The notes below the pieces were generated by a model. It was given only the letters and a program-made list of their open reading frames with translations. It had not been told where the DNA came from and searched no databases. Both the position numbers and the translations under genes were made by a program. Source: an uncultured Acidobacteriota bacterium (GTDB lineage Bacteria > Acidobacteriota > Vicinamibacteria > Vicinamibacterales > CAVVIG01). Taken from it: a DNA stretch of 64,000 nt. The stretch is taken from contig CAVRVW010000008.1 of NCBI GenBank assembly GCA_963724695.1, forward strand, positions 237,290 to 301,289, given 5' to 3'. Of the stretch, positions 1-64,000 are shown one piece after another. The stretch's first letter is position 1; each line of letters starts with the position of its first letter.

Positions 1-498
1 CTCATCGACGACCACGGCGTGGCCATCGACCGGCACGGGCCGGAGTCGCGGGACTTCGATCTACCCCTCGTGGACGGGCTCACGGTCGGCTCTCGAGGCG
101 ACCGCAAGGGAGCCCGGGGCGCAGCCCTGCCCGTCGGCTTGCCTGGCACACCCGGCGCCCCGGAGATCGACGACCGCAAGGCCGGGCTCGCCGCGCGCGT
201 CATTCTCGCGGTTCGTCCGAATCCGGACATCAGCAGCCGGCTCTCGCAGATCGACGTCACGGACCCGCGGAACGCTTCGGTGATTCTGACCGACGATCCG
301 GAGATCGAGCTGTTCCTCGGCGAGGATCGCTTCCTGGCCCGGCTGCAGTCCTACCTGGACCTGGCGTCCGCACTTCGCGAGCGGGTGCCGGAGATCGACT
401 ACGTCGACCTTCGCTTCGACGATCGCATCTACGTGCGCCCGGCCAGCGGGTCGAAACGCACGAGTCTCGCTGCGTCCGGCGGGCGCACCAGGGACTGA
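1..498 (+). CDS. ftsQ: Cell division protein FtsQ, C-terminal part (5' end lies upstream of the window)
   Basis: Frame 1 is open from nt 1 (LIDDHGVAIDRHG...) to TGA at 496-498. FtsQ-like C-terminal wording (EIDYVDLRFDDRIYVRP). Sits directly upstream of ftsA-ftsZ. Confidence 0.7.
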   Translation, partial: LIDDHGVAIDRHGPESRDFDLPLVDGLTVGSRGDRKGARGAALPVGLPGTPGAPEIDDRKAGLAARVILAVRPNPDISSRLSQIDVTDPRNASVILTDDPEIELFLGEDRFLARLQSYLDLASALRERVPEIDYVDLRFDDRIYVRPASGSKRTSLAASGGRTRD

Positions 499-530
499 CA
501 TGACACATCACACGACAACCCGGAGGCAGA

Positions 531-1769
531 GTGGCGCGTAAAGAGCGATATCTGGTCGGCCTTGACGTCGGCACGTCAAAGGTCACCGCCGTCGTGGGCG
601 AGATCCTCGACGGGGGGCGGCTCGACGTGGTCGGTCTCGGCGTGGCGGAGTCGCGCGGCATCCGGCGAGGCGTGGTCATCAACCTCGAGGCGGCCGTCGA
701 TTCCATCAAGAAGGCCATCGAGGAGGCCGAGCTCATGGCCGGGGTGGAGATCGACTCGGTCCACCTCGCCCTGTCCGGCCCGCATATCAAAGGGTTCAAC
801 AGCCGCGGCGTCATCGCGGTCGCCGGAAAGAACCGGGAGATTACACGCGAGGATGTCCGCCGAGCGATCGAAGCGGCCAAGGCCGTGTCGCTGCCTACGG
901 GCCGCGAGATCCTGCACGTGCTGCCGCAGGACTTCGTCGTGGACGAGCAGGACGGCATCGGCGCTCCCGTCGGCATGACCGGGGCCCGGCTCGAAGTGAA
1001 CGTCCACATCATCACCGGCAGCCAGAGCTCCACCCAGAACATCGTCGCCTGTGTGAACCGCGCGGGTGTCGCGGTCGCAGAGACCGTCGTGGAGCAGCTC
1101 GCGGCGAGCGAGTCTGTGCTGACCGACGACGAGAAGGAACTTGGCGTGGCGCTGGTGGACGTCGGCGGGGGCACGACCGACATCGCGATCTACGAGCGGG
1201 GCAGCCTCTGGCACACCGGCGTCGTGCCGGTGGGCGGCGATCACTTCACGAGCGACATCGCCGTGGGCTTGCGCACTCCGGTGCCCGACGCCGAGAAGAT
1301 CAAGAGGAAGTGCGGCTGCGCCCTCTCGGGAATGGTCGACGAGGACGAGACGATGGAAGTGGCGAGCGTGGGCGGCCGCAAGCCGCGCGTGATGGCGCGC
1401 CGCATCCTGTCCGAAATCCTTCAGCCGCGCGCCGAGGAGATCTTCCACATGGTGTGGGACGAGATCAGGCGCGCCGGATACGAGAAGAGCCTGAACTCGG
1501 GGATCGTCCTGACCGGTGGCGGCGCCATCCTGGACGGCATGCCCGAGATCGCGGAACAGATCTTCGACCTTCCGATCCGACGAGGCTGTCCGACGGGCGT
1601 GGGCGGTCTGCAGGACCACGTCAACAGCCCGACATTCGCGACCGCCGTGGGGCTCGTCTTGTACGGACATCGGAATGCGGCGGGGGAGTTCCCGCGCACG
1701 CCCGTGGGCGCGGGGGCGCTGGTAAGGGCGGCGGGGCGGCTGAGGGGATTGTTTCGCGAGTTCTTCTGA
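531..1769 (+). CDS. ftsA: Cell division protein FtsA
   Basis: 412-aa ORF with actin-like ATPase motifs (LVGLDVGTSKV, VDVGGGTTDIAIY, IVLTGGGA). Lies between ftsQ and ftsZ. Confidence 0.95.
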   Translation: MARKERYLVGLDVGTSKVTAVVGEILDGGRLDVVGLGVAESRGIRRGVVINLEAAVDSIKKAIEEAELMAGVEIDSVHLALSGPHIKGFNSRGVIAVAGKNREITREDVRRAIEAAKAVSLPTGREILHVLPQDFVVDEQDGIGAPVGMTGARLEVNVHIITGSQSSTQNIVACVNRAGVAVAETVVEQLAASESVLTDDEKELGVALVDVGGGTTDIAIYERGSLWHTGVVPVGGDHFTSDIAVGLRTPVPDAEKIKRKCGCALSGMVDEDETMEVASVGGRKPRVMARRILSEILQPRAEEIFHMVWDEIRRAGYEKSLNSGIVLTGGGAILDGMPEIAEQIFDLPIRRGCPTGVGGLQDHVNSPTFATAVGLVLYGHRNAAGEFPRTPVGAGALVRAAGRLRGLFREFF

Positions 1770-1865
1770 TCGTTGCCGGGCGGGTCTCGACGGCCCGCCC
1801 CGGAGGTTGGGCAGGTCCCTGGGCCTGCCTTCACACAATAGAGCGCTTGCATGGGGGCCTGACCA

Positions 1866-3155
1866 ATGACCAACCACACCAACCCACAACACGCCGACGA
1901 GACCGGCGATCCCCGCCGGCTGCGCCTGCACCTGGGAGAGGAACCGCATGCCGGGGCCCGCATCAAGGTCATTGGTGTGGGCGGGGGCGGCAGCAATGCC
2001 GTCAACCGCATGGTCCGCACGGGGCTCGACGGCGTCGAGTTCATCGTCGCGAACACCGACCGCCAGGCGCTGCAGGGCAACGCGGCGCCCATCAAGGTGC
2101 AGATCGGGTCGAAGCTGACCAAGGGGCTCGGCGCCGGCGCCGACCCGAACGTGGGCCGTTCGGCGGCGCTCGAGGACACCGACCAGCTCATTCAGGCGCT
2201 CGACGGCGCCGACATGATCTTCGTGACGACGGGCCTGGGGGGCGGCACGGGCACAGGCGCGGCGCCGGTCATCGCGAGCCTCGCGAGCGAGCTCGGCGCC
2301 CTGACCGTGGCTGTGGTCACCAAGCCGTTCCGCTTCGAAGGCCGCAAGCGACAGGTGCAGGCCGAGCGCGGGCTCGAGCAGCTGCGCGACTGCGTGGACA
2401 CGATCATCACGATCCCGAACGAGCGCCTGCTGACGATCATCGATCGGTCGACGCCCCTCACCGACGCGTTCTCGACCGCCGACGATGTGCTCCGCCAGGC
2501 AATCCAGGGGATCTCCGACTTGATTATCGTGCCCGGGCTCATCAACCTCGATTTCGCGGACGTCAAGACGATCATGTCCGGCATGGGGTTCGCGATGATG
2601 GGCACCGGCGTGGCCGAGGGCCCGGACCGCGCGATCGAGGCGGCGCGCCGCGCGATCTCGAGCCCGCTTCTGGAGGGCGCGTCGGTCAACGGCGCCAGGG
2701 GGGTGATCATCAACGTCACCGGAGGGCCGGACCTGTCGCTGGTCGAGGTGAGCGACGCCTCGACCATCGTGCAGGAAGCCGCGGACGAAGATGCCAACAT
2801 CATCTTCGGCGCGGTCGTCGACCCGACGCTCACTGGCAGGGTCAAGGTGTCGGTCATCGCGACCGGCTTCGGCCCGCCGGCGTCGATGCGGTCGATGGTC
2901 ACGGTGGCGCAGACCCCCGTCGACATGACATCGTACGCCGGCCACTCGCGCCCGCGACAGGATCCCGAGCCCCCGTTGTCGGTGGCGGTCGGCCGGATGA
3001 CGATTGGGCGGCGTCCGCACCTCGAGCTGCCGGTCGTGCCCAGCGGATTGAACGAGCCTGCTGAGGCGGTCGGCGCCCCCGGCCCAGATGCAGCGGATCC
3101 TGATGCCGGCACTCCCTACGACGTGCCGGCCTTCCTGAGACGGCAGGAGAGCTGA
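1866..3155 (+). CDS. ftsZ: Cell division GTPase FtsZ
   Basis: 429-aa ORF with [17 protein letters not shown] and the tubulin signature [13 protein letters not shown]. Conserved C-terminal peptide DVPAFLRRQ. Confidence 0.97.
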
Positions 3156-3279
3156 GGCTCCTCCGCGGGTTCGCGGTGGTAGAGTAAGTAAATCCACGGC
3201 GTCCGGGAACGTCGGCGTACGAGCGTCAGCGCCCGCGCGAGCCAGGGGTCGCTCCTCGAATCGTCCGCTCCCGGCTCCG

Positions 3280-5055
3280 TTGTCTCCAACCGTGAAATCC
3301 TGGCAGCAGCGCGAACGCGCACAAGAAGCCCTCTCCAAGGAAACCGGCTACATCCGCAAGCCGCACGGCAGCCGACTGCGTGTCGCGCTGGCTTTTCCGA
3401 ACACCTACTGGGTTGGCATGTCCAACCTCGGCTTCCAGACTGTCTACCGGCTCTTCAACGCCCACGACGACGTCGTCTGCGAGCGCGTGTTCCTGCCGCC
3501 GAAGCAGGAGCTCGCGGAGCTGCTGGCCGCGAGGACGCCGATCGTGACGCTCGAATCCCAGACCCCGATTGGCGACTTCGACGTGATCGCCTTCTCGGTG
3601 TCGTTCGAGTGGGACTACGTGAACGTGCTGACGCTGCTCAGGCTGGCGGGCGTGCCACGCTACGCCAGCGAGCGCGGACCGAACCACCCGCTCGTGCTCA
3701 TCGGCGGCGCCGTGACCTTTGTGAATCCAGAGCCCCTCGCCCCATTCGCCGACGTGGTTGCGGCGGGCGAGGGCGAAGTCCTCGTGCCGTCGTTCACCCG
3801 GGCGTGCCATGAGGCCACTGATCGCCGGAACCTGCTGCACCTCCTCGCTCGGGAGCGAGGGTTCTACATCCCGTCGTTCTACGAGCCGCAGTACGGCGCC
3901 AACGGCGGTATCACCGGATACCAGCCGACGCCTGGCTCCATCGGGCCGGACGGCGCCGGGCCGCCGCTGCCGGTGAAGAAGGCCGCGGTCAGGACCACGG
4001 ACGCCCTCGACCCTCCGGCGACCAGCATCTTCACGCCGGACACGGAGTTCGGATCCCGCTTCCTGGTGGAAGTGGTGCGAGGGTGCGCGAACCTGTGCCG
4101 CTTCTGCTGGGCCGGCTACAACTACTTGCCGGTCCGGGCGTTCCCGACCGACCGCATTCTGCAGCTCGCCGAGGCGGCGCGCCCCTATGCCGGCCGCGTC
4201 GGCCTGGTGTCGATTGCGCTCTGCGATCACCCTGACATCGAGCGGATCCTCGTCCGGCTGCGCGAGATGGGGTATCTCATCAGCCCCGCGTCGCTTCGGC
4301 TCGACGACCTGACGAAGACGATCGTCGACCTGCTCAAGGCGAGCGGCGAACGAGGCATCACGATCGCACCGGAGACAGGATCGGACCGCCTTCGTCGCGT
4401 CATCAACAAGACGGTGACCAACGACGAGATCCTCGATCGCACAGAGCTCATTTTCGCGAGCGGCATCGAGAACCTGAAGCTGTACTACATGATCGGCCTC
4501 CCGACCGAAACGGACGAGGACCTGGTCGCCATCCGGGACCTGACCCTGCAGATGCGCGAGTGCATGCTGGCGCACGCGCGCCAGCGGGGACAGGTGGGAC
4601 GCATCGTTGGCAGCGTGAACCCGCTGATCCCCAAGCCCGGCACCGCGTACCAGTGGCTGCCGATGGAAGACCCGGCGGTGACCGACCGCAAGATCAAGCG
4701 GCTGCGCGCCCTGATGACCGGCATCGACAACGTGTACTTCAACATCAAGTCAGAGCGTCATTCCTACTATCAGGCGCTCCTCTCGCTCGGCGACCGCCGC
4801 GTCGCGCCGGCCATCGTCCTGGCCGAGCAGAATGGCCAGAACTGGCGCGCGGCGGTCGCAGAGGCCGGCGTGGACGCCGATTTCTACATCTTCCGCGACC
4901 GGAGTGCCGACGCCTACCTGCCGTGGGACATCATCGACGGCGGCATGAAGGCGTCGTTCTTTCAGGCCGAGTTCGCGAAGGGCCTCCGCGAAGAGTGGAC
5001 GCTTCCGCCAAAGCGACTGCAGGAGAACGCCAGGCTGATCCCGGTTATTCAGTGA
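3280..5055 (+). CDS. B12-binding-domain radical SAM protein (uncharacterised TIGR03960-like family, from memory)
   Basis: 591-aa ORF (TTG start as listed; GTG at 3292 is an alternative). Radical-SAM cluster motif CANLCRFCWAG follows an N-terminal B12-binding-like domain. Confidence 0.75.
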   Translation: MSPTVKSWQQRERAQEALSKETGYIRKPHGSRLRVALAFPNTYWVGMSNLGFQTVYRLFNAHDDVVCERVFLPPKQELAELLAARTPIVTLESQTPIGDFDVIAFSVSFEWDYVNVLTLLRLAGVPRYASERGPNHPLVLIGGAVTFVNPEPLAPFADVVAAGEGEVLVPSFTRACHEATDRRNLLHLLARERGFYIPSFYEPQYGANGGITGYQPTPGSIGPDGAGPPLPVKKAAVRTTDALDPPATSIFTPDTEFGSRFLVEVVRGCANLCRFCWAGYNYLPVRAFPTDRILQLAEAARPYAGRVGLVSIALCDHPDIERILVRLREMGYLISPASLRLDDLTKTIVDLLKASGERGITIAPETGSDRLRRVINKTVTNDEILDRTELIFASGIENLKLYYMIGLPTETDEDLVAIRDLTLQMRECMLAHARQRGQVGRIVGSVNPLIPKPGTAYQWLPMEDPAVTDRKIKRLRALMTGIDNVYFNIKSERHSYYQALLSLGDRRVAPAIVLAEQNGQNWRAAVAEAGVDADFYIFRDRSADAYLPWDIIDGGMKASFFQAEFAKGLREEWTLPPKRLQENARLIPVIQ

Positions 5056-5368
5056 CCGCGACCTGCGCTTCGTGCTCCTGATAGGCTTCGAGGATGAGGT
5101 CACGAAGTCTGTGCTGGCCCGTGGTGTCGGCGACCGGGCGCAGAAGCGCGAAGCTCCGGCGCTCGCCGTTGACGCTGTACTGGCGCGCTGGAAACGTGAC
5201 GTTCCGGCCGGAGCCGCCGCGACGTTCCCAGATGCTGAAGCCGATGAGTTTGAGGCCGTCGAGCGGGCCGGCGCTGAAGTGCAGCTCCGCATCGGCGAGC
5301 TTTCCCGGAGGGTTCCCCTTGTCGTTTGGCGTGAATTTGACAGTCATGATGGCCAGACACGACATCAA
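5045..5368 (-). CDS. Small SpoVG-like nucleic-acid-binding protein (remote similarity)
   Basis: 107-aa ORF (alternative ATG at 5347). The pattern LKLIGFSIWERRGGSGRNVTFPARQYSVNGERRSFALLRPVADTTGQHRLRDLILEAYQ parallels the SpoVG core (hhhDhRVhxGxxGxFVxhPxxxxxxGexxDhxxPhxxxxRxxIxxxhLxxY). Converges on and overlaps the radical SAM gene by 11 nt. Confidence 0.4.
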   Translation of the reverse strand: MMSCLAIMTVKFTPNDKGNPPGKLADAELHFSAGPLDGLKLIGFSIWERRGGSGRNVTFPARQYSVNGERRSFALLRPVADTTGQHRLRDLILEAYQEHEAQVAVTE

Positions 5369-5499
5369 GGGCGATGCCGGCCGTCCGCTCGCCGCGCGCG
5401 TCGCCCTAATATCTTGACGAGCGTTCGGTTACGGTCGGAGGCACGAAGCGTCCGTCGCACGGATCGCCGGGCGCCCGCCAAACATGTCAACGGCGGTTG

Positions 5500-5880
5500 C
5501 TAGCCCAGAAGCAGGACTTCGGCCAGTGCCAGGGCGTCGGAGTGCGTAATCGTCAGAAGTGACGACTTGGCGCCGATGGCGGCGAACCGATCGGCGGCGC
5601 CGCCGTGGAACTGCAGTTGCGGGGGACCGCCCCGGCGGATGACCTCGACCGAGCGCCACAGGACCTCGGGGGTGTGCCCCGTGCCGAGAGCTTTCATCGC
5701 GGCTTCCTTCGCGGCGAAACGTCCGGCGAAGTGAATGGCGGGGTGGCGGCGTCGAAGGCAATACGCGATTTCGCCTTCGGTGAAAATGCGCTTGATGAAG
5801 CGTTCGCCGTATCGCTCGATCGTCTGCTCGATACGAGGGATGTCGGTGGCGTCGAGACCGAGACCAATGATGGTGGACAA
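5500..5880 (-). CDS. acpS: Holo-[acyl-carrier-protein] synthase
   Basis: The last ~126 codons of the 248-aa ORF match AcpS (IIGLGLDATDIPRIE...RIFTEGEIAYC...FAAKEAAMKALGTG...THSDALALAEVLL). The only plausible start is TTG at 5880. The upstream part of the ORF is compositional noise. Confidence 0.8.
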   Translation of the reverse strand: MSTIIGLGLDATDIPRIEQTIERYGERFIKRIFTEGEIAYCLRRRHPAIHFAGRFAAKEAAMKALGTGHTPEVLWRSVEVIRRGGPPQLQFHGGAADRFAAIGAKSSLLTITHSDALALAEVLLLG

Positions 5881-6754
5881 CGGGACCCTACCAGAGCCTA
5901 ACGGGGCGTTCTCCTGGGTGCAAGCAGGGCCGCAGGTGGGGCTCGTCTGCCGTCCGCTCGAGCCGTTCGCCGCGCACCTGTTCACGACGCGGCAGTGGTC
6001 GGCAGGGTCGTCAGCTTCTGCCGAGGTGCGCAATGCCGCCTGGCCGGAGGTGGCGCGTGCAATGGACGTCGATCTCTCCCGGCTGGTGCGGCTGAACCAG
6101 GTGCATGGGGCGACGTACGTGGTGGCCGAATCGCCCGTCGAGCCAGGCGCCGCGCCGCCTGACGCAGACATCGTCACGACCGACCGCCAGGATCTGGCGC
6201 TCGTCGTCCAGGTTGCTGACTGCGTGCCCCTGTTGATTGCCGACACGGTCCAGCGCGGCGATCGCGCAGGACGGCCTGCGCGCGCCGTGGCGGCCGCGCA
6301 TGCGGGCTGGCGCGGGCTGGCGGCGCGTGTGCCCGAGCGCGCCGTGGCCGCGCTCTGTCACGAATGGGGCAGCCACGCCCGCGACTTGATCGCGGTCATC
6401 GGCCCGTCGATTGGCAGCTGCTGCTATGAGGTCGGACTGGAGGTGCGGCAACAGTTTGCCGAGGCCGGGTTTGGCGCGGAGGATCTGGGCTGCTGGTTCC
6501 TTGCCGTTCCGGCGAGGTCGGCGCGCAATCCGTCGATGGCCGGTCTGCCCCTGCCGGCTCGAGACGACCATTGGTATTTCGACGGATGGCAGGCGGCACG
6601 ACACCAGCTGCTCGGCGCCGGCATCCCGGACGAGTCAATCTATTGCGCCGAGCTTTGCACGGCCAGCCACCCCGCGTGGCTGTGCTCCTATCGCCGCGAC
6701 GGATCCCCGGCCGGCCGGTTGGCCGGCGCCATCAGGAGCCGGTGCCGTCCATAG
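5867..6754 (+). CDS. pgeF: Peptidoglycan editing factor PgeF / YfiH (DUF152 laccase-domain) family protein
   Basis: Motifs FTTRQW, LNQVHGA, VADCVPLL, AAHAGWRGL, IGPSIGSCCYEVG and CSYRRDG are typical of YfiH. Start chosen at ATG 5867 (uncertain by some tens of nt). The 5' ends of acpS and pgeF overlap head-to-head. Confidence 0.7.
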   Translation: MMVDNGTLPEPNGAFSWVQAGPQVGLVCRPLEPFAAHLFTTRQWSAGSSASAEVRNAAWPEVARAMDVDLSRLVRLNQVHGATYVVAESPVEPGAAPPDADIVTTDRQDLALVVQVADCVPLLIADTVQRGDRAGRPARAVAAAHAGWRGLAARVPERAVAALCHEWGSHARDLIAVIGPSIGSCCYEVGLEVRQQFAEAGFGAEDLGCWFLAVPARSARNPSMAGLPLPARDDHWYFDGWQAARHQLLGAGIPDESIYCAELCTASHPAWLCSYRRDGSPAGRLAGAIRSRCRP

Positions 6755-7148
6755 CCGCGTTCGCGAGCCGATCGGCGTCGGCGTTGGACTCGCGGCGGAC
6801 GTGCTCGAAGGTGACCCGCCCGATCTCGTGGGCGAGGAGCCGGGCCCTGGCATGGAGCGGCAGCAACCCGGGGTGCTTCACGCGATAGCGGCCGAGCATC
6901 TGCTGCACCAGCAGGAGCGAGTCCGATCGGACGTGCAGCTCACGCTCCCCTCGGGCGCGCGCCCATTCGAGGGCCGCGATGAGGCCCCGGTACTCCGCGA
7001 CGTTGTTGGTGGCGACGCCGATCGATTCGGCGAGCTCCTCGACGAGCGTGCCGTCCGGCTGCTCGACGCGGACGCCGAAGCCCGCCGGCCCGGGATTCCC
7101 TCTCGACCCGCCATCGATGTACGCGACCAGGCGCGTCTCGTTCGGCAT
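6732..7148 (-). CDS. rnhA: Ribonuclease HI
   Basis: LVAYIDGGSRGNPGPAGFG...NNVAEYRGLIAALEWA...VRSDSLLLVQQM...RESNADADRLAN carries the RNase H catalytic D/E/D/D context. Start at ATG 7148, just after the stop of the upstream gene. Confidence 0.8.
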   Translation of the reverse strand: MPNETRLVAYIDGGSRGNPGPAGFGVRVEQPDGTLVEELAESIGVATNNVAEYRGLIAALEWARARGERELHVRSDSLLLVQQMLGRYRVKHPGLLPLHARARLLAHEIGRVTFEHVRRESNADADRLANAAMDGTGS

Positions 7149-7162
7149 CGCCTCGCGGCCGA

Positions 7163-7909
7163 TCAGCTCGCGGGCTGCGACGCCGTATCGGCGGCGGCTT
7201 TCGCGATGGGCGTGGAGAACAGGATCCGGTTGCAGTGGTCGCACTGCAGGATCTCGTCGCCCCGGAGGACCGTGTTGAAGACCTGGGGACGGAGCCGCAC
7301 GTGGCAGATGGTGCAGATGCCGTCCCTGGCCTCGGCCACCGCCACGCCGTTTCGTCGTCGCGAAACGGCTTCGAAGATCCTCAGCACCTGCGGATCCAGG
7401 GAGGAGACGACGGTGGCGCGTTCGGCTTTCAGCCGCTCGAGGGAGGCCTTCTGTTCGGCCACCTCCGCGCTCAAGGCCTTCCGGTCGGCGTCGACGGTCT
7501 TCTGTTCGGCGGCGAGCGAGGTTTCCGCGCGCTTGACCGCGGCGGCCAGGTCGTCGCCTTCCACCATGCGTTCGAGCACCTGATCTTCGAGCTTCTTGAC
7601 CTCGGTCTGTGCGTACTCGATCTCCTTCTGCATGGCCTGGTACTCGATGTTGGTCTTGACGGCCATCAGCTGATCGCGAAACTTCGAGAGGCGGCCCTGG
7701 TGGACGGCGACGTCCTTCTCGATCGCGCGGCGGGCATTCTGGTTTTCGGCCAGTCGTTCCTTCGCCGCTGCCACCGCCTGGCGCGCCGAGTCGATCTGCA
7801 CGTCGAGGGCTCGCTGGCGGTCGGCCTCGGAGGAGATGCCGCGCTCGGCCACCTGGGCGGCGGAGTCGAGGTGCTGGAGCTCAATCAGGCGGTGCAGGTC
7901 AGGGTGCAT
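7163..7909 (-). CDS. Coiled-coil protein with C-terminal C4 zinc ribbon (COG1579-type)
   Basis: 248-aa ORF with a long heptad-rich coiled coil, then CTICHVRLRPQ...LQCDHCNRILF (CxxC...CxxC). The known synteny partner of rnhA. Confidence 0.7.
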   Translation of the reverse strand: MHPDLHRLIELQHLDSAAQVAERGISSEADRQRALDVQIDSARQAVAAAKERLAENQNARRAIEKDVAVHQGRLSKFRDQLMAVKTNIEYQAMQKEIEYAQTEVKKLEDQVLERMVEGDDLAAAVKRAETSLAAEQKTVDADRKALSAEVAEQKASLERLKAERATVVSSLDPQVLRIFEAVSRRRNGVAVAEARDGICTICHVRLRPQVFNTVLRGDEILQCDHCNRILFSTPIAKAAADTASQPAS

Positions 7910-7917
7910 GTTCGTCC

Positions 7918-7950
7918 AAAAAAAAAGCCCCGGCGCTCGCGCACCGGGGC
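7918..7950 (-). terminator. Rho-independent terminator (minus strand)
   Basis: The minus strand reads GCCCCGG-TGCGCGAGCG-CCGGGGC followed by T9. Lies downstream of tRNA-Met. The T-run ends 8 nt before the ATG of the next gene (7909). Confidence 0.65.
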
Positions 7951-7985
7951 CCGCCCGCGGTCGATCCGGGGCGACTCACTGTTTC

Positions 7986-8034
7986 CAATCTGCAATCAGC
8001 ACTCAGCAATCAGCACTTCGCAATCTGCACTTCC
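7986..8034. repeat. Tandem heptanucleotide array, 7 units CA[AC]T[CT][AT]G
   Basis: Read directly: caatctg caatcag cactcag caatcag cacttcg caatctg cacttcc. The same AATCAGC word family recurs at 11926-11957. Confidence 0.9.
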
Positions 8035-8131
8035 CGGCTCTGACGGCCGCCTCCGCCAAGGCTACGGCGCCCAGCCTTCGCGGACGGGCTTGCCAGCCGA
8101 AGCCCTTCGCCCCGGCGAGGAGGGCGAAGGC

Positions 8132-8207
8132 TGGTGGGCCCACCAGGATTCGAACCTGGAACAGACCGGTTATGAGCCGGCGGCTCTGACCGTTGAGCTA
8201 TGGGCCC
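8132..8207 (-). tRNA. tRNA-Met (anticodon CAT; elongator type or possibly tRNA-Ile2), CCA encoded
   Basis: The reverse complement folds as a cloverleaf: GGGCCCA-TA-GCTC-AACGGTC-AGAGC-C-GCCGG-CTCATAA-CCGGT-CTGTT-CCAGG-TTCGAAT-CCTGG-TGGGCCC-ACCA. The G1-C72 pair argues against an initiator tRNA. Confidence 0.9.
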
Positions 8208-8213
8208 TCTCTG

Positions 8214-8269
8214 GTCCTTGGGCCTTGGGCCTTGGTTCTTGGTCGGTCCTTAGTCCTTGGTCCTTGGTG
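8214..8269. repeat. Tandem heptanucleotide array (TCCTTGG / GCCTTGG / TTGGTCC type, ~8 units)
   Basis: tccttgg gccttgg gccttgg ttcttgg tcggtcc ttagtcc ttggtcc ttggtgc. Starts 6 nt from the tRNA 5' end. Confidence 0.85.
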
Positions 8270-8305
8270 CGGTCAAGGTGGTCCATTGTGCCACGTTTTT
8301 CACCA

Positions 8306-8354
8306 CCCGTCCCCGTTCCCCGTTCCCCGTTCCCTGATCCCCGTTCCCCGTTCC
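8306..8354. repeat. Tandem heptanucleotide array (CCCCGTT, ~6 units)
   Basis: ccccgtt x3, ccctgat, ccccgtt x2. Abuts the rpoD stop codon (8355-8357). Its reverse complement GGGGAAC/GGGGATC recurs at 16791-16814. Confidence 0.9.
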
Positions 8355-10077
<1,723 letters not shown>

Positions 10078-10082
10078 GCCTC

Positions 10083-11879
10083 CTACGTCAGGTCCTCGAT
10101 CCGTTGTGCGAGATGGCGTTTCTGATTGAGCAGCAGGTCGATCTGCGCGACATCTGACGTCGAACCGGAGCCCTGTAGTCTATCAAGTTCTTGCTGGATT
10201 CGGCCACGTTCTCGCTCCCACCGCAGCCGTTTGAGGGCCCGCCCGCACTGCGCCAGCCCGGCCGCGGCCGTCACCGGCGGGGCCTGCTGGCTGGCGATTG
10301 TTGCCGCAAGTTGAGCGTTCATGGTACTTAGACGCCGCAAAAGCTCCGAAGGTATGAGGTCTGGCGCATGGCCCCTGAGGGCGCGGGCCGCCTCGAACAC
10401 TTCACGGCCGCCCAGCGGCTCGAAGTCCTCCGGATCGAGGTCTTCTACCGCCTGCATCGCCTCCTCGGTCCGGTGAAACAGGCCCCAGATCAGGCCCCGC
10501 TCGGCCGGTTTCAGCGCCGCCGGCGTCCCCGACGCCCCGAGGCCCGGCACCTCCTTCGCCGTTACTTCGGTCCGCCGGCTGACCGCTGCCTTTCGAATTT
10601 CCGCGCGGACGACGTCTTCGGTGATCCGGGCCCGGTGCGCGATGCGGTCGCCAAACTGATCGCGGGCGGCCGCGTCCGGAATCCGCGCCGCCACGCCGAG
10701 CATGCGGCTCAAGAACTCTCGACGCCGCTCGGCGTTGCCAAGATCCAACCCGTCGGCAGCCTGATCGAGCAGGTACTCCAGATACGGCCGTGAGGACCGC
10801 AGGCGTTCCCGGTAGCGATCCGCCCCGTGCTGGCGAATGAAGGTGTCCGGATCCTCACCCCGGTCGAGAGCCAGGACGTTGACATCGAACCCTTCGGCGA
10901 CGAGCAGTTCGCTCGAGCGTGCGGCGGCGCCCTGGCCCGCCGCGTCCGGGTCGTAGCTGAGCACGATCTTCGAAGTGAAGCGGCGCAGCAGCTGGGCCTG
11001 CTGGACCGTGAGGGCCGTGCCGCAGGACGCAACCACCGGGGCAGCCTGGGACTGGAAGACCTGGGCAAAGTCGAAGTAGCCCTCGACGAGGACCGCAAAG
11101 CCCAGCTTGCGGATCAACTGCTTGGTGAGGCTGAGCCCGTAGAGAGTCCGTCCCTTCGAGTAGATCGGCGTCTCCGGCGAGTTCAAGTACTTCGGATGTT
11201 GATCGGACTCCATCGATCGGCCGCCGAAGGCGACGACCGAACCGGAGTCGCGGCAAATGGGAATCATCAGGCGGCTTCTGAACCGGTCGACGACTTCGCC
11301 GCCCTCGCGCTGTACAAGGAGGCCGCTCTGGAGCAGCACGCCCTGTGTGAAGCCCTGCTTGAGGAGGCGGGACTTCAGCCCGTCGCGGCCGCCGGGCGCG
11401 AAGCCAAGGCCGAGCGCGTCCACCGTGGCCTGGGCGACGCCGCGCTCCTGGAGCTGCTGGCGGGCCCGCCCGCCCGCAGGACTGGCGAGCTCCTCGCGGA
11501 AGCACGCCGCCGCCACTTCGTGCACCTTGAGCAGCTCTTCCCGCACCTTGGCGTTGACGTCTCCGCCCGCGTCACCGCCCTCGCTCCTCTCGGGCAGCGG
11601 AACGCCGAACTTCTGCGCCAGCAGCCGCACGGCGTCCGGAAACGCCACCTTCTCGTGGAGCTCGAGAAACTTGAAAACGTCGCCGCCCGCTCCGCATCCG
11701 AAGCAATGGAAGAAGCCCTTCTCGGGGTTGACGTGGAACGACGGGCTCTTCTCGGAGTGAAAGGGACAGAGCCCCTTGTAGGTCGTGCCCGCCTTCCGGA
11801 GCGGCACATAGTCCTGCACGACCTGCACGATGTTCGCCTGCAGACGGAGGTCGTCGATGAACTGTTGGGGAAATAACAT
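10083..11879 (-). CDS. dnaG: DNA primase
   Basis: 598-aa ORF with the zinc-finger motif CPFHSEKSPSFHVNPEKGFFHCFGCGAGG and a TOPRIM domain (VLVEGYFD...YDPDAAG). Stop lies 5 nt upstream of the rpoD start (classical dnaG-rpoD operon). Confidence 0.95.
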   Translation of the reverse strand: MLFPQQFIDDLRLQANIVQVVQDYVPLRKAGTTYKGLCPFHSEKSPSFHVNPEKGFFHCFGCGAGGDVFKFLELHEKVAFPDAVRLLAQKFGVPLPERSEGGDAGGDVNAKVREELLKVHEVAAACFREELASPAGGRARQQLQERGVAQATVDALGLGFAPGGRDGLKSRLLKQGFTQGVLLQSGLLVQREGGEVVDRFRSRLMIPICRDSGSVVAFGGRSMESDQHPKYLNSPETPIYSKGRTLYGLSLTKQLIRKLGFAVLVEGYFDFAQVFQSQAAPVVASCGTALTVQQAQLLRRFTSKIVLSYDPDAAGQGAAARSSELLVAEGFDVNVLALDRGEDPDTFIRQHGADRYRERLRSSRPYLEYLLDQAADGLDLGNAERRREFLSRMLGVAARIPDAAARDQFGDRIAHRARITEDVVRAEIRKAAVSRRTEVTAKEVPGLGASGTPAALKPAERGLIWGLFHRTEEAMQAVEDLDPEDFEPLGGREVFEAARALRGHAPDLIPSELLRRLSTMNAQLAATIASQQAPPVTAAAGLAQCGRALKRLRWERERGRIQQELDRLQGSGSTSDVAQIDLLLNQKRHLAQRIEDLT

Positions 11880-11880
11880 G

Positions 11881-11957
11881 AATTGCTAGTTGCTGATTGA
11901 TGAATGCTAATTGGATTCGGCGAACAAAATCAGCAATCAGCATTCATCAATCAGCAA
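11881..11957. repeat. Inverted repeat / long hairpin built from TGATTGC-AATCAGC heptads
   Basis: 19-nt perfect arms: ttgctgattgatgaatgct (11890-11908) and agcattcatcaatcagcaa (11939-11957), with a 30-nt loop. Fills the whole mutS2-stop to dnaG-start spacer. Confidence 0.9.
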
Positions 11958-14340
11958 TCATTCCTTGAGCTCCACCACCGTCACCCCCCCGCCCCCTTGC
12001 TCGGGTGGCGCGGAGGCGAACGTTGACACCAGCGGATGACGCTGCAGGAAGCCCGCCAACGCGCGCTTCAGCTGGCCGGTGCCGTAGCCGTGAATGAACC
12101 GGAGCGTCCGCTGATCGTTCAGCAGCGACTCGTCCAGAAACCGCTCCGCGCGGGTCAGCGCTTCGTCGACCGTCAGGCCAATCACGTTCAGGTCGGACGG
12201 TGACGCGTCGCGTGGCTGCAGTTCCACGTGCACCCTCACCGCGGCGGGCGTGGCCCCTCTCGCGGCAGACAGCACCCGCAGCTCGCCGACAGCCGAGCGC
12301 ATGCGCTTGCCGCGCACGTCGATCTCGGCCCACCCGTCGTGGAGCGCAGTGACGACGCCTTCGAGCCCGAGCCCGCCGACCGAGACGCGGTCGCCCACGC
12401 CCGCGGCCCGACCCGTGGCGGGAGGAGGTGGCTCTGGTTCGTGCGTCGGCTCCACGAACCGCTTCACGACCTGGTCGATGGCCGCCCGGGCATCGCTCCG
12501 CGCATGGCCGGCGTCGCCCGTCGTGACCGTCCGGTGGCTTGCCTCGCCGATAGACGAGGTCCTGGCCTTGAGTCCGGCGATGACGTCGTCGATTTCCCGC
12601 CGCGCCTGGCGCGCCTGCGTATCGAGCTCTTCGGTCAGTTTGCGGCGGAACGTGTCCTCCCGATGCTTGAGCGCGTCTTCCCGCTGCCGCATGCGGGCTT
12701 CGTCCGCCTCGAGCGTCTCGCGCTCGCGCGCCGCGAGCCGATGCTCGTGCTCGAGCGCCCGCACGTCGCGGTCGATTCGCGCGAGGTGTTCGGCGAGCTG
12801 CGCTTCGCGAGCGCTCACGTTCTGCCGGGCGGCAGCAATCACCGCGGGGCTCAGCCCCAGGCGCGCCGCAATCTCCAGCGCCAGGCTGCGCCCGGGGGAT
12901 CCGTAGGTCATCGTGTAGGTCGGCGCGAACGTCTCGGCGTCGAACCCGAACGCCGCGCTCGCCACGCCCTCGGTCGTCGACGCGTACGTCTTGAGGGCGT
13001 CGTAGTGGCTCGTGGCGATGAGCGTCGCGCCGCGACGCCTGAAGTGATCGACGACCGCCACGCCCAGGGCGCCGCCTTCGACAGGGTCCGTGCCCGATCC
13101 CACTTCGTCGAGCAGGACGAGGGCCGGCACCGCGAGCTCCTGATCCATCGACGCGATGTTCGTGATGTGCGCCGAGAACGTGCTCAGGCTCGCGTCGATC
13201 GATTGCTCGTCCCCGATATCAGCGAAGATCGCTCTGAACACCGGGACCCTCGATCCGTCGGCTGCCGGGATGCGCAGGCCCGACTGGGCCATCAGCGACA
13301 GCAGCCCCGCCGTCTTGAGGGCGACCGTCTTGCCGCCGGTGTTCGGGCCCGTGATGAGGAGCACGGTGGCCGGGGGGACGATCTCTGATCGTGACCGGGA
13401 CCGCGCGCTTGAGGAGCGGATGCCGCGCCGCCTGCAGCTCGAAAGCGCCGTCGGTCGACAGGCGCGGCTCGATGCCGTCCACCGAGCGCGAAAACTCGGC
13501 GCGGGCCTGACGCACGTCGAGCTCGGTGGCCGCCTCGATCGTCCGCTGGAGGTCGCCCGCGCGGCCCCGGAAGAGGTCGGTCAACGCCAGGAGGATGCGC
13601 CGGATTTCTTCGCCTTCCTGCTCCTCGAGCGCGACGATGTCGTTGTTGATCTCCACCGTGCTCAGGGGCTCGAGAAACAGGCTCGCGCCGCTCGTCGAAG
13701 CCCCGTGCACGATGCCGGGAATGCCGCTCCGATGCTCGGCCTTCACGACGAGCACGTAACGGCCGTTGCGCTCGGTCACGACCTGGTCCTGCAGGTATTT
13801 CGCGGTGTCCTTGCCCCGCAGGTAGGACTCGAGCGTGCCCCGCAGCCGGGTCCGCTGCCTGCGAAGCTTGTCCCGGATCATGCGCAGCTCCGGGCTGGCG
13901 TGGTCGACGACGTCGCCCGACGCGTCGATCTTGTCGCGCACCTCGGCCACTTCGCTCTTGAACGAGGCCATCGGCGCACTCGCCTGATCGAGGAGCGGGT
14001 AGGTCGCGGAAACGCGTCGAATGGCCGCCCGCGTCTCGTCCACGGCCTGCAGGAACGTGGCGAGCGTCAGCAGTCGAAGCGCCTCGAGCGGCCGCCCCTC
14101 GACGGCGAGCGAGCCCAGGATGGCGGGAAGATCGTCGCCCGCCCGCAGCGGGAAAGCGCCCTGCCTGCCAATGAACGCCGCAGTCTCGCTCGTCGCCGAT
14201 AGCCACCGCGCCACGGTCTCGGGGTCGGTCGACGGCTGGAGGCGGGCCAGCCGTTCGTCGCCCATCGGCGTCACAGCGAAGCCGCGCACCGCTTCGACAA
14301 TGCGATCGAACTCGAGAGTCCGAAGAACTCCAGGCTGCAT
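11958..14340 (-). pseudogene. mutS2: Endonuclease MutS2 (MutS-family ATPase + Smr domain), frame broken once as assembled (G6/C6 run at 13372-13377)
   Basis: The N-terminal 320 codons (MQPGVLRTLEFDRIVEAV...AARHPLLKRAVPVTIRDRPP) are in the 14340 frame. The Walker A and remainder (ATVLLITGPNTGGKTVALKT...Smr tail LRFIHGYGTGQLKRAL) are in the 13364 frame. They join exactly at CGTCCCCCCGGCC. Confidence 0.9.
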
Positions 14341-14365
14341 GGGAGTGAAGACCTGAACTCTAACA

Positions 14366-14443
14366 GGTCTGGCCGGTCTGGTGGGTCAGGAGGGTCTGGC
14401 GGCGTGAGACGCGCACCGACCCGACCCGCCTGACCTGCCCGAC
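14366..14443. repeat. Tandem 9-mers GGTC[TA]GGNN x4 followed by inverted copies
   Basis: ggtctggcc ggtctggtg ggtcaggag ggtctggcg (14366-14401). caccgacccgacccgcctgacctgcccgac (14414-14443) is the reverse-complement word set. Spacer between larB stop and mutS2 start. Confidence 0.75.
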
Positions 14444-15202
14444 TCAGAGATGATTTATCGCGCTCGCCACCGCACCGGCGCCGAAACCGTTGTCGATGTT
14501 GACCACCGATACACCGGACGCGCAGCTGTTCAGCATGCCGAGAAGAGCGGCAATTCCTCCGAAGCTTGCACCGTAACCGATTGAGGTCGGAACCGCTACG
14601 ACCGGCGCGCTGACCAGTCCGGCGACCACGCTCGGCAGGGCGCCTTCCATCCCTGCGACGACGATGATCACCCGCGCCGACTGGAGGCGATGAACTTCGC
14701 CGAGCAACCGGTGAATTCCGGCGACACCCGCATCGTACAAACGCTCGACCTGGTTGCCCATGACCGTGGCGGTGACGGCGGCTTCCTCGGCCACCGGAAG
14801 GTCCGAGGTCCCCGCGGCCACTACCAGAATGCAACCCTTGCCAGGAAGGACGTCCTGCTGAGCCAAAGCGACAATCCCTGCATCAGGGTAATACACCGCC
14901 TTTGGCAGGACTTCCCGCACCGCATCGGCGGCCGCCTGGCTGGCCCGAGTGACCAGCAATGTCGATCGCCGTTTGGCGATGGCCACTGAGATCGCGGCGA
15001 TTTGGGCAGGCGTTTTGCCTAAGCCCAGGATCACTTCAGGGAACCCCTGTCGATGGGCCCTGTGGTGGTCAACACGTGCGAAGCCCAGATCCTCGAACGG
15101 CTCGGCGCGAATCGCGGCGCTCAGACGGTCTTCGGCCGTCGACGCGTCGATCCGGCCGTCAGCGACCGCGTCGAGAAGGGCTCGAAGCTCGAGGGGCGTC
15201 AT
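14444..15202 (-). CDS. larB: Nickel-pincer cofactor biosynthesis protein LarB (AIR-carboxylase-like)
   Basis: FARVDHHRAHRQGFPEVILGLGKT...ILVVAAGTSDLPVAEEA...IIVVAGMEGALPSVVAGL...VVAVPTSIGYGASFGG matches the LarB/PurE-like family. Start ATG 15202 (MTPLELRALL). Confidence 0.8.
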   Translation of the reverse strand: MTPLELRALLDAVADGRIDASTAEDRLSAAIRAEPFEDLGFARVDHHRAHRQGFPEVILGLGKTPAQIAAISVAIAKRRSTLLVTRASQAAADAVREVLPKAVYYPDAGIVALAQQDVLPGKGCILVVAAGTSDLPVAEEAAVTATVMGNQVERLYDAGVAGIHRLLGEVHRLQSARVIIVVAGMEGALPSVVAGLVSAPVVAVPTSIGYGASFGGIAALLGMLNSCASGVSVVNIDNGFGAGAVASAINHL

Positions 15203-15296
15203 GCGGCCGAGCGTGCCGGCCCGGCATTGATTTCGGCGGACCCGGACAGTATCATAAAGCCCTGTACCATTTGGACTTCCCCAGCTCAACAACCGC

Positions 15297-16790
15297 ATGA
15301 CGCCTGTCGAAACCCTGACCCTCGCCGCCTACTTCTTCGTCCTGATCATATTGGCAGTCTACGGGTGGCACCGCTACTACCTCGTTTACCTCTATATGAG
15401 GAACAAGGACCGGCAGCCCAAGGCCGGCCCGGCGCTGACGCCCCTCCCCGTTGTGACGATTCAGTTGCCCCTGTACAACGAGATGTACGTAGCCGACCGG
15501 CTCATCGAGGCCGTCTGCCGTCTCGAATATCCGGCTGACAAGCTCGAAATCCAGGTTCTGGACGATTCGACCGACGAGACGAGCGGAATCGCCGAGCTCG
15601 CCGTCAGGCGGCGGGCAGCCGACGGGATCGACATCAAGTACTTCCACCGGGCAGACCGTTCAGGCTACAAGGCGGGGGCCCTCGAAGCGGGCCTGAAAGC
15701 AGCCCGGGGCGAGTTCGTGGCCATCTTCGACGCCGACTTCCTTCCGACGGCCGACTTCCTCAGCCGCCTGATGCCGCACTTCGCGGACCCGGGCGTGGCG
15801 ATGGTCCAGGCGCGTTGGGGACACATCAACCAGGACTACTCGCTCCTCACGAAGATCCAGGCGATTCTCCTCGACGGGCATTTCGTGCTGGAGCACGGCG
15901 GGCGGCATCGCGGCGGGCGGTTCTTCAACTTCAACGGCACGGCGGGCATCTGGCGTCGCGCCGCGATCGACGACGCCGGAGGATGGCAGCACGACACGCT
16001 GACCGAGGACCTGGACCTGAGCTACCGCGCCCAGCTCCGCGGCTGGCGCTTCGTGTTCGACCCCGACGTCATCGCGCCGGCGGAAGTCCCCGTCGAGATG
16101 AACGCGTTCAAGTCGCAGCAGCATCGCTGGGCGAAAGGCTCGATCCAGACCTGCCGGAAGCTGCTCCCGTCGTTGCTCGCGGCGCCGATTCCGCAGGGTG
16201 TCAAGGCGGAGGCGTTCTTCCACCTGACCGCCAACTTCAACTACCCGTTGATGGTGGTGCTCTCGGTGCTCATGTTCCCGTCCATGGTCATCCGCTACAA
16301 CATGGGCTGGTACGAGATGCTCCTCATCGACGTCCCGCTGTTCTTCGCGGCGACCTTCTCGGTCTGCAACTTCTACATGGTGTGCCAGCGGGAGATCTAC
16401 AAGGACTGGAAGACGCGCCTGAAGTACCTGCCCTTCCTGATGTCCATCGGTATCGGCCTGTCCATCAACAACACCCGCGCCGTGTTGGAGGCGCTTTTCA
16501 ACAAGCAGAGCGAGTTCGCGCGCACGCCAAAGTACCGCATCGAGGTGGACGCCGACGAATGGGTGGGCAAGAAGTACAGGCAGTCGGTCGCCATCCAGCC
16601 GCTCATCGAGCTGGCGCTCGGTCTCTACTTCACCGCCACCGTCTTTTACGCTCTCGCCAACGGCATCTACGGCACGCTCCCATTCCTCCTGCTGTTTCAG
16701 CTCGGGTTCCTCTATACGGGGCTGCTCTCGATCGTCCAGCAGTACGCCGGCGACGATACGGTGGTCCTGAATACGCAGATAGCCGAATAG
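15297..16790 (+). CDS. Processive family-2 glycosyltransferase (cellulose-synthase-like / CslA-like membrane synthase)
   Basis: 497-aa ORF with an N-terminal TM helix. Motifs VTIQLPLYNE, VLDDSTD, IFDADF, TEDLDLS and the QxxRW motif QQHRW. Several C-terminal TM helices. Confidence 0.85.
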   Translation: MTPVETLTLAAYFFVLIILAVYGWHRYYLVYLYMRNKDRQPKAGPALTPLPVVTIQLPLYNEMYVADRLIEAVCRLEYPADKLEIQVLDDSTDETSGIAELAVRRRAADGIDIKYFHRADRSGYKAGALEAGLKAARGEFVAIFDADFLPTADFLSRLMPHFADPGVAMVQARWGHINQDYSLLTKIQAILLDGHFVLEHGGRHRGGRFFNFNGTAGIWRRAAIDDAGGWQHDTLTEDLDLSYRAQLRGWRFVFDPDVIAPAEVPVEMNAFKSQQHRWAKGSIQTCRKLLPSLLAAPIPQGVKAEAFFHLTANFNYPLMVVLSVLMFPSMVIRYNMGWYEMLLIDVPLFFAATFSVCNFYMVCQREIYKDWKTRLKYLPFLMSIGIGLSINNTRAVLEALFNKQSEFARTPKYRIEVDADEWVGKKYRQSVAIQPLIELALGLYFTATVFYALANGIYGTLPFLLLFQLGFLYTGLLSIVQQYAGDDTVVLNTQIAE

Positions 16791-16814
16791 TCGGGGATCG
16801 GGGATCGGGAACGG
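16791..16814. repeat. Tandem heptamers TCGGGGA x3
   Basis: tcgggga tcgggga tcgggaa cgg, beginning at the first nt after the GT2 stop codon. Same word family as the reverse complement of 8306-8354. Confidence 0.8.
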
Positions 16815-16886
16815 CCGAACCCCGAGGTTCGCGGCCCCTGGAGCCGGTAGTCCGGCGGCTGAAGCCCTCCGGAGTATCATTCCCTC

Positions 16887-18038
16887 ATGGCCACCCTCGA
16901 GAACCCCAAGGCGGGGCTTGAAGATACCGTCGCGACGTCCTCCGCCATCTGCTATCTCGACGGCGACCGGGGCGTGCTTGCGTACTGCGGCTACGACATC
17001 CACGAGCTGGCGAAGTTCGCGACCTTCGAGGAGGTCTGCTATCTCCTCTGGCATCGCCGGCTGCCCACACGCGCCGAGCTCGGCGACCTGCAGTCGCAGC
17101 TGGCCGTGGCACGGCCGCTTCCGGAAGCCATCATCCGCCTGATGCGTTCGCTGCCGGCCGGCGCCGGCGCCAACGGCGGCATGGACGTGCTGCGCACCCT
17201 GACCTCTGCGCTCGCACACTACGACCAGGATGCCGCGGACACCTCACCGCAGGCCAACTACCGCAAAGCGGTGCGCCTCACGGCCCAGATGGCGTCGCTC
17301 GTCGCGACGATGGGACGTGTCGAGGCCGGCGGCGGGCCGATCGCGCCGGATCCGGCGCTTGGCCACGCGGCCAACTTCCTCTACATGCTGACGGGCGAGA
17401 GACCGAGCGTCCTGGCGGCGCATGCCTTCGACGTCGCCCTCATCCTTCACGCCGATCACGAGCTGAACGCCTCCACGTTCGCCGCACGCGTCGCTGCCGC
17501 CACGCTGACCGACCTCCATTCGGCGATCGTCGCCGCCGTCTGCGCGCTCAAGGGCCCCCTTCACGGCGGCGCGAATGCGGATGTGATGCGCCTGCTCCTG
17601 GAGGTTGGGAAGGACGGCCCCGCCGAAAAGGCCGACGAGATCGTGCGCGCAAAGCTCGCGCGCAAGGAGAAGATCCCCGGTTTCGGTCACCGCGTGTACC
17701 ACACGGAGGATCCGCGCGCGACGCACCTTCGCCAGATGTCGAAGGAGCTGACGGCAAGAGCCGGTCAGCCCATCTGGTACGAGATGTCGCAGCGGATAGA
17801 GGCGCTGGTCAAGGCAGAGAAGAAACTGAACGCGAACGTCGACTTCTACTCGGCGACGACCTATTACGCGCTCGGCATCGGCATCGACCTCTTCACGCCG
17901 ATTTTCGCGGTGAGCCGCGTGTCGGGCTGGACTGCGCACGTCCTCGAGCAGTACGCGAACAATCGCCTCATTCGGCCGCGCGCCGAGTACATCGGGCCCG
18001 AGTACCCCCAGCGCTACGCGCCCGTCGACCGGCGGTAG
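16887..18038 (+). CDS. gltA: Citrate synthase (citrate/2-methylcitrate synthase family)
   Basis: 383-aa ORF with GLEDTVATSSAICYLDGDRGVLAYCGYDI, LILHADHELNAST, GPLHGGAN and PGFGHRVY. Confidence 0.9.
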   Translation: MATLENPKAGLEDTVATSSAICYLDGDRGVLAYCGYDIHELAKFATFEEVCYLLWHRRLPTRAELGDLQSQLAVARPLPEAIIRLMRSLPAGAGANGGMDVLRTLTSALAHYDQDAADTSPQANYRKAVRLTAQMASLVATMGRVEAGGGPIAPDPALGHAANFLYMLTGERPSVLAAHAFDVALILHADHELNASTFAARVAAATLTDLHSAIVAAVCALKGPLHGGANADVMRLLLEVGKDGPAEKADEIVRAKLARKEKIPGFGHRVYHTEDPRATHLRQMSKELTARAGQPIWYEMSQRIEALVKAEKKLNANVDFYSATTYYALGIGIDLFTPIFAVSRVSGWTAHVLEQYANNRLIRPRAEYIGPEYPQRYAPVDRR

Positions 18039-18039
18039 G

Positions 18040-18081
18040 ACTTGAACTTCGAAGTTAGAAGGAAGAACTCAGAAGGACTTT
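18040..18081. repeat. Tandem heptamers NNNNGAA x5-6
   Basis: acttgaa cttcgaa gttagaa ggaagaa ctcagaa ggacttt. Fills the convergent spacer between citrate synthase and the amidohydrolase. ttagaaggaagaact is the reverse complement of the 62654/63077 repeat core. Confidence 0.85.
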
Positions 18082-18084
18082 GAG

Positions 18085-19125
18085 TCAGCGAAGCCTGGGT
18101 AGGAGCGCGATCGCGTTCTCCCGATCGATGGCTCGCAGGTCGGCCGCGCTGAAGAGCCCGAGCTCGGCAATGGTCTTCGCGACGTCGAGGCTCGTCCCGC
18201 CAGGCGGAAAATCGGTGCCGAAGAGCACCTGCGAGGGTGGCACGAGCTGCAGCAGCGACGCCACCGCCCCCTTGTTCGCGGCACCCGCCAGGTCGTAATG
18301 GTACTTCCTGATCTCAGCGATGAAACCGCGCGGAAGCCGGTCGGCGGCGTTCCGCGTCGCGTTCTCGATGCGCCCCGCCAGAAACGGTGCCGCGCCACCG
18401 CCGTGCGACCAGATGAACTGGATGTTTGGGTAGCGAACGGCGTCGCCGCTGAACGTCACGCCGACGAGCGCGCGCGTCGTATCCACCCCGTACTCGATGG
18501 TGCCCGCCGCGACGCCTGGCGCGTAGTCGAGATTCCTGCAGCAATTCGCAGCGGTCGGGTGCACGTGGACCACGGCGCGCCGCCGGTTCAACTCCTCCAT
18601 CACCGGGCGGAACGAGGGGTTACCGAGCCAGAGGTCGCCGTAGCTCGTGAGGAGTGCCACCCCGTCCACCTTGAGGGTGTCGTACGCGTAGGCGATCTCG
18701 GCGACCGTCGCGTCGACGTCCGGCAGGGGCATTGCGGCGAACAGCCCGAACCGTGTCGGATGATCCAGCACGAGCTTCGCGCCGTATTCGTTACACGCGC
18801 GAGCGAGCCGACGGGTGACCGCAAGGTCGCCGAAGTAGAGACCCGGGTTCGTGATCGACACGATGGCCGCAGCCACGCCGCCGCGATCCATGTCGTCGAT
18901 GGACTTCTGGGGCGTCCACGTCGTGTTCGCGGGCTGGAGCAGCGGACGGCCGCGCACTTCGGTCACCCACGCCGGCGGCGCGAAGTGATGGTGCACATCA
19001 ATGCGCCGCGGCCCGGTCGTCGAGACCGACTGCCCGGCGAGGACGCGGTCTGCGAAGGCGGTGGCGCCGAGCCCAAGCGCGCCGAGCGTGGTGGCCAGGA
19101 ATTGGCGTCGATCGTATTCGTGCAT
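18085..19125 (-). CDS. Amidohydrolase-2 family metal-dependent hydrolase with Tat-type signal
   Basis: MHEYDRRQFLATTLGALGLGATAFA twin-arginine leader, the RIDVHHHF metal motif and a TIM-barrel hydrolase pattern (ACMSD-like). Confidence 0.75.
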   Translation of the reverse strand: MHEYDRRQFLATTLGALGLGATAFADRVLAGQSVSTTGPRRIDVHHHFAPPAWVTEVRGRPLLQPANTTWTPQKSIDDMDRGGVAAAIVSITNPGLYFGDLAVTRRLARACNEYGAKLVLDHPTRFGLFAAMPLPDVDATVAEIAYAYDTLKVDGVALLTSYGDLWLGNPSFRPVMEELNRRRAVVHVHPTAANCCRNLDYAPGVAAGTIEYGVDTTRALVGVTFSGDAVRYPNIQFIWSHGGGAAPFLAGRIENATRNAADRLPRGFIAEIRKYHYDLAGAANKGAVASLLQLVPPSQVLFGTDFPPGGTSLDVAKTIAELGLFSAADLRAIDRENAIALLPRLR

Positions 19126-19140
19126 GGATTCGCCAGAGGA

Positions 19141-20823
19141 TCAGCGTGCGCCGGCGCCCGTGGGCGGCTCGTCGAGCGGCTCCAGCTTGACGATCGAGGC
19201 CGCGTGATTGCTGCCGACCCAGAAGGTGACCGGGGTCGTCTTGTTGTCGACCCAGACGCGCCGCACGTTGGTGTGGCCGGGCATCAGGTACTCGATGAAC
19301 GTTCCCGCCTTCGGATCGAGCCGGAGGATACGGTCGTTGTACTCGCCCCCGGACCACGCCTCGCCGTTGCGATCGACGGTCACGTCGTAGGGCCATGCGC
19401 CTGGTGTCGGCGTCCATTCCTGGAACGTCTCGGTCCTGGTGTCGAACATGCCGATCTTGTCGGAACGGTTTTCGCCGAACCAGAGGCGATCCTGGCCGTC
19501 CATCATGCCCCGGCGCGGACCCGAGCCCTTCGTCGGCGTCTTGAAGATCCGGATCTCGCCCGTCTTCGCGTCGATCCGGCCGACGTCTTCGGCGCCCATC
19601 GTGAGGAAGTACCCGTTGTTCCGTGAATCCGGCACGACGTCGTACACGTTCGGTCGTGGAATCCTGTAGGGCTCGAAGCGCTCGAACGTGCCCGAAGCGA
19701 TGTCGAGGCGCAGGATGGTGTACGTGCCGGCGTCCTGCAGCCAGACCTTGCCGTCGATGTAGGACCGTTCCGGGCTCACTTGATTGACCTGGACGTGCGG
19801 CCCATTCAGCGCCGGCGGCAGACTCCACGTCTGAAACGTCTCCGTCTTGCGATCGAACTTCGCAATCCCGCCCTGGAACTGCATTCCCAGCCAGGGGTTC
19901 TCGTCGCGGTCGAAGCGCATGCCGAGCATGCCCTTGGGCGCTTCGGGCTTCAGCACGGGAATCGGATACTCGGTCACCTTGCCGGTCTTCGGGTCCATCC
20001 TGCCGAGGATCTGCTCGCCGAAGCTTGCGTACCACACGAGACCCTGCGAGTCGACGATGACGTCGTGGGGTTGTCGCGTGCGGGCCGGAAGGTCGTACTC
20101 CGTGTAGATGACGCGAGTGGCCGCCCCTGTCGGGCGAGGCGCCGCCTTCAGGGCGTACCCCAGTTCAGGGCCCGCGCTCAGGTTGAGGGTTGCAAGATAC
20201 GCCGCCTGGCGGCTCCAGGTTTGCAGTTGCTGTTCGCGGGTTGTCTCGCCGCCGCCGATGCGCGGCGCCGGCGTGCGTTGGGGCATCAACGGCGTTGCCA
20301 GCGGCGGGTAGCCTGCCATGCGCTCGACGACCGGCACAAACCCCGCGGCGTCGTGGCGCGAACGCGCGACGAGTTCCAGCGTATGGCAGTGCGCGCACCC
20401 TCGGATCCCGGCTTTTTGCGCGTCGGTGCCAGGGAAGCTGGCCAGCCACTCGGCGTTCGTCAGCTGGGCGCTGAGATTGTTGGTCTTCTTGAGCGTGAGA
20501 TTGGCCGTCGCTGCGGGCCCGACATCAACGGTCACGCGTGCCGGCGCGCTCAGATCGTATCCCGCGGCGCGAATCCGGAGATCGTACACGCCCGGCTCGA
20601 GGCGCGCCTGCGGAAACTGATACCGCCCGCGAGCATCGCTGACCACCGTCGTCGCGATGGACGCCCCGGTCTTCTTTGCGGTGACGAGGACGCCTTCCAT
20701 GGCGCCCTCCTCAGCGGAAGTCACGAGTCCGCCAAGCGCGACCGAGGTCGAGTGTTGCGCGAGGAGCTGATGGGCCGCGAGCGCGCCCAGAACGGTGGCC
20801 GCCAGGCACAGCGAATGCTTCAT
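19141..20823 (-). CDS. Secreted protein: carboxypeptidase-regulatory-like domain + single CxxCH motif + beta-propeller (virginiamycin B lyase / COG4257-like)
   Basis: Signal peptide MKHSLCLAATVLGALAAHQLLA. GVLVTAKKTGASIATTVVSDARGRYQF (CarboxypepD_reg style). CAHCH. C-terminal repeated D..G.hWh propeller blades. Confidence 0.65.
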   Translation of the reverse strand: MKHSLCLAATVLGALAAHQLLAQHSTSVALGGLVTSAEEGAMEGVLVTAKKTGASIATTVVSDARGRYQFPQARLEPGVYDLRIRAAGYDLSAPARVTVDVGPAATANLTLKKTNNLSAQLTNAEWLASFPGTDAQKAGIRGCAHCHTLELVARSRHDAAGFVPVVERMAGYPPLATPLMPQRTPAPRIGGGETTREQQLQTWSRQAAYLATLNLSAGPELGYALKAAPRPTGAATRVIYTEYDLPARTRQPHDVIVDSQGLVWYASFGEQILGRMDPKTGKVTEYPIPVLKPEAPKGMLGMRFDRDENPWLGMQFQGGIAKFDRKTETFQTWSLPPALNGPHVQVNQVSPERSYIDGKVWLQDAGTYTILRLDIASGTFERFEPYRIPRPNVYDVVPDSRNNGYFLTMGAEDVGRIDAKTGEIRIFKTPTKGSGPRRGMMDGQDRLWFGENRSDKIGMFDTRTETFQEWTPTPGAWPYDVTVDRNGEAWSGGEYNDRILRLDPKAGTFIEYLMPGHTNVRRVWVDNKTTPVTFWVGSNHAASIVKLEPLDEPPTGAGAR

Positions 20824-20950
20824 ACGCCCCCTCGCACGCGCGAGCCTGCGCGCGTGCGTAACCTAGCACCAGGTCACAGGGAGGTCAACGAAATCGCATG
20901 CGCGGATGTGCTGCCCGGCGCCGTCGACACGGGCCGGGCAGCGCCGGCGA

Positions 20951-21634
20951 TTAGTTGGCGGCGAAGCAGTAGAACAGTCCTGCACCGCCGGTGGCGACCA
21001 GGTTGGGCTGGCTGCAGCCGTTGCTCAGATGAACCGCGTTCCACGAGGCGTTTCCGCCTCCGAGCCGGTCGTGGTGGCCGAGCATGGCCCGGCCCTCGGC
21101 GTTGGACGTCCAGTTGTTGCAGGTCGTCGTGTTCGCCGCGCCGAGCATCGCCCGGCCGTGCGAATCCGATCCGGTGAGCATGTCGTGCTCGTTCGGCGTG
21201 TTGCCGATCCCGTTCACCTCTGCACCCTTCTCGTTGAGCGCCGTGGGCTTGCGGATGTTGTTCCGATCGCGCTCGATGTCGCCGTGGAGCTCGGCGACGT
21301 TCCAGGCGATCAGGACGCCCTTGGCGTTGTACCAGGGGCCGCTCCCGATCCGGTCTCGCGCGTTCACGGGCGGCTGCCCGGCGCCGGGGACGGCGCTCAA
21401 GTAGGCGCGCCAGGTCCGGCCGCCTGCGCCGGCGGCTGCAGCGAGCGTCTGGCAGTGCTTGTCGGCACCGGCCAGTCCACCAAGATTTGCGCCGTCACCG
21501 GGACCCACGCTGGTAATGAAGAAGCCCATGGGCTGAGGCGGAGCCTGCGGCGGCTGCTGGGCGACCGCAACGTACGGGACCAACGCGAGCGCGGCCGCGG
21601 CCGCGCCGACCAGGGATCGGAATGTTGTCGTCAT
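20951..21634 (-). CDS. Secreted endostatin-like / DUF1554-like C-type-lectin-fold protein
   Basis: Signal peptide plus a Pro/Gln linker. GLAGADKHCQTLAAAAGAGGRTWRAYLSA, TGSDSHGR, TCNNWTS and LFYCFA line up with the endostatin motifs [43 protein letters not shown] and IVLCIE. Four Cys in equivalent order. Confidence 0.55.
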   Translation of the reverse strand: MTTTFRSLVGAAAAALALVPYVAVAQQPPQAPPQPMGFFITSVGPGDGANLGGLAGADKHCQTLAAAAGAGGRTWRAYLSAVPGAGQPPVNARDRIGSGPWYNAKGVLIAWNVAELHGDIERDRNNIRKPTALNEKGAEVNGIGNTPNEHDMLTGSDSHGRAMLGAANTTTCNNWTSNAEGRAMLGHHDRLGGGNASWNAVHLSNGCSQPNLVATGGAGLFYCFAAN

Positions 21635-21755
21635 GTGTGTCTCCTCTTGTCCCAGGGTTCAATCCGGGGCAGGCACAGTGTAGCCGTGTTTCGGGGCACC
21701 ATATAATGAATGGCTTGGCCGTCCCTGAACCTCTCAACGCGCCGCGGATCTGATC

Positions 21756-23564
<1,809 letters not shown>

Positions 23565-23567
23565 CCC

Positions 23568-24239
23568 ATGGCCGAACCTTTCCGCAAGTCGACGGTCCGC
23601 GAGTATTTCGAGTCGATTGTCATCGCCGTCATCCTGGCGCTGTTCATCCGGACCTTCGTCGTGCAGGCGTTCAAGATCCCCACCGGGTCGATGGAGAACA
23701 ACCTGCTCATCGGCGATCACCTGCTGGTCAACAAGTTCGTGCTCGCGCCGCTGTCATCGGCGGCGGAACGGACGGTGCTGCCGATGGGCGAGATCCACCG
23801 CGGCGACGTCCTCGTCTTCAAGTACCCGGAGGAACCCGAGCGCGATTTCATCAAGCGCGTGATCGGTCTCCCTGGCGAGACCCTCGAAGTGCGGGAGAAG
23901 AAGGTCTATATCAACGGCGCGCCGCTCGAGGAGCCCTATGCCCACTTCCTGCAGCCGCCACAGTCGGGGTCGTCGCTCCATGAAGTGACGTCGTTCGACG
24001 TCCGCGAGCGCTACGGCCCCGTCACGGTCCCCGCCGATCAGTACTTCATGATGGGGGACAACCGCGACAACTCGCAGGACAGCCGCTATTGGGGCTTTCT
24101 GCGGCGCGACTATATCAAGGGACGCGCGCTCGTGATCTATCTATCGCTCGACAGCGGCCCCGACGAGTCCGTGCCTCAGATGTTCCTCAACTTCTTCACG
24201 CACACGCGCTGGCACCGGATGTTCAGACAAATCAGGTGA
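23568..24239 (+). CDS. lepB: Signal peptidase I
   Basis: PTGSMENNLLIGDHLLVNKF (catalytic Ser), GDVLVFKYP, FIKRVIGLPGE (Lys box) and GDNRDNSQDSRYWGF. Lies 3 nt after lepA. Confidence 0.95.
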   Translation: MAEPFRKSTVREYFESIVIAVILALFIRTFVVQAFKIPTGSMENNLLIGDHLLVNKFVLAPLSSAAERTVLPMGEIHRGDVLVFKYPEEPERDFIKRVIGLPGETLEVREKKVYINGAPLEEPYAHFLQPPQSGSSLHEVTSFDVRERYGPVTVPADQYFMMGDNRDNSQDSRYWGFLRRDYIKGRALVIYLSLDSGPDESVPQMFLNFFTHTRWHRMFRQIR

Positions 24240-24243
24240 GGCC

Positions 24244-24609
24244 ATGAAGCTGCTCATAAAGCTCGCCGTCACGGCGCTCATTGCCAGCGCCGTGTGGCGC
24301 CTCGGCACGGCGTACTGGGAGCACTTCGAGTTCAGGGATGCCGTGAGAGAGGCCGCGCTCACACAGGCGCTGGACGACGATGGCCTGCGCGAGCGGATCT
24401 TCGAGTTGGGCGACGACTATGGGCTGGCGCTCGAGGACGGCAGCTTCAGGATCACACGCGACGAGCGCAAGACCGTGGTGGAGGGCGCTTACACGCGGCC
24501 GATCCTGCTCTTTCCAGGATACGAGCACCCGTGGCGGTTCGACTGGGCGATCGAGGGGTTTGTGACCGTTCCGCCCAGGCTCAACGAGATTGGGACCCCT
24601 CGCCGCTGA
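24244..24609 (+). CDS. Hypothetical small membrane-anchored protein
   Basis: 121-aa ORF with one N-terminal TM helix (LLIKLAVTALIASAVW). Tightly follows lepB. No family recognised. Confidence 0.45.
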   Translation: MKLLIKLAVTALIASAVWRLGTAYWEHFEFRDAVREAALTQALDDDGLRERIFELGDDYGLALEDGSFRITRDERKTVVEGAYTRPILLFPGYEHPWRFDWAIEGFVTVPPRLNEIGTPRR

Positions 24610-25183
24610 CGCGGTTCAACGCCGGCCGCCAGCCGGCCTCCGCATCTTCGTGCTCGTGCGACGGGGCCGCGTCTGCCGAGGTCTCGCTGTGGCGCGGGCG
24701 ATGCATCAGGATCTTCTCCTCGCGGTCGCGGGCTTCCTGCTCGCGGACGTACTCCAGGGTGTTGCGCAGGGTCTGTATCGTCGCCTCGATTGAGGTCTCG
24801 ACGTCGCGACGCTTGAGCTTCAGCCCGTCGATCTCGCGCTGCACGTCCTCGAGCCGCGCCTGGGACTTCTGCAGAATCAGGTCGGAGCGCTCCTGCGCCT
24901 CCCGGATCAGGCGGCGCGCCTCGTCCTCCGCGCGTGACGTGATGTCGTCGGCAAGCTTCTGGGCCGCCATCAGGGCGGCCTTGAGCCCGCGCTCGTGCTC
25001 GCGGTGCTCGTTCAGCACCGCTTCCATCCTCGTCAGGTCCGTGCGGAGGCGATCCGCATCGCGGAGCGCCTGTTCGTAGTCGTCGGCCACCGCCATCAGA
25101 AACGACGTGACTTCGATCTTGTCGTAGCCGCGCAAGGCGTTTCTGAAGCGCTGCTGCCGGAGGTCCAGCGGGCTTACGTTCAT
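24581..25183 (-). CDS. DivIVA domain-containing protein
   Basis: MNVSPLDLRQQRFRNALRGYDKIEVTSFLMAVADDYE is the DivIVA N-terminal domain, followed by a coiled coil. Start ATG 25183. Downstream of yggS, as in ylm-type clusters. Confidence 0.85.
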   Translation of the reverse strand: MNVSPLDLRQQRFRNALRGYDKIEVTSFLMAVADDYEQALRDADRLRTDLTRMEAVLNEHREHERGLKAALMAAQKLADDITSRAEDEARRLIREAQERSDLILQKSQARLEDVQREIDGLKLKRRDVETSIEATIQTLRNTLEYVREQEARDREEKILMHRPRHSETSADAAPSHEHEDAEAGWRPALNRVSGEGSQSR

Positions 25184-25280
25184 AGGTTTCTCTCGTCGGA
25201 CTGTCCCCCCCGATGCAGACGAAGGCGGGGCATTCTGCCCTGTGGTATCGGCCTGTGGCTGGATGTGCGATAGGGTGGGG

Positions 25281-25988
25281 TCAAACATACGAGCGCTCCC
25301 CGAAGATGGCGGAGCCCACGCGAACCATCGTGGCCCCTTCCTCGATGGCGACCTCGAAGTCGTGGCTCATCCCCATCGACAGTTCGGCCAGGGCAACAGG
25401 ATCCACGCCGTGTTGGACGAGCTCGTCCCTCAGGGCCACGAGCGAACGGAAGTAAGGGCGGGCCGCCTCCGGCTCGGCGACCGCGGGCGGCAGCACCATC
25501 AGGCCGACAATGCGTGCAGCGCGGCAGTTGGCGCCCGCCTGCAGGAGCGGGAGCAGCGCGCCCCGGCTGGCGCCGTGCTTGGTCGCCTCGCCCGCGAGGT
25601 CGACCTGCACCAGCAGGTCAATCCGGCGTCCGGCGGCCAGCGCCGCCTCGTCCACCCGAGCGACCAGATCGGAGCCGTCCACGGAGTGGATCGCGTCGAA
25701 GCGGGCGCCTGCCCGGCGAGCCTTGTTTGACTGAAGGTGACCGATGAGGTGCCAGCTGAGCTGCAGGTCCGGGATGGCGTCCATCTTGGGGAGCGCTTCC
25801 TGCACCTTGTTCTCTCCGAAATCGACCTGGCCGAAGTCAGCGGCCGCGCGGACGTGATCGGCAGAGAACGTCTTCGAGACGGCGATGAGTCGAACTGACG
25901 CGGGGTCGCGCCCCGCCCGGCCCGTGGCGCGCGCGATCCGATCGCGGACGCCGCCGAGCCGGGCCCGGAGCGCGGCGGAATCGAACAC
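25281..25988 (-). CDS. yggS: YggS-family pyridoxal-phosphate homeostasis protein
   Basis: RLIAVSKTFSADHV (PLP lysine), GENKVQEA, HLIGHLQSNK, LSMGMSHDFEVAIEEGATMVRVGSAIFG. Confidence 0.9.
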   Translation of the reverse strand: MFDSAALRARLGGVRDRIARATGRAGRDPASVRLIAVSKTFSADHVRAAADFGQVDFGENKVQEALPKMDAIPDLQLSWHLIGHLQSNKARRAGARFDAIHSVDGSDLVARVDEAALAAGRRIDLLVQVDLAGEATKHGASRGALLPLLQAGANCRAARIVGLMVLPPAVAEPEAARPYFRSLVALRDELVQHGVDPVALAELSMGMSHDFEVAIEEGATMVRVGSAIFGERSYV

Positions 25989-26963
25989 TTACTTCTTGAG
26001 TTGCGCGACGAGCGACTTCGCCGTGGCCGCGTTGGGGCCGCTCGGCGCGAGCTTGAGATACGTCTCGAACTCGGTGGCCCCGCCGGCCAGGTTGCCTTCG
26101 TTGACGAGCGCCATTCCCAGCTGGTAGTGCGCCTCGGCGTGGTTCGGGTTCGCCGCGACTGCGCCTTCGAAGGACTTCTTAGCCTCCGCGATCTTGCCCG
26201 CATTCCACAGAATGACGCCCTGATTGTAGAGCGCGTCGGCGTTGCCGCTGGCGCCGCCGCTCGCGCCGATCACGCCGGCGAGCTCGGTGGCCTTCGCGCC
26301 AGCCTGTGCCGCGAGGTCGAACTTCCGCTGGGCGTTGTAGACGTTGGCCAGCCCGTTCCACGCCGCCGCATCATCCGGCTTGATCTCGGTGGACTTCTTG
26401 TAGGCGGCCTCGGCCAGCTCGAACTCCTTCTTTTGCGTGTGGCTGAACCCGATGTTGTTGTAGCAGTCGTAGCAGTTCGGGCTGATCAGCACGCCCTGGT
26501 TGAACTTGGCGATCGCCTCGTCGTGCCGGCCGGCATTGCTCGCCGCCACGCCCTCTTCGAACGCCTTCTTCAGCTCTTCGGCTTTCGCCGCGGCTTCCTT
26601 CGTGGCAGACGCCGCCGCCATGCCGAGGACCAGTTTGGCTTCAGCTGGCGAGCCCACGCGGACCGTCACGTTGGCCGGCGCCGAGCCCAGCTTGTCCTTC
26701 TCCGCCGTCAGCGTGTACGGCCCGGAAGCGAGGCCGATCTGGATGAACTCGCCGCGCCGGTTCGTCTTGACCTCGAACTTCCGGGAGGTTCCTCCGGTGG
26801 CCAGGATGACGACCGATGCGCCTTCGACCGGCTGGCCCTTGTCGTCGAGCACCGTGCCCCTGACCATGCCGCCGCCCTGCGCCCAGACGGGCACAGATGC
26901 CGCCAGCACCGCGACAAGAGCCACCATCAGAACCCAAGTAGGCCGACCATATCGGCGGACCAT
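25989..26963 (-). CDS. Secreted carboxypeptidase-regulatory-like domain + TPR repeat protein
   Basis: Start ATG 26963, preceded by AGGAGG at 5 nt. Signal peptide WVLMVALVAVLAASVPVWAQ. GTVLDDKGQPVEGASVVI...NRRGEF, then several TPR units (AWNGLANVYNAQRKFDLA etc.). Confidence 0.75.
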   Translation of the reverse strand: MVRRYGRPTWVLMVALVAVLAASVPVWAQGGGMVRGTVLDDKGQPVEGASVVILATGGTSRKFEVKTNRRGEFIQIGLASGPYTLTAEKDKLGSAPANVTVRVGSPAEAKLVLGMAAASATKEAAAKAEELKKAFEEGVAASNAGRHDEAIAKFNQGVLISPNCYDCYNNIGFSHTQKKEFELAEAAYKKSTEIKPDDAAAWNGLANVYNAQRKFDLAAQAGAKATELAGVIGASGGASGNADALYNQGVILWNAGKIAEAKKSFEGAVAANPNHAEAHYQLGMALVNEGNLAGGATEFETYLKLAPSGPNAATAKSLVAQLKK

Positions 26964-27002
26964 ACGTTCCTCCTGAAATCGTTGATTGAAACCGCTCATA
27001 TC

Positions 27003-29108
27003 TTACACGATAGCCCCGAAGAACCCCTCGACGGCGCCGAGATCGCGGACGACCGGCGCCGGAGGAAGCGAGGCCAGAAAGCGGCGCCCGTAGCCCTTCG
27101 TGCTGAGCCTCGGATCGAGCACCGCGAGCACGCCGCGGTCGCGGCGATGACGGATGAGCCTGCCGAGTCCCTGCTGGAGGGCGAGGATGGCGAGCGGCAC
27201 CTGATACTCGCCGAAGGGCTCGCCCCCGAGGGCGCGAATGGCGTCGATGCGCGCGCTCGTGATGGGATCGCCCGGTGAGGCAAAGGGCAGCTTGTCGACA
27301 ATCACGCAGCTGAGCGCCTCGCCGACCACGTCCACTCCCTGCCAGAAGCTCGAGGTCGCGAAGAGGACCGCGTGGGGCGTTTCCCGAAACTGCTTCAGGA
27401 GCTGGGTCCTCGGCGCCGTGCCCTGCACGAGCATCGGGTAGTCGAGGGCCATCTCCGCGATAGCCTGGACGGACCGGAGGGCGGCGTAGCTCGTGAACAG
27501 CACGAACGCCCGCCCCTTCGTCCGCCGGAGGATCTCGACGACCTCTCGACCGGCTGCCGACAGAAACTCGCTCGACCGCGGATCGGGCATTCGCGCAGGC
27601 AAGTAGAGCAGGGCCTGCGTGGCGAAGTCGAACTCGGAGGCCAGCCTGATCTCGGCGGCCCGGCTGCCGGCAATGCCGAGCCGCGCGCGCACGTACTCGA
27701 ACGTGCCGTCCACGGTCAGCGTGGCCGACGTGAGCACGGTCGTGTGCATGCGGTCGACCAGCAACTCGCGGACGATGGCGGATACGTCGATGGGCGCGGC
27801 ACGGAGGAAGATGCCCTTGCCGCGAAACTCCACGAAATAGACGTACTCGGGATCCCCGGCCTTCAGCAGAAAGCGGACCTCGTCGCGAAGCGTCGCCGCC
27901 CGCCTGGCCAGCGACAGCGCGTCGGTTCCGGCCTGTCCGCCGGAGCCTGTGGCGAAGGCGGACGGGTCTCCTTCAGTAACCTCCGAGATCCTTGGCAGTA
28001 GGGCCAGCGTGGCCTCGACGATGTCGAGGGCGCCGGCGAGGAGCGCGGCGGCGTCGCGGGCCTCGGCGAGCGACGCGTCGGAGGCCCGCACCCGCTCCTC
28101 ACCCCGTGCACGATCGCTCGTCCGGTGGGCAAACGCCACTTCGGTAAAGAACGCGTGCGTGTGCTCGCGAAGCCGGGTTGTCGCCTGTGCGATCTCGTCG
28201 CGATCTTTCGACTGCTCGACGGCGCCCGATCCCGCGAGGCGATCGATGTCCCGGCACAAGTCCTCGAGCCGGTAGTTGCTGACCGAGAACCCGAAGTACT
28301 GGGTGGCGACGTCTTCGAGCTGGTGTGCCTCGTCGATGATGGCGGAGCTGCAGGCCGGGATCACTTCGCCGTAGGCGCTCTGACGAACGGCAGCATCCGC
28401 GCAGAGCAGGTGGTGGTTGACGATGACCACGTCGGACTCGGCCGCGCGCTGGCGCATTCGCGTGACGAAGCAGTCGTCGTAGCGCGGACATTCGCTGCCC
28501 AGGCACGTGTCGGCCGTTGCCGAGACTTCGCTCCAGAAGGGGAGGTCTTCCGGCAGGTCCTCGAGCTCGGCTCTGTCTCCGGTCCCGGTGCGTCCTGCCC
28601 ACTCGCGGATGAGCGGGAGGAACACGCTCTGGCCGATCCGCGGATCCGTGGATCGCGCGTTGTAGCGACCGTAGGCCGGGCCTGGCGGCGCCGCCGCATC
28701 GCCGGTCAACTGGTCGAGCCGATGGAGGCACAGGTAGTTGGCGCGGCCTTTCATGAGAGTGGCCGTGAACGACACGTCGAGGGCGTCGCCGAGCGCCGGA
28801 ATGTCCTTGAAGTAGATCTGCTCCTGGAGGTTGCGGGTGCCGGTCGAGATGAGGATGCGCTGCCGGCTGAGGATGGCCGGGACGAGGTAGGCGAGCGTCT
28901 TGCCCGTGCCCGTGCCCGCCTCGGCGAGGAGCACGCCCCCCTCGTCGAACACCCGTGCCACGGCCAGCGCCATGTCCACCTGGCCGGACCTCGGTTCGAA
29001 GTCCGGCAGCGTCCGCGCCAGCGCGCCGTCAGGGGCGAATGCGGCGGCGACGCGCTCGGCGAGCGGTGTCAGCCCCTGGCGTCCGGATACAGCGGGAACT
29101 TCCGGCAC
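27003..29108 (-). CDS. ATP-dependent DNA helicase, DinG/XPD (Rad3) family with Fe-S cluster cysteines
   Basis: [18 protein letters not shown] (Walker A), [10 protein letters not shown] (DEAH), [14 protein letters not shown] and C-terminal helicase motifs ([17 protein letters not shown]). Start taken as GTG 29108, overlapping the glyA 3' end. The N-terminal 134 codons of the listed 836-aa ORF overlap glyA and are not credible. Confidence 0.8.
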
Positions 29109-30349
29109 AGTGTTTCGACTTCCGCCTTGACCGCGCCGAGCGCGGCCTCGTCGTCGGGCGTCTTGAGAGCCCGTGCGATGAGCTCGGCGACGAGGTCCAT
29201 TTCGGCCTCGCGCATGCCGCGCGTGGTGATGGCCGGAGTGCCGACACGGATGCCGCTTGCGACCATCGGCGGGTTCGTGTCGAAGGGGATGGCGTTCTTG
29301 TTGACCGTGATGCCGGCCTTGCCGAGCGCGGCTTCGGCGACCTTGCCGGTGATGCCCTTCGAGAAGACATCCACGAGCATCAGGTGATTGTCCGTGCCGC
29401 CGCTGACGAGGCGGAAGCCGGCGGCGGAGAGGGCCGCCGCCAGGCGCCTGGCGTTGGCCGCAATCTGCTTCTGGTACTCCGCAAATTCGGGTGCGGCCGC
29501 TTCCTTGAAGCACACGGCCTTCGCCGCGATGATGTGCATCAGCGGGCCGCCCTGCACGCCCGGGAACAGGCTCCGGTCGAGGTCCTTGGCGTACTGCTCC
29601 CGACAGATGACCATGCCGCCCCTGGGCCCGCGCAGCGTCTTGTGCGTGGTGGTCGACACGAAGTCCGAGTGGGGCACGGGGCTCGGGTGGATGCCTCCGG
29701 CCACGAGGCCCGCGATGTGCGCCATGTCGGTGAACACCTTGGCGCCGATGCGGTCCGCCGCGGCGCGGACGCGCGCGAAATCGATCACGCGCGGATACGC
29801 GCTGGCGCCCGCGATGATCATCTTCGGGCGCCGCTCGTCGGCGAGCCGGTCGAGCTCGTCGTAATCGATCCGCTCATCGTCCTGGCGGACGCCGTACGGG
29901 ACGATCGTGTACAGCTGCCCCGAGAAGTTGAGCGGGTGACCGTGCGTGAGGTGGCCGCCGTGCGCCAGGTTCATGCCGAGCACGGTGTCGCCGGGCTTGA
30001 GCAGGGTCATGTACACGGACATGTTGGCCTGCGCACCTGAGTGCGGCTGCACGTTGACATGGTCGCCGCCGAAGAGCGCCTTGGCGCGTGCGATGGCCAG
30101 CCGCTCCGCCACGTCGACGAACTCGCAGCCGCCGTAGTAGCGCTTGCCCGGATACCCTTCGGCGTACTTGTTGGTCAGCACCGAACCGGCGGCCTCGAGC
30201 ACCGCCTGGCTGACGAAGTTCTCCGACGCGATGAGCTCGAGCCCGGTGTTCTGGCGGTGCCGCTCGTCCCGGATCGCCCGAGCGATCTCCGGATCCGTTT
30301 CTGTGAGCGGACGTGAGGTGTGCGCGAGCAAGCCTGAAGTATCGAGCAT
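29069..30349 (-). CDS. glyA: Serine hydroxymethyltransferase
   Basis: 426-aa ORF with [23 protein letters not shown] and [13 protein letters not shown] (PLP lysine). Confidence 0.97.
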
Positions 30350-30354
30350 GGACG

Positions 30355-30396
30355 AATTCCTAATCGTAAATCGTAAATTGCAAATCGTAAATTTCT
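30355..30396. repeat. Tandem heptamers AATCGTA x5
   Basis: aatcgta aatcgta aattgca aatcgta aatttct. Makes up essentially the whole 45-nt rpiB-stop to glyA-start spacer. Confidence 0.9.
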
Positions 30397-30835
30397 AACG
30401 CCGCTCCGCCGCCGCGATTTGATCCAGGCGCCGCTGATGTCGGCCGCCTTCGAACGGCGTCGTCAGCCACAGCGCGACGATCTCGTCGGCCAGGCCGGCG
30501 GCCACGATGCGCCCGCCCATCGAGAGGACGTTCGCATCGTTGTGCTCGCGCGACAGGCGCGCCGTGAAGAGGTCGTTGCAGAGGGCGGCGCGGACCCCGG
30601 GCACCTTGTTCGCCGCGATCTGTTCACCCTGCCCGCTGCCCCCGAGCACGATGCCGCGGTCGGCACGGCCCTCGGTGACGGCCCGGCCGACGGCCATGCA
30701 GATGGGCGGATAGTCGGTCGACGCCTCGCTGTCGGTGCCGTGGTCGGCCACCGTGTGTCCCAGCCGTAGGAGGGTGGCTTTGAGATGCTCCTTGAGCAGA
30801 AAGCCGGCATGATCAGCGCCAATCGCGACTCTCAC
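30395..30835 (-). CDS. rpiB: Ribose-5-phosphate isomerase B
   Basis: 146-aa ORF (GTG start). RVAIGADHAGFLLKEHL, GIVLGGSGQGEQIAANK, HNDANVLSMGGR. Confidence 0.92.
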   Translation of the reverse strand: MRVAIGADHAGFLLKEHLKATLLRLGHTVADHGTDSEASTDYPPICMAVGRAVTEGRADRGIVLGGSGQGEQIAANKVPGVRAALCNDLFTARLSREHNDANVLSMGGRIVAAGLADEIVALWLTTPFEGGRHQRRLDQIAAAERR

Positions 30836-30862
30836 GGGACAGCGATTGTACTATGTGACAGC

Positions 30863-30939
30863 GGTTCAAGGTTCAACGTTCAGAGTTCAAGGTTCTGTTC
30901 TTGGTTCTCTGTTCCCGGTTCTCTGTTCCCGGTTCGAGG
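30863..30939. repeat. Tandem heptamer array, 11 units all containing TTC
   Basis: ggttcaa ggttcaa cgttcag agttcaa ggttctg ttcttgg ttctctg ttcccgg ttctctg ttcccgg ttcgagg. Includes a perfect 14-nt duplication (30905-30918 = 30919-30932). Lies in the divergent rpiB/rlmI spacer. The reverse-complement words recur at 42811-42831. Confidence 0.9.
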
Positions 30940-30946
30940 TCCTCTT

Positions 30947-32110
30947 GTGACGAGTTCGTCAGTCGTGATTTCAGCGCGCGGCGAGGAACGTGTGGCGAGC
31001 GGCCATCCGTGGATCTACCGCGGCGACGTGGCCGAGGCCCGGGCCGCGGCCGGCGACATCGTGGTCGTGCGCAACCCCCGGGGACGGATGCTCGGCTCGG
31101 CGTTCTACAGCGATCGGTCGCAGATTGCCCTGCGCATGCTCGTCATCGGCGAACAGCCGGCCGACGAGGCTCTCATCGGGCGCCGCCTGGACGCCGCCAT
31201 CCAGTTCAGGGAGCGCCTGGCGATTGACGCCACGGCGTTCAGGCTCGTGCACGGAGAGGCGGACCTGCTGCCGTCGATCGTGGTCGACGCCTACGGCGAC
31301 TACCTCGTCGTCCAGACGCTGTCGCAGGGCGCCGATCGTCTGCTGCCGCGGATCGTGGCGATGCTGTCCGACCGCCTGCAGCCCAAGGGCATCCTGGCGC
31401 GCAACGATCCCCGTACGCGACTGCTCGAAGGCCTGGAGCAGACGGTCGAGGTGGCGGCTGGCGACGTCCCCGAATCGATTGCCGTCGTCGAGAACGGCAT
31501 CGAGTACGACGTCGACGTGCGTCACGGCCAGAAGACCGGGCTGTTCCTCGACCAGCGCGAGAATCGGGAAGCCGCCGCGCGCTACGCCAGAGGGCGTCTG
31601 CTCGACTGCTTCAGCTACAACGGGGGCTTTGCGCTCACGCTCGGCAAGCGGTGCGACGAGACCCTGGCGTTCGACATCTCGGAGCAGGCCGTCGAACGGG
31701 TGCGGCACAACGCGGCTCACAACGGCGTGGCCGTGGACGCTCGCGTCGGCAACGTGTTCGACGAGCTGCGCGGGATGGAGCGGACCAGACAGCGCTTCGA
31801 CACGATCGTGCTGGACCCGCCTGCCTTTGCCAAGAGCAAGGCCGCCGTGGAAAAGGCGAAGGCGGGGTACAAGGAGATCAACCTGCGCGCGCTGAAGCTC
31901 CTGAACCCGGGCGGCATCCTTGTGACCTGCAGCTGCTCCTACAACGTGGGCGAGGGTGCGTTCGCCGAGATTGTGTACGAGGCGTCGGTCGACGCCCGGA
32001 CGCACGTGACGGTCGTCGAGAAGCGCATGCAAGGCCGTGATCACCCGGTGCTGCTCGGCGTGCCCGAGACCTACTATCTCAAATGCCTCATTCTTCGAAA
32101 GGTCGGGTAG
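30947..32110 (+). CDS. rlmI: Class I SAM-dependent 23S rRNA (cytosine-C5) methyltransferase, RlmI family
   Basis: GHPWIYRGDV (PUA-like N-domain), KTGLFLDQRENR, DPPAF, LNPGGILVTCSCS. Start taken as GTG 30947 because the upstream part of the ORF runs through the repeat array and the rpiB start. Confidence 0.8.
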   Translation: MTSSSVVISARGEERVASGHPWIYRGDVAEARAAAGDIVVVRNPRGRMLGSAFYSDRSQIALRMLVIGEQPADEALIGRRLDAAIQFRERLAIDATAFRLVHGEADLLPSIVVDAYGDYLVVQTLSQGADRLLPRIVAMLSDRLQPKGILARNDPRTRLLEGLEQTVEVAAGDVPESIAVVENGIEYDVDVRHGQKTGLFLDQRENREAAARYARGRLLDCFSYNGGFALTLGKRCDETLAFDISEQAVERVRHNAAHNGVAVDARVGNVFDELRGMERTRQRFDTIVLDPPAFAKSKAAVEKAKAGYKEINLRALKLLNPGGILVTCSCSYNVGEGAFAEIVYEASVDARTHVTVVEKRMQGRDHPVLLGVPETYYLKCLILRKVG

Positions 32111-32122
32111 GTCGGGTAGGTC
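32101..32122. repeat. Tandem 9-mers GGTCGGGTA x2.5
   Basis: ggtcgggta ggtcgggta ggtc spans the rlmI stop codon and ends at the next start codon. Word related to 14366-14401. Confidence 0.7.
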
Positions 32123-32863
32123 ATGACCAACCCATCAGTTGCCCGTGCAGCCCGCGAGGCTCGAAGAGCAGTCAAGCGCATGGCGCGGCCGGCGGGGGAG
32201 TTCGACGCGAGCCGGTACTTCCGCGGGACGAAGCACCTCGGGTTCTACAACGTCGGCACGAGCCGCCTGCGCGCGCTGGCAACGGCGATCTACCACGAGC
32301 ACAAGGACGCCTGGACGGTCGACGATGCGCTGGCATTCGCCGACACGCTCGTCGTCGATCGGTACCTCGATGTCAAGGCAGTCGGCATCGAAGTGATGGC
32401 ACGTCATCGGAAGGCGTTCGCGCCGCGCCTGTTGCCCGCGTGGAAGCGTTGGCTGGCGAACGACCACTCGGACAACTGGGCGACGACCGACAGCATCTGC
32501 GGTTCGTTGATTGGTCCCCTGCTGCTGGCGCAGCCTGCGCTCGTCAGGACCGTGGCGGGCTGGTGTACGCATCGAAACATGTGGGTCCGCCGGGCGTCGG
32601 CGGTCAGCCTGATTCCTTCAGCGCGGCAGGGCCTTGCCCTCGATGAGACGTACCGGGTGGCGACGGCCCTTCATCGAGATTCCGAGGACCTCATCCAGAA
32701 GGCCGTCGGGTGGATGCTGCGTGAAGCTGGAAAGGCGGACCGATCGCGCCTCGAGCGCTACCTGCGAAAGCACGGCCCTCTCATCCCGCGAACGACGCTG
32801 CGCTATGCGATTGAGCGCTTCCCGACGGCGAAGCGCCGCGAGCTGCTGAGCGTGACGAGGTAG
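32123..32863 (+). CDS. DNA alkylation repair protein (AlkD/HEAT-like, PF08713-type)
   Basis: 246-aa ORF. WLANDHSDNWATTDSICGSLIG, NMWVRRASAVSLI and IQKAVGWMLRE are typical of the DNA alkylation repair enzyme family. Confidence 0.8.
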   Translation: MTNPSVARAAREARRAVKRMARPAGEFDASRYFRGTKHLGFYNVGTSRLRALATAIYHEHKDAWTVDDALAFADTLVVDRYLDVKAVGIEVMARHRKAFAPRLLPAWKRWLANDHSDNWATTDSICGSLIGPLLLAQPALVRTVAGWCTHRNMWVRRASAVSLIPSARQGLALDETYRVATALHRDSEDLIQKAVGWMLREAGKADRSRLERYLRKHGPLIPRTTLRYAIERFPTAKRRELLSVTR

Positions 32864-32870
32864 CGCGCGA

Positions 32871-32925
32871 ATCCCAATTCCAAACGCGAATTCCCAATTC
32901 CAAATTCTCAATTCCTAATTTCAGA
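32871..32925. repeat. Tandem heptamers TTCNNAA (plus a ~19-nt direct repeat gcgaat(t)cccaattccaaa)
   Basis: atcccaa ttccaaa / ttcccaa ttccaaa ttctcaa ttcctaa tttcaga. Lies between the alkylation-repair stop and the TPP riboswitch. Confidence 0.85.
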
Positions 32926-32937
32926 GTAGTATTCCCC

Positions 32938-34723
<1,786 letters not shown>

Positions 34724-34724
34724 A

Positions 34725-34795
34725 TTTGGTCACATGGTCATCTGGTCAATTCGTCATTTAAATGACCACGTGACCAAATGACCAAATGACCAGAT
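34725..34795. repeat. Inverted arrays of octamers TGGTCANN x3-4 / TGACCANN x4 around a 14-nt perfect palindrome
   Basis: tggtcaca tggtcatc tggtcaat tcgtcatt | taaa | tgaccacg tgaccaaa tgaccaaa tgaccag. The palindrome gtcatttaaatgac is at 34753-34766. Fills the convergent spacer. Confidence 0.9.
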
Positions 34796-35332
34796 TCAAC
34801 GTTCCGTGACCGGGACGATCTGGATGATGGCCGGGAAACGCGCGGGCTTGGCCCCGGGTTTGGGGTTGGGGTAGCCCGCCGACATCTCGGACGCGTAGTC
34901 CTTGATCGTGACGCTGGGTGGAAACGCCATCGTCTCCTCGCGGAACCGGCCGACTTCGAAGATGTAGGTGGCCGGCACGTCAAACACCAGCTCGCCTCGC
35001 TGCTTGAGAGTCGTTCGGTAGTACGTCACCAGGTCCGTGTACGACGCCGGGCTCCCAAAGATGTAGTAGCGCTGTCCACGTCCCGCATCGTAGGAGGCGA
35101 GGAACTGCGCCCCGGGATAGATGGGCACACCGAGCGTGGCTTCGGTCGGATCCGGGCTGGCGGCGGGCTTCTGTGCCGTCGCCGGAGGCGTGGTCGGCGC
35201 CGGCTTGGACGGTTCGGTGGCCGGTGGCTGAGCCGGCCGAGCCGGCTGCGTCGCGCCGGGCTTCGGAAAGGGTTGCGGCACGGGCTGCTGCGGCAGGAGT
35301 CCCGCCGTCAGGAGCAACGCCAGAAACGTCAT
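34796..35332 (-). CDS. Hypothetical secreted protein with Pro-rich linker
   Basis: 178-aa ORF. Signal-like MTFLALLLTAGLL, a long P/A/T/Q low-complexity linker, then a globular C-terminal half. No family recognised. Confidence 0.5.
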   Translation of the reverse strand: MTFLALLLTAGLLPQQPVPQPFPKPGATQPARPAQPPATEPSKPAPTTPPATAQKPAASPDPTEATLGVPIYPGAQFLASYDAGRGQRYYIFGSPASYTDLVTYYRTTLKQRGELVFDVPATYIFEVGRFREETMAFPPSVTIKDYASEMSAGYPNPKPGAKPARFPAIIQIVPVTER

Positions 35333-35435
35333 GGACCTCGATTATAGGACCTTCCGCAACCGCCCGGCTCCGCCGCGCGTCTGAACAGGTAGCCGGCCGC
35401 TGCCTGGTTCGCACAGCCGGCGCTAGAATAGAGCC

Positions 35436-36269
35436 ATGACGAACGGACTCAAGACGGCACTTCTCCTGGGCGCGATGAGCGCCCTGCTGCTTTTTCTTGG
35501 CGAGGCGATCGGCGGCGCGCAGGGCCTCGTGCTGGGCTTCGTATTCGCGATCGGCACCAACTTCGTCTCGTACTGGTTCTCGGACAAGATCGTCCTCAGG
35601 ATGTACGGCGCGAAGGAAGTGGGACCCGGCCACAAGCTCTACGAGATGACCACGCGCCTGGCCGGCCGTGCCGGCCTGCCCCAGCCGAAGGTCTACATCA
35701 TCGCCGACCAGTCGCCCAATGCCTTTGCGACCGGCCGTGATCCACAGCACGCGGCCGTGGCGGCCACCGAGGGGATCCTTCGCGTCCTCAACGACGACGA
35801 GCTGGAGGGCGTGATCGCTCACGAGCTGGCTCACGTCAAGCACCGCGACATCCTCATCAGCTCGATCGCCGCCACGCTGGGCGCGGCCATCATGATGCTG
35901 GCGCGCTTCGCGATGTTCTTCGGCGGCTCGCGCGACGACGACAACCGCGGGGGGAACCCGATCGCACTCTTCGCGACGATGCTGCTGGCGCCGGTCGCGG
36001 CCATGCTCATTCAGGCGGCGATCTCGCGCTCGCGCGAGTTCGAGGCCGACGCCGGCGGCGCGGCCATCGTCGGCCACCCGCAGGGGCTGGCGAGCGCGCT
36101 CCGGAGGATCGAGTCCACGGTTCGCGGTGTGCCGCTCGATGCCAACCCGGCCACGGCACACATGTTCATCATCAAGCCATTCTCCGGCGCTGGAATGCTG
36201 TCGCTGTTCAGCACCCATCCGCCGACCGAGGACCGCGTTCGCGCGTTGATGCAGCTGGCTGAGCGCTAA
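35436..36269 (+). CDS. htpX: Zinc metalloprotease HtpX
   Basis: 277-aa ORF with four TM segments, HELAHVKHRD (HExxH) and the downstream EFEAD motif. Confidence 0.92.
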   Translation: MTNGLKTALLLGAMSALLLFLGEAIGGAQGLVLGFVFAIGTNFVSYWFSDKIVLRMYGAKEVGPGHKLYEMTTRLAGRAGLPQPKVYIIADQSPNAFATGRDPQHAAVAATEGILRVLNDDELEGVIAHELAHVKHRDILISSIAATLGAAIMMLARFAMFFGGSRDDDNRGGNPIALFATMLLAPVAAMLIQAAISRSREFEADAGGAAIVGHPQGLASALRRIESTVRGVPLDANPATAHMFIIKPFSGAGMLSLFSTHPPTEDRVRALMQLAER

Positions 36270-36359
36270 GGGGCCCGGGGTGTGGCCTATGGCCACTCCC
36301 CGACATGCCGTCTGGCGTGCGTCTTGCTCCCTCGGATCCCGGAGACCGGAGGCGCCATC

Positions 36360-38677
<2,318 letters not shown>

Positions 38678-38696
<19 letters not shown>

Positions 38697-39766
38697 GGCC
38701 GCGTTTCCGTCCGACGCTTTCGTCGTCGCGCTTCGCCTCCGGCCAGCGGTAATTCTGGTTGCCCCTCCTGCCATCCTGCCGTTTTGCCATCCTGCAATGG
38801 TCTGAGCGCTTCCTCGCGTCTGGCCACGCCGTAGCGACGCTGGAGCACGGACACCATGGCCTTCACTTCCTTCCGATAGGCTTCCGGAGGGTACTTCTTC
38901 GCGTACAGCCTCTCGAATCGCGGCAGCATCGCGGGAAACTGCCGCGAGATGAAGTCGAGGAAGTGCGCGCGTGTGCCATCCTGCAGGTACATCACGTTGC
39001 TGCCCACGAATCGGGCTCCGTGGTCGGCGATTGCCTTGAGGGTGCGCTCGATCTTCGAACGCGACGAGGAGAAGCCGGGAACAATGGGCGCCATCAGCAC
39101 GCCGGCGTTGATCCCGGCATCGACGAGGTCGCGCACGGCACGGAGGCGCTGCAGGGGGTGCGCGGTCCCTGGCTCCAGCTGGCGCCATGCGTCCTCATCC
39201 ACCGTCGGCACGCTCATGTACACGTTGCAGGTCGCCGCCTTCGACAGCTCGGCGAGCACATCGCGGTCGCGGACGACCATCGGCCCTTTGGTGACCAGCC
39301 CGACTGGCGTGCGGGCGCGCGCGAGGAGCTCGATGGTCCGGCGCGTCAATCGGTAGTGGCCCTCGATCGGTTGATACGGGTCGGTCGCGGTGCCGAGTGC
39401 CACGAGCTCTCGGGTCCAGGACGGCTTGTCGAGCTCGCGCTCGAGGACATCGGCAAAGTTCGTCTTGACGAGGATCACCGAGGCGAACTCGTCGCCGGCG
39501 TTCAGCTCGAACTGGGTGTGGTACCGCCGGGCGAAACAGTAGTGGCAGCCGTGCGTGCAGCCGCGGTACGGATTGAGGGTCCAGTTGAACGGCATGCCGG
39601 CCACGCGGTTGAGGGCCGACCGGCAGGAGACCTCCTGGTAGCAGGCCGCGTCGGCCCGGCGCTCGGCCTCGGTGAGGGCCGCGGAGCCGCCGGCCTTGAC
39701 CATCGCGGCGACGGTCCTGGTGCTCGGCCGGCTGGGTTGCAGATCAAAGAGGAGAGGTCCTGACAT
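38678..39766 (-). CDS. Radical SAM protein, Rv2578c / SplB-like (COG1533) family
   Basis: NPYRGCTHGCHYCFARR (CxxxCxxC), LGTATDPYQP and VYMSVPT are typical of this family. Start uncertain (ATG 39766, or TTG 39799). Its C-terminal tail crosses the octamer repeat and overlaps the Clp gene by 19 nt. Confidence 0.75.
38765..38800. repeat. Tandem octamers CCTGCCAT/CCTGCAAT x4 (inverted copy of 38614-38662, inside the 3' end of the radical SAM CDS)
   Basis: cctgccat cctgccgt tttgccat cctgcaat. tgccatcctgcaatg is the exact reverse complement of cattgcaggatggca at 38614-38628. Confidence 0.9.
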
Positions 39767-41159
39767 TCGTATTTTCTTCGCCACGAATGGTCCGCCCAAA
39801 CGGCGGCTCTGTCAAGCCCGTCTGTGGGTTTTGCTGGGCCGCGATGGCGCAGCAGAGCGTGCCAATCACCAGGAAGTAGTAGTTGCAGAACGCCTTCGAC
39901 CCGAACATGAACATCGCCATCAACGACAACGCCAGCGACGCTGCAAAGCCGGCCGCCGTGCTGGGCACCCGCCACAGGGCGACCAACATCGTGATGCCGG
40001 CGGCGCCGAGGGCCCAGAGAAAGGTGCCGGATCCCCACCCCTCCCGAGAGGCCCAGCTCAAGAGGCTCAGCGAGTCCGGTCGAAAGGGCTCGCGGGTCTG
40101 CAGGAGAATGACGGCCTCGAGAAACCGGTTCGGATGCCAGAGCGCGAGGGGAAGCGTGACGGCCGCGCCGGCCAGGGTGGCTATCACGACGAAGGCAGGC
40201 ACGCCGCGCCATCCGCGCGACCACGCGTACTTCAAGAGCAGCGGTCCCGCCAGAAGGTAGTACTGCTTGGTGACAGCCAGGAGTCCGCCCACCCAGGGCA
40301 CCACGGCCGGGCGACGCACCATGAAGAAGACGACCAGAGCGGTCATCAGCAGGGCGATTGGTTCGGTCCATCCCTGCTCGAGCACGAAGAATCCCCGCGG
40401 CGTGGTCAGCAGCAGCGCGGCTGCCAGCTTCGAATGCAGCGACGGCCTCACATAGCCGATGAGCGCCGCGCCCAGCAGCAGCGCGGCCAGCTCCGCGTAG
40501 CGGTAATCGTTCGCGATGATCTGACCGGGTACTGCGAGGAAGAGGCTGAGCGGGGGATACGGGTAGCCGAATGCCACCCGGTTGCCGACGATCGCGCGCG
40601 GGTTGTAGTACACCCCCGAGTCGCCGCCGTAGATGTTCTCAAACGAAATGCGATAGGGGTCCTCGTCTGCCAGCAAGGCCTTGATGGCCTCGCGATGTAC
40701 GACGACGACATCGATTCCGGGATCGGGCGCGGCGCGCACCATCCAGACGCCGACGAGCGCATGCACGGCGAGCAGGGCCGGGAACCAGAGCCGCCTGATT
40801 CGTGTGTGCCTCAAGAACGCCGCGGCAATCAGCGCACCTTCGAGCGCAATTCCCGAGCGGAACAGACTGAGGTCGGCTGATGGCGACACCGCACGGCCCG
40901 GCGGCGATCCGAACAACATCGCGACCTGCCACGCAATGCCCAGTGCCAGGATGGTCACGACCGTCGGGCGGCTCCACCGAAGCGTGGACGGGACGGCCGG
41001 CAGCATCAGCGTGCCCGCAGCGGCCAGACCGAAGGCGGCCAGGGCCCAGTTGAGCGCAATCGGGTGATAGAAGCCGTCCAGGATCTGAAGGGCTCTTCCA
41101 AGGGCGATCGCGCCAAGAGCCAGGCACGGGAGAGCAAGCGCCGCGAAGCGACCGCGCAT
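39744..41159 (-). CDS. Polytopic membrane protein, DUF2029 / GT87-like glycosyltransferase
   Basis: ~470 aa with >10 TM helices. Periplasmic-loop motif DPYRISFENIYGG...AFGYPYPPLSLFL resembles the DUF2029 (mannosyltransferase-like) signature. Start ATG 41159, 1 nt after the upstream stop. Confidence 0.6.
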   Translation of the reverse strand: MRGRFAALALPCLALGAIALGRALQILDGFYHPIALNWALAAFGLAAAGTLMLPAVPSTLRWSRPTVVTILALGIAWQVAMLFGSPPGRAVSPSADLSLFRSGIALEGALIAAAFLRHTRIRRLWFPALLAVHALVGVWMVRAAPDPGIDVVVVHREAIKALLADEDPYRISFENIYGGDSGVYYNPRAIVGNRVAFGYPYPPLSLFLAVPGQIIANDYRYAELAALLLGAALIGYVRPSLHSKLAAALLLTTPRGFFVLEQGWTEPIALLMTALVVFFMVRRPAVVPWVGGLLAVTKQYYLLAGPLLLKYAWSRGWRGVPAFVVIATLAGAAVTLPLALWHPNRFLEAVILLQTREPFRPDSLSLLSWASREGWGSGTFLWALGAAGITMLVALWRVPSTAAGFAASLALSLMAMFMFGSKAFCNYYFLVIGTLCCAIAAQQNPQTGLTEPPFGRTIRGEENTNVRTSPL

Positions 41160-41160
41160 C

Positions 41161-42810
41161 TCAGGGTTCCAGCACGAACAGCGCCGCTTCGCCGTCCGGA
41201 TCACTGAACATTCCGTGGACGGCAATCTCCGGCCTGTCGATCATGCGCAGCAGCAACGAGGCGTACGCCTCGCCGGCGAGGCCGGTCTTGTGGACGATGA
41301 TGTACCGCACGCCAAGTTGCCGGAGGAGCGCGATCGACGCCTGGTCGGGAAATGACTCGAGACGCGCCACTGTCTGAATGTAAGACGGTGGGAAGTAACC
41401 GCTATACCCGTTGAGCCTCCGGAACCACGTGCCGATCGACCAGAAGGCGTACTCGGGCTCCCTCCCGGGGAGCGCATCAAGACGGGGGAGCGGCAATTCC
41501 AGCATGACGCCTGGCCCGAGCGCACGGGCCGCCCGGTAGACGTCCTGGCCTTCGATTGGCGTCGTGCGCACCTCGGCCAGCAGCATCGCGGTGTTGCGGT
41601 ACTCGACGACCAGCAGGATCAAGGCGAAGGCTGCCACCAGGCCTTTCCTGCTGAGTCGGTTCGATGGTGAACGCGTCGACATCGATGCGGCGATCGTCTG
41701 CACGCCCAGTGCCGCCAGCACAGCGAGTGCGCTCATGGCGACAATCGCGAATCTGGACGGCGCCCGCAGCCCCTGCAGCGCATCGATCCTGGCCACGAGC
41801 CACTCGTAGGGAGGCGCATTGAGTCCAAGCGACATCACCACTGCGGTTGCACCGACGACCGCATAAACGAGGACGATGGGCCTCGGTCGTCCGAACAGGG
41901 CGGCGACGGCGAGCATGCAGGCGATGAACCCTGGAAAGAGCCTGAGCTCGGCGCTGCCGCGCTCTGCCGTCCACCCCCACAACCAGCTCTGTGCCGGGCT
42001 CACCAGGTAGCTCGATGGCCTCGCGCTGTACTCTCGGATGGCGTCGAGCGGGCGAGTCCCCACCGTGTCCGCCGCTCCGAGGTACTGATAGGCGTACGGG
42101 AGCGACAGCGCCACAGCCACGATTGCGCCGAGCGCGAGCCATGGGAAGGCCCGGGCGATCGCTGCCGGCCGCGCGACCGCGAGCGTCAGGACGAAGGTCA
42201 CGGCCGCGATGGCGAGAAACACGCCGTAGTACACGCAGGACAGGATCTGCAGCCACAGGAAGAGGCCCGCGAGCGCGCCCGGCTTCCACGACGCCTCGTC
42301 GGCCGTGCGGTGCAACGCCCAGAACATCAGCGGGATCCACATCGTCCACTGCAGCTCGAGGTGCATGAAATGCTCGATCCGGTACGGGGCCATCACGAAG
42401 ACGGCCACGGCCACGAGCGAAGGCATCAGCGCGCCGGTCAAGGCGCGCGCCAGCACGAACATGCCGACGCCGGATCCGGCGATGCCTGTCAGCAGCAACA
42501 GGTTGTAGACGAGGACCGGGGAGAGTCCCGCCCAGAGCAGCGGCGCGCCGATCAGGCCCTCGAGCAGCATGGCGTCCGAGTACGCCAGGGTGCCGGTTTC
42601 AGGGTGAAAGATGTTGGCGTCGAAGAGGTGGATCGGGTCCGTGGCGAGGGCGTGGGCGATCCATGCCAGACGCCACATGCTGAAATACGGGTCGGCATGC
42701 GCTGCCACCGCCGTGCCGAGGGCCAGGGCCTGGGGCCAGGTGGCCAGCACCGCCAGTGCGAGGCTGAACAAGGTCGCGACGCCGAGCTCCGACCGAGGCA
42801 CCCTGGACAC
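41161..42810 (-). CDS. Hypothetical polytopic membrane protein (possible GT-C-type glycosyltransferase)
   Basis: ~549 aa. The N-terminal half is multi-TM (LFSLALAVLATWPQ..., AYSDAMLLEGLIGAPLLWAGL...) and the C-terminal half is a soluble domain. Start taken at GTG 42810/42801. The rest of the 840-aa ORF overlaps the epimerase gene. Confidence 0.5.
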   Translation of the reverse strand: MSRVPRSELGVATLFSLALAVLATWPQALALGTAVAAHADPYFSMWRLAWIAHALATDPIHLFDANIFHPETGTLAYSDAMLLEGLIGAPLLWAGLSPVLVYNLLLLTGIAGSGVGMFVLARALTGALMPSLVAVAVFVMAPYRIEHFMHLELQWTMWIPLMFWALHRTADEASWKPGALAGLFLWLQILSCVYYGVFLAIAAVTFVLTLAVARPAAIARAFPWLALGAIVAVALSLPYAYQYLGAADTVGTRPLDAIREYSARPSSYLVSPAQSWLWGWTAERGSAELRLFPGFIACMLAVAALFGRPRPIVLVYAVVGATAVVMSLGLNAPPYEWLVARIDALQGLRAPSRFAIVAMSALAVLAALGVQTIAASMSTRSPSNRLSRKGLVAAFALILLVVEYRNTAMLLAEVRTTPIEGQDVYRAARALGPGVMLELPLPRLDALPGREPEYAFWSIGTWFRRLNGYSGYFPPSYIQTVARLESFPDQASIALLRQLGVRYIIVHKTGLAGEAYASLLLRMIDRPEIAVHGMFSDPDGEAALFVLEP

Positions 42811-42831
42811 GTTGAACCTTGAACTTCGAGC
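42811..42831. repeat. Heptamers GTTGAAC CTTGAAC TTCGAGC
   Basis: Reverse-complement words (gttcaag gttcaac) of the 30863 array. Lies in the 35-nt spacer between the epimerase stop and the next start. Confidence 0.6.
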
Positions 42832-42845
42832 GTGTGGCTCGTTGC

Positions 42846-43799
42846 CTACCGCTCTCGCCAGTACTGCAGCAAGTCGTCCACCGTCTGTGCGAGCGGAATC
42901 TCGGGAGCCCATCCGAGCTCGTTGCGAAGTCGCGAGGGGTCGCCGACCACGAGGGGCGTGTCGTTCGGGCGGTAGCGCGCCTGGTCCACCTTGACGCGCA
43001 CCGGCACGCGTGCACGCGCGATCAGCATGTCGAGCAGGTCGCGGATGACGATCGCCTGCCCTGAGCACACGTTGTAGGCGCGCCCGGGCTGCCCCCGCTC
43101 CACGATGGCGCGATAGGCACGCACGGTGTCGCGGACGTCGGTCAGGTCGCGGCGGGCCTCGAGGTTCCCGACGGCGATCTCGGGCTCCCATCGCCCCGCC
43201 TCGATGTCCGCGATCCGCCGGGCAAATCCAGCCGCGACGAAGAACGGGTCCTGACGTGGTCCGAAATGGTTGAAGGCGCGGGCGATCGAGGTGGGCGGAC
43301 CGTCGGGATCGGTTGTGCTGACCATCTCCTGCGCCAGCTTGCTGAGGGCGTAGGGGCTGGACGGCACGAGCGGATCTGCCTCGGTGAGCGGCCTCGATGC
43401 GGGCGCGTAGACCATTGCCGAGCTCACCACCAGGACGCGCGTCGCCGGACTGCTCCGCCGCAGCCCATCCAGCAGATGGTGTGTCCCGCGCACGTTGACT
43501 CCGAAGGTCGCATCGGTCGTCTGCCACGAACGTCCGACGTGCGCGGCGCCGGCGCAGTGGTACGCCTGCGACGGCCTGAGGCGATCGAGGGCGGCGTGCA
43601 CGCCGGCCCGGTCGAGCAAGTCGACCGGCTCCCACACCACCCCGGGCACGTCGCGCGGCGCCGCTCCCCCGGGGCGATGCCATGCGACGAGGTCTCCGGC
43701 CAGCGCCGGGTCGCGATCGCGGCTCAGAAGATCCAGGAGGTGGCCGCCTGCGAAGCCCGCTGCGCCGGTGACCAGAACAGGCCCTGCCATGCCGGACAC
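42846..43799 (-). CDS. NAD-dependent epimerase/dehydratase (GDP-6-deoxy-mannose-reductase-like SDR)
   Basis: VLVTGAAGFAGGHL Rossmann motif and catalytic SPYALSK (YxxxK). The GTG start shares one nt with the lptD stop (TAGTG). Confidence 0.8.
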   Translation of the reverse strand: MSGMAGPVLVTGAAGFAGGHLLDLLSRDRDPALAGDLVAWHRPGGAAPRDVPGVVWEPVDLLDRAGVHAALDRLRPSQAYHCAGAAHVGRSWQTTDATFGVNVRGTHHLLDGLRRSSPATRVLVVSSAMVYAPASRPLTEADPLVPSSPYALSKLAQEMVSTTDPDGPPTSIARAFNHFGPRQDPFFVAAGFARRIADIEAGRWEPEIAVGNLEARRDLTDVRDTVRAYRAIVERGQPGRAYNVCSGQAIVIRDLLDMLIARARVPVRVKVDQARYRPNDTPLVVGDPSRLRNELGWAPEIPLAQTVDDLLQYWRER

Positions 43800-46129
43800 T
43801 ATCTCGCGTTGCCGGAGTTGGGGCCGGTGAACGGCGAAAAGTTGCCGAGCCCGGCGAGCGTGAAGGTCATGAAGAACCGCTTATCGACCGGGTAGGCATA
43901 CCCGCCGCCGTAATCGTAGCGCTGGTACTCGAAGGCGACGCCGCAGCACTGGGTGTTGTAGAAGCCCGACACGCGCTGCTGGTAGATCCGCGACCGCAGG
44001 ACGTCCAGGTTCATCGTGTAAATGGTCCCGATCCGGTTGTCCTGCGTGTGAGCGTTGACGGCGAGGTTGAGCGAGTGATCGAGCCCCTCCGGGTTGTCGA
44101 AGCCCGCAACGCCCTCGATGAAGAAGCGCCGGCTCCACCCGGCCGACGATTGCAAGCGGTTGGTCCAGTTGTACGACCCGTCGACCGACAAGGTGCGCAG
44201 CGCGTACTCCGTGCTGTCGAGCTCGGCCCGAAACGTGGTGTTGAAGGTCGGCGTCGGCGTCGTGCGCATACGCAGCGAGATCGGCGAGTAGTTGCTCGGC
44301 GCCGAGCCGGAGCCTGCGCCAGTGTTGTAGTTCGCGTCGTACTGCGCCGATCTCGCATCTGAGTAGTACGACTGGAAGATCTCGAGGCTGACGATCTCCT
44401 GGGCCTGGCTCGTCTGCCCGATGCGGCGCTTGGCGTACAGACGATTGTTCAGGCCGTAGGTCAGGTTCGTCGCATTGCCGACGATGTTGTCGACGCCGTC
44501 CGTTTGCACGATCCGATCGAACACGTCGATGGAGGAGGTTCGCTGCACGTTGAAAAACGGCTCGATGGAGTGCTTGAAGCGCTCGGCGTAACCGTTGTCC
44601 GGCGTATTCCAGATGCGCGTGAAGACGGGCCCGACGGTCTGGGCGCCGACGGTAAAGTATTGCCTGCTCAGGTTATCCTGGACGATCCGCCGGCGTTCTG
44701 TCACCGGGTCGATGTCCTCACTGTAGCTCCGCGAATACATCGTCTGACGCCATGAGGCCGTCGAGTTGACCGTAAACCACTGCCATCGCTTGAACGGAAA
44801 GCGCACCTGTGGCAGAAAGTCCACGCGCCCAAGGCTCGAGTCGAGGACGTCGTCGCCGGCACGCGACTCGCGGACGAAGTCGGCGTACTCGCCGTTGACC
44901 GAAAAATACAGCCGTGAACCTCGCGTGATCGGGCGTTCGTTGCGCGAGATGGAGATACGCGGCGCATTTCCGGTCAGGACCGAGTGGGTGGCATCGGTGA
45001 AGTACTCCGACCGATCGAACGTGCTGTTCATCGAGTACGAGTTCCAGGCGCCGACGACGTTGGCCCCCACCGTGCGGCTGGTCCGCGACGCGTCGTACAC
45101 GTTCGTATTGAACGTCTGCATGGTCGTGAAGCTCGAGTAGTAGTCAACGCGCGCACGGGCCCGCAACCCCAGGGGCAGCAGTTGCTGCGCGTTGGCGCGG
45201 ACTTCGTAGCTGCGCGAAGCCGGCGTCGAGGTCGCCGGCACTTCATCCTGGCCAAGGGTGGAAGACCGGAAGACGCCTTCGGACCCGGCGCCGAAGTTGT
45301 AACGGTATTCACCCTCCACGCGCTGCCCGAGCTTCGAGTACCACTCGTGCGACAACGTCGCGTCCTGGCTGCGATCGATCGCCCAGAAGAACTCATTGCT
45401 GATGGTGTGCCCGCGCGAGTTCGACGTGCCGTAGCCCGGAATCAGGAAGCCCGTCGACCGGTCGTCTTCCTCGGTCGGGTAGTAGAAGACGGGCAAGTAC
45501 ATCAGCGGCACATCCTTGACCCGGAAGATGGCGTTCCGCAGGAGCGTGTGGTGGTCGACGTGGAGCACGATCGTCGAGGCGCTCAGGTGCCACCGCGGGG
45601 TCGGCTGCACGCAGGTCGAGAATCCTCCGTTGGTGATCTTGTACTTCCGCGGCCCGATCTTCTCGACCGTCTCGCCGAAGAAGTAGACGTCGTTCTCCTG
45701 GTTCGCCAGCCGCGGTGCCACGATAGCGCCCGGCGCCGAAGTCGGGCGCGGGGGCTGGATCGTCGACACGCCGCTCGCGTTGAAGAACGTTCCGAGCCGT
45801 GTCTCCGTGTTCATCTCGGCCCGGTCGGCGGAGATGCGATTCGTGCCCTGGATGAAGACGACGTTGCCGCTGGCCAGCGCGCGCCGCTCCTCGGCGTAAT
45901 ACCAGACCTCGTCCGCGTAGAGCTTGGAATCTTTCGACTCCATCTCGACGTCACCGACGAAGTGCCAGATGTTGTTGTTGATGAGCTCGCGGAAACGGCT
46001 GCTCGTCGTTCCCTCGACCGGAAGCGTCGAGGCGGGCTGGGCCCATGCAAGGGCCGGCGCGACCAGCGCCGCGGCCACCAGCCACGTCAATCGTGCCAGC
46101 GAGGCAAGCGTCGGAGCAGTTGAGGGCAT
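43799..46129 (-). CDS. lptD: LPS-assembly outer membrane protein LptD
   Basis: Start ATG 46129 with signal peptide LARLTWLVAAALVAPALAWAQ. OstA-like N-domain (LYADEVWYYAEERRALASGNVVFIQGTNRISADRAEMN). Large beta-barrel ending in an aromatic-rich strand. Confidence 0.85.
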   Translation of the reverse strand: MPSTAPTLASLARLTWLVAAALVAPALAWAQPASTLPVEGTTSSRFRELINNNIWHFVGDVEMESKDSKLYADEVWYYAEERRALASGNVVFIQGTNRISADRAEMNTETRLGTFFNASGVSTIQPPRPTSAPGAIVAPRLANQENDVYFFGETVEKIGPRKYKITNGGFSTCVQPTPRWHLSASTIVLHVDHHTLLRNAIFRVKDVPLMYLPVFYYPTEEDDRSTGFLIPGYGTSNSRGHTISNEFFWAIDRSQDATLSHEWYSKLGQRVEGEYRYNFGAGSEGVFRSSTLGQDEVPATSTPASRSYEVRANAQQLLPLGLRARARVDYYSSFTTMQTFNTNVYDASRTSRTVGANVVGAWNSYSMNSTFDRSEYFTDATHSVLTGNAPRISISRNERPITRGSRLYFSVNGEYADFVRESRAGDDVLDSSLGRVDFLPQVRFPFKRWQWFTVNSTASWRQTMYSRSYSEDIDPVTERRRIVQDNLSRQYFTVGAQTVGPVFTRIWNTPDNGYAERFKHSIEPFFNVQRTSSIDVFDRIVQTDGVDNIVGNATNLTYGLNNRLYAKRRIGQTSQAQEIVSLEIFQSYYSDARSAQYDANYNTGAGSGSAPSNYSPISLRMRTTPTPTFNTTFRAELDSTEYALRTLSVDGSYNWTNRLQSSAGWSRRFFIEGVAGFDNPEGLDHSLNLAVNAHTQDNRIGTIYTMNLDVLRSRIYQQRVSGFYNTQCCGVAFEYQRYDYGGGYAYPVDKRFFMTFTLAGLGNFSPFTGPNSGNAR

Positions 46130-46166
46130 CGAGAGCAAGACACGGCGGGTGGCAGATCGAAGCGTA

Positions 46167-47444
46167 TCACGAGCCGATCGCCTGCAAGACGTCGCCGAGC
46201 AGAAAGATGGATCCCGCGACGACGATGCGCGGTCCGCGCCGCCACGCGATGTCGAGCGCCTCGGCCGGGTGTGCGGCAATCTCGAGCGGGACCGCTGGCG
46301 CGATGGCCCGTGCGACAGCGATGAGGTCCAGGGGATCGGCCGATCGGGGATTCGAGGTCTTCGTCACCACCAGGAGGCTCGCGTGCGGCACGAGCGCCCG
46401 CAGCATCGCGGCCGCGTCCTTGTCGCGCATCGCCGCGAACACGATTGGCAGAAGGGCCGCGGCGCCGGTCCCGAGAAACGCCGCCAGGGCGCGCGCGCCG
46501 TCCTCGTTGTGTGCGGCATCCAGAAGCACCTCGCGGCCGTCCGGCAGGCGTCGCAAGTCGAGCCGGCCCGGCCACACGACAGCCGAGAGGCCTCGCGCGA
46601 CGGCCGCCGGCGCGACGTGGACGCCGTGGCCCTCGAGCTGCTCCAGCAGGCGGACCGCCACGAGGGCGTTGTCCACCTGGTGGTCGCCGGCGAGGCCCAG
46701 CTCGAGGACGCCGTAATCGTGCGCCGGCGTGCGCAGGCGAATGCGTTGCTCACCCAGCCGCTCGAGGTGGACACCGTCAGCAGCCGCGAGCGTTGTTGCG
46801 CCGCGAGCGGCCACCGTCTCCTCGATAACCTGTCTGGCCCCGGCGCTGACCGGGCCGACAATCAACGGCACGCCTGGCTTCGCGATGCCGGCCTTCTCGT
46901 ACGCGATCGCCTCGATGGTGGACCCGAGGTACTCCTGGTGGTCCAGACCGATGGAGGTGATCGCCGATACCAGGGGCGTGATCACGTTGGTGGCGTCGAG
47001 CCGGCCTCCGAGGCCCACCTCCACGACAGCGACGTCGACCTGGCGCCTGCGGAAGATCTCGAAGGCTGCGGCGGTGGTCACCTCGAAGAAGGTCGGTTGT
47101 GCCTCGAGATGTCCGTCCGCGAGGAGGTGTTCGATGACGCGGCGAACATGCGAGATCGCGTCGCCAAGCTCGTCGCGATCGACCGCTCTGCCGTCGATCG
47201 CAAATCGCTCGGTCAGGTCGACCAGGTGGGGCGAGGTGTAGCGTGCCGAACGATAGCCGGCCGCCGTCAGCGCGAGGTCGACCATGGCGGTCACCGAGCC
47301 TTTGCCGTTGGTGCCGGCCACGTGAATCGTGTGGTAGGCCCGGTCGGGCCGCCCGAGCGCCTCGACGATGGCGGTGATGTTGTCGAGGCCGAACTTGATG
47401 CCGACCTGCGCGAGCCCGAAGAGGTAGCCGAACGGATCCGTCAC
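46167..47444 (-). CDS. folC: Bifunctional folylpolyglutamate synthase / dihydrofolate synthase
   Basis: [12 protein letters not shown]-loop and Mur-ligase-type domains. The ATG overlaps the accD stop (ATGA). Confidence 0.9.
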
Positions 47445-48304
47445 TCAGCTCGCGGGGCCGCGGCGCCCATGAACCGGAGCGCGCGAGCGACGGCGGTCTT
47501 CATCTCGCGCCGGTCGACCACCAGGTCCAGCATGCCCTTTTCGAGGAGGAACTCGGATCGCTGGAACCCTTCGGGCAGCGTCTGCCTGATGGTCTGCTCG
47601 ATGACGCGCGGGCCGGCGAACCCGATGAGCGCCTTCGGCTCCGCGATGTTCAGGTCGCCGAGCATGGCGAAGCTCGCCGTCACCCCTCCGGTCGTCGGAT
47701 CGGTCAGGATCGAGATATACGGCAGCCGCGCACGGTCGAGGCGGGCCAGCGCGCCGCAGATCTTCGCCATCTGCATGAGCGACAGCGCCCCTTCCATCAT
47801 CCGGGCGCCTCCCGACGAGCAGACGATGACGATCGGCTGCTTCTCGTCGATCGCCCGCTCGATGGCCCTCGTGATCTTCTCGCCGACGACCACGCCCATG
47901 CTCCCGCCAATGAAGCCGTACTCCATGGCCGCGACGATGGTCGGCAGCCCGTCGATGGTTCCCGACGCCGTGACGACGGCGTCTTTCAGGCCCGTGGCGT
48001 CGATTCCCGCCTTCAGGCGCGGCCTTGTAGGGCTTGGTGTCGGTGAACTCGAGCGGGTCGGTCGAGACGAGGTCGGAATCGTGCTCGGTCCAGTCGCCGT
48101 CGAAGAGCATGCTGCAGGCGTTCGGTCGCGGTCATCCGGAAGTGATGGGTGCACTTCGGGCAGACGTTCAGATTGGTCGTCGAGATCCTTGTTGTAGATG
48201 CCCTGCGCGCAGCCCGGACACTTGACCCACAGGCCTTCCGGCACCCGGCTGGCCTTGCCCTTCGCCTGGGCAATGGGCTTGCGCGTCTTCTTGAACCACG
48301 CCAT
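47441..48304 (-). pseudogene. accD: Acetyl-CoA carboxylase carboxyltransferase beta subunit AccD, three compensating +1 frame breaks in the zinc-ribbon/N-terminal region as assembled
   Basis: MAWFKK...[15 protein letters not shown] and everything from [10 protein letters not shown] onward ([29 protein letters not shown]) are in one frame. The conserved [20 protein letters not shown] appears only in the 48273 frame. [29 protein letters not shown] appears only in the 48110 frame. Breaks lie near 48169-48181, 48105-48117 and 48011-48026. Confidence 0.9.
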
Positions 48305-48322
48305 CACGGGGGAGCTTAGCAC

Positions 48323-48981
48323 TTACCTCGTGCGTGGCACGTAGTACCGCGTGCCGGCGCCCATCGCGCCGATCTGCTTGATCAGATCGTCGAGCGCCTC
48401 GTCGCTCGCCGTCGAGTCGAACTCCGACGTTTCGACGACCAGAAGGGGCGTCGCCGTCGTAGTGAAAGAAGAAGTGGTGGTAGGCCTCGTTGAGCTCTCG
48501 CAGGTACTCGGGGTCGGGCTCGAGGTGTGCGGCGTCGGGTGCATCCTCCAGGATGCGTTCGCGCCGCAGGCGCAACCGGCGCAGGAGCACGTCGGTGGGC
48601 GCCTGGAGGTACAGCACGAGATCCGGCGGCGGCACGTCCTTGGAAAGCAGATCGAAGAGCCGCTGGTAGATGAAGAGCTCGTTGTCGTCGAGATTCAGAT
48701 ACGCGAAGATCTTGTCTTTGTCGAAGACGTAGTCGCAGACCATGGTCTGGCTGAACAGGTCGGCCTGGCGCAGCGTGGTCTGCTGACGATGGCGGTTGAG
48801 CAGATAGAACAGCTGCGCCTGCAACGCCGCGCCGGGCCGGTCGGCGTAGAAGTCGGCGAGAAACGGATTCTCCTGTTCCTCGAGCACGATGCGTGGCGTC
48901 GAGTCGTGTGCCCAGCCGTTCGGCGAGCGCCGTCTTGCCCGCGCCGATCGGTCCTTCGACCGCGATGTAGCGGAAGTGCAC
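48323..48981 (-). pseudogene. Deoxynucleoside kinase family protein, two +1 frame breaks as assembled
   Basis: P-loop segment (M)HFRYIAVEGPIGAGKTALAERLG is in the 48981 frame. The core IVLEEQENPFLADFYAD...VCDYVFDKDKIFA...LYLQAPTDVLLRRL is in a second frame. The tail LLVVETSEFDSTASDEALDDLIKQI is in the 48544 frame. Breaks lie near 48888-48900 and 48445-48461. Confidence 0.85.
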
Positions 48982-49007
48982 GCGGGCCCGATGATATCAT
49001 CGCGAAC

Positions 49008-51187
49008 GTGACGCGTAAGAGCTTCGCGCCGCCGCTGGCACTGGCGGCTGCGCTCTTGTCGGCGTGTGCGAAACCGCCGGTCGTCGTGCCCGTGGAACCG
49101 GCCGGGCCGTCCTTCGAGCAGAAGATGTCGTGGATCGTGCGGCTCGAAGACGAGCGCTCGCTTCGCGATCCCGCGCCGCCCCCGCCGGCCGACCCCGTGC
49201 CCGCACCGGCGCCGGTCAAGCGCGACGGCGGGCGCCCCGTCGTCGCTGCCCCGCCTCCACCTCCGCCTCCGCCTCCCGATCTCACGCGACTCTCGACCGA
49301 TGCCGAGGCACGCGTTCGCCGGCGCGCCGCGCTGGCGATCGGCCGCGTCGGCCTGGCCGACGGCGTTGACGCCGCTCGTGGCGCTGCTCGCCGACGAGGA
49401 TCCGGAAGTCCGGCAGATGGCCGCCTTCGCGCTCGGCCTCATCGGCGACGCGCGTGCGGCGGATGCGCTGGCAGCGCTTCTCGCCGACCCCTCGCCTCTC
49501 GTCAAGGGCAGCGCCGCAGAGGCGCTGGGGCTCATCGGCGCCACCGGACACGCCAACGCCATCGGCGAGATGGCAGCAGCCATCGTGCAGTCCTCCGCGC
49601 TCGAGCCTCCCCCGTCAGAGGAGGATGACGCGCGGCGCGATACACCGGCAGCCGCATTCCGGCTGGCGATGACCTCGCTCGTGCGGCTGCAAGCGTACGA
49701 ACCGCTGGCCTCCGCGGTGCTCGACAGTGCCGGCAGGCCGCGCGTGCGCTGGTGGCCCGTGGCGTTCGCGCTGCAGCGACTGGAGGACCCGCGCGCAGTG
49801 CCCGCTCTTCTGGCGTTGTCGCAGGAGGCCCATCCATATACGCGCGCCTTTGCGGCCAAGGGGCTCGGCGCGATGGGCAGCGCCAGGAACCCTGAGGTCG
49901 TCCCGACGTTGCTGGCCCTGCTCGAGGGGGGCGATCGATCGGTGGCGATCGAAGCCGCACGATCGCTCGCGCGGCTGGGCGACGCGGTCGGCCGTCCCAC
50001 CGCTCGTCCGCCTGATCCACACGGGCACGACCGATCCGCAGCTGCGTCTCGAAGCGGTCGCCGCCCTTGGCGCGCTGCGCGGCGAGGGCGCCTTCGAGGC
50101 GCTGTTGGACGTGCTCGCTGACCCGCAGCCTCCGGTCCGCGCGGCCGCGCTGCGCGGCCTGGCTGCCGTGGATCGCGAAGGGTTCGTGACCGTGCTCGCC
50201 GGCCTGGACCCGGATCCACACTGGAGCGTCCGTGCGGCGACGGCCGAAGTGCTGGGCCGCTTGCCGCTCGAGAACGCGCTGCCGAGGCTTCAAGGCATGC
50301 TCGAGGACACCGATCAGCGCGTCATTCCCGCCGTCGTGCGAGCGCTCGTCGCGCTCAAGGCGGACGAGGCCGCCAAGATTGCCCTCGAGCGGCTGACGGC
50401 CGAGGACGTGGTCGTCCGCGCGGCGTCGGCCGAGGCTGTCGGCGCGCTCAAGCCGGCGAACGGGGCATCCGCCCTGAGCGATGCGTATCGGCTCGGCCTG
50501 CGGGATCAGACGTATGTGGCACGGGCCGCTGCCCTGGCCGCGCTGGCGCGCTACGGCGCCTCGACACCGATGGTGACCGACGTGTTGACCGAGGCGCTGG
50601 CGGACCGCGACTGGGCCGTTCGCGTTCGGGCCGCAGCACTGCTTCGCGAGCTCGACCCCGCCCTCGACGTGAACGCCCGCATTCGTCCTGCGCCGTTGCG
50701 GCAGCCGCGCGAGTTCTACGAGTCGTCCGCCGTGCTCACGCCGCCGGTGTCCACGCAGGCGTACATCGAGACGGACCGCGGGCTGATTCACATCGAGATG
50801 GCCATGCTCGACGCCCCGCTGACCGTGGACAACTTCATTCGTCTGGCGCGCGCCGGGTTCTTCGACGGCGTCACATTCCACCGCGTCGTGCCGGACTTCG
50901 TGGCGCAGGCCGGCGATCCACGCGGCGATGGCGAGGGGGGCCCCGGCTACACCATCCGCGACGAAATCAACCAGCGGCCCTACCTGCGAGGCACGATCGG
51001 GATGGCGCTCGACTGGGAAGACACGGGAGGCAGCCAGTTCTTCATCACGCACTCGCCGCAGCCGCACCTCGATACCCGGTATACGGTCCTGGGGCGCGTG
51101 CTCTCCGGGATGGAGGTCGTGGACCAGCTTCAGCCGTGGGATGTGATTCGGAGGGTGCGGGTCTGGGATGGGACGACGCTGCGTTGA
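49008..51187 (+). pseudogene. Lipoprotein with Pro-rich linker, HEAT-repeat region and C-terminal cyclophilin-type peptidyl-prolyl isomerase; two +1 frame breaks as assembled
   Basis: GTG 49008 with lipobox LLSAC. HEAT-like units (DPEVRQMAAFALGLIGD, SPLVKGSAAEALGLIG, DWAVRVRAAALL...) are spread over the three forward frames 48351/49066/49727. The C-terminus FHRVVPDFVAQAGDP...GSQFFIT is a cyclophilin. Breaks lie near 49358-49366 and 49984-49993. Confidence 0.85.
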
Positions 51188-51210
51188 AAAACGCTGCGCC
51201 GAAAATTGAA

Positions 51211-51240
51211 GAGGGGGCGACGGCCGCCCCCTCTTTTTCT
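51211..51240. terminator. Rho-independent terminator hairpin, usable from both strands
   Basis: GAGGGGGCG-acggc-CGCCCCCTC followed by TTTTTCTT on the plus strand (after the PPIase gene). On the minus strand the same hairpin follows the micro-ORF stop and is followed by TTCAATTTTC. Confidence 0.7.
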
Positions 51241-51256
51241 TGCGGGCGAGGTCGGC

Positions 51257-51307
51257 TTAGCGCTTCTTGCCGGCCTTCTTCTTCCCGCCCTTGGCTTTCT
51301 TCGCCAT
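51257..51307 (-). CDS. Candidate 16-codon polybasic micro-ORF (MAKKAKGGKKKAGKKR)
   Basis: ATG 51307 is preceded by AAGGGGGGGA (complementary to the anti-SD with one G-U) 9-12 nt upstream. TAA at 51257-51259 is followed by the terminator hairpin. Too short for the ORF track. Coding status unproven. Confidence 0.35.
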   Translation of the reverse strand: MAKKAKGGKKKAGKKR

Positions 51308-51535
51308 TGTCTGTTATCCCCCCCTTCAGTTGGGATGTCTTGCGAGAGCGCTCACGACATCGATCCTGTGGCTGCCGCCTGGCACGCGCACTCGACATCG
51401 GCGCCCTGCGCACCGAGGCACCACTCGCTGCTCTATGGTCCTGGGTCTCAGCAGCGAGAGGGTGAGTTGGAAGGCTTTCGGCCTTTCTTCCTCACAAGGA
51501 GTGGCCTGAGTTGACCACCCTCATACCAGATGTAG

Positions 51536-51563
51536 ATTATGGTTGAGAAAATCTTGATGTCAA
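51536..51563 (-). promoter_or_regulatory. Putative sigma-70 promoter (minus strand) driving the 51.2-51.5 kb small transcript
   Basis: Minus strand: TTGACA (51563-51558), 16-nt spacer, CATAAT (51541-51536), in the most AT-rich stretch of the window. Confidence 0.45.
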
Positions 51564-51666
51564 GCACAAAAGCGATGATTTTGTCAAAATTTTCTCGGCG
51601 CTGCACGAAGGATGCGGGCCGCGCGTCGCGGACTCTCGCACGATCCGCAGCCGCGCAGGAAATCGA

Positions 51667-52830
51667 GTGACGCCGTTTCGTTTTGCGCTCACTCACACCG
51701 ACGGCCGCGCGCGTCGCGGTCGCATGGTGACGCCTCACGGCGACATCGAGACTCCCGCCTTCATGCCCGTCGGCACGCAGGGCGCGGTGAAAGGTGTGAC
51801 GCATCGCGATCTCGCGGACGTCGGCGCCGCAATCCTGCTGGCCAACACCTATCACCTGTACCTCCGGCCGGGAGACGATCTCATCGCGCGCATGGGCGGC
51901 CTGCACCGGTTCATCGGCTGGGACAAGCCGATCCTCACCGACAGCGGCGGCTATCAGGTGTTCAGCCTCGCGTCGCGCAGGACGATCACCGAAGAGGGCG
52001 CGCGCTTCCGCTCGCACCTGGACGGCTCCGCCCATCTGCTCACGCCGGAGAAGGCCACCGACATCCAGGCCCAGCTCGGTTCGGATATCGCGATGGTCCT
52101 CGACGAGTGCCTCGCGCACCCGGCGACGACCGACACCGCGCGGGTGTCGATGGAGCGCACGAGCCGGTGGGCACGGCGGGCTCGCGAGCGGTGGCTCCTC
52201 CTCGGGGATTCACCGCCGATGCCCGGCGTCGTTGTCACCAACCCCGGACAGGCGCAGTTCGGCATCGTCCAGGGGAGTGTGTTCGCGGACTTGCGGCGCG
52301 AGAGCGCGGAGGCGACGACTGCGGTCGGATTCGAGGGATATGCGATTGGCGGTCTGAGCGTGGGAGAGCCGCCCGAGGTCATGTACGAGATGGTCGGTTC
52401 GACGACGCCCTGGCTCCCCGAGGATCGTCCGCGCTACCTGATGGGAGCGGGCACCCCCGAGGACCTGGTGGAGGCCGTGGCCCGGGGCGTGGACCTGTTC
52501 GACTGTGTGCTGCCGACGCGAAATGCCCGGAACGGACAGCTGTTCACGGCCAACGGCCGCATCAATATTAAGAACCTGCGATACGCCGAGGATTCGCGGC
52601 CCCCGGATCCGGACTGCGGATGCTACACGTGCCGCTCCGTGTCACGGGCCTATCTCCGTCATCTCTTTCTGGCGGACGAACGGGGTGCGGCGACCCTTAA
52701 CACGTTGCATAATTTGCACTTTTACCTTGACACGCTCAGCAGGATTAGGGACGCTATAGTGTTTGGGCGGTTTGAGAATTTCAGGCTCGCGTACCATCAG
52801 CGCTTGTCCCGCCAGCCAGACGATCCATGA
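51667..52830 (+). CDS. tgt: Queuine tRNA-ribosyltransferase
   Basis: 387-aa ORF (GTG start). TPAFMPVGTQGAVKG, LTDSGGYQVFSL, YAIGGLSVGE and the zinc site CGCYTC...H. Confidence 0.95.
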   Translation: MTPFRFALTHTDGRARRGRMVTPHGDIETPAFMPVGTQGAVKGVTHRDLADVGAAILLANTYHLYLRPGDDLIARMGGLHRFIGWDKPILTDSGGYQVFSLASRRTITEEGARFRSHLDGSAHLLTPEKATDIQAQLGSDIAMVLDECLAHPATTDTARVSMERTSRWARRARERWLLLGDSPPMPGVVVTNPGQAQFGIVQGSVFADLRRESAEATTAVGFEGYAIGGLSVGEPPEVMYEMVGSTTPWLPEDRPRYLMGAGTPEDLVEAVARGVDLFDCVLPTRNARNGQLFTANGRINIKNLRYAEDSRPPDPDCGCYTCRSVSRAYLRHLFLADERGAATLNTLHNLHFYLDTLSRIRDAIVFGRFENFRLAYHQRLSRQPDDP

Positions 52831-53168
52831 TGATGCTCGTGACCCCCGTGTTCGCCATGGGCGCGCCGCCGCAAGGTGGGAGCCCCTGGCTGCAGTTCGT
52901 GCCGTTCGTGCTGGTGCTCGCGATCTTCTACTTCATCATTCTTCTGCCGATGAAGCGGAAGCAGCAGAAGGTCCAGACGTTTCTCGATGGTCTCAAGGTC
53001 GGCGACCGGATCGTCACGACCGGGGGCATCTACGGGCAGGTGACGCGGCTGGGCGAGCAGAGCCTGCAGATTCAGATCGCGGACAAGATCAAGATTGAAG
53101 TGGCACGCGCCGCCATCGGCGGCTATCAGGGGCAGGCGCCCGTCGTCGAGCCCGCCAACCCGCAGTAA
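52827..53168 (+). CDS. yajC: Preprotein translocase subunit YajC
   Basis: 113-aa ORF with one TM helix and KVGDRIVTTGGIYGQV. ATGA overlap with tgt. Precedes secD. Confidence 0.9.
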   Translation: MMMLVTPVFAMGAPPQGGSPWLQFVPFVLVLAIFYFIILLPMKRKQQKVQTFLDGLKVGDRIVTTGGIYGQVTRLGEQSLQIQIADKIKIEVARAAIGGYQGQAPVVEPANPQ

Positions 53169-53174
53169 ACAGCC

Positions 53175-54773
53175 ATGGCCAATTTGCGCTGGAAGATCAT
53201 CCTCATCGTCGTCGTGCTGATCGCCTTCGCTGCGGTCGGTGTCTACCCGATCCTGGCGGGGCGCTACGGCCTGCCGGCGCCCGGCTGGCTGACGGCGCGC
53301 CAGCTCAAGCTCGGGCTGGACCTGAAGGGCGGGGTGCACCTCGTCCTGCGCGTCAACACCGACGATGCCCTGCTGCTGCAGTCCGAAGGCGAAATGGAGC
53401 GGCTGCGCGAGCGGCTCGCCACCGCCAGCATTCAGAGCACCAGCCTGACGATCGTGAGCCCGCGAGAGTTCAGGGTCGAGGGCATTCCACAGAACCAGGA
53501 GGCCGCGTTCCGCGATGCCCTCACCGAGGTCGAGGTCAACTTCGATCGCAGCTCGGGCACCCAGGGCACCTACACGTTCACGATGAAGCCCGGTGTGCAG
53601 GCCACGCTGCGGGACCAGGCCGTGGTGCAGACCCGCCAGACGATCGAGCGCCGCGTGAACGAGCTCGGCGTCACCGAGCCGAGCATCGCACAGCAGGGCG
53701 CGGCGGGCGACCAGATCCTCGTGCAGCTGCCGGGCGTGACGGACGTGAACCGGGCGAAGGAGATCATCCGGTCGACCGGGCTCCTCGAGCTGAAGATCGT
53801 CGAGAACGGGCCGGTCGCCTCGCGCGAAGCGCTGCTCATCAACGGTCAGGAGCCGCCCGGCATGGAGATCGTGCCCGGCGCCAGCGGGATTCCCGGCGAA
53901 GCGGCGACGACGGTGTATTACCTGGTGCGACGGGTGGCCGCGGTCAGCGGCGCGGATCTTCGGAGTGCACGGCCCTCGCTCGACCAGAACGGCCGCCCCG
54001 CGGTCAGCTTCAGCCTCAACTCGGACGGCGCCCGCAAGTTCGGCACCGTGACGGGCCAGAACATCGGTCGCGCGCTCGCGATCATCCTGGACGGCCGCGT
54101 CCACTCGGCGCCGACGATCAACGGGCGCATCACCAACGAGGGCATCATCGAGAACATGGGCTCCCAGGAGGAAGTGGCCGACCTGTCCGTCGTCCTCAAC
54201 TCCGGTTCGCTGGGGGCGTCGCTGACCTACCTCGAAGAGCGCACGATCGGCCCGAGCCTCGGCGCGGACTCGATTCGCGCCGGTGTGTCGGCGTCTCTCG
54301 CCGGCCTGCTGCTCATCATCGTGTTCCTGCTCGTCTACTACAAACTGTCCGGGGTGAATGCCATCATCGCCCTGGTGTTCAACCTGATCATCCTGCTCGG
54401 CCTGATGGCCTACATGGGCGCCGTCATGACCCTGCCGGGCATCGCCGGATTCATCCTGACCATCGGCCTCGGCGTGGACTCGAACGTGCTGATCTTCGAG
54501 CGCATCAAGGAGGAGCTCGAGGCGCAGCGCCCCGTCCGCCAGGCGATCAATGCCGGGTTCAGCCGCGTGTTCCTGACGCTCCTTGACACGCACATCGCTG
54601 CGCTCATCGCCGCGGCCTTCCTGTTCCAGTTCGGTACCGGCCCGATTCGTGGATTTGCCGTGACGCTGTCGGTCGGCCTCGTGTCGAACCTGTTCACCTC
54701 GACGTTCGTGTCGAAGACGCTGTTCGAGCTGGTGTTGAGCAAGCGCCACCAGACCGCGGCGTTGTCCATCTAG
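53175..54773 (+). CDS. secD: Protein translocase subunit SecD
   Basis: 532-aa ORF. LKLGLDLKGGVHL, a large periplasmic domain and a C-terminal 5-TM bundle with GIAGFILTIGLGVDSNVLIFERIKEE. Confidence 0.95.
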   Translation: MANLRWKIILIVVVLIAFAAVGVYPILAGRYGLPAPGWLTARQLKLGLDLKGGVHLVLRVNTDDALLLQSEGEMERLRERLATASIQSTSLTIVSPREFRVEGIPQNQEAAFRDALTEVEVNFDRSSGTQGTYTFTMKPGVQATLRDQAVVQTRQTIERRVNELGVTEPSIAQQGAAGDQILVQLPGVTDVNRAKEIIRSTGLLELKIVENGPVASREALLINGQEPPGMEIVPGASGIPGEAATTVYYLVRRVAAVSGADLRSARPSLDQNGRPAVSFSLNSDGARKFGTVTGQNIGRALAIILDGRVHSAPTINGRITNEGIIENMGSQEEVADLSVVLNSGSLGASLTYLEERTIGPSLGADSIRAGVSASLAGLLLIIVFLLVYYKLSGVNAIIALVFNLIILLGLMAYMGAVMTLPGIAGFILTIGLGVDSNVLIFERIKEELEAQRPVRQAINAGFSRVFLTLLDTHIAALIAAAFLFQFGTGPIRGFAVTLSVGLVSNLFTSTFVSKTLFELVLSKRHQTAALSI

Positions 54774-54775
54774 CC

Positions 54776-55756
54776 ATGCATATCTTCACCAACCCGAACT
54801 TCAACTTCCTTCGCTGGCGCTGGCCGTCGCTCGCGCTGTCGGCCGCCGTCATCGCCGCCGGCGTCGTCATGATGTCGACGCAGGGCCTGCGCCGCAACGT
54901 CGAGTTCGAGGGCGGCATGAACCTGGTCCTCAGGTTCGAGCAGCCGGTCTCGGAGGACCAGATCCGCGGCGCGGTCGAGAACATCCCCGGCGACAAGCAG
55001 GTGCAGCAGTTCGGCGACCGCGGCGGCAACGAGTGGCTGATCCGCGTGCCGCTGGTCGAGGCGGCCGACCCGGGGGCGAGCCTCGCGGCCACCTCCGAAC
55101 AGATCACGAAGGCGTTGGAAGGCGGCGGGCTGCCCAAGTCCGAGATCATCAGCCGCGAAGGCGTGAGCCCGATCATCGGCGCGGACCTGCAGCGCCGGGG
55201 CATCTCCGCGACCGTGCTGTCCATCCTCGCGATCACGGCCTACATCGCGTTCCGCTTCCAGTGGAGCTTCGCGCTCGGCTCGATCGTGGCGACGTTCCAC
55301 GATGTGTTCATCACGCTGGCGTTCCTCGTGTTCTTCCGGTACGAGATGTCGCTCAACATTGTCGCCGCCATGCTGACGATGGTGGGCTACTCGATGAACG
55401 ACATGATCGTCATCTTCGACCGCGTGCGCGAGAACTCGAGGAAGAGCCGCAAGGAACCGCTGGACCAGATGATCAACACCAGCCTCAACCAGACGCTCAC
55501 GCGGACCGTCATCACGTCGGGAACCGTGTTCCTGGCCGTGCTGGCGCTCTACCTGTTCGGCGGTGAGGTGCTCGAGGGCTTCGCGTTCACCATGCTCGTG
55601 GGCACGCTGGCCACCACGTACTCCGGCTGGTTCATCGCGCCTTCTATCGCGATCATGATGAGCGGGCGCGCTTCCGGGGCCGCCGCCGCGCGGGAACAGT
55701 CTCCGCAGCAGCCCGCGCGCAAGGCAAAGCCGCAGCGCAAGGCCAAAGCGTCGTAA
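54776..55756 (+). CDS. secF: Protein translocase subunit SecF
   Basis: 326-aa ORF. FEGGMNL, LTMVGYSMNDMIVIFDRVRE. Immediately follows secD. Confidence 0.95.
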   Translation: MHIFTNPNFNFLRWRWPSLALSAAVIAAGVVMMSTQGLRRNVEFEGGMNLVLRFEQPVSEDQIRGAVENIPGDKQVQQFGDRGGNEWLIRVPLVEAADPGASLAATSEQITKALEGGGLPKSEIISREGVSPIIGADLQRRGISATVLSILAITAYIAFRFQWSFALGSIVATFHDVFITLAFLVFFRYEMSLNIVAAMLTMVGYSMNDMIVIFDRVRENSRKSRKEPLDQMINTSLNQTLTRTVITSGTVFLAVLALYLFGGEVLEGFAFTMLVGTLATTYSGWFIAPSIAIMMSGRASGAAAAREQSPQQPARKAKPQRKAKAS

Positions 55757-55761
55757 GCGTC

Positions 55762-56565
55762 TTGCCCACCGCAGTTCAGGCAGCGCTCCTCGGGGTCGTC
55801 CAGGGACTGACCGAGTTTCTGCCGGTATCCTCCACGGCGCACCTGCTCGTCGGGCAGCGGCTCCTCGGCTACGAGGATCCGGGCGGCGTCTTTGCCGTCA
55901 TGATCCAGCTCGGGTCGATTCTGGCCGTGATGTGGCTGTACCGGTCGACCATCGTTCGCGTGGTGTCGGGGCTGCCGACGAGCGCCGAGGCCCGCCGCTT
56001 CGCGCTGATGATCTTCGTCGCCTTCCTCCCGGCGGTCGTGGCGGGTGCCTTCTTTGCTGACTTCGTCCAGACCGTGCTCTACGAGAGCGTGCGCGTCTAT
56101 GCGTGGACCTTCATACTCGGCGGCGTGGTGATGCTCGTGGTGGAGCGCATGGGGCCGGTACCGACAGTGCATCGGGTGGAACAGACAACGGTCTCGCGTG
56201 CCGCCGCGATTGGCGCCTGCCAGACGCTCGCGCTCGTGCCAGGCATGTCGCGCTCGGGAGCCACGATCATCGGCGGCCTGATGGCGGGTCTCGACCGGAC
56301 GACCGCGGCAGAGTTCTCGTTCTTCCTGGCCATGCCGACGATGATGGCGGCGTTCGTCTACGAGCTGCTCGAGGTGCAGGGCCAGTTCGCCCGGGGGCAG
56401 GCCCTGGAGATTGCCATCGGGTTCGTCACGGCGTTCGTGGCGGCCTTGATCGTGGTCAAACCGTTTCTGGCGGTGGTGACACGCGTGGGCTTCGTGCCGT
56501 TTGCCTGGTATCGGATCGGGTTCGGGGCCCTGCTCCTCGCCGGGTCGGCCGCCGGATGGGCCTGA
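55762..56565 (+). CDS. uppP: Undecaprenyl-diphosphate phosphatase (BacA/UppP)
   Basis: GVVQGLTEFLPVSSTAHL and PGMSRSGATI motifs, 8 TM helices. TTG start as listed. Confidence 0.92.
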   Translation: MPTAVQAALLGVVQGLTEFLPVSSTAHLLVGQRLLGYEDPGGVFAVMIQLGSILAVMWLYRSTIVRVVSGLPTSAEARRFALMIFVAFLPAVVAGAFFADFVQTVLYESVRVYAWTFILGGVVMLVVERMGPVPTVHRVEQTTVSRAAAIGACQTLALVPGMSRSGATIIGGLMAGLDRTTAAEFSFFLAMPTMMAAFVYELLEVQGQFARGQALEIAIGFVTAFVAALIVVKPFLAVVTRVGFVPFAWYRIGFGALLLAGSAAGWA

Positions 56566-56571
56566 AACGCG

Positions 56572-57180
56572 ATGCAGTGGCTCCGCCGCAACTTCATCAC
56601 CGGGTTCTTCGTCACGGTCCCGCTGTTCATCAGCATCGTGACCTTCATCTGGATTTTCGAGTTCGTCGACGGGTTGACGACGCCGCTCTTCATGCGCCTG
56701 TTCAGGCGCCACGTGCCCGGCGTGGGCATCGTGGCGACGGCGGCGGTGGTCGTCGCGGCCGGGGCGTTCGCGACCAATGTCATCGGGAAGCGCCTGCTGC
56801 AGACCGCCGAGGGCTACCTGCTCCGGGTGCCGGTCTTTCGCACGATCTACGCCCCGGTGAAGCAGCTCGTGGCGGCGTTTTCGCCGGACAACGAGTTCGG
56901 GTTCAAACGGGTGGTGATGCTGTCGGACAGGCAGGGGCTGTCGTTGGGGTTCCTGACGAAGGAGTTCACCGTCGATCGCGGGCAGGGGCCGGAGTCCATG
57001 CTGGCGGTCTATGTGCCGACTAATCACCTCTACCTGGGCGACATCGTCATCTGTGAACGGGCCCGGGCGACCTTTCCGGACATTACCGTCGAGGAGGGAA
57101 TTCGGATCTTCCTGACGGGCGGGATGGCACTGCCGTCGCAGGTGAGGGGCCAGGCGGCGGACAAGGTTGACGGCGCCTGA
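56572..57180 (+). CDS. DUF502 domain-containing membrane protein
   Basis: 202-aa ORF. GFFVTVPLFISIVTFIWIF, LLRVPVFRTIY, PTNHLYLGDIV. Confidence 0.8.
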   Translation: MQWLRRNFITGFFVTVPLFISIVTFIWIFEFVDGLTTPLFMRLFRRHVPGVGIVATAAVVVAAGAFATNVIGKRLLQTAEGYLLRVPVFRTIYAPVKQLVAAFSPDNEFGFKRVVMLSDRQGLSLGFLTKEFTVDRGQGPESMLAVYVPTNHLYLGDIVICERARATFPDITVEEGIRIFLTGGMALPSQVRGQAADKVDGA

Positions 57181-57284
57181 GGCGCTTCCGAGTATAATTC
57201 CACCCTTTTGTCGGGAGACGAACCCCGCGTGCAGTGAAGACCTGGGCCGGGGCCCTGACACACGTGAATATTTAGAGAGGTCAG

Positions 57285-59752
57285 ATGAACGCGATCGTGA
57301 AGAGTTTTCTGAAGCGGCTGCTGGTTCCCTCGCTCCTGCTGGGCGCCCTGACGGCCGCGCCCGCGCTGGCGGTGGCGCAGCAAGAAACGCAGACCCAGGC
57401 GGCACATACGGGAGGCGGCGAGGCGAACCTCGTGCTGCCGGACCTGAGCACCGTTGACTTCAATGGGATAAGCGGGCCGACCCTCCTGATGGGCGGCATC
57501 GGCGTGTGCATTCTCGGCCTGCTGTTCGGCCTGATGACTTTCACGCAGCTCAAGAACCTGCCGGTGCACCGCTCGATGCTCGAGGTGTCCGAGCTGATCT
57601 ACGAGACGTGCAAGACCTATCTGATCACGCAGGGCAAGTTCATCCTGGTCCTCGAGCTCTTCATCGGCGTGATCATGGTGTTCTACTTCGGCGTCCTGCA
57701 GGAGATGGAGGCCTTCCGCGTCGCGGTGATCCTGCTCTTCAGCCTGATCGGCATCGCAGGCAGCTACGGCGTCGCGTGGTTCGGGATCCGGGTCAATACG
57801 TTCGCCAACTCCCGGGCCGCGTTTGCCAGCTTGCGCGGGCAAGCCGTTCCCCATTTATGCGATTCCGCTTCGCTCCGGCATGAGCATCGGCATGCTGCTC
57901 ATCAGCGTCGAGCTGTTGCTCATGCTCAGCATTCTGCTCTTCATGCCGCGTGACTACGCGGGAGCCTGCTTCATCGGCTTTGCCATCGGCGAGTCGCTCG
58001 GCGCGGCCGCCCTCCGAATCGCCGGCGGCATCTTCACGAAGATCGCCGACATCGGATCGGACCTGATGAAGATCGTCTTCAACATCAAGGAAGACGACGC
58101 GCGCAACCCGGGCGTGATTGCCGACTGCGTCGGGGACAACGCGGGCGATTCGGTCGGGCCGAGCGCTGACGGCTTCGAGACCTACGGCGTGACTGGCGTC
58201 GCGCTCATCGTGTTCATCGTGAACGCCGTGCCAGAACCGACCGTGCAGGTCCAGCTGCTCGTCTGGATCTTCGTCATGCGCATCATGATGATCATCGCGA
58301 GCGGGCTGTCGTATTTCGTGAACGAGGCGATCGCCAAGAGCAAGTACGACGAACGTGGACAAGATGAACTTCGAGGCGCCGTTGACGACGCTCGTGTGGC
58401 TGACCTCGATTGTCTCGGTGGTCATCACCTACGCGGTGTCGTATGTGCTCGTGCCGGATCTGGGCGACGGGTCGCTCTGGTGGAAGCTCTCGACCGTGAT
58501 CACGTGCGGGACGCTGGCGGGCGCGATCATCCCGGAGTTCGTCAAGGTCTTCACGTCGACCGAGTCGGGCCACGTCCGGGAAGTCGTGGCCTCCTCGAGA
58601 GAGGGCGGCGCGTCGCTGAACATCCTCTCCGGTTTTGTCGCGGGCAACTTCAGCGCGTACTGGCTGGGCCTGACCATCGTGTTCCTGATGGGCATCGCCT
58701 ACTGGGTGAGCCTCTTCGGCCTGGGCGATCTCATGCTGGCGCCGGCCGTGTTCGCCTTCGGGCTCGTGGCGTTCGGGTTCCTCGGCATGGGGCCGGTCAC
58801 AATCGCGGTCGATAGCTACGGCCCGGTCACGGACAACGCGCAGTCGGTCTTCGAGCTCTCGGTCATCGAGCAGATTCCCGGCATCAAGGAAGAGCTGAAG
58901 AAGACGTACGGCTTCGACGTGCGCTTCGAGCGGGCGAAGGATCTGCTCGAGGAGAACGACGGCGCCGGCAACACGTTCAAGGCGACCGCCAAGCCCGTGC
59001 TCATCGGCACGGCGGTGGTCGGCGCGACGACGATGACCTTCTCGATCATCGTGGCGCTCACGCACGGCCTGACCCAGAACCTGGACAAGCTGTCGCTGCT
59101 GCACCCGCCGTTCATGCTGGGGCTCATCACGGGCGGCGCGGTGGTGTACTGGTTCACCGGCGCCTCGGCCCAGGCGGTCACGACCGGCGCCTACCGCGCG
59201 GTGGAGTTCATCAAGGCGAACATCAAGCTCGAAGGCGCCGAGAAGGCGTCGGTCGAGGACAGCAAGAAGGTGGTGGAGATCTGCACGCAATACGCGCAGA
59301 AGGGGATGTTCAACATCTTCCTCACCGTCTTCTTCTCCACCCTCGCATTTGCCCTGGTGGAGCCCTACTTCTTCATCGGCTACCTGATGTCGATCGCGAT
59401 GTTCGGCCTGTACCAGGCCATTTTCATGGCCAACGCGGGCGGCGCCTGGGACAACGCGAAGAAGATCGTCGAGGTGGAGCTCAAGGCAAAGGGCACACCG
59501 CTCCATGCCGCGACGGTGGTGGGCGACACGGTGGGCGATCCCTTCAAGGACACGTCGTCGGTGGCGCTGAACCCGGTGATCAAGTTCACGACGCTGTTCG
59601 GGCTGCTGGCCGTCGAGCTGGGCGTGAAGCTGTCGACCGACGTGGGAGCCGGGCTCACGCACAGGCTGGCGGCGGTTTTCCTGGTGCTTTCGATGGTCTT
59701 TGTCTACCGGTCGTTCTACGGCATGCGGATTGGCGGGGCGTCGGGGGCGTAG
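57285..59752 (+). pseudogene. hppA: Membrane H+(/Na+)-translocating pyrophosphatase, two +1 frame breaks as assembled
   Basis: Three consecutive forward frames (57285, 57823, 58355) each carry contiguous H+-PPase sequence: ...NSRAAFASLRG | KPFPIYAIPLRSGMSIGMLL...GGIFTKIADIGSDL...DNAGDSVGP... | DKMNFEAPLTTL...DSYGPVTDNA...GGAWDNAKK...GDTVGDPFKDT. Breaks lie near 57833-57842 (GGG) and 58348-58357. Confidence 0.9.
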
Positions 59753-59834
59753 GTATTTGGCGCACGGCCGGGCTTCGCGCCCGGTCGATGGCCACTTCCC
59801 GGTTTCCGGTGTCTAACCATCGCCAGAAGTTTCG

Positions 59835-59864
59835 TTGACTCTCGGAATTTCGGGTGACTATAAT
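59835..59864 (+). promoter_or_regulatory. Putative sigma-70 promoter of the tonB-exbB-exbD-exbD operon
   Basis: TTGACT (59835-59840), 18-nt spacer, TATAAT (59859-59864). Leaves a ~190-nt GC-rich leader before the tonB GTG. Confidence 0.55.
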
Positions 59865-60057
59865 CGCCGCCTTTGTCGCACGTCGGTGCTTGGCTCAGGC
59901 GGTGAGGGCGCGGTCAGGGCAACGACAGAGGAACGACCAGCCGCAGCGGCCGCGAGGCCGAAGCGGTTGCGCAACCCCGACGCGCGTCGGGGCATCCGGG
60001 CCGGGTGGCCCTGGGGTAACCCGGCCGACGAGGTCGTGGTAACGAGGAGGACGAGCC

Positions 60058-60783
60058 GTGGCAGCGAACATGTTCGGCGATATCGTCGAGCCGTCGATCA
60101 AGGTAGGCAACAAGGCTTGGTACACGGTTCCGCTGTCGATCCTCGTGCATACGGCGATTATCGGCGCGGTGATCATCATCCCCATCCTGGCCGCACCGAT
60201 GCTGCCTGGCGTGCCGTCGATGATGGCGTTCGTGGCCGCTCCGCCGCCGCCGCCCCCCCCGCCGCCGCCGCCCCCGCCACCACAGGCGGCCGCGGCGCCC
60301 AAGCCGGTGATGGACGTGAACCCGCAGGCGGCGCCGGTCGAGGCGCCGAAAGAGATTGCCCCTGAGACGGGTCTCGAGCAGGGCAACAGGGACGCGGCGG
60401 CCGGCATCGAAGGCGGTGTTGTCGGCGGAATCCAGGGCGGCATTGTCGGCGGCCTCGAAGCGGCTCCGCCGCCGCCTCCACCCCCGCCACCTCCGGCGCC
60501 GGTGCGCGTCGGCGGCAACATCAAGCCCCCGACCAAGGTGAAGGACGTCCGGCCCACCTACCCGCCGATCGCGCAGTCGGCGCGTGTTCAGGGCGTCGTC
60601 ATCATCGAGGCGACGATCGGCCCGAGCGGCGCGGTGCAGGAAGCCAAGGTGCTGCGGTCGATTCCGCTGCTCGATGCGGCGGCGCTCGACGCGGTGCGGC
60701 AGTGGCAGTTCACCCCGACGCTCCTGAACGGTGTCCCGGTGCCGGTCATCATGACGGTCACGGTCAATTTCACGCTGCAATAG
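60058..60783 (+). CDS. tonB: Energy transducer TonB
   Basis: GTG start 7 nt after AGGAGG. An N-terminal TM helix and two poly-Pro tracts. C-terminal TonB domain (YPPIAQSARVQGVVIIEATIGPSGAVQEAKVLRS...AALDAVRQWQFTP). Confidence 0.9.
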   Translation: MAANMFGDIVEPSIKVGNKAWYTVPLSILVHTAIIGAVIIIPILAAPMLPGVPSMMAFVAAPPPPPPPPPPPPPPQAAAAPKPVMDVNPQAAPVEAPKEIAPETGLEQGNRDAAAGIEGGVVGGIQGGIVGGLEAAPPPPPPPPPPAPVRVGGNIKPPTKVKDVRPTYPPIAQSARVQGVVIIEATIGPSGAVQEAKVLRSIPLLDAAALDAVRQWQFTPTLLNGVPVPVIMTVTVNFTLQ

Positions 60784-60860
60784 ATTTTCAGTCACAGGGG
60801 CCGGCGGGTTGCCTGCCCTGGAGTTTGAGCTCGTAACCTCGTCTGGATGGAGGGTGGACC

Positions 60861-61535
60861 GTGGATTTCATGGAAATGTGGGAACAGATGGGTTTCGTCG
60901 CCAAGGCGGTGGCGTTCATTCTCGTGATCATGTCGATGTGGTCCATCGGCGTGGCCATTGAGCGCTACTTCACCTATTCGCAGGCGCGCAAGCAGTCCAA
61001 GCTGTACGCGCCTCAGGTGGCGAAGCACCTCAAGGAAGGCCGCCTGAAGGACGCGATCGCGCTCTCCTCCTCCAAGAACTATCGCTACAGCCACCTCGCC
61101 AAGGTCGTGCTCGCCGGCCTGCAGGAGTACCAGTTCCAGCAGGAGAGTGGCGGCGCGTCGCTCAGCCGCGAAGACCTGATGGACACCGTCCGCCGGTCGA
61201 TTCAGCGCGCGTCGGCGCTGACCGCCTCCGACCTCAAGAAGGGCGTTTCGGCGCTTGCGACCATCGGATCGACGGCGCCGTTCGTCGGGCTGCTCGGCAC
61301 GGTGGTCGGCGTGATCAACGCGTTCCAGGGCATCGGCAACAGCGGCTCGGCAGGTATCGGCGCCGTGTCGGTCGGTATTTCGGAAGCGCTCGTCGAGACC
61401 GCGCTCGGCCTCGTCGTCGCCATCCCGGCGGTCTGGTTCTACAACTACCTGTCGGGGCAGATCGAGTACTTCAACGTGGAGATGGACAACTCCTCGTCGG
61501 AGCTGGTCGACTACTTCATCAAGAAGACGGCGTAA
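60861..61535 (+). CDS. exbB: MotA/TolQ/ExbB proton-channel protein
   Basis: 224-aa ORF with 3 TM helices. LATIGSTAPFVGLLGTVVGVINAF motif. Confidence 0.9.
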   Translation: MDFMEMWEQMGFVAKAVAFILVIMSMWSIGVAIERYFTYSQARKQSKLYAPQVAKHLKEGRLKDAIALSSSKNYRYSHLAKVVLAGLQEYQFQQESGGASLSREDLMDTVRRSIQRASALTASDLKKGVSALATIGSTAPFVGLLGTVVGVINAFQGIGNSGSAGIGAVSVGISEALVETALGLVVAIPAVWFYNYLSGQIEYFNVEMDNSSSELVDYFIKKTA

Positions 61536-61630
61536 GTGACGTGGTAGCCCCGGGGCCCGTGTTCGGGCCCCGGTGAGCGACGTCGCCGGGTCCTTTCGGA
61601 CCCGGCAGCAAGTGTCAGGGAGAGTCTGCC

Positions 61631-62074
61631 ATGTCAATGAGTGTTGGCGGGGATAAAGGCGGGGTCAAGGCCGACATCAACGTGACGCCCCTCGTGGACG
61701 TCATGCTGGTGCTGCTCATCATCATGATGCTCGTCGCCCCCATGCTGCAGCAGGGCGTCAGCGTCCAGCTGCCCCGTGCGAGCAATTCCGACCAGAAGCC
61801 GGAGTCGCAGGAACAGGCGGTGATCGCCATCGCGGCGAACAAGTCCCTCTACCTGAATGCACGGCCGATTCAGGAGGCCGAGCTCGCGACCAAGGTCAGT
61901 GAGTTTCTCGAGAGCAAGAGCGAGAAGATCGTCCTGATCAAGGCCGACATCGACGTGGACTACGGGACCGTGATGGCGGCGATGGACCAGCTGCGGACCG
62001 CCGGCGTCGAGGACATCGGCCTCATCACCGAGCCACGCCAGGAGCAGGGCGCGCCGTCAGGAGGTCAGGACTAA
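61631..62074 (+). CDS. exbD: Biopolymer transport protein ExbD/TolR
   Basis: ADINVTPLVDVMLVLLIIMM anchor motif and a periplasmic domain. Confidence 0.9.
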   Translation: MSMSVGGDKGGVKADINVTPLVDVMLVLLIIMMLVAPMLQQGVSVQLPRASNSDQKPESQEQAVIAIAANKSLYLNARPIQEAELATKVSEFLESKSEKIVLIKADIDVDYGTVMAAMDQLRTAGVEDIGLITEPRQEQGAPSGGQD

Positions 62075-62544
62075 TGGCTCACGCCCATCATCATCTCGGC
62101 GCCGACAAGGTCGTCACCAGCGCACTGCCGACGGCCAGCTCCGACATGAACGTCACGCCGCTCATCGACGTGCTGCTCGTGCTGCTCGTCATCTTCATGG
62201 CCACCCTGCCGCTCGGACAGCGCGGGATGGACATCAACCTCCCGGCCGAGACGAAGAGCGCCGCGCAGGTCGACACGACCGTCAGCCAGATCGTGCTCGA
62301 CTACTCGGCCGATCGCCGGATCAGCATCAACCAGAAGGACATCCCCATGGCCGGGCTCGAAGGCGAGCTGCGGACCATCTTCGAAGCCCGCAAGGACAAG
62401 AAGATGTTCATCATGGGAGCCGAGACGCTTCGCTACGGCGACATTGTCGAGGTCATCGACGCGGCGCGCGGCGCCGGCGTCGAGCAGGTGGGCATCATCA
62501 CGGCCGGCATGCGTCGCGCCGCCGGCGTCCAGGCCAGCAACTAG
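62074..62544 (+). CDS. exbD: Biopolymer transport protein ExbD/TolR (second copy)
   Basis: DMNVTPLIDVLLVLLVIFM anchor motif. Its start overlaps the previous stop (TAATG). Confidence 0.9.
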   Translation: MAHAHHHLGADKVVTSALPTASSDMNVTPLIDVLLVLLVIFMATLPLGQRGMDINLPAETKSAAQVDTTVSQIVLDYSADRRISINQKDIPMAGLEGELRTIFEARKDKKMFIMGAETLRYGDIVEVIDAARGAGVEQVGIITAGMRRAAGVQASN

Positions 62545-62689
62545 CCGCCGGCTTCGCCGGCGGAAGTTCGAACTTCGAAGGCAGAACTACGAAGGACATC
62601 GTCCTTCGTAGTTCTTCCTCCGTCGGCACTGCATTCGTGCCTCACTTCCTTAGTTCGTAGTTCTTCCTTCTAAGTTCTAACTTCCCAGC
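62545..62689. repeat. Composite hairpin/heptamer repeat region upstream of sugE
   Basis: Hairpin CCGCCGGC-ttc-GCCGGCGG (62545-62563). Perfect 15-bp hairpin agaactacgaaggac-atc-gtccttcgtagttct (62583-62615). The TTCNNNN heptamer block ttcgtag ttcttcc ttctaag ttctaac ttcc (62654-62685) is repeated exactly at 63077-63108. Confidence 0.9.
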
Positions 62690-63016
62690 ATGGCTTCGTC
62701 CTGGATCATCCTCGGTGTCGCCGCCCTCTGCGAGGTCGCGTGGGCCATCGGCCTCAAGTACTCGGAGGGCTTCAGCCGGCTGTGGCCATCGCTCTGGACG
62801 CTCGCCATGCTGGCGCTGAGCGTGGGCCTGCTGGCCCTGGCGGCTCGAACGCTCCCTATCGGGACCGCTTATGCCGTCTGGACCGGCCTCGGCGCCGCCG
62901 GCACGGCGGTCCTGGGCGTCTGGTTGTTCGGGGAGTCGATGACCGCCCTCAGGCTCGCCTGCATCGGCCTGATCGTCGCTGGCGTGGTGGGATTGAAGCT
63001 CGTGTCGCCGGAGTAG
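62690..63016 (+). CDS. sugE: SMR-family small multidrug resistance / guanidinium exporter (SugE/Gdx-like)
   Basis: 108-aa ORF with 4 TM helices. ALCEVAWAIGLKYSEGF contains the conserved membrane Glu. YAVWTGLGAAGTA. Confidence 0.88.
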   Translation: MASSWIILGVAALCEVAWAIGLKYSEGFSRLWPSLWTLAMLALSVGLLALAARTLPIGTAYAVWTGLGAAGTAVLGVWLFGESMTALRLACIGLIVAGVVGLKLVSPE

Positions 63017-63032
63017 AACGAGGCACCGAGTG

Positions 63033-63065
63033 AAAAAAGGCCCGAGCGGAGCGCACCCGGGCCTT
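63033..63065 (-). terminator. Rho-independent terminator (minus strand) of the TonB-dependent receptor gene
   Basis: The minus strand reads AAGGCCCG-ggtgcgctccgct-CGGGCCTT followed by TTTTTT. Confidence 0.6.
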
Positions 63066-63073
63066 CGAACGAG

Positions 63074-63108
63074 TCCTTCGTAGTTCTTCCTTCTAAGTTC
63101 TAACTTCC
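63074..63108. repeat. Second copy of the TTCNNNN heptamer block
   Basis: tccttcgtagttcttccttctaagttctaacttcc. 63077-63108 is identical over 32 nt to 62654-62685. Confidence 0.9.
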
Positions 63109-63110
63109 GT

Positions 63111-64000
63111 CTAGAAGGTCAGTCTCATCCCCAGCTGCATGTCGCGCATGCCCCAGAAGTTCGAGTTGGCTGTCCGCGGGACCAGGTACCCGGCGTCCGG
63201 CCTGACCACCACGGTGGCGGCGTTCGCCACCGCATCGTAGCTGGAACTCGCCACGCCGAAGGCCGTGTCACCGAAGGTGCCGTAGTTCTCGGTGTTGAAG
63301 AGGTTGAAGACCTCCCACAGGACCTGCGCTCGGGCAGTACCGCCGAGCCGGAACTCCTTCGCCGCGCGGATGTCGAACGTCTTTCGGCCGGTCTGACGGT
63401 CGCTGTTGAAGCCCAGCCACGGGACAACGGTAGAGCCGCCCGTGCCGTTTGTGGTGCTCGAGAAGACCGAGCCCACCCCGGCGGCCAGCGATCCGCTGAG
63501 GCGCGCCGTCAGCGGGAGCCCCGATTCGAGCGTCAGGATGCCGCCGACGCCAATGCCCCACATGTAGTCGGGCTGGAAGTGGAAGCTCGTCACGAATCGG
63601 TGGCGCCGGTCGTTGTTCGAAGGCGTCATGGCGCTGTCCACGCCGTTCGCCCTCGCCGTCGGGGCGTCGTACGCCTGGTTGTTGCTGAAGAAGGTCGTCG
63701 AGGTCTGGCCGTTGTCCTCGGACTTCGCAAGAGTGTAGTTGGCGTTGAACAGCAGGCCGCGCGTGAAGCGTTGCCGCACCTCGAGCACGAGAGCGTTGTA
63801 GTCGGTGTCCACGGTCGACTCCATCACCGTGATGCGGCCGAAGTTCGTCGACAAGGCTACCGTCTTCTCGGGCGTGAAGTCGATGATGAAGAAATCCGGC
63901 CCGGCCAGCGGCACGGCGATGGCCTGCGCTTCCATCACGGCCAGCATGCGCGCGACATCGAAGGCGAAGCCGACCGCCGGACACTCGTAGCCGAAGCGTC
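63111..64000 (-). CDS. TonB-dependent outer-membrane receptor, C-terminal beta-barrel part (5' end beyond the window)
   Basis: The frame is open to the window edge. Alternating beta-strand pattern, NNDRRHRF and C-terminal ...DMQLGMRLTF with a terminal Phe. Confidence 0.75.
   Translation of the reverse strand, partial: RFGYECPAVGFAFDVARMLAVMEAQAIAVPLAGPDFFIIDFTPEKTVALSTNFGRITVMESTVDTDYNALVLEVRQRFTRGLLFNANYTLAKSEDNGQTSTTFFSNNQAYDAPTARANGVDSAMTPSNNDRRHRFVTSFHFQPDYMWGIGVGGILTLESGLPLTARLSGSLAAGVGSVFSSTTNGTGGSTVVPWLGFNSDRQTGRKTFDIRAAKEFRLGGTARAQVLWEVFNLFNTENYGTFGDTAFGVASSSYDAVANAATVVVRPDAGYLVPRTANSNFWGMRDMQLGMRLTF

What the first reader, a model, noticed from the sequence alone, without database searches (positions are those of the whole stretch)
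48011..48181. Cryptic triple frameshift in accD: the ORF looks intact but about 55 codons, including half of the zinc ribbon, are out of frame
The listed 293-aa ORF (47441-48322) has no stop. Yet residues ...[58 protein letters not shown]... are Ser/Pro/Thr-rich nonsense. The conserved AccD segments [20 protein letters not shown] (the second CxxC of the C4 zinc ribbon) and [29 protein letters not shown] are present in the other two frames (ORFs 48013-48273 and 47445-48110). Three single-nt insertions within about 170 nt sum to +3 and return to the original frame. A gene caller would therefore report an apparently full-length accD lacking two of the four zinc ligands. This is a good sentinel for undetected errors elsewhere, because frame-restoring indels in stop-poor GC-rich DNA are invisible to ORF length checks.
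Basis: partly seen in the sequence, partly recalled or inferred. Interest (0 to 1): 0.6.

Follow-up and report, generated by a model that had tools for sequence, protein, structure and literature searches.

The report
Assembly insertion errors scrambling accD
Three spurious extra bases in a draft genome scramble 54 codons of the essential fatty-acid gene accD without closing its reading frame; this is an artefact of an error-rich assembly, not biology.

Summary
The accD ORF (minus strand, 47441-48304) is open. Residues 42-95 are read out of frame, and the conserved AccD text, including the second CxxC of the zinc ribbon, lies in the other two frames.

Two independent public metagenome contigs are 99.1% identical to the window. 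They lack exactly three single bases, at 48182, 48114 and 48020, and they encode an intact 286-aa AccD. With those bases ignored, the window's AccD matches theirs at 285 of 286 residues.

Across 9.3 kb the only indels are seven one-base G/C insertions in the window. All lie within 48020-49985 and hit accD, the dNK gene and a HEAT/PPIase gene.

Genome-wide, my coding-frame HMM finds 2,945 frame switches with no stop nearby (62 per 100 kb). Three better relatives give 6-8.5 per 100 kb. The switches are 80% insertion-like, clustered, and not shared with the congener.

The assembly has 12 contigs and is 85% complete. The most likely cause is residual consensus errors in a draft MAG.

Biological interest is low. 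The locus is useful as a quality warning.

The parts
47441..48304 (-). accD gene (acetyl-CoA carboxylase carboxyltransferase beta subunit). The ORF is open as it stands. It is the only accD in the genome.
   Evidence: With three bases ignored it matches the conspecific AccD at 285 of 286 residues. The conspecific protein aligns end to end with E. coli AccD, PDB 2F9Y_B.
48182..48182 (.). Extra base 1 (G on the + strand, C in the gene sense, GATCT[C]GACG). It shifts reading out of the true frame just before the second CxxC.
   Evidence: Absent in L069 and L070 and in G001. It is not a homopolymer extension.
48115..48181 (-). Stretch whose true reading ([22 protein letters not shown], the second half of the C4 zinc ribbon) is in the +1 frame of the ORF.
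48114..48114 (.). Extra base 2 (G on the + strand, C in the gene sense, CTG[C]AGCATG).
48021..48113 (-). Stretch whose true reading ([31 protein letters not shown]) is in the +2 frame of the ORF.
   Evidence: The HMM calls a separate frame at 48018-48123.
48020..48020 (.). Extra base 3 (C on the + strand, G in the gene sense, AAGGCC[G]CGCCTG). It returns reading to the original frame.
48323..48981 (-). Deoxynucleoside kinase (dNK) gene, broken by two more one-base insertions at 48456 and 48892.
   Evidence: It matches the conspecific protein at 213 of 218 residues when the two bases are ignored.
49008..51187 (+). HEAT-repeat / peptidyl-prolyl isomerase gene (725 aa in the conspecific contig), broken by one-base insertions at 49373 and 49985.
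   Evidence: It matches at 719 of 725 residues when the two bases are ignored.
46167..47444 (-). folC, intact. Its GTG start overlaps the accD TGA stop (GTGA).

Best explanation
The three extra bases in accD are errors of the assembled consensus, not features of the organism's DNA. The record is a highly contiguous but error-rich draft genome: 12 contigs, 4.76 Mb and only 85% estimated completeness. It is most likely a metagenome-assembled genome built from noisy long reads, with patches that were never polished. accD lies in one such 2-kb patch (48020-49985). That patch holds seven spurious single G/C insertions, about 1 per 280 nt, spread over three adjacent genes. In 66%-GC DNA, off-frame stop codons are rare. 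The three accD insertions add up to +3, so the ORF stays open and hides the damage. The real gene encodes an ordinary 286-aa AccD with a complete C4 zinc ribbon. Shown here: the insertions, their absence from near-identical sequences, and the genome-wide excess and clustering of frame breaks. Inferred: the sequencing platform and the 'unpolished patch' cause.
For: (1) Two contigs from other public samples (NCBI GCA_025450795.1 JANRHI010016942.1 and JGI 3300035693 Ga0373473_0022390) are 99.1% identical to the window. They lack exactly the three bases and were called as an intact 286-aa AccD with Zn_ribbon_ACC and Carboxyl_trans. (2) With the three bases ignored, the window's AccD matches theirs at 285 of 286 residues. 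The out-of-frame text has therefore been kept without change, which is not expected of a stretch that has really been translated in another frame for any length of time. (3) Across 9,281 aligned bases the only indels are seven one-base insertions in the window, all within 2 kb. The 77 substitutions are spread evenly. (4) Genome-wide there are 2,945 stop-less same-strand frame switches (61.9 per 100 kb), against 6.2, 7.0 and 8.5 per 100 kb in three better relatives. Of these, 80% are insertion-like. They are strongly clustered: variance/mean is 8.8, and 28.5% of 5-kb bins are empty against 4.5% expected under Poisson. (5) My HMM recovered six of the seven independently verified indels in this patch, each within 17 nt. 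(6) The congener G001 (9 contigs, 81% complete) has the same excess, but none of its 30 mapped events coincides with any of the window's 10. The breaks are therefore not inherited. Its accD is intact. (7) This is the only accD in the genome, and AccD is essential for fatty-acid synthesis (established knowledge). (8) Indel-caused frameshifts are a known problem of long-read assemblies (10.1101/2021.08.23.457338; PMC9262707).
Against: The comparison contigs differ from the window at 0.9% of sites, so they come from another strain; strictly they show only that the insertions are specific to this record. Six of the seven insertions are not homopolymer extensions and all are G or C. This is not the classic nanopore homopolymer-deletion signature, so the platform and the cause remain uncertain. 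The HMM counts come from a model I built myself and validated only at this locus.
Confidence: 0.95

Rival explanations
1. The three insertions are real mutations of this strain: a naturally compensated triple frameshift. The result would be an AccD in which the second half of the zinc ribbon and the following 30 residues are replaced by a Ser/Pro/Thr-rich linker.
For: The ORF is open and the carboxyltransferase domain downstream is untouched. The comparison contigs come from a slightly different strain, at 0.9% divergence.
Against: This would need three same-direction insertions within 162 nt of the only accD copy, and each intermediate would be a knock-out. The 'abandoned' frames still encode the conspecific protein perfectly. 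The two neighbouring genes carry four more insertions of the same kind that do break their ORFs. About 2,900 similar events occur genome-wide and none is shared with the congener. All 28 relatives whose accD clears the family cut-off keep it in a single frame, and the 19 whose protein start was printed show both CxxC motifs or near variants.
Confidence: 0.03
2. The artefact arose at a later step, not from raw long-read noise. Possible sources are mis-polishing, a consensus built over a mixture of strains, or a merge of assemblies.
For: Six of the seven insertions are outside homopolymers and all are G or C. The errors are sharply clustered, with clean flanks. Event density rises with local GC content, Spearman 0.23.
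Against: None of this can be told apart from unpolished long-read consensus without the reads and the assembly methods. The GC trend is confounded, because the detector is more sensitive at higher GC.
Confidence: 0.2
3. The gene is decoded by programmed +1 ribosomal frameshifting or transcriptional slippage at three sites.
For: All three shifts go in the same (+1) direction.
Against: There are no slippery or homopolymeric runs at the sites (GATCT[C]GAC, CTG[C]AGC, GCC[G]CGC) and no in-frame stop to stall on. The sites are absent from sequences that are 99% identical and from all relatives examined.
Confidence: 0.005

Closest known systems
Indel-induced frameshifts in long-read (meta)genome assemblies, the problem that frameshift-correction tools such as proovframe address (10.1101/2021.08.23.457338; PMC9262707)
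   Same: Single-base indels break or shift reading frames. There is a genome-wide excess, lowered marker-gene completeness despite high contiguity, and no such indels in short-read contigs of the same population.
   Different: Here the errors are 80% insertions and mostly fall outside homopolymers. Three of them cancel out, so the ORF stays open. The sequencing platform of this record is not known to me.
Bacterial AccD, the acetyl-CoA carboxylase carboxyltransferase beta subunit (E. coli, PDB 2F9Y chain B)
   Same: The conspecific protein aligns over residues 1-284 with E. coli AccD at E = 4e-97. This includes both CxxC pairs of the N-terminal zinc ribbon. As in E. coli, accD is followed by folC (the E. 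coli gene order is from my own knowledge).
   Different: As written in this record, the ORF lacks the second CxxC and about 30 further residues. This is an artefact of the record, not a variant of the protein.

Membership tests
AccD (NCBIfam TIGR00515; Pfam Zn_ribbon_ACC PF17848 + Carboxyl_trans PF01039) | Carboxyltransferase domain | tested here: met
   PF01039, E = 2.5e-22, residues 105-238 of the ORF as it stands.
AccD (NCBIfam TIGR00515; Pfam Zn_ribbon_ACC PF17848 + Carboxyl_trans PF01039) | N-terminal C4 zinc ribbon (CxxC ... CxxC) in a single reading frame | tested here: not met
   As it stands, only profile positions 1-19 of 26 match (27.7 bits) and the second CxxC is missing. Read across the three frames, positions 1-26 of 26 match (45.9 bits). 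The missing CPKC is present in the +1 frame.
AccD (NCBIfam TIGR00515; Pfam Zn_ribbon_ACC PF17848 + Carboxyl_trans PF01039) | Score above the curated equivalog cut-off (317.45 bits) | tested here: not met
   The score is 308.4 bits for the main frame, plus a separate 23.5-bit piece in another frame. Of 30 relatives, 28 score about 389-412 bits.
Assembly/consensus indel error | Absent from independent, near-identical sequences of the same population | tested here: met
   L069 and L070 are 99.1% identical and lack all three bases, and four further bases in the neighbouring genes.
Assembly/consensus indel error | Part of a genome-wide excess of frame breaks, not inherited by relatives | tested here: met
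   The rate is 61.9 per 100 kb against 6-8.5 per 100 kb in controls. None of 30 congener events coincides with the window's.
Assembly/consensus indel error | Extra bases not supported by accurate reads of the same sample | not testable with these tools

The most novel reading that the evidence does not exclude
The strain really carries a triple, frame-restoring insertion in its only accD. It would then live with a carboxyltransferase beta subunit whose zinc ribbon has two of its four cysteine ligands replaced by a Ser/Pro/Thr-rich linker. That would imply the zinc domain is dispensable in this lineage.
Probability: 0.02. Interest if true: 0.6.

Novelty: not a real feature. Interest (0 to 1): 0.08.

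Why it matters
This has no biological significance in itself: the organism almost certainly has an ordinary AccD. The value is practical. The locus is a clean, independently verified case in which ORF length and the absence of stop codons fail as quality checks in GC-rich DNA. It also flags the whole assembly, and its same-genus neighbour, as carrying on the order of 2,600 or more indel errors. About 250 of these may be hidden inside ORFs that remain open. Any unusual protein, pseudogene, 'novel domain' or missing-marker claim from this genome should first be checked against frame errors.

Tried and rejected
- **Pattern scans:** I made exact-pattern scans of metagenome contigs and genome contigs, with a pattern that accepts the second site with or without the extra base. 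Both found nothing.
- **Look-up of the scrambled protein:** The ATG-start form, the GTG-start form typed with an initial M, and the DNA-reference form are not in the collection. This leaves open how the depositors' gene caller treated the gene.
- **Third conspecific contig:** L071 covers only the last 68 codons of accD and does not reach the shifted stretch.
- **Raw blastn gap counts against the congener:** These gave 285 gaps. They were too noisy at 82-85% identity, and both genomes are error-prone, so I replaced them with the HMM and the 99%-identical contigs.
- **A fourth indel near the 3' end:** One appeared against G001 (after 47456). The conspecific contigs do not support it, so it is a difference on G001's side.
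- **Programmed frameshifting:** Rejected for lack of slippery sites and because the sites are absent from near-identical genes.

Full report
**What is in the sequence**

On the minus strand an ORF runs from 48322 (GTG) or 48304 (ATG, MAWFKK...) to the TGA at 47441-47443 with no internal stop. Its first 41 residues and its last 192 residues (96-287) are good AccD. Residues 42-95 read [54 protein letters not shown].

The +1 frame of the same DNA reads ...[20 protein letters not shown]. The +2 frame reads [29 protein letters not shown].

Family models see the damage:
- Pfam Zn_ribbon_ACC matches only profile positions 1-19 of 26 in the ORF as it stands. It matches all 26 in a reading spliced across the frames.
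- NCBIfam TIGR00515 gives 308.4 bits, below its 317.45 cut-off, plus a separate 23.5-bit piece in another frame.
- Of 30 relatives from the same order, 28 score about 389-412 bits in a single frame.
- No other accD copy exists in the 4.76-Mb assembly. The weaker hits are other carboxyltransferase-family genes scoring far below the accD cut-off.

**Exact anatomy**

Against the same-genus genome G001 (87% nt identity over accD) the window has three one-base insertions and no other frame-relevant difference within the shifted stretch.

The sharper comparison came from the neighbouring folC protein. Its 90%-identity cluster holds three proteins from other public samples. Two of their contigs reach the shifted part of accD:
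- L069: NCBI GCA_025450795.1, contig JANRHI010016942.1
- L070: JGI 3300035693, Ga0373473_0022390

Both were called there as a 286-aa protein with Zn_ribbon_ACC and Carboxyl_trans.

Their accD DNA is 99.1-99.2% identical to the window's. They lack exactly three bases: window 48182, 48114 and 48020. In the gene sense these read GATCT[C]GACG, CTG[C]AGCATG and AAGGCC[G]CGCCTG.

The shifted stretch is 162 nt long. In it, 53 true residues ([53 protein letters not shown]) are replaced by 54 scrambled ones. With the three bases ignored, the window's AccD equals the conspecific protein at 285 of 286 positions. That protein aligns over residues 1-284 with E. coli AccD (PDB 2F9Y_B, E = 4e-97), including both CxxC pairs.

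**The neighbourhood**

Over the 9,281 bases that L069 shares with the window (44171-53451), the only indels are seven one-base insertions in the window. All are G or C and all lie within 48020-49985:
- three in accD
- two in the dNK gene (48456, 48892)
- two in a HEAT-repeat/PPIase gene (49373, 49985)

In those two neighbouring genes the insertions do break the ORFs. Ignoring the insertions restores 213 of 218 and 719 of 725 residues of identity to the conspecific proteins.

The 77 substitutions are spread evenly along the 9.3 kb. The substitutions therefore look like ordinary strain divergence, while the indels form a local cluster. Six of the seven insertions are not homopolymer extensions.

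**The whole genome**

The assembly has 12 contigs and 4.76 Mb, with estimated completeness of only 85%. I trained a three-periodic second-order Markov model on the genome's long ORFs. I then ran a 7-state Viterbi segmentation: six coding frames plus non-coding.

I counted same-strand coding-to-coding frame switches with no stop codon of the upstream frame within 45 nt. A real gene boundary should not produce such a switch.

| Genome | Sequence scanned | Stop-less switches | Rate per 100 kb |
|---|---|---|---|
| G000 (this genome) | 4.76 Mb | 2,945 | 61.9 |
| G028 (single-contig genome) | 400 kb | 25 | 6.2 |
| G014 | 200 kb | 14 | 7.0 |
| G007 | 200 kb | 17 | 8.5 |
| G001 (same genus, 9 contigs, 81% complete) | 80 kb | 47 | 58.8 |

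Further properties of the G000 events:
- **Direction:** 80% are insertion-like (2,366 against 579).
- **Clustering:** Variance/mean is 8.8 in 20-kb bins. Of 5-kb bins, 28.5% are empty against 4.5% expected under Poisson.
- **Validation at this locus:** Inside the stretch verified with L069, the detector's six stop-less events each lie within 17 nt of a verified insertion. It missed only the 67-nt segment.
- **Not inherited:** In the 52 kb that align between the window and G001, none of G001's 30 events coincides with any of the window's 10.
- **Hidden events:** Candidate 'hidden' events are those where the frame is left and regained while the original ORF stays open. There are 259 of them (54 per Mb), against 0-5 per Mb in controls and 75 per Mb in G001. 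This is a rough, model-based estimate.
- **GC trend:** Event density rises with local GC (Spearman 0.23). The detector is also more sensitive at higher GC, so I draw no conclusion from this.

**Interpretation**

The extra bases are consensus errors of an error-rich draft assembly (confidence 0.95). The combination of high contiguity, low completeness, insertion-dominated indels and sharp clustering fits a long-read metagenome-assembled genome with unpolished patches. That last step is inference, because I know neither the platform nor the pipeline. The non-homopolymer G/C insertions are not the textbook nanopore signature. Frameshifts from small indels are a well-described problem of such assemblies (10.1101/2021.08.23.457338; PMC9262707).

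The ORF stays open for two reasons: the three shifts add up to +3, and off-frame stops are rare at 66.6% GC.

A real compensated triple frameshift is very unlikely, for these reasons:
- Each intermediate would inactivate the only accD.
- The abandoned frames still spell the conspecific protein exactly.
- The same kind of insertion wrecks the two adjacent genes.
- All 28 relatives whose accD clears the family cut-off keep it in a single frame, and the 19 whose protein start was printed show both CxxC motifs or near variants.

Programmed frameshifting is excluded by the lack of slippery sites and by the near-identical genes that lack the sites.

**Earlier notes of this scan**

Earlier notes on other windows of the same genome report dense, clustered frameshifts and a compensated pair in glcE. 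My genome-wide counts agree with that picture. I did not re-examine those windows.

**Limits**

- No reads could be inspected.
- The scrambled protein is not in the large protein collection in either M-initial form tested, nor as the DNA-reference form, which may have been read with V first.

**Verdict**

The feature is an artefact of the record. Biological interest is low, and its value is as a quality flag for this assembly and its congener.

Noticed in passing
window 48323-48981 (-): The deoxynucleoside kinase gene is split over three frames by single-base insertions at 48456 and 48892. The conspecific contig has an intact 218-aa gene.
   Followed up: yes
window 49008-51187 (+): A HEAT-repeat / peptidyl-prolyl isomerase gene (725 aa in the conspecific contig) is split by single-base insertions at 49373 and 49985.
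   Followed up: yes
window ~9466, ~13386, ~38764, ~57837, ~58353: The HMM finds five further stop-less same-strand frame switches elsewhere in the window. They are probably more indel errors. I did not check them against near-identical contigs.
   Followed up: no
G001 (same genus), region C5:255000-334999 (L025-L028): The only other genome of the genus is equally rich in frame breaks (58.8 per 100 kb, 39 insertion-like against 8 deletion-like), at positions different from the window's. It probably comes from the same kind of data or pipeline.
   Followed up: partly
G004:C22:332413-333218: accD of this family-level relative (64% complete, 30 contigs) is split into two pieces in the family search. 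It looks like another frameshifted assembly.
   Followed up: no
G027 (same order, 4 contigs, 99% complete): No accD match reaches the cut-off. The best hit is only a weak (49-bit) partial carboxyltransferase-family match. The gene may be truly absent or divergent, or it may lie in a masked stretch.
   Followed up: no
window 47441-47444: The accD stop and the folC start overlap as GTGA. The gene order accD-folC is the same as in E. coli, which suggests translational coupling.
   Followed up: partly
window 48020-49985: All seven verified insertions are G or C, and six of seven are not homopolymer extensions. Several interrupt short G runs with a C (gcg[C]gg, atg[C]gtg, acg[C]ggt). This error signature is unexplained.
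   Followed up: partly

Follow-up and report, generated by a model that had tools for sequence, protein, structure and literature searches.

Beside the convergent cyclophilin gene (end at 51187), the window (the whole 64,000-nucleotide stretch of DNA analysed here, from an uncultured member of the Vicinamibacterales) holds a compact unit on the minus strand, in which a promoter, a long structured leader, a micro-gene of 16 codons and a terminator follow one another. The initial annotation had described this as a stand-alone promoter-to-terminator unit, and our analysis found all of its elements at the positions given there; beyond the terminator the minus strand carries, as also claimed, no gene and only the antisense of the cyclophilin gene. 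The features are listed here in the order of transcription:

51575..51595, minus strand: A/T-rich upstream element with a second TTGACA (51587-51582), candidate UP-like element by its sequence
51536..51563, minus strand: sigma-70-type promoter (TTGACA 51563-51558, 16-nt spacer, CATAAT 51541-51536), 11/12 match, kept across the order
51490..51535, minus strand: conserved 5' block CUACAUCUGGUAUGAG and hairpin P1 (51520-51514 with 51505-51499; loop AACUCAGG), 80-93% identity across the order
51462..51495, minus strand: helix P2 (51495-51489 with 51468-51462), tip AAGGC-CGAAA-GCCUU, compensatory changes in 4 of 7 pairs
51421..51461, minus strand: helix P3 (51461-51453 with 51429-51421), extended by CGCUGCU/AGCAGCG, compensatory changes in 8 of 9 pairs
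51368..51386, minus strand: middle block (C)GUGCCAGGCGGCAGCCAC, unchanged in all 51 leaders compared
51316..51336, minus strand: initiation region with AUCCC (51336-51332) and the extended Shine-Dalgarno (SD) sequence GAAGGGGGGGAU (51327-51316), G-run invariant in relatives
51257..51307, minus strand: micro-gene of 16 codons and TAA, MAKKAKGGKKKAGKKR, in 99 species with changes at codons 2, 15 and 16 that are all synonymous
51243..51256, minus strand: conserved 3' UTR element GCCGACCUCGCCCG, in which GCCGACCU (51256-51249) is complementary to AGGCCGGC (51276-51269, codons 11-13), 86% of cells paired
51202..51240, both strands: bidirectional intrinsic terminator with A-tract, stem GAGGGGGCG/CGCCCCCUC (51233-51225 with 51219-51211) and U-rich tail, 98% of cells paired

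The near-consensus promoter reported initially was confirmed in both sequence and position, and its spacer, TTTTCTCA(A/T)CC, is likewise conserved in relatives, as is a TTTTGAC...TTTGTGC sequence upstream of the -35 element; the A/T-rich stretch at 51575..51595 may serve as an UP element. Promoter-like sites number three in the region (0.1 expected), and only 18 promoters scoring at least 11/12 occur in the 4.76-Mb assembly, that of the micro-gene among them. Another of these 18 precedes an HU-like gene. A regulon with a common promoter was rejected, as the promoter and spacer motifs of the micro-gene occur once in its own genome, and the 16S promoter has only GTGNTTGACA in common with the micro-gene promoter. 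Conservation of the DNA, rarity of the promoter and lysine richness of the ORF place the unit far beyond chance. From these signals we infer that the unit is transcribed, with a start predicted near 51533-51529, to give a minus-strand mRNA of about 330 nt, of which the first ~225 nt would form the leader.

At the other end of the unit, the hairpin of the terminator claimed earlier was recovered (51233-51211; G-C to C-G swaps in 8 sequences) but the U-tract was not, since it is interrupted here (UCUUCAAUUUU) and for that reason a simple terminator scan made no call; relatives carry the canonical U-tract GGGGGCGGCCGUCGCCCCCUUUU after the same hairpin. On the plus strand the hairpin is followed by TCTTTTTCTT, so the terminator would also serve the cyclophilin gene. 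The pairing of GCCGACCU with AGGCCGGC would place the stop codon in a loop; this hairpin between ORF and 3' UTR shows compensatory changes in three relatives (L037, L022 and L120) with otherwise little covariation, which gives it moderate support from sequence comparison. An outer helix to it, GGGCG/CGCCC, was rejected, its central pair being broken in 41 of 88 sequences.

The strong SD sequence noted initially is present and unusually extended, as AAGGGGGGGAU is complementary to the 3' end of the 16S rRNA (...GGAUCACCUCCUUUCU) across 11 nt, one mismatch and one wobble included. AUCCC is complementary to the 3' portion of the SD, yet thermodynamic folding predicts only partial SD occlusion (the G's of the SD paired with the local CCC at a mean of 3.3 of 7) and demonstrated no regulatory switch in the leader. 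The micro-ORF, with its ATG and TAA at the annotated positions, encodes a peptide of 16 residues, half of them lysine, with a net charge of about +10; at 50% Lys it shares the top rank for lysine content among the small ORFs of the 4.76-Mb assembly with an ORF of 8 codons, and no comparable ORF was found elsewhere in its own genome or in other Acidobacteriota. Four longer ORFs that overlap the gap on both strands were discarded: they have no Pfam match, and since the leader varies in length by steps that are not multiples of three, they are best regarded as GC-driven artefacts.

Across about 240 distinct loci, the unit was found throughout the Vicinamibacterales (39 of 41 relatives), whereas other Acidobacteriota lack it, as does one family of the order, in which ddl directly abuts the cyclophilin gene, the micro-gene having been lost. 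The genes that stay beside the unit in relatives are housekeeping genes (cyclophilin, tgt or ddl). When the 5' block alone was used as the query, 13 further genomes were found, and all 13 have the micro-ORF downstream. Copy number is one or two: most relatives have two tandem copies behind this promoter and 5' block, of which the first is a micro-ORF with a terminator of its own and the second corresponds to the copy in the window and has no evident promoter. In the window the locus has a single copy, a form derived from the two-copy state that most Vicinamibacterales show.

Selection on the peptide was assessed in a set of 99 species with an identical peptide and by comparison of the paralogues, site-wise synonymous and non-synonymous counts over all 16-codon ORFs having been set aside because sequences shifted by indels confound them. 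In the 99-species set codons 2, 15 and 16 show changes, all of them synonymous, and the third base of codon 16, a codon that the search pattern used for this set had left free, varies without restriction, the codon being CGG in 62, CGC in 21, CGT in 15 and CGA in 1. The 103 two-copy loci gave 390 synonymous against 15 non-synonymous codon differences between copies, and 55 of these pairs encode identical peptides while carrying 3-9 synonymous codon differences. Reading-frame conservation extends to length, as indels are in frame and start, SD and stop are kept; the ORF falls into at least 15 length classes of 13-54 aa, always in frame and of the form MAKK...KK(R/K)-stop, the longest seen in one relative (L411) with an expansion of KKKA(A/T) repeats and copies of 54 and 49 aa. 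Among 45 distinct peptides K makes up 49% and A 29%, followed by G, R and T, and acidic or aromatic residues are absent. By this pattern of codon change, the micro-ORF is evidently a real coding sequence, as first suggested, under purifying selection, and it is the peptide, not the RNA alone, that selection preserves.

The initial annotation had also proposed a structured RNA upstream of the ORF, and the transcript indeed folds better than shuffled versions of itself (z = -3.6; 0 of 100 shuffles as good), with 91% of cells in the leader alignment pairing against 36-50% in slid controls. Covariation in the homologous leaders, counted over 51 of them for P2 and P3, yielded the compensatory changes listed above for both helices, for example CUUCCGC/GCGGAAG to CUUCUGC/GCAGAAG in P3. 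P1 is paired in 94% of cells, its compensatory stems were seen by eye in other families (L026, L028, L032), and its loop takes part in a pseudoknot covariation in two-ORF relatives; the 5' block that contains it was found by itself in 20 genomes. Of the helices picked out initially, AAGGC-CGAAA-GCCUU proved to be the genome-specific tip of the conserved P2 (the length of the tip varies among relatives) and CGCUGCU/AGCAGCG an extension of the conserved P3, while GAGGGUG/CACCCUC can pair in 91% of cells (51 relatives) but shows no compensatory change, and it competes with P1, P2 and P3. CGUGCCA (51386-51380) of the middle block could pair with UGGUAUG (51528-51522) in the 5' block, and the RNAalifold consensus joins the two blocks, covariation being absent, so that P0 may be put forward as an unproven candidate for a closing helix. 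Two further ideas were dropped, namely a pairing of the 5' end with the SD-AUG spacer (an apparent double change in L038 has no counterpart in other sequences) and a sigma-54 promoter on the other strand of the middle block, where on reading the sequence TGGCAC is present and the -12 element missing.

The Rfam scan of the region matched no RNase P, SRP, tmRNA, 6S or riboswitch family at the gathering threshold, in keeping with the first inspection by eye, and permissive E-values gave only look-alikes of the terminator hairpin; ARAGORN reported neither tRNA nor tmRNA there. The covarying helices of the leader represent at least one new cis-acting RNA element that has no Rfam family. A discrete small RNA gene of ~220 nt, one of the possibilities raised initially, does not fit the comparison, as the interval between the -10 element and the ATG can be as short as 82 nt or as long as 257 nt among genomes with an identical peptide. 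The shortest leaders retain only the first ~55 nt before the SD, and the middle block is missing from these minimal forms. Given this variation in length and the other copy that occupies the same space in relatives, the RNA is best read as a cis-acting 5' leader of mixed evolutionary origin rather than as a separate RNA gene, and a riboswitch-like nature of this leader is a possibility for which it is a candidate only.

Codons 3-14 are almost invariant at synonymous sites as well (AAA at codon 4 in 97/99, GGG at codon 8 in 97/99, GGC at codon 7 in 99/99), and part of the peptide identity in the 99 species may therefore reflect constraint at the RNA level. Invariance beyond what the peptide needs, including the rarer codons AAA and GGG, would be expected if the RNA were the main product, as a trans-acting or dual-function sRNA in which the purine-rich ORF segment acts as a seed or protein-binding platform and translation is secondary; an sRNA-like size, the promoter-to-terminator layout, the covarying helices and the two mutually complementary invariant non-coding blocks point the same way. 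We consider this improbable, because selection at the peptide level is overwhelming, paralogues retain the peptide despite 3-9 codon changes, and most of the leader is dispensable where the same peptide is kept. The lack of an Rfam match also counts against it; a tblastn search with E. coli Hfq, ProQ and CsrA returned nothing at E below 1e-3, in an assembly that is only 85% complete. Structured leaders are found in ribosomal-protein and other autoregulated operons, and SgrS/SgrT and RNAIII/hld are dual-function RNAs. The unit shares with these a covarying multi-helix leader, a short ORF, a promoter-to-terminator layout and nucleotide constraint within the ORF, and differs from them in having a leader that has no Rfam match and is for the most part dispensable in some lineages.

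An ORF so rich in Lys codons, with its stop codon near a terminator, could also be a regulatory leader peptide whose translation senses lysyl-tRNA or ribosome availability and acts in cis, the peptide itself being irrelevant. In two-copy relatives, where a first ORF is followed by a terminator, read-through control of the second copy is conceivable. In the window, however, no regulated gene lies downstream on the minus strand, nothing but the antisense of the cyclophilin gene following the terminator; the non-Lys positions, both termini and the paralogue peptides are conserved, none of which an attenuator needs, and the neighbouring genes are unrelated to lysine metabolism, so we regard this reading as very unlikely.

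The window 16-mer itself is too short for protein-family searches, and searches of Pfam, NCBIfam and PDB with family members of 20-36 aa gave no match, nor did an exact look-up of nine peptide variants among 15 billion proteins. None of the annotations and protein databases checked contains the micro-gene, which is much shorter than the minimum length that gene callers accept, and a literature search found no description of it. Among its closest known counterparts are small ribosomal proteins such as bTHX, a Thermus protein, and bS22, the relatives of which include eL41 and mS38. bL37 (24 aa, pI 12.0) and bS22 (33 aa, pI 12.75) of Actinobacteria are lineage-restricted and individually dispensable, and were left unannotated for decades (PMC5876184, PMC10081302). 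The micro-peptide could be a stoichiometric, lineage-specific ribosomal micro-protein of this kind that fills an rRNA pocket, with the leader as an autoregulatory mimic of the rRNA site. Its size and charge are like those of bL37 and bS22, the exact conservation of the peptide in 99 species and the very strong promoter and SD would suit such a role, and the long structured leader recalls those of ribosomal-protein operons. The genome also has no detected homologue of bTHX, bS22 or bL37: tblastn with M. smegmatis bS22 returned only spurious Arg-rich frames, and with bL37 (24 aa, actinobacterial) and Thx (26 aa, Thermus) only Arg-rich alternative frames elsewhere at E 0.01-0.2.

The likeness to ribosome-associated polybasic proteins, suggested initially for a product that is tiny, highly basic, unannotated and here restricted to one order, is one of analogy and does not establish family membership. 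No sequence relationship to them was detectable, and a Pfam scan of six members of 20-36 aa for PF08213 (DUF1713, bS22) gave no match at E up to 10. Whereas bL37, bS22 and bTHX have Arg, His and hydrophobic residues, the micro-peptide is composed of Lys, Ala and Gly and lacks anchor residues of the Arg-rich or hydrophobic kind; its length varies between 13 and 54 aa through repeat expansion, not expected of a defined pocket, many genomes encode two copies under different leaders, one family of the order has lost the gene, and any binding to the ribosome is putative. Replacement of a lost small ribosomal protein was considered and rejected, with bS21, bL36, bL35, bL33, bL28, bL31 and probably bL32 present; of the usual small ribosomal proteins searched for, bL34 alone was not found, leaving no obvious vacancy. 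The literature search yielded no acidobacterial ribosome structure. Taken as a whole, we judge a ribosomal micro-protein to be a rather doubtful explanation, though a weightier one than an RNA product.

Low-complexity proteins rich in Lys and Ala that resemble histone H1 occur in bacteria, including Chlamydia Hc1/Hc2, Pseudomonas AlgP and the C-terminal PAKKA repeats of mycobacterial Hlp; these proteins or domains run to tens to hundreds of residues and are usually attached to a folded domain. The micro-peptides have the same K/A(/T/G) composition, with AKKA and KKKA(A/T) units that expand and contract, and electrostatic binding of polyanions is presumed for both; the micro-peptide differs in being a free-standing 16-mer, with MAKK fixed at its start and KKR at its end, and in having a strong promoter of its own and a long structured leader. 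Homology is not assessable for such low-complexity Lys/Ala sequences. By analogy, the composition is closer to that of a histone-H1 tail, or of a genetically encoded polyamine, than to that of a snugly fitting ribosomal protein, and the range of lengths, the one or two copies, the loss in one family, the dominance of Lys and Ala and the lack of a hydrophobic anchor all point toward a generic polycation.

The reading that we prefer, on a balance that tips only slightly in its favour, is that the unit is a micro-gene for an abundant nucleic-acid-binding polycation whose translation is tuned by the leader. A strong sigma-70-type promoter kept throughout the order would drive an mRNA of about 330 nt, the first ~225 nt of which would fold into P1, P2, P3, the unvarying middle block and a small hairpin that sequesters part of the ribosome-binding site. 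The unusually long G-rich SD would then drive translation of MAKKAKGGKKKAGKKR, and the hairpin in common with the convergent cyclophilin gene would end the transcript. By its near-consensus, order-wide promoter, 11-nt SD match and own terminator, the micro-gene would rank among the best-expressed units of the genome. Its product would be an abundant and unstructured polycation that binds polyanions, that is, nucleic acids, the most likely partner, with the nucleoid, RNA in general and the ribosome as candidates; the leader may tune translation of the peptide, possibly through feedback or ionic conditions. Counting against this reading, peptide identity is 100% in the 99 species of the clade to which this genome belongs, closer than a non-specific counter-ion would lead one to expect.

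The extreme positive charge is the one feature that would also suit a peptide acting outside nucleic-acid biology, either as a counter-ion of polyphosphate or another acidic polymer or as an exported cationic peptide. We give this very little credence: the peptide lacks a signal sequence as well as any hydrophobic or amphipathic face, and no genes for transport, immunity or modification lie next to the micro-gene, the conserved neighbours being housekeeping genes.

Returning to the nucleic-acid-binding polycation, a wider and more tentative view joins three proposals: that there is a broad undescribed class of genetically encoded oligolysine polycations (protein 'polyamines') with dedicated micro-genes in many uncultured bacterial and archaeal lineages; that the Vicinamibacterales keep two differently regulated copies, the leaders of which may sense polycation, Mg2+ or ribosome status; and that the ORF of the copy kept here contains an RNA-level code, so that its transcript would be both mRNA and structured RNA. 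The Vicinamibacterales correspond to subdivision 6 of the Acidobacteria and are among the commonest soil bacteria, and a polycation of the nucleoid or ribosome would be a component missing from models of DNA organisation or ribosome stability in slow-growing soil organisms.

The complete genomes found to carry the unit are MAGs, no cultured carrier having been identified, and the family with closed genomes that is devoid of the micro-gene may be the cultured one. More than 120 metagenome contigs hold the exact ORF, all of at least 1 kb and hence uninformative on transcripts. Paralogues with identical peptides under different leaders, together with single-copy and minimal-leader forms and a gene-less family, offer small-protein biology a clean natural experiment.

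A single complete transcription unit lies on the minus strand of the 479-nt gap (51188-51666) that separates the HEAT-repeat/cyclophilin gene from tgt. The promoter, Shine-Dalgarno sequence (SD), lysine-rich 16-codon ORF (the micro-ORF) and hairpin proposed by the initial annotation are all present in it, arranged as follows.

51667, plus strand: start of tgt
51595-51575, minus strand: A/T-rich stretch containing a first TTGACA
51563-51536, minus strand: promoter TTGACA-16-CATAAT (score 11/12)
Upstream of the ORF, minus strand: leader of ~225 nt
51327-51316, minus strand: SD GAAGGGGGGGAU
51307-51257, minus strand: ORF ATG...TAA, encoding MAKKAKGGKKKAGKKR
51256-51243, minus strand: conserved word of the 3' UTR
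51233-51211, minus strand: terminator hairpin GAGGGGGCG/CGCCCCCUC
51187, plus strand: end of the HEAT-repeat/cyclophilin gene

The region has three promoter-like sites against 0.1 expected, and the fold of the transcript beats 100 of 100 shuffles (z = -3.6). With an 11-nt match of AAGGGGGGGAU to the 16S 3' end (GGAUCACCUCCUUUCU), including one wobble and one mismatch, the SD is predicted to be exceptionally strong, and folding pairs about half of its G-run with a conserved CCC just upstream. A simple terminator scan of the region missed the hairpin, as the U-tract, canonical in relatives, is interrupted in this genome. Read on the plus strand, the hairpin precedes TCTTTTTCTT, which makes it a bidirectional terminator shared with the convergent cyclophilin gene. 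No family reached threshold in an Rfam scan of the gap, in agreement with the earlier failure to match the RNA to known classes by eye, a tRNA/tmRNA search of the gap found none, and longer ORFs overlapping it, which are without any Pfam match, were rejected as genes. Elsewhere in the window, Rfam gave gathering-level matches to a TPP riboswitch (32937-33032, plus strand, 67.6 bits) and a tRNA (8135-8207, minus strand, 68.3 bits). The HEAT-repeat/cyclophilin ORF called in the window starts at 49727 and overlaps a long ORF on the opposite strand (48168-50219) that has a dNK domain match.

An imperfect inverted repeat flanks the -10 and start site (51536-51563 and 51522-51529), one arm being TCTCA(A/T)CC of the promoter spacer and the other GGTATGAG of the early transcribed region; in most relatives it reads CTCATCC ... 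GTATGAG. The repeat could be an operator, a role that, if real, would account for the conservation of the spacer; no compensating change occurs among the few variants seen.

Comparison of the reading frame among relatives bears out the micro-ORF. The identical 16-mer is encoded in 99 species-representative genomes, found with a pattern that left the last codon and stop free, and every codon 16 in this set encodes Arg (CGG 62, CGC 21, CGT 15, CGA 1), the stop is TAA or TAG, and all changes at codons 2 and 15 are synonymous. Across ~240 distinct loci there are at least 15 ORF length classes (13 to 54 codons), every one keeping the frame between an SD-preceded ATG-GCN-AAR-AAR and a closing AAR-AAR-(CGN/AAG/AGA)-stop, and at least 45 distinct peptides made almost entirely of K, A, G, T and R. 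In most of Vicinamibacterales (Acidobacteriota subdivision 6) the same promoter precedes two tandem micro-ORFs, as seen in 13/13 genomes retrieved with the 5' block (51535-51490 in the window) alone and in 104 of 113 further loci. Both peptides are identical in 55 of 103 two-copy loci, with 3-9 codons differing synonymously, and near-identical paralogue pairs total 390 synonymous versus 15 non-synonymous codon differences. The synonymous variation, the conservation of frame and the paralogue comparison together argue that selection acts on the encoded peptide, and the micro-ORF is almost certainly a real translated gene. In one genome (L411), KKKA(A/T) repeats (MAKKKAAKKKAAKKKATKKK...) lengthen both copies, to 54 and 49 aa, downstream of this promoter and 5' block, and the second copy has a single Glu.

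Within the clade of the 99 genomes, codons 3-14 are nearly invariant even at synonymous sites (codon 4 AAA in 97/99, codon 5 GCC in 98/99, codon 7 GGC in 99/99, codon 8 GGG in 97/99), whereas the leader is too diverged to align. The ORF may thus carry an additional RNA-level constraint, part of which would be explained by a candidate hairpin between codons 11-13 (AGGCCGGC, 51276-51269) and the 3' UTR (GCCGACCU, 51256-51249), with the stop codon in its loop; 86% of cells are paired and compensatory changes occur in three lineages. Codons 3-6 are unpaired in this hairpin, yet nearly invariant.

The 366-nt unit is present in 39 of 41 relatives. When the promoter and first ~50 nt were the sole query against 301 Acidobacteriota genomes, matches came only from Vicinamibacterales (20 genomes in the sample), and the ORF-ends pattern ATGGCNAARAAR...AARAARMGNTRR found real micro-ORFs only in this order and only at this locus, two matches outside it being rejected as they are not lysine-rich ORFs. 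One Vicinamibacterales family with closed genomes is without the micro-gene, and its cyclophilin gene is directly convergent with ddl. The exact ORF also occurs on more than 120 soil-type metagenome contigs. Within the window's genome the promoter motif occurs once; only 18 promoters in the 4.76-Mb assembly score at least 11/12, one of them ahead of an HU-like gene, and the micro-ORF is among the two most lysine-rich small ORFs (50% Lys, tied with an 8-codon ORF). The locus also turns up (L065, L078, L083, L088 and L108) in MAGs that bear the labels Acidimicrobiia, Betaproteobacteria, Terriglobia, Bifidobacterium and Bifidobacteriaceae; these records are most likely mis-binned or mislabelled. 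A 4-kb metagenome contig (Ga0137411_1334429, L184) has two exact ORF copies in opposite orientation ~2 kb apart (3013-3056, plus; 988-1031, minus), the result of either misassembly or an inverted duplication.

Covariation in 51 distinct single-copy leaders supports a structured RNA, with 91% of cells pairing in the proposed helices compared to 36-50% in slid controls. Compensatory changes affect 8/9 pairs of P3 (51461-51453 with 51429-51421), which the CGCUGCU/AGCAGCG helix noticed earlier extends, and 4/7 pairs of P2 (51495-51489 with 51468-51462), in which the earlier AAGGC-CGAAA-GCCUU lies as a genome-specific tip. In P1 (51520-51514 with 51505-51499) the changes within this set are confined to one side, and compensatory stems can be seen by eye in other families. 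The third pairing named in the initial annotation, GAGGGUG/CACCCUC, has pairable bases in 91% of cells, shows no double changes and excludes P1, P2 and P3; alternative leader folds through it are possible. Two invariant non-coding blocks are mutually complementary (UGGUAUG, close to the 5' end, and CGUGCCA of the middle block, 51386-51368) and are paired by RNAalifold, with no covariation because the blocks do not vary; the match has an estimated ~10% chance of arising at random.

The ~220-nt structured RNA does not hold up as one RNA gene, since the -10 and the ATG lie anywhere between 82 and 257 nt apart in genomes with an identical peptide, the shortest leaders passing from P1 almost directly to the SD; we consider a function centred on the RNA to be quite improbable. 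Relatives with two copies have AGGAGG, the first ORF and a terminator beyond the 5' block, starting ~97-120 nt from the -10; the middle block and the second ORF with its G-rich SD come next. One member of the window's own family (G005/L021) keeps both copies. Together with the variable leader length, this argues that the window's leader is a composite of the unit 1 5' block, hairpins replacing ORF 1 and the unit 2 leader, and that its locus is a derived single-copy architecture. The P1 loop of two-copy leaders, GCUC, can pair with a GAGC lying ~12 nt ahead of the first SD, and both change jointly to ACUC/GAGU in three lineages (L140, L141, L151 versus L022, L025, L031, L032, L142), so a pseudoknot probably forms beside the ribosome-binding site of the first ORF. 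At four such loci (L021, L022, L025, L031), inspection by eye shows CCUCGGUUCCGGU, ahead of the first SD, to be complementary to ACCGGUUCCGGGGG, which lies just past the first stop and overlaps the 5' arm of the terminator there (GGGGGUG...CACCCCC). Such pairing would give an antiterminator/terminator topology with the first ORF in the loop, and read-through to the second copy may depend there on translation of the first. In the window nothing lies downstream on the minus strand, as noted earlier in setting aside a leader peptide for a downstream operon, so a leader-peptide attenuator is unlikely.

Family and structure searches with the micro-peptide family gave no match, a protein-database look-up of its variants gave no entry, and a literature search found no description of the gene. 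Among known proteins, the actinobacterial bL37 (24 aa) and bS22 (33 aa), along with eL41 and Thx, come closest to the peptide in size and charge. The main rival reading, a stoichiometric ribosomal micro-protein, would suit a 16-mer conserved exactly in 99 species. However, the Lys/Ala/Gly composition without Arg-rich or hydrophobic anchors, the elastic length with repeat expansion to 54 aa, the copy number of one or two per genome, the loss in one family and a near-complete set of the small ribosomal proteins searched for (all but bL34), with no evident gap for the peptide to fill, count against a fitted ribosomal protein, which we regard as rather unlikely, and fit a polyanion binder. We therefore lean, with modest confidence, towards a translated and probably abundant nucleic-acid-binding polycation whose translation would be tuned by the structured leader. 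The peptide would bind polyanions in general, in the manner of histone H1 tails, which it resembles in Lys/Ala/Gly composition and elastic length. We infer the start site, abundance, binding partner and regulation of the micro-gene from sequence. Genes for Hfq, ProQ and CsrA were not found in the genome, the assembly of which is 85% complete.

Outside the window, the assembly contains two clearly different 16S rRNA genes (C3:~1023050-1024600, plus strand; C11:~339640-341170, minus strand) with unrelated upstream regions; past the 515 site, the sequence is TACGTAGGGCGCAAGCGTTATCCGG in one gene and TACGGGGGGGGCAAGCGTTGTTCGG in the second. One of the two contigs may come from another organism (a bin chimera), despite the stated contamination of 0.5%.
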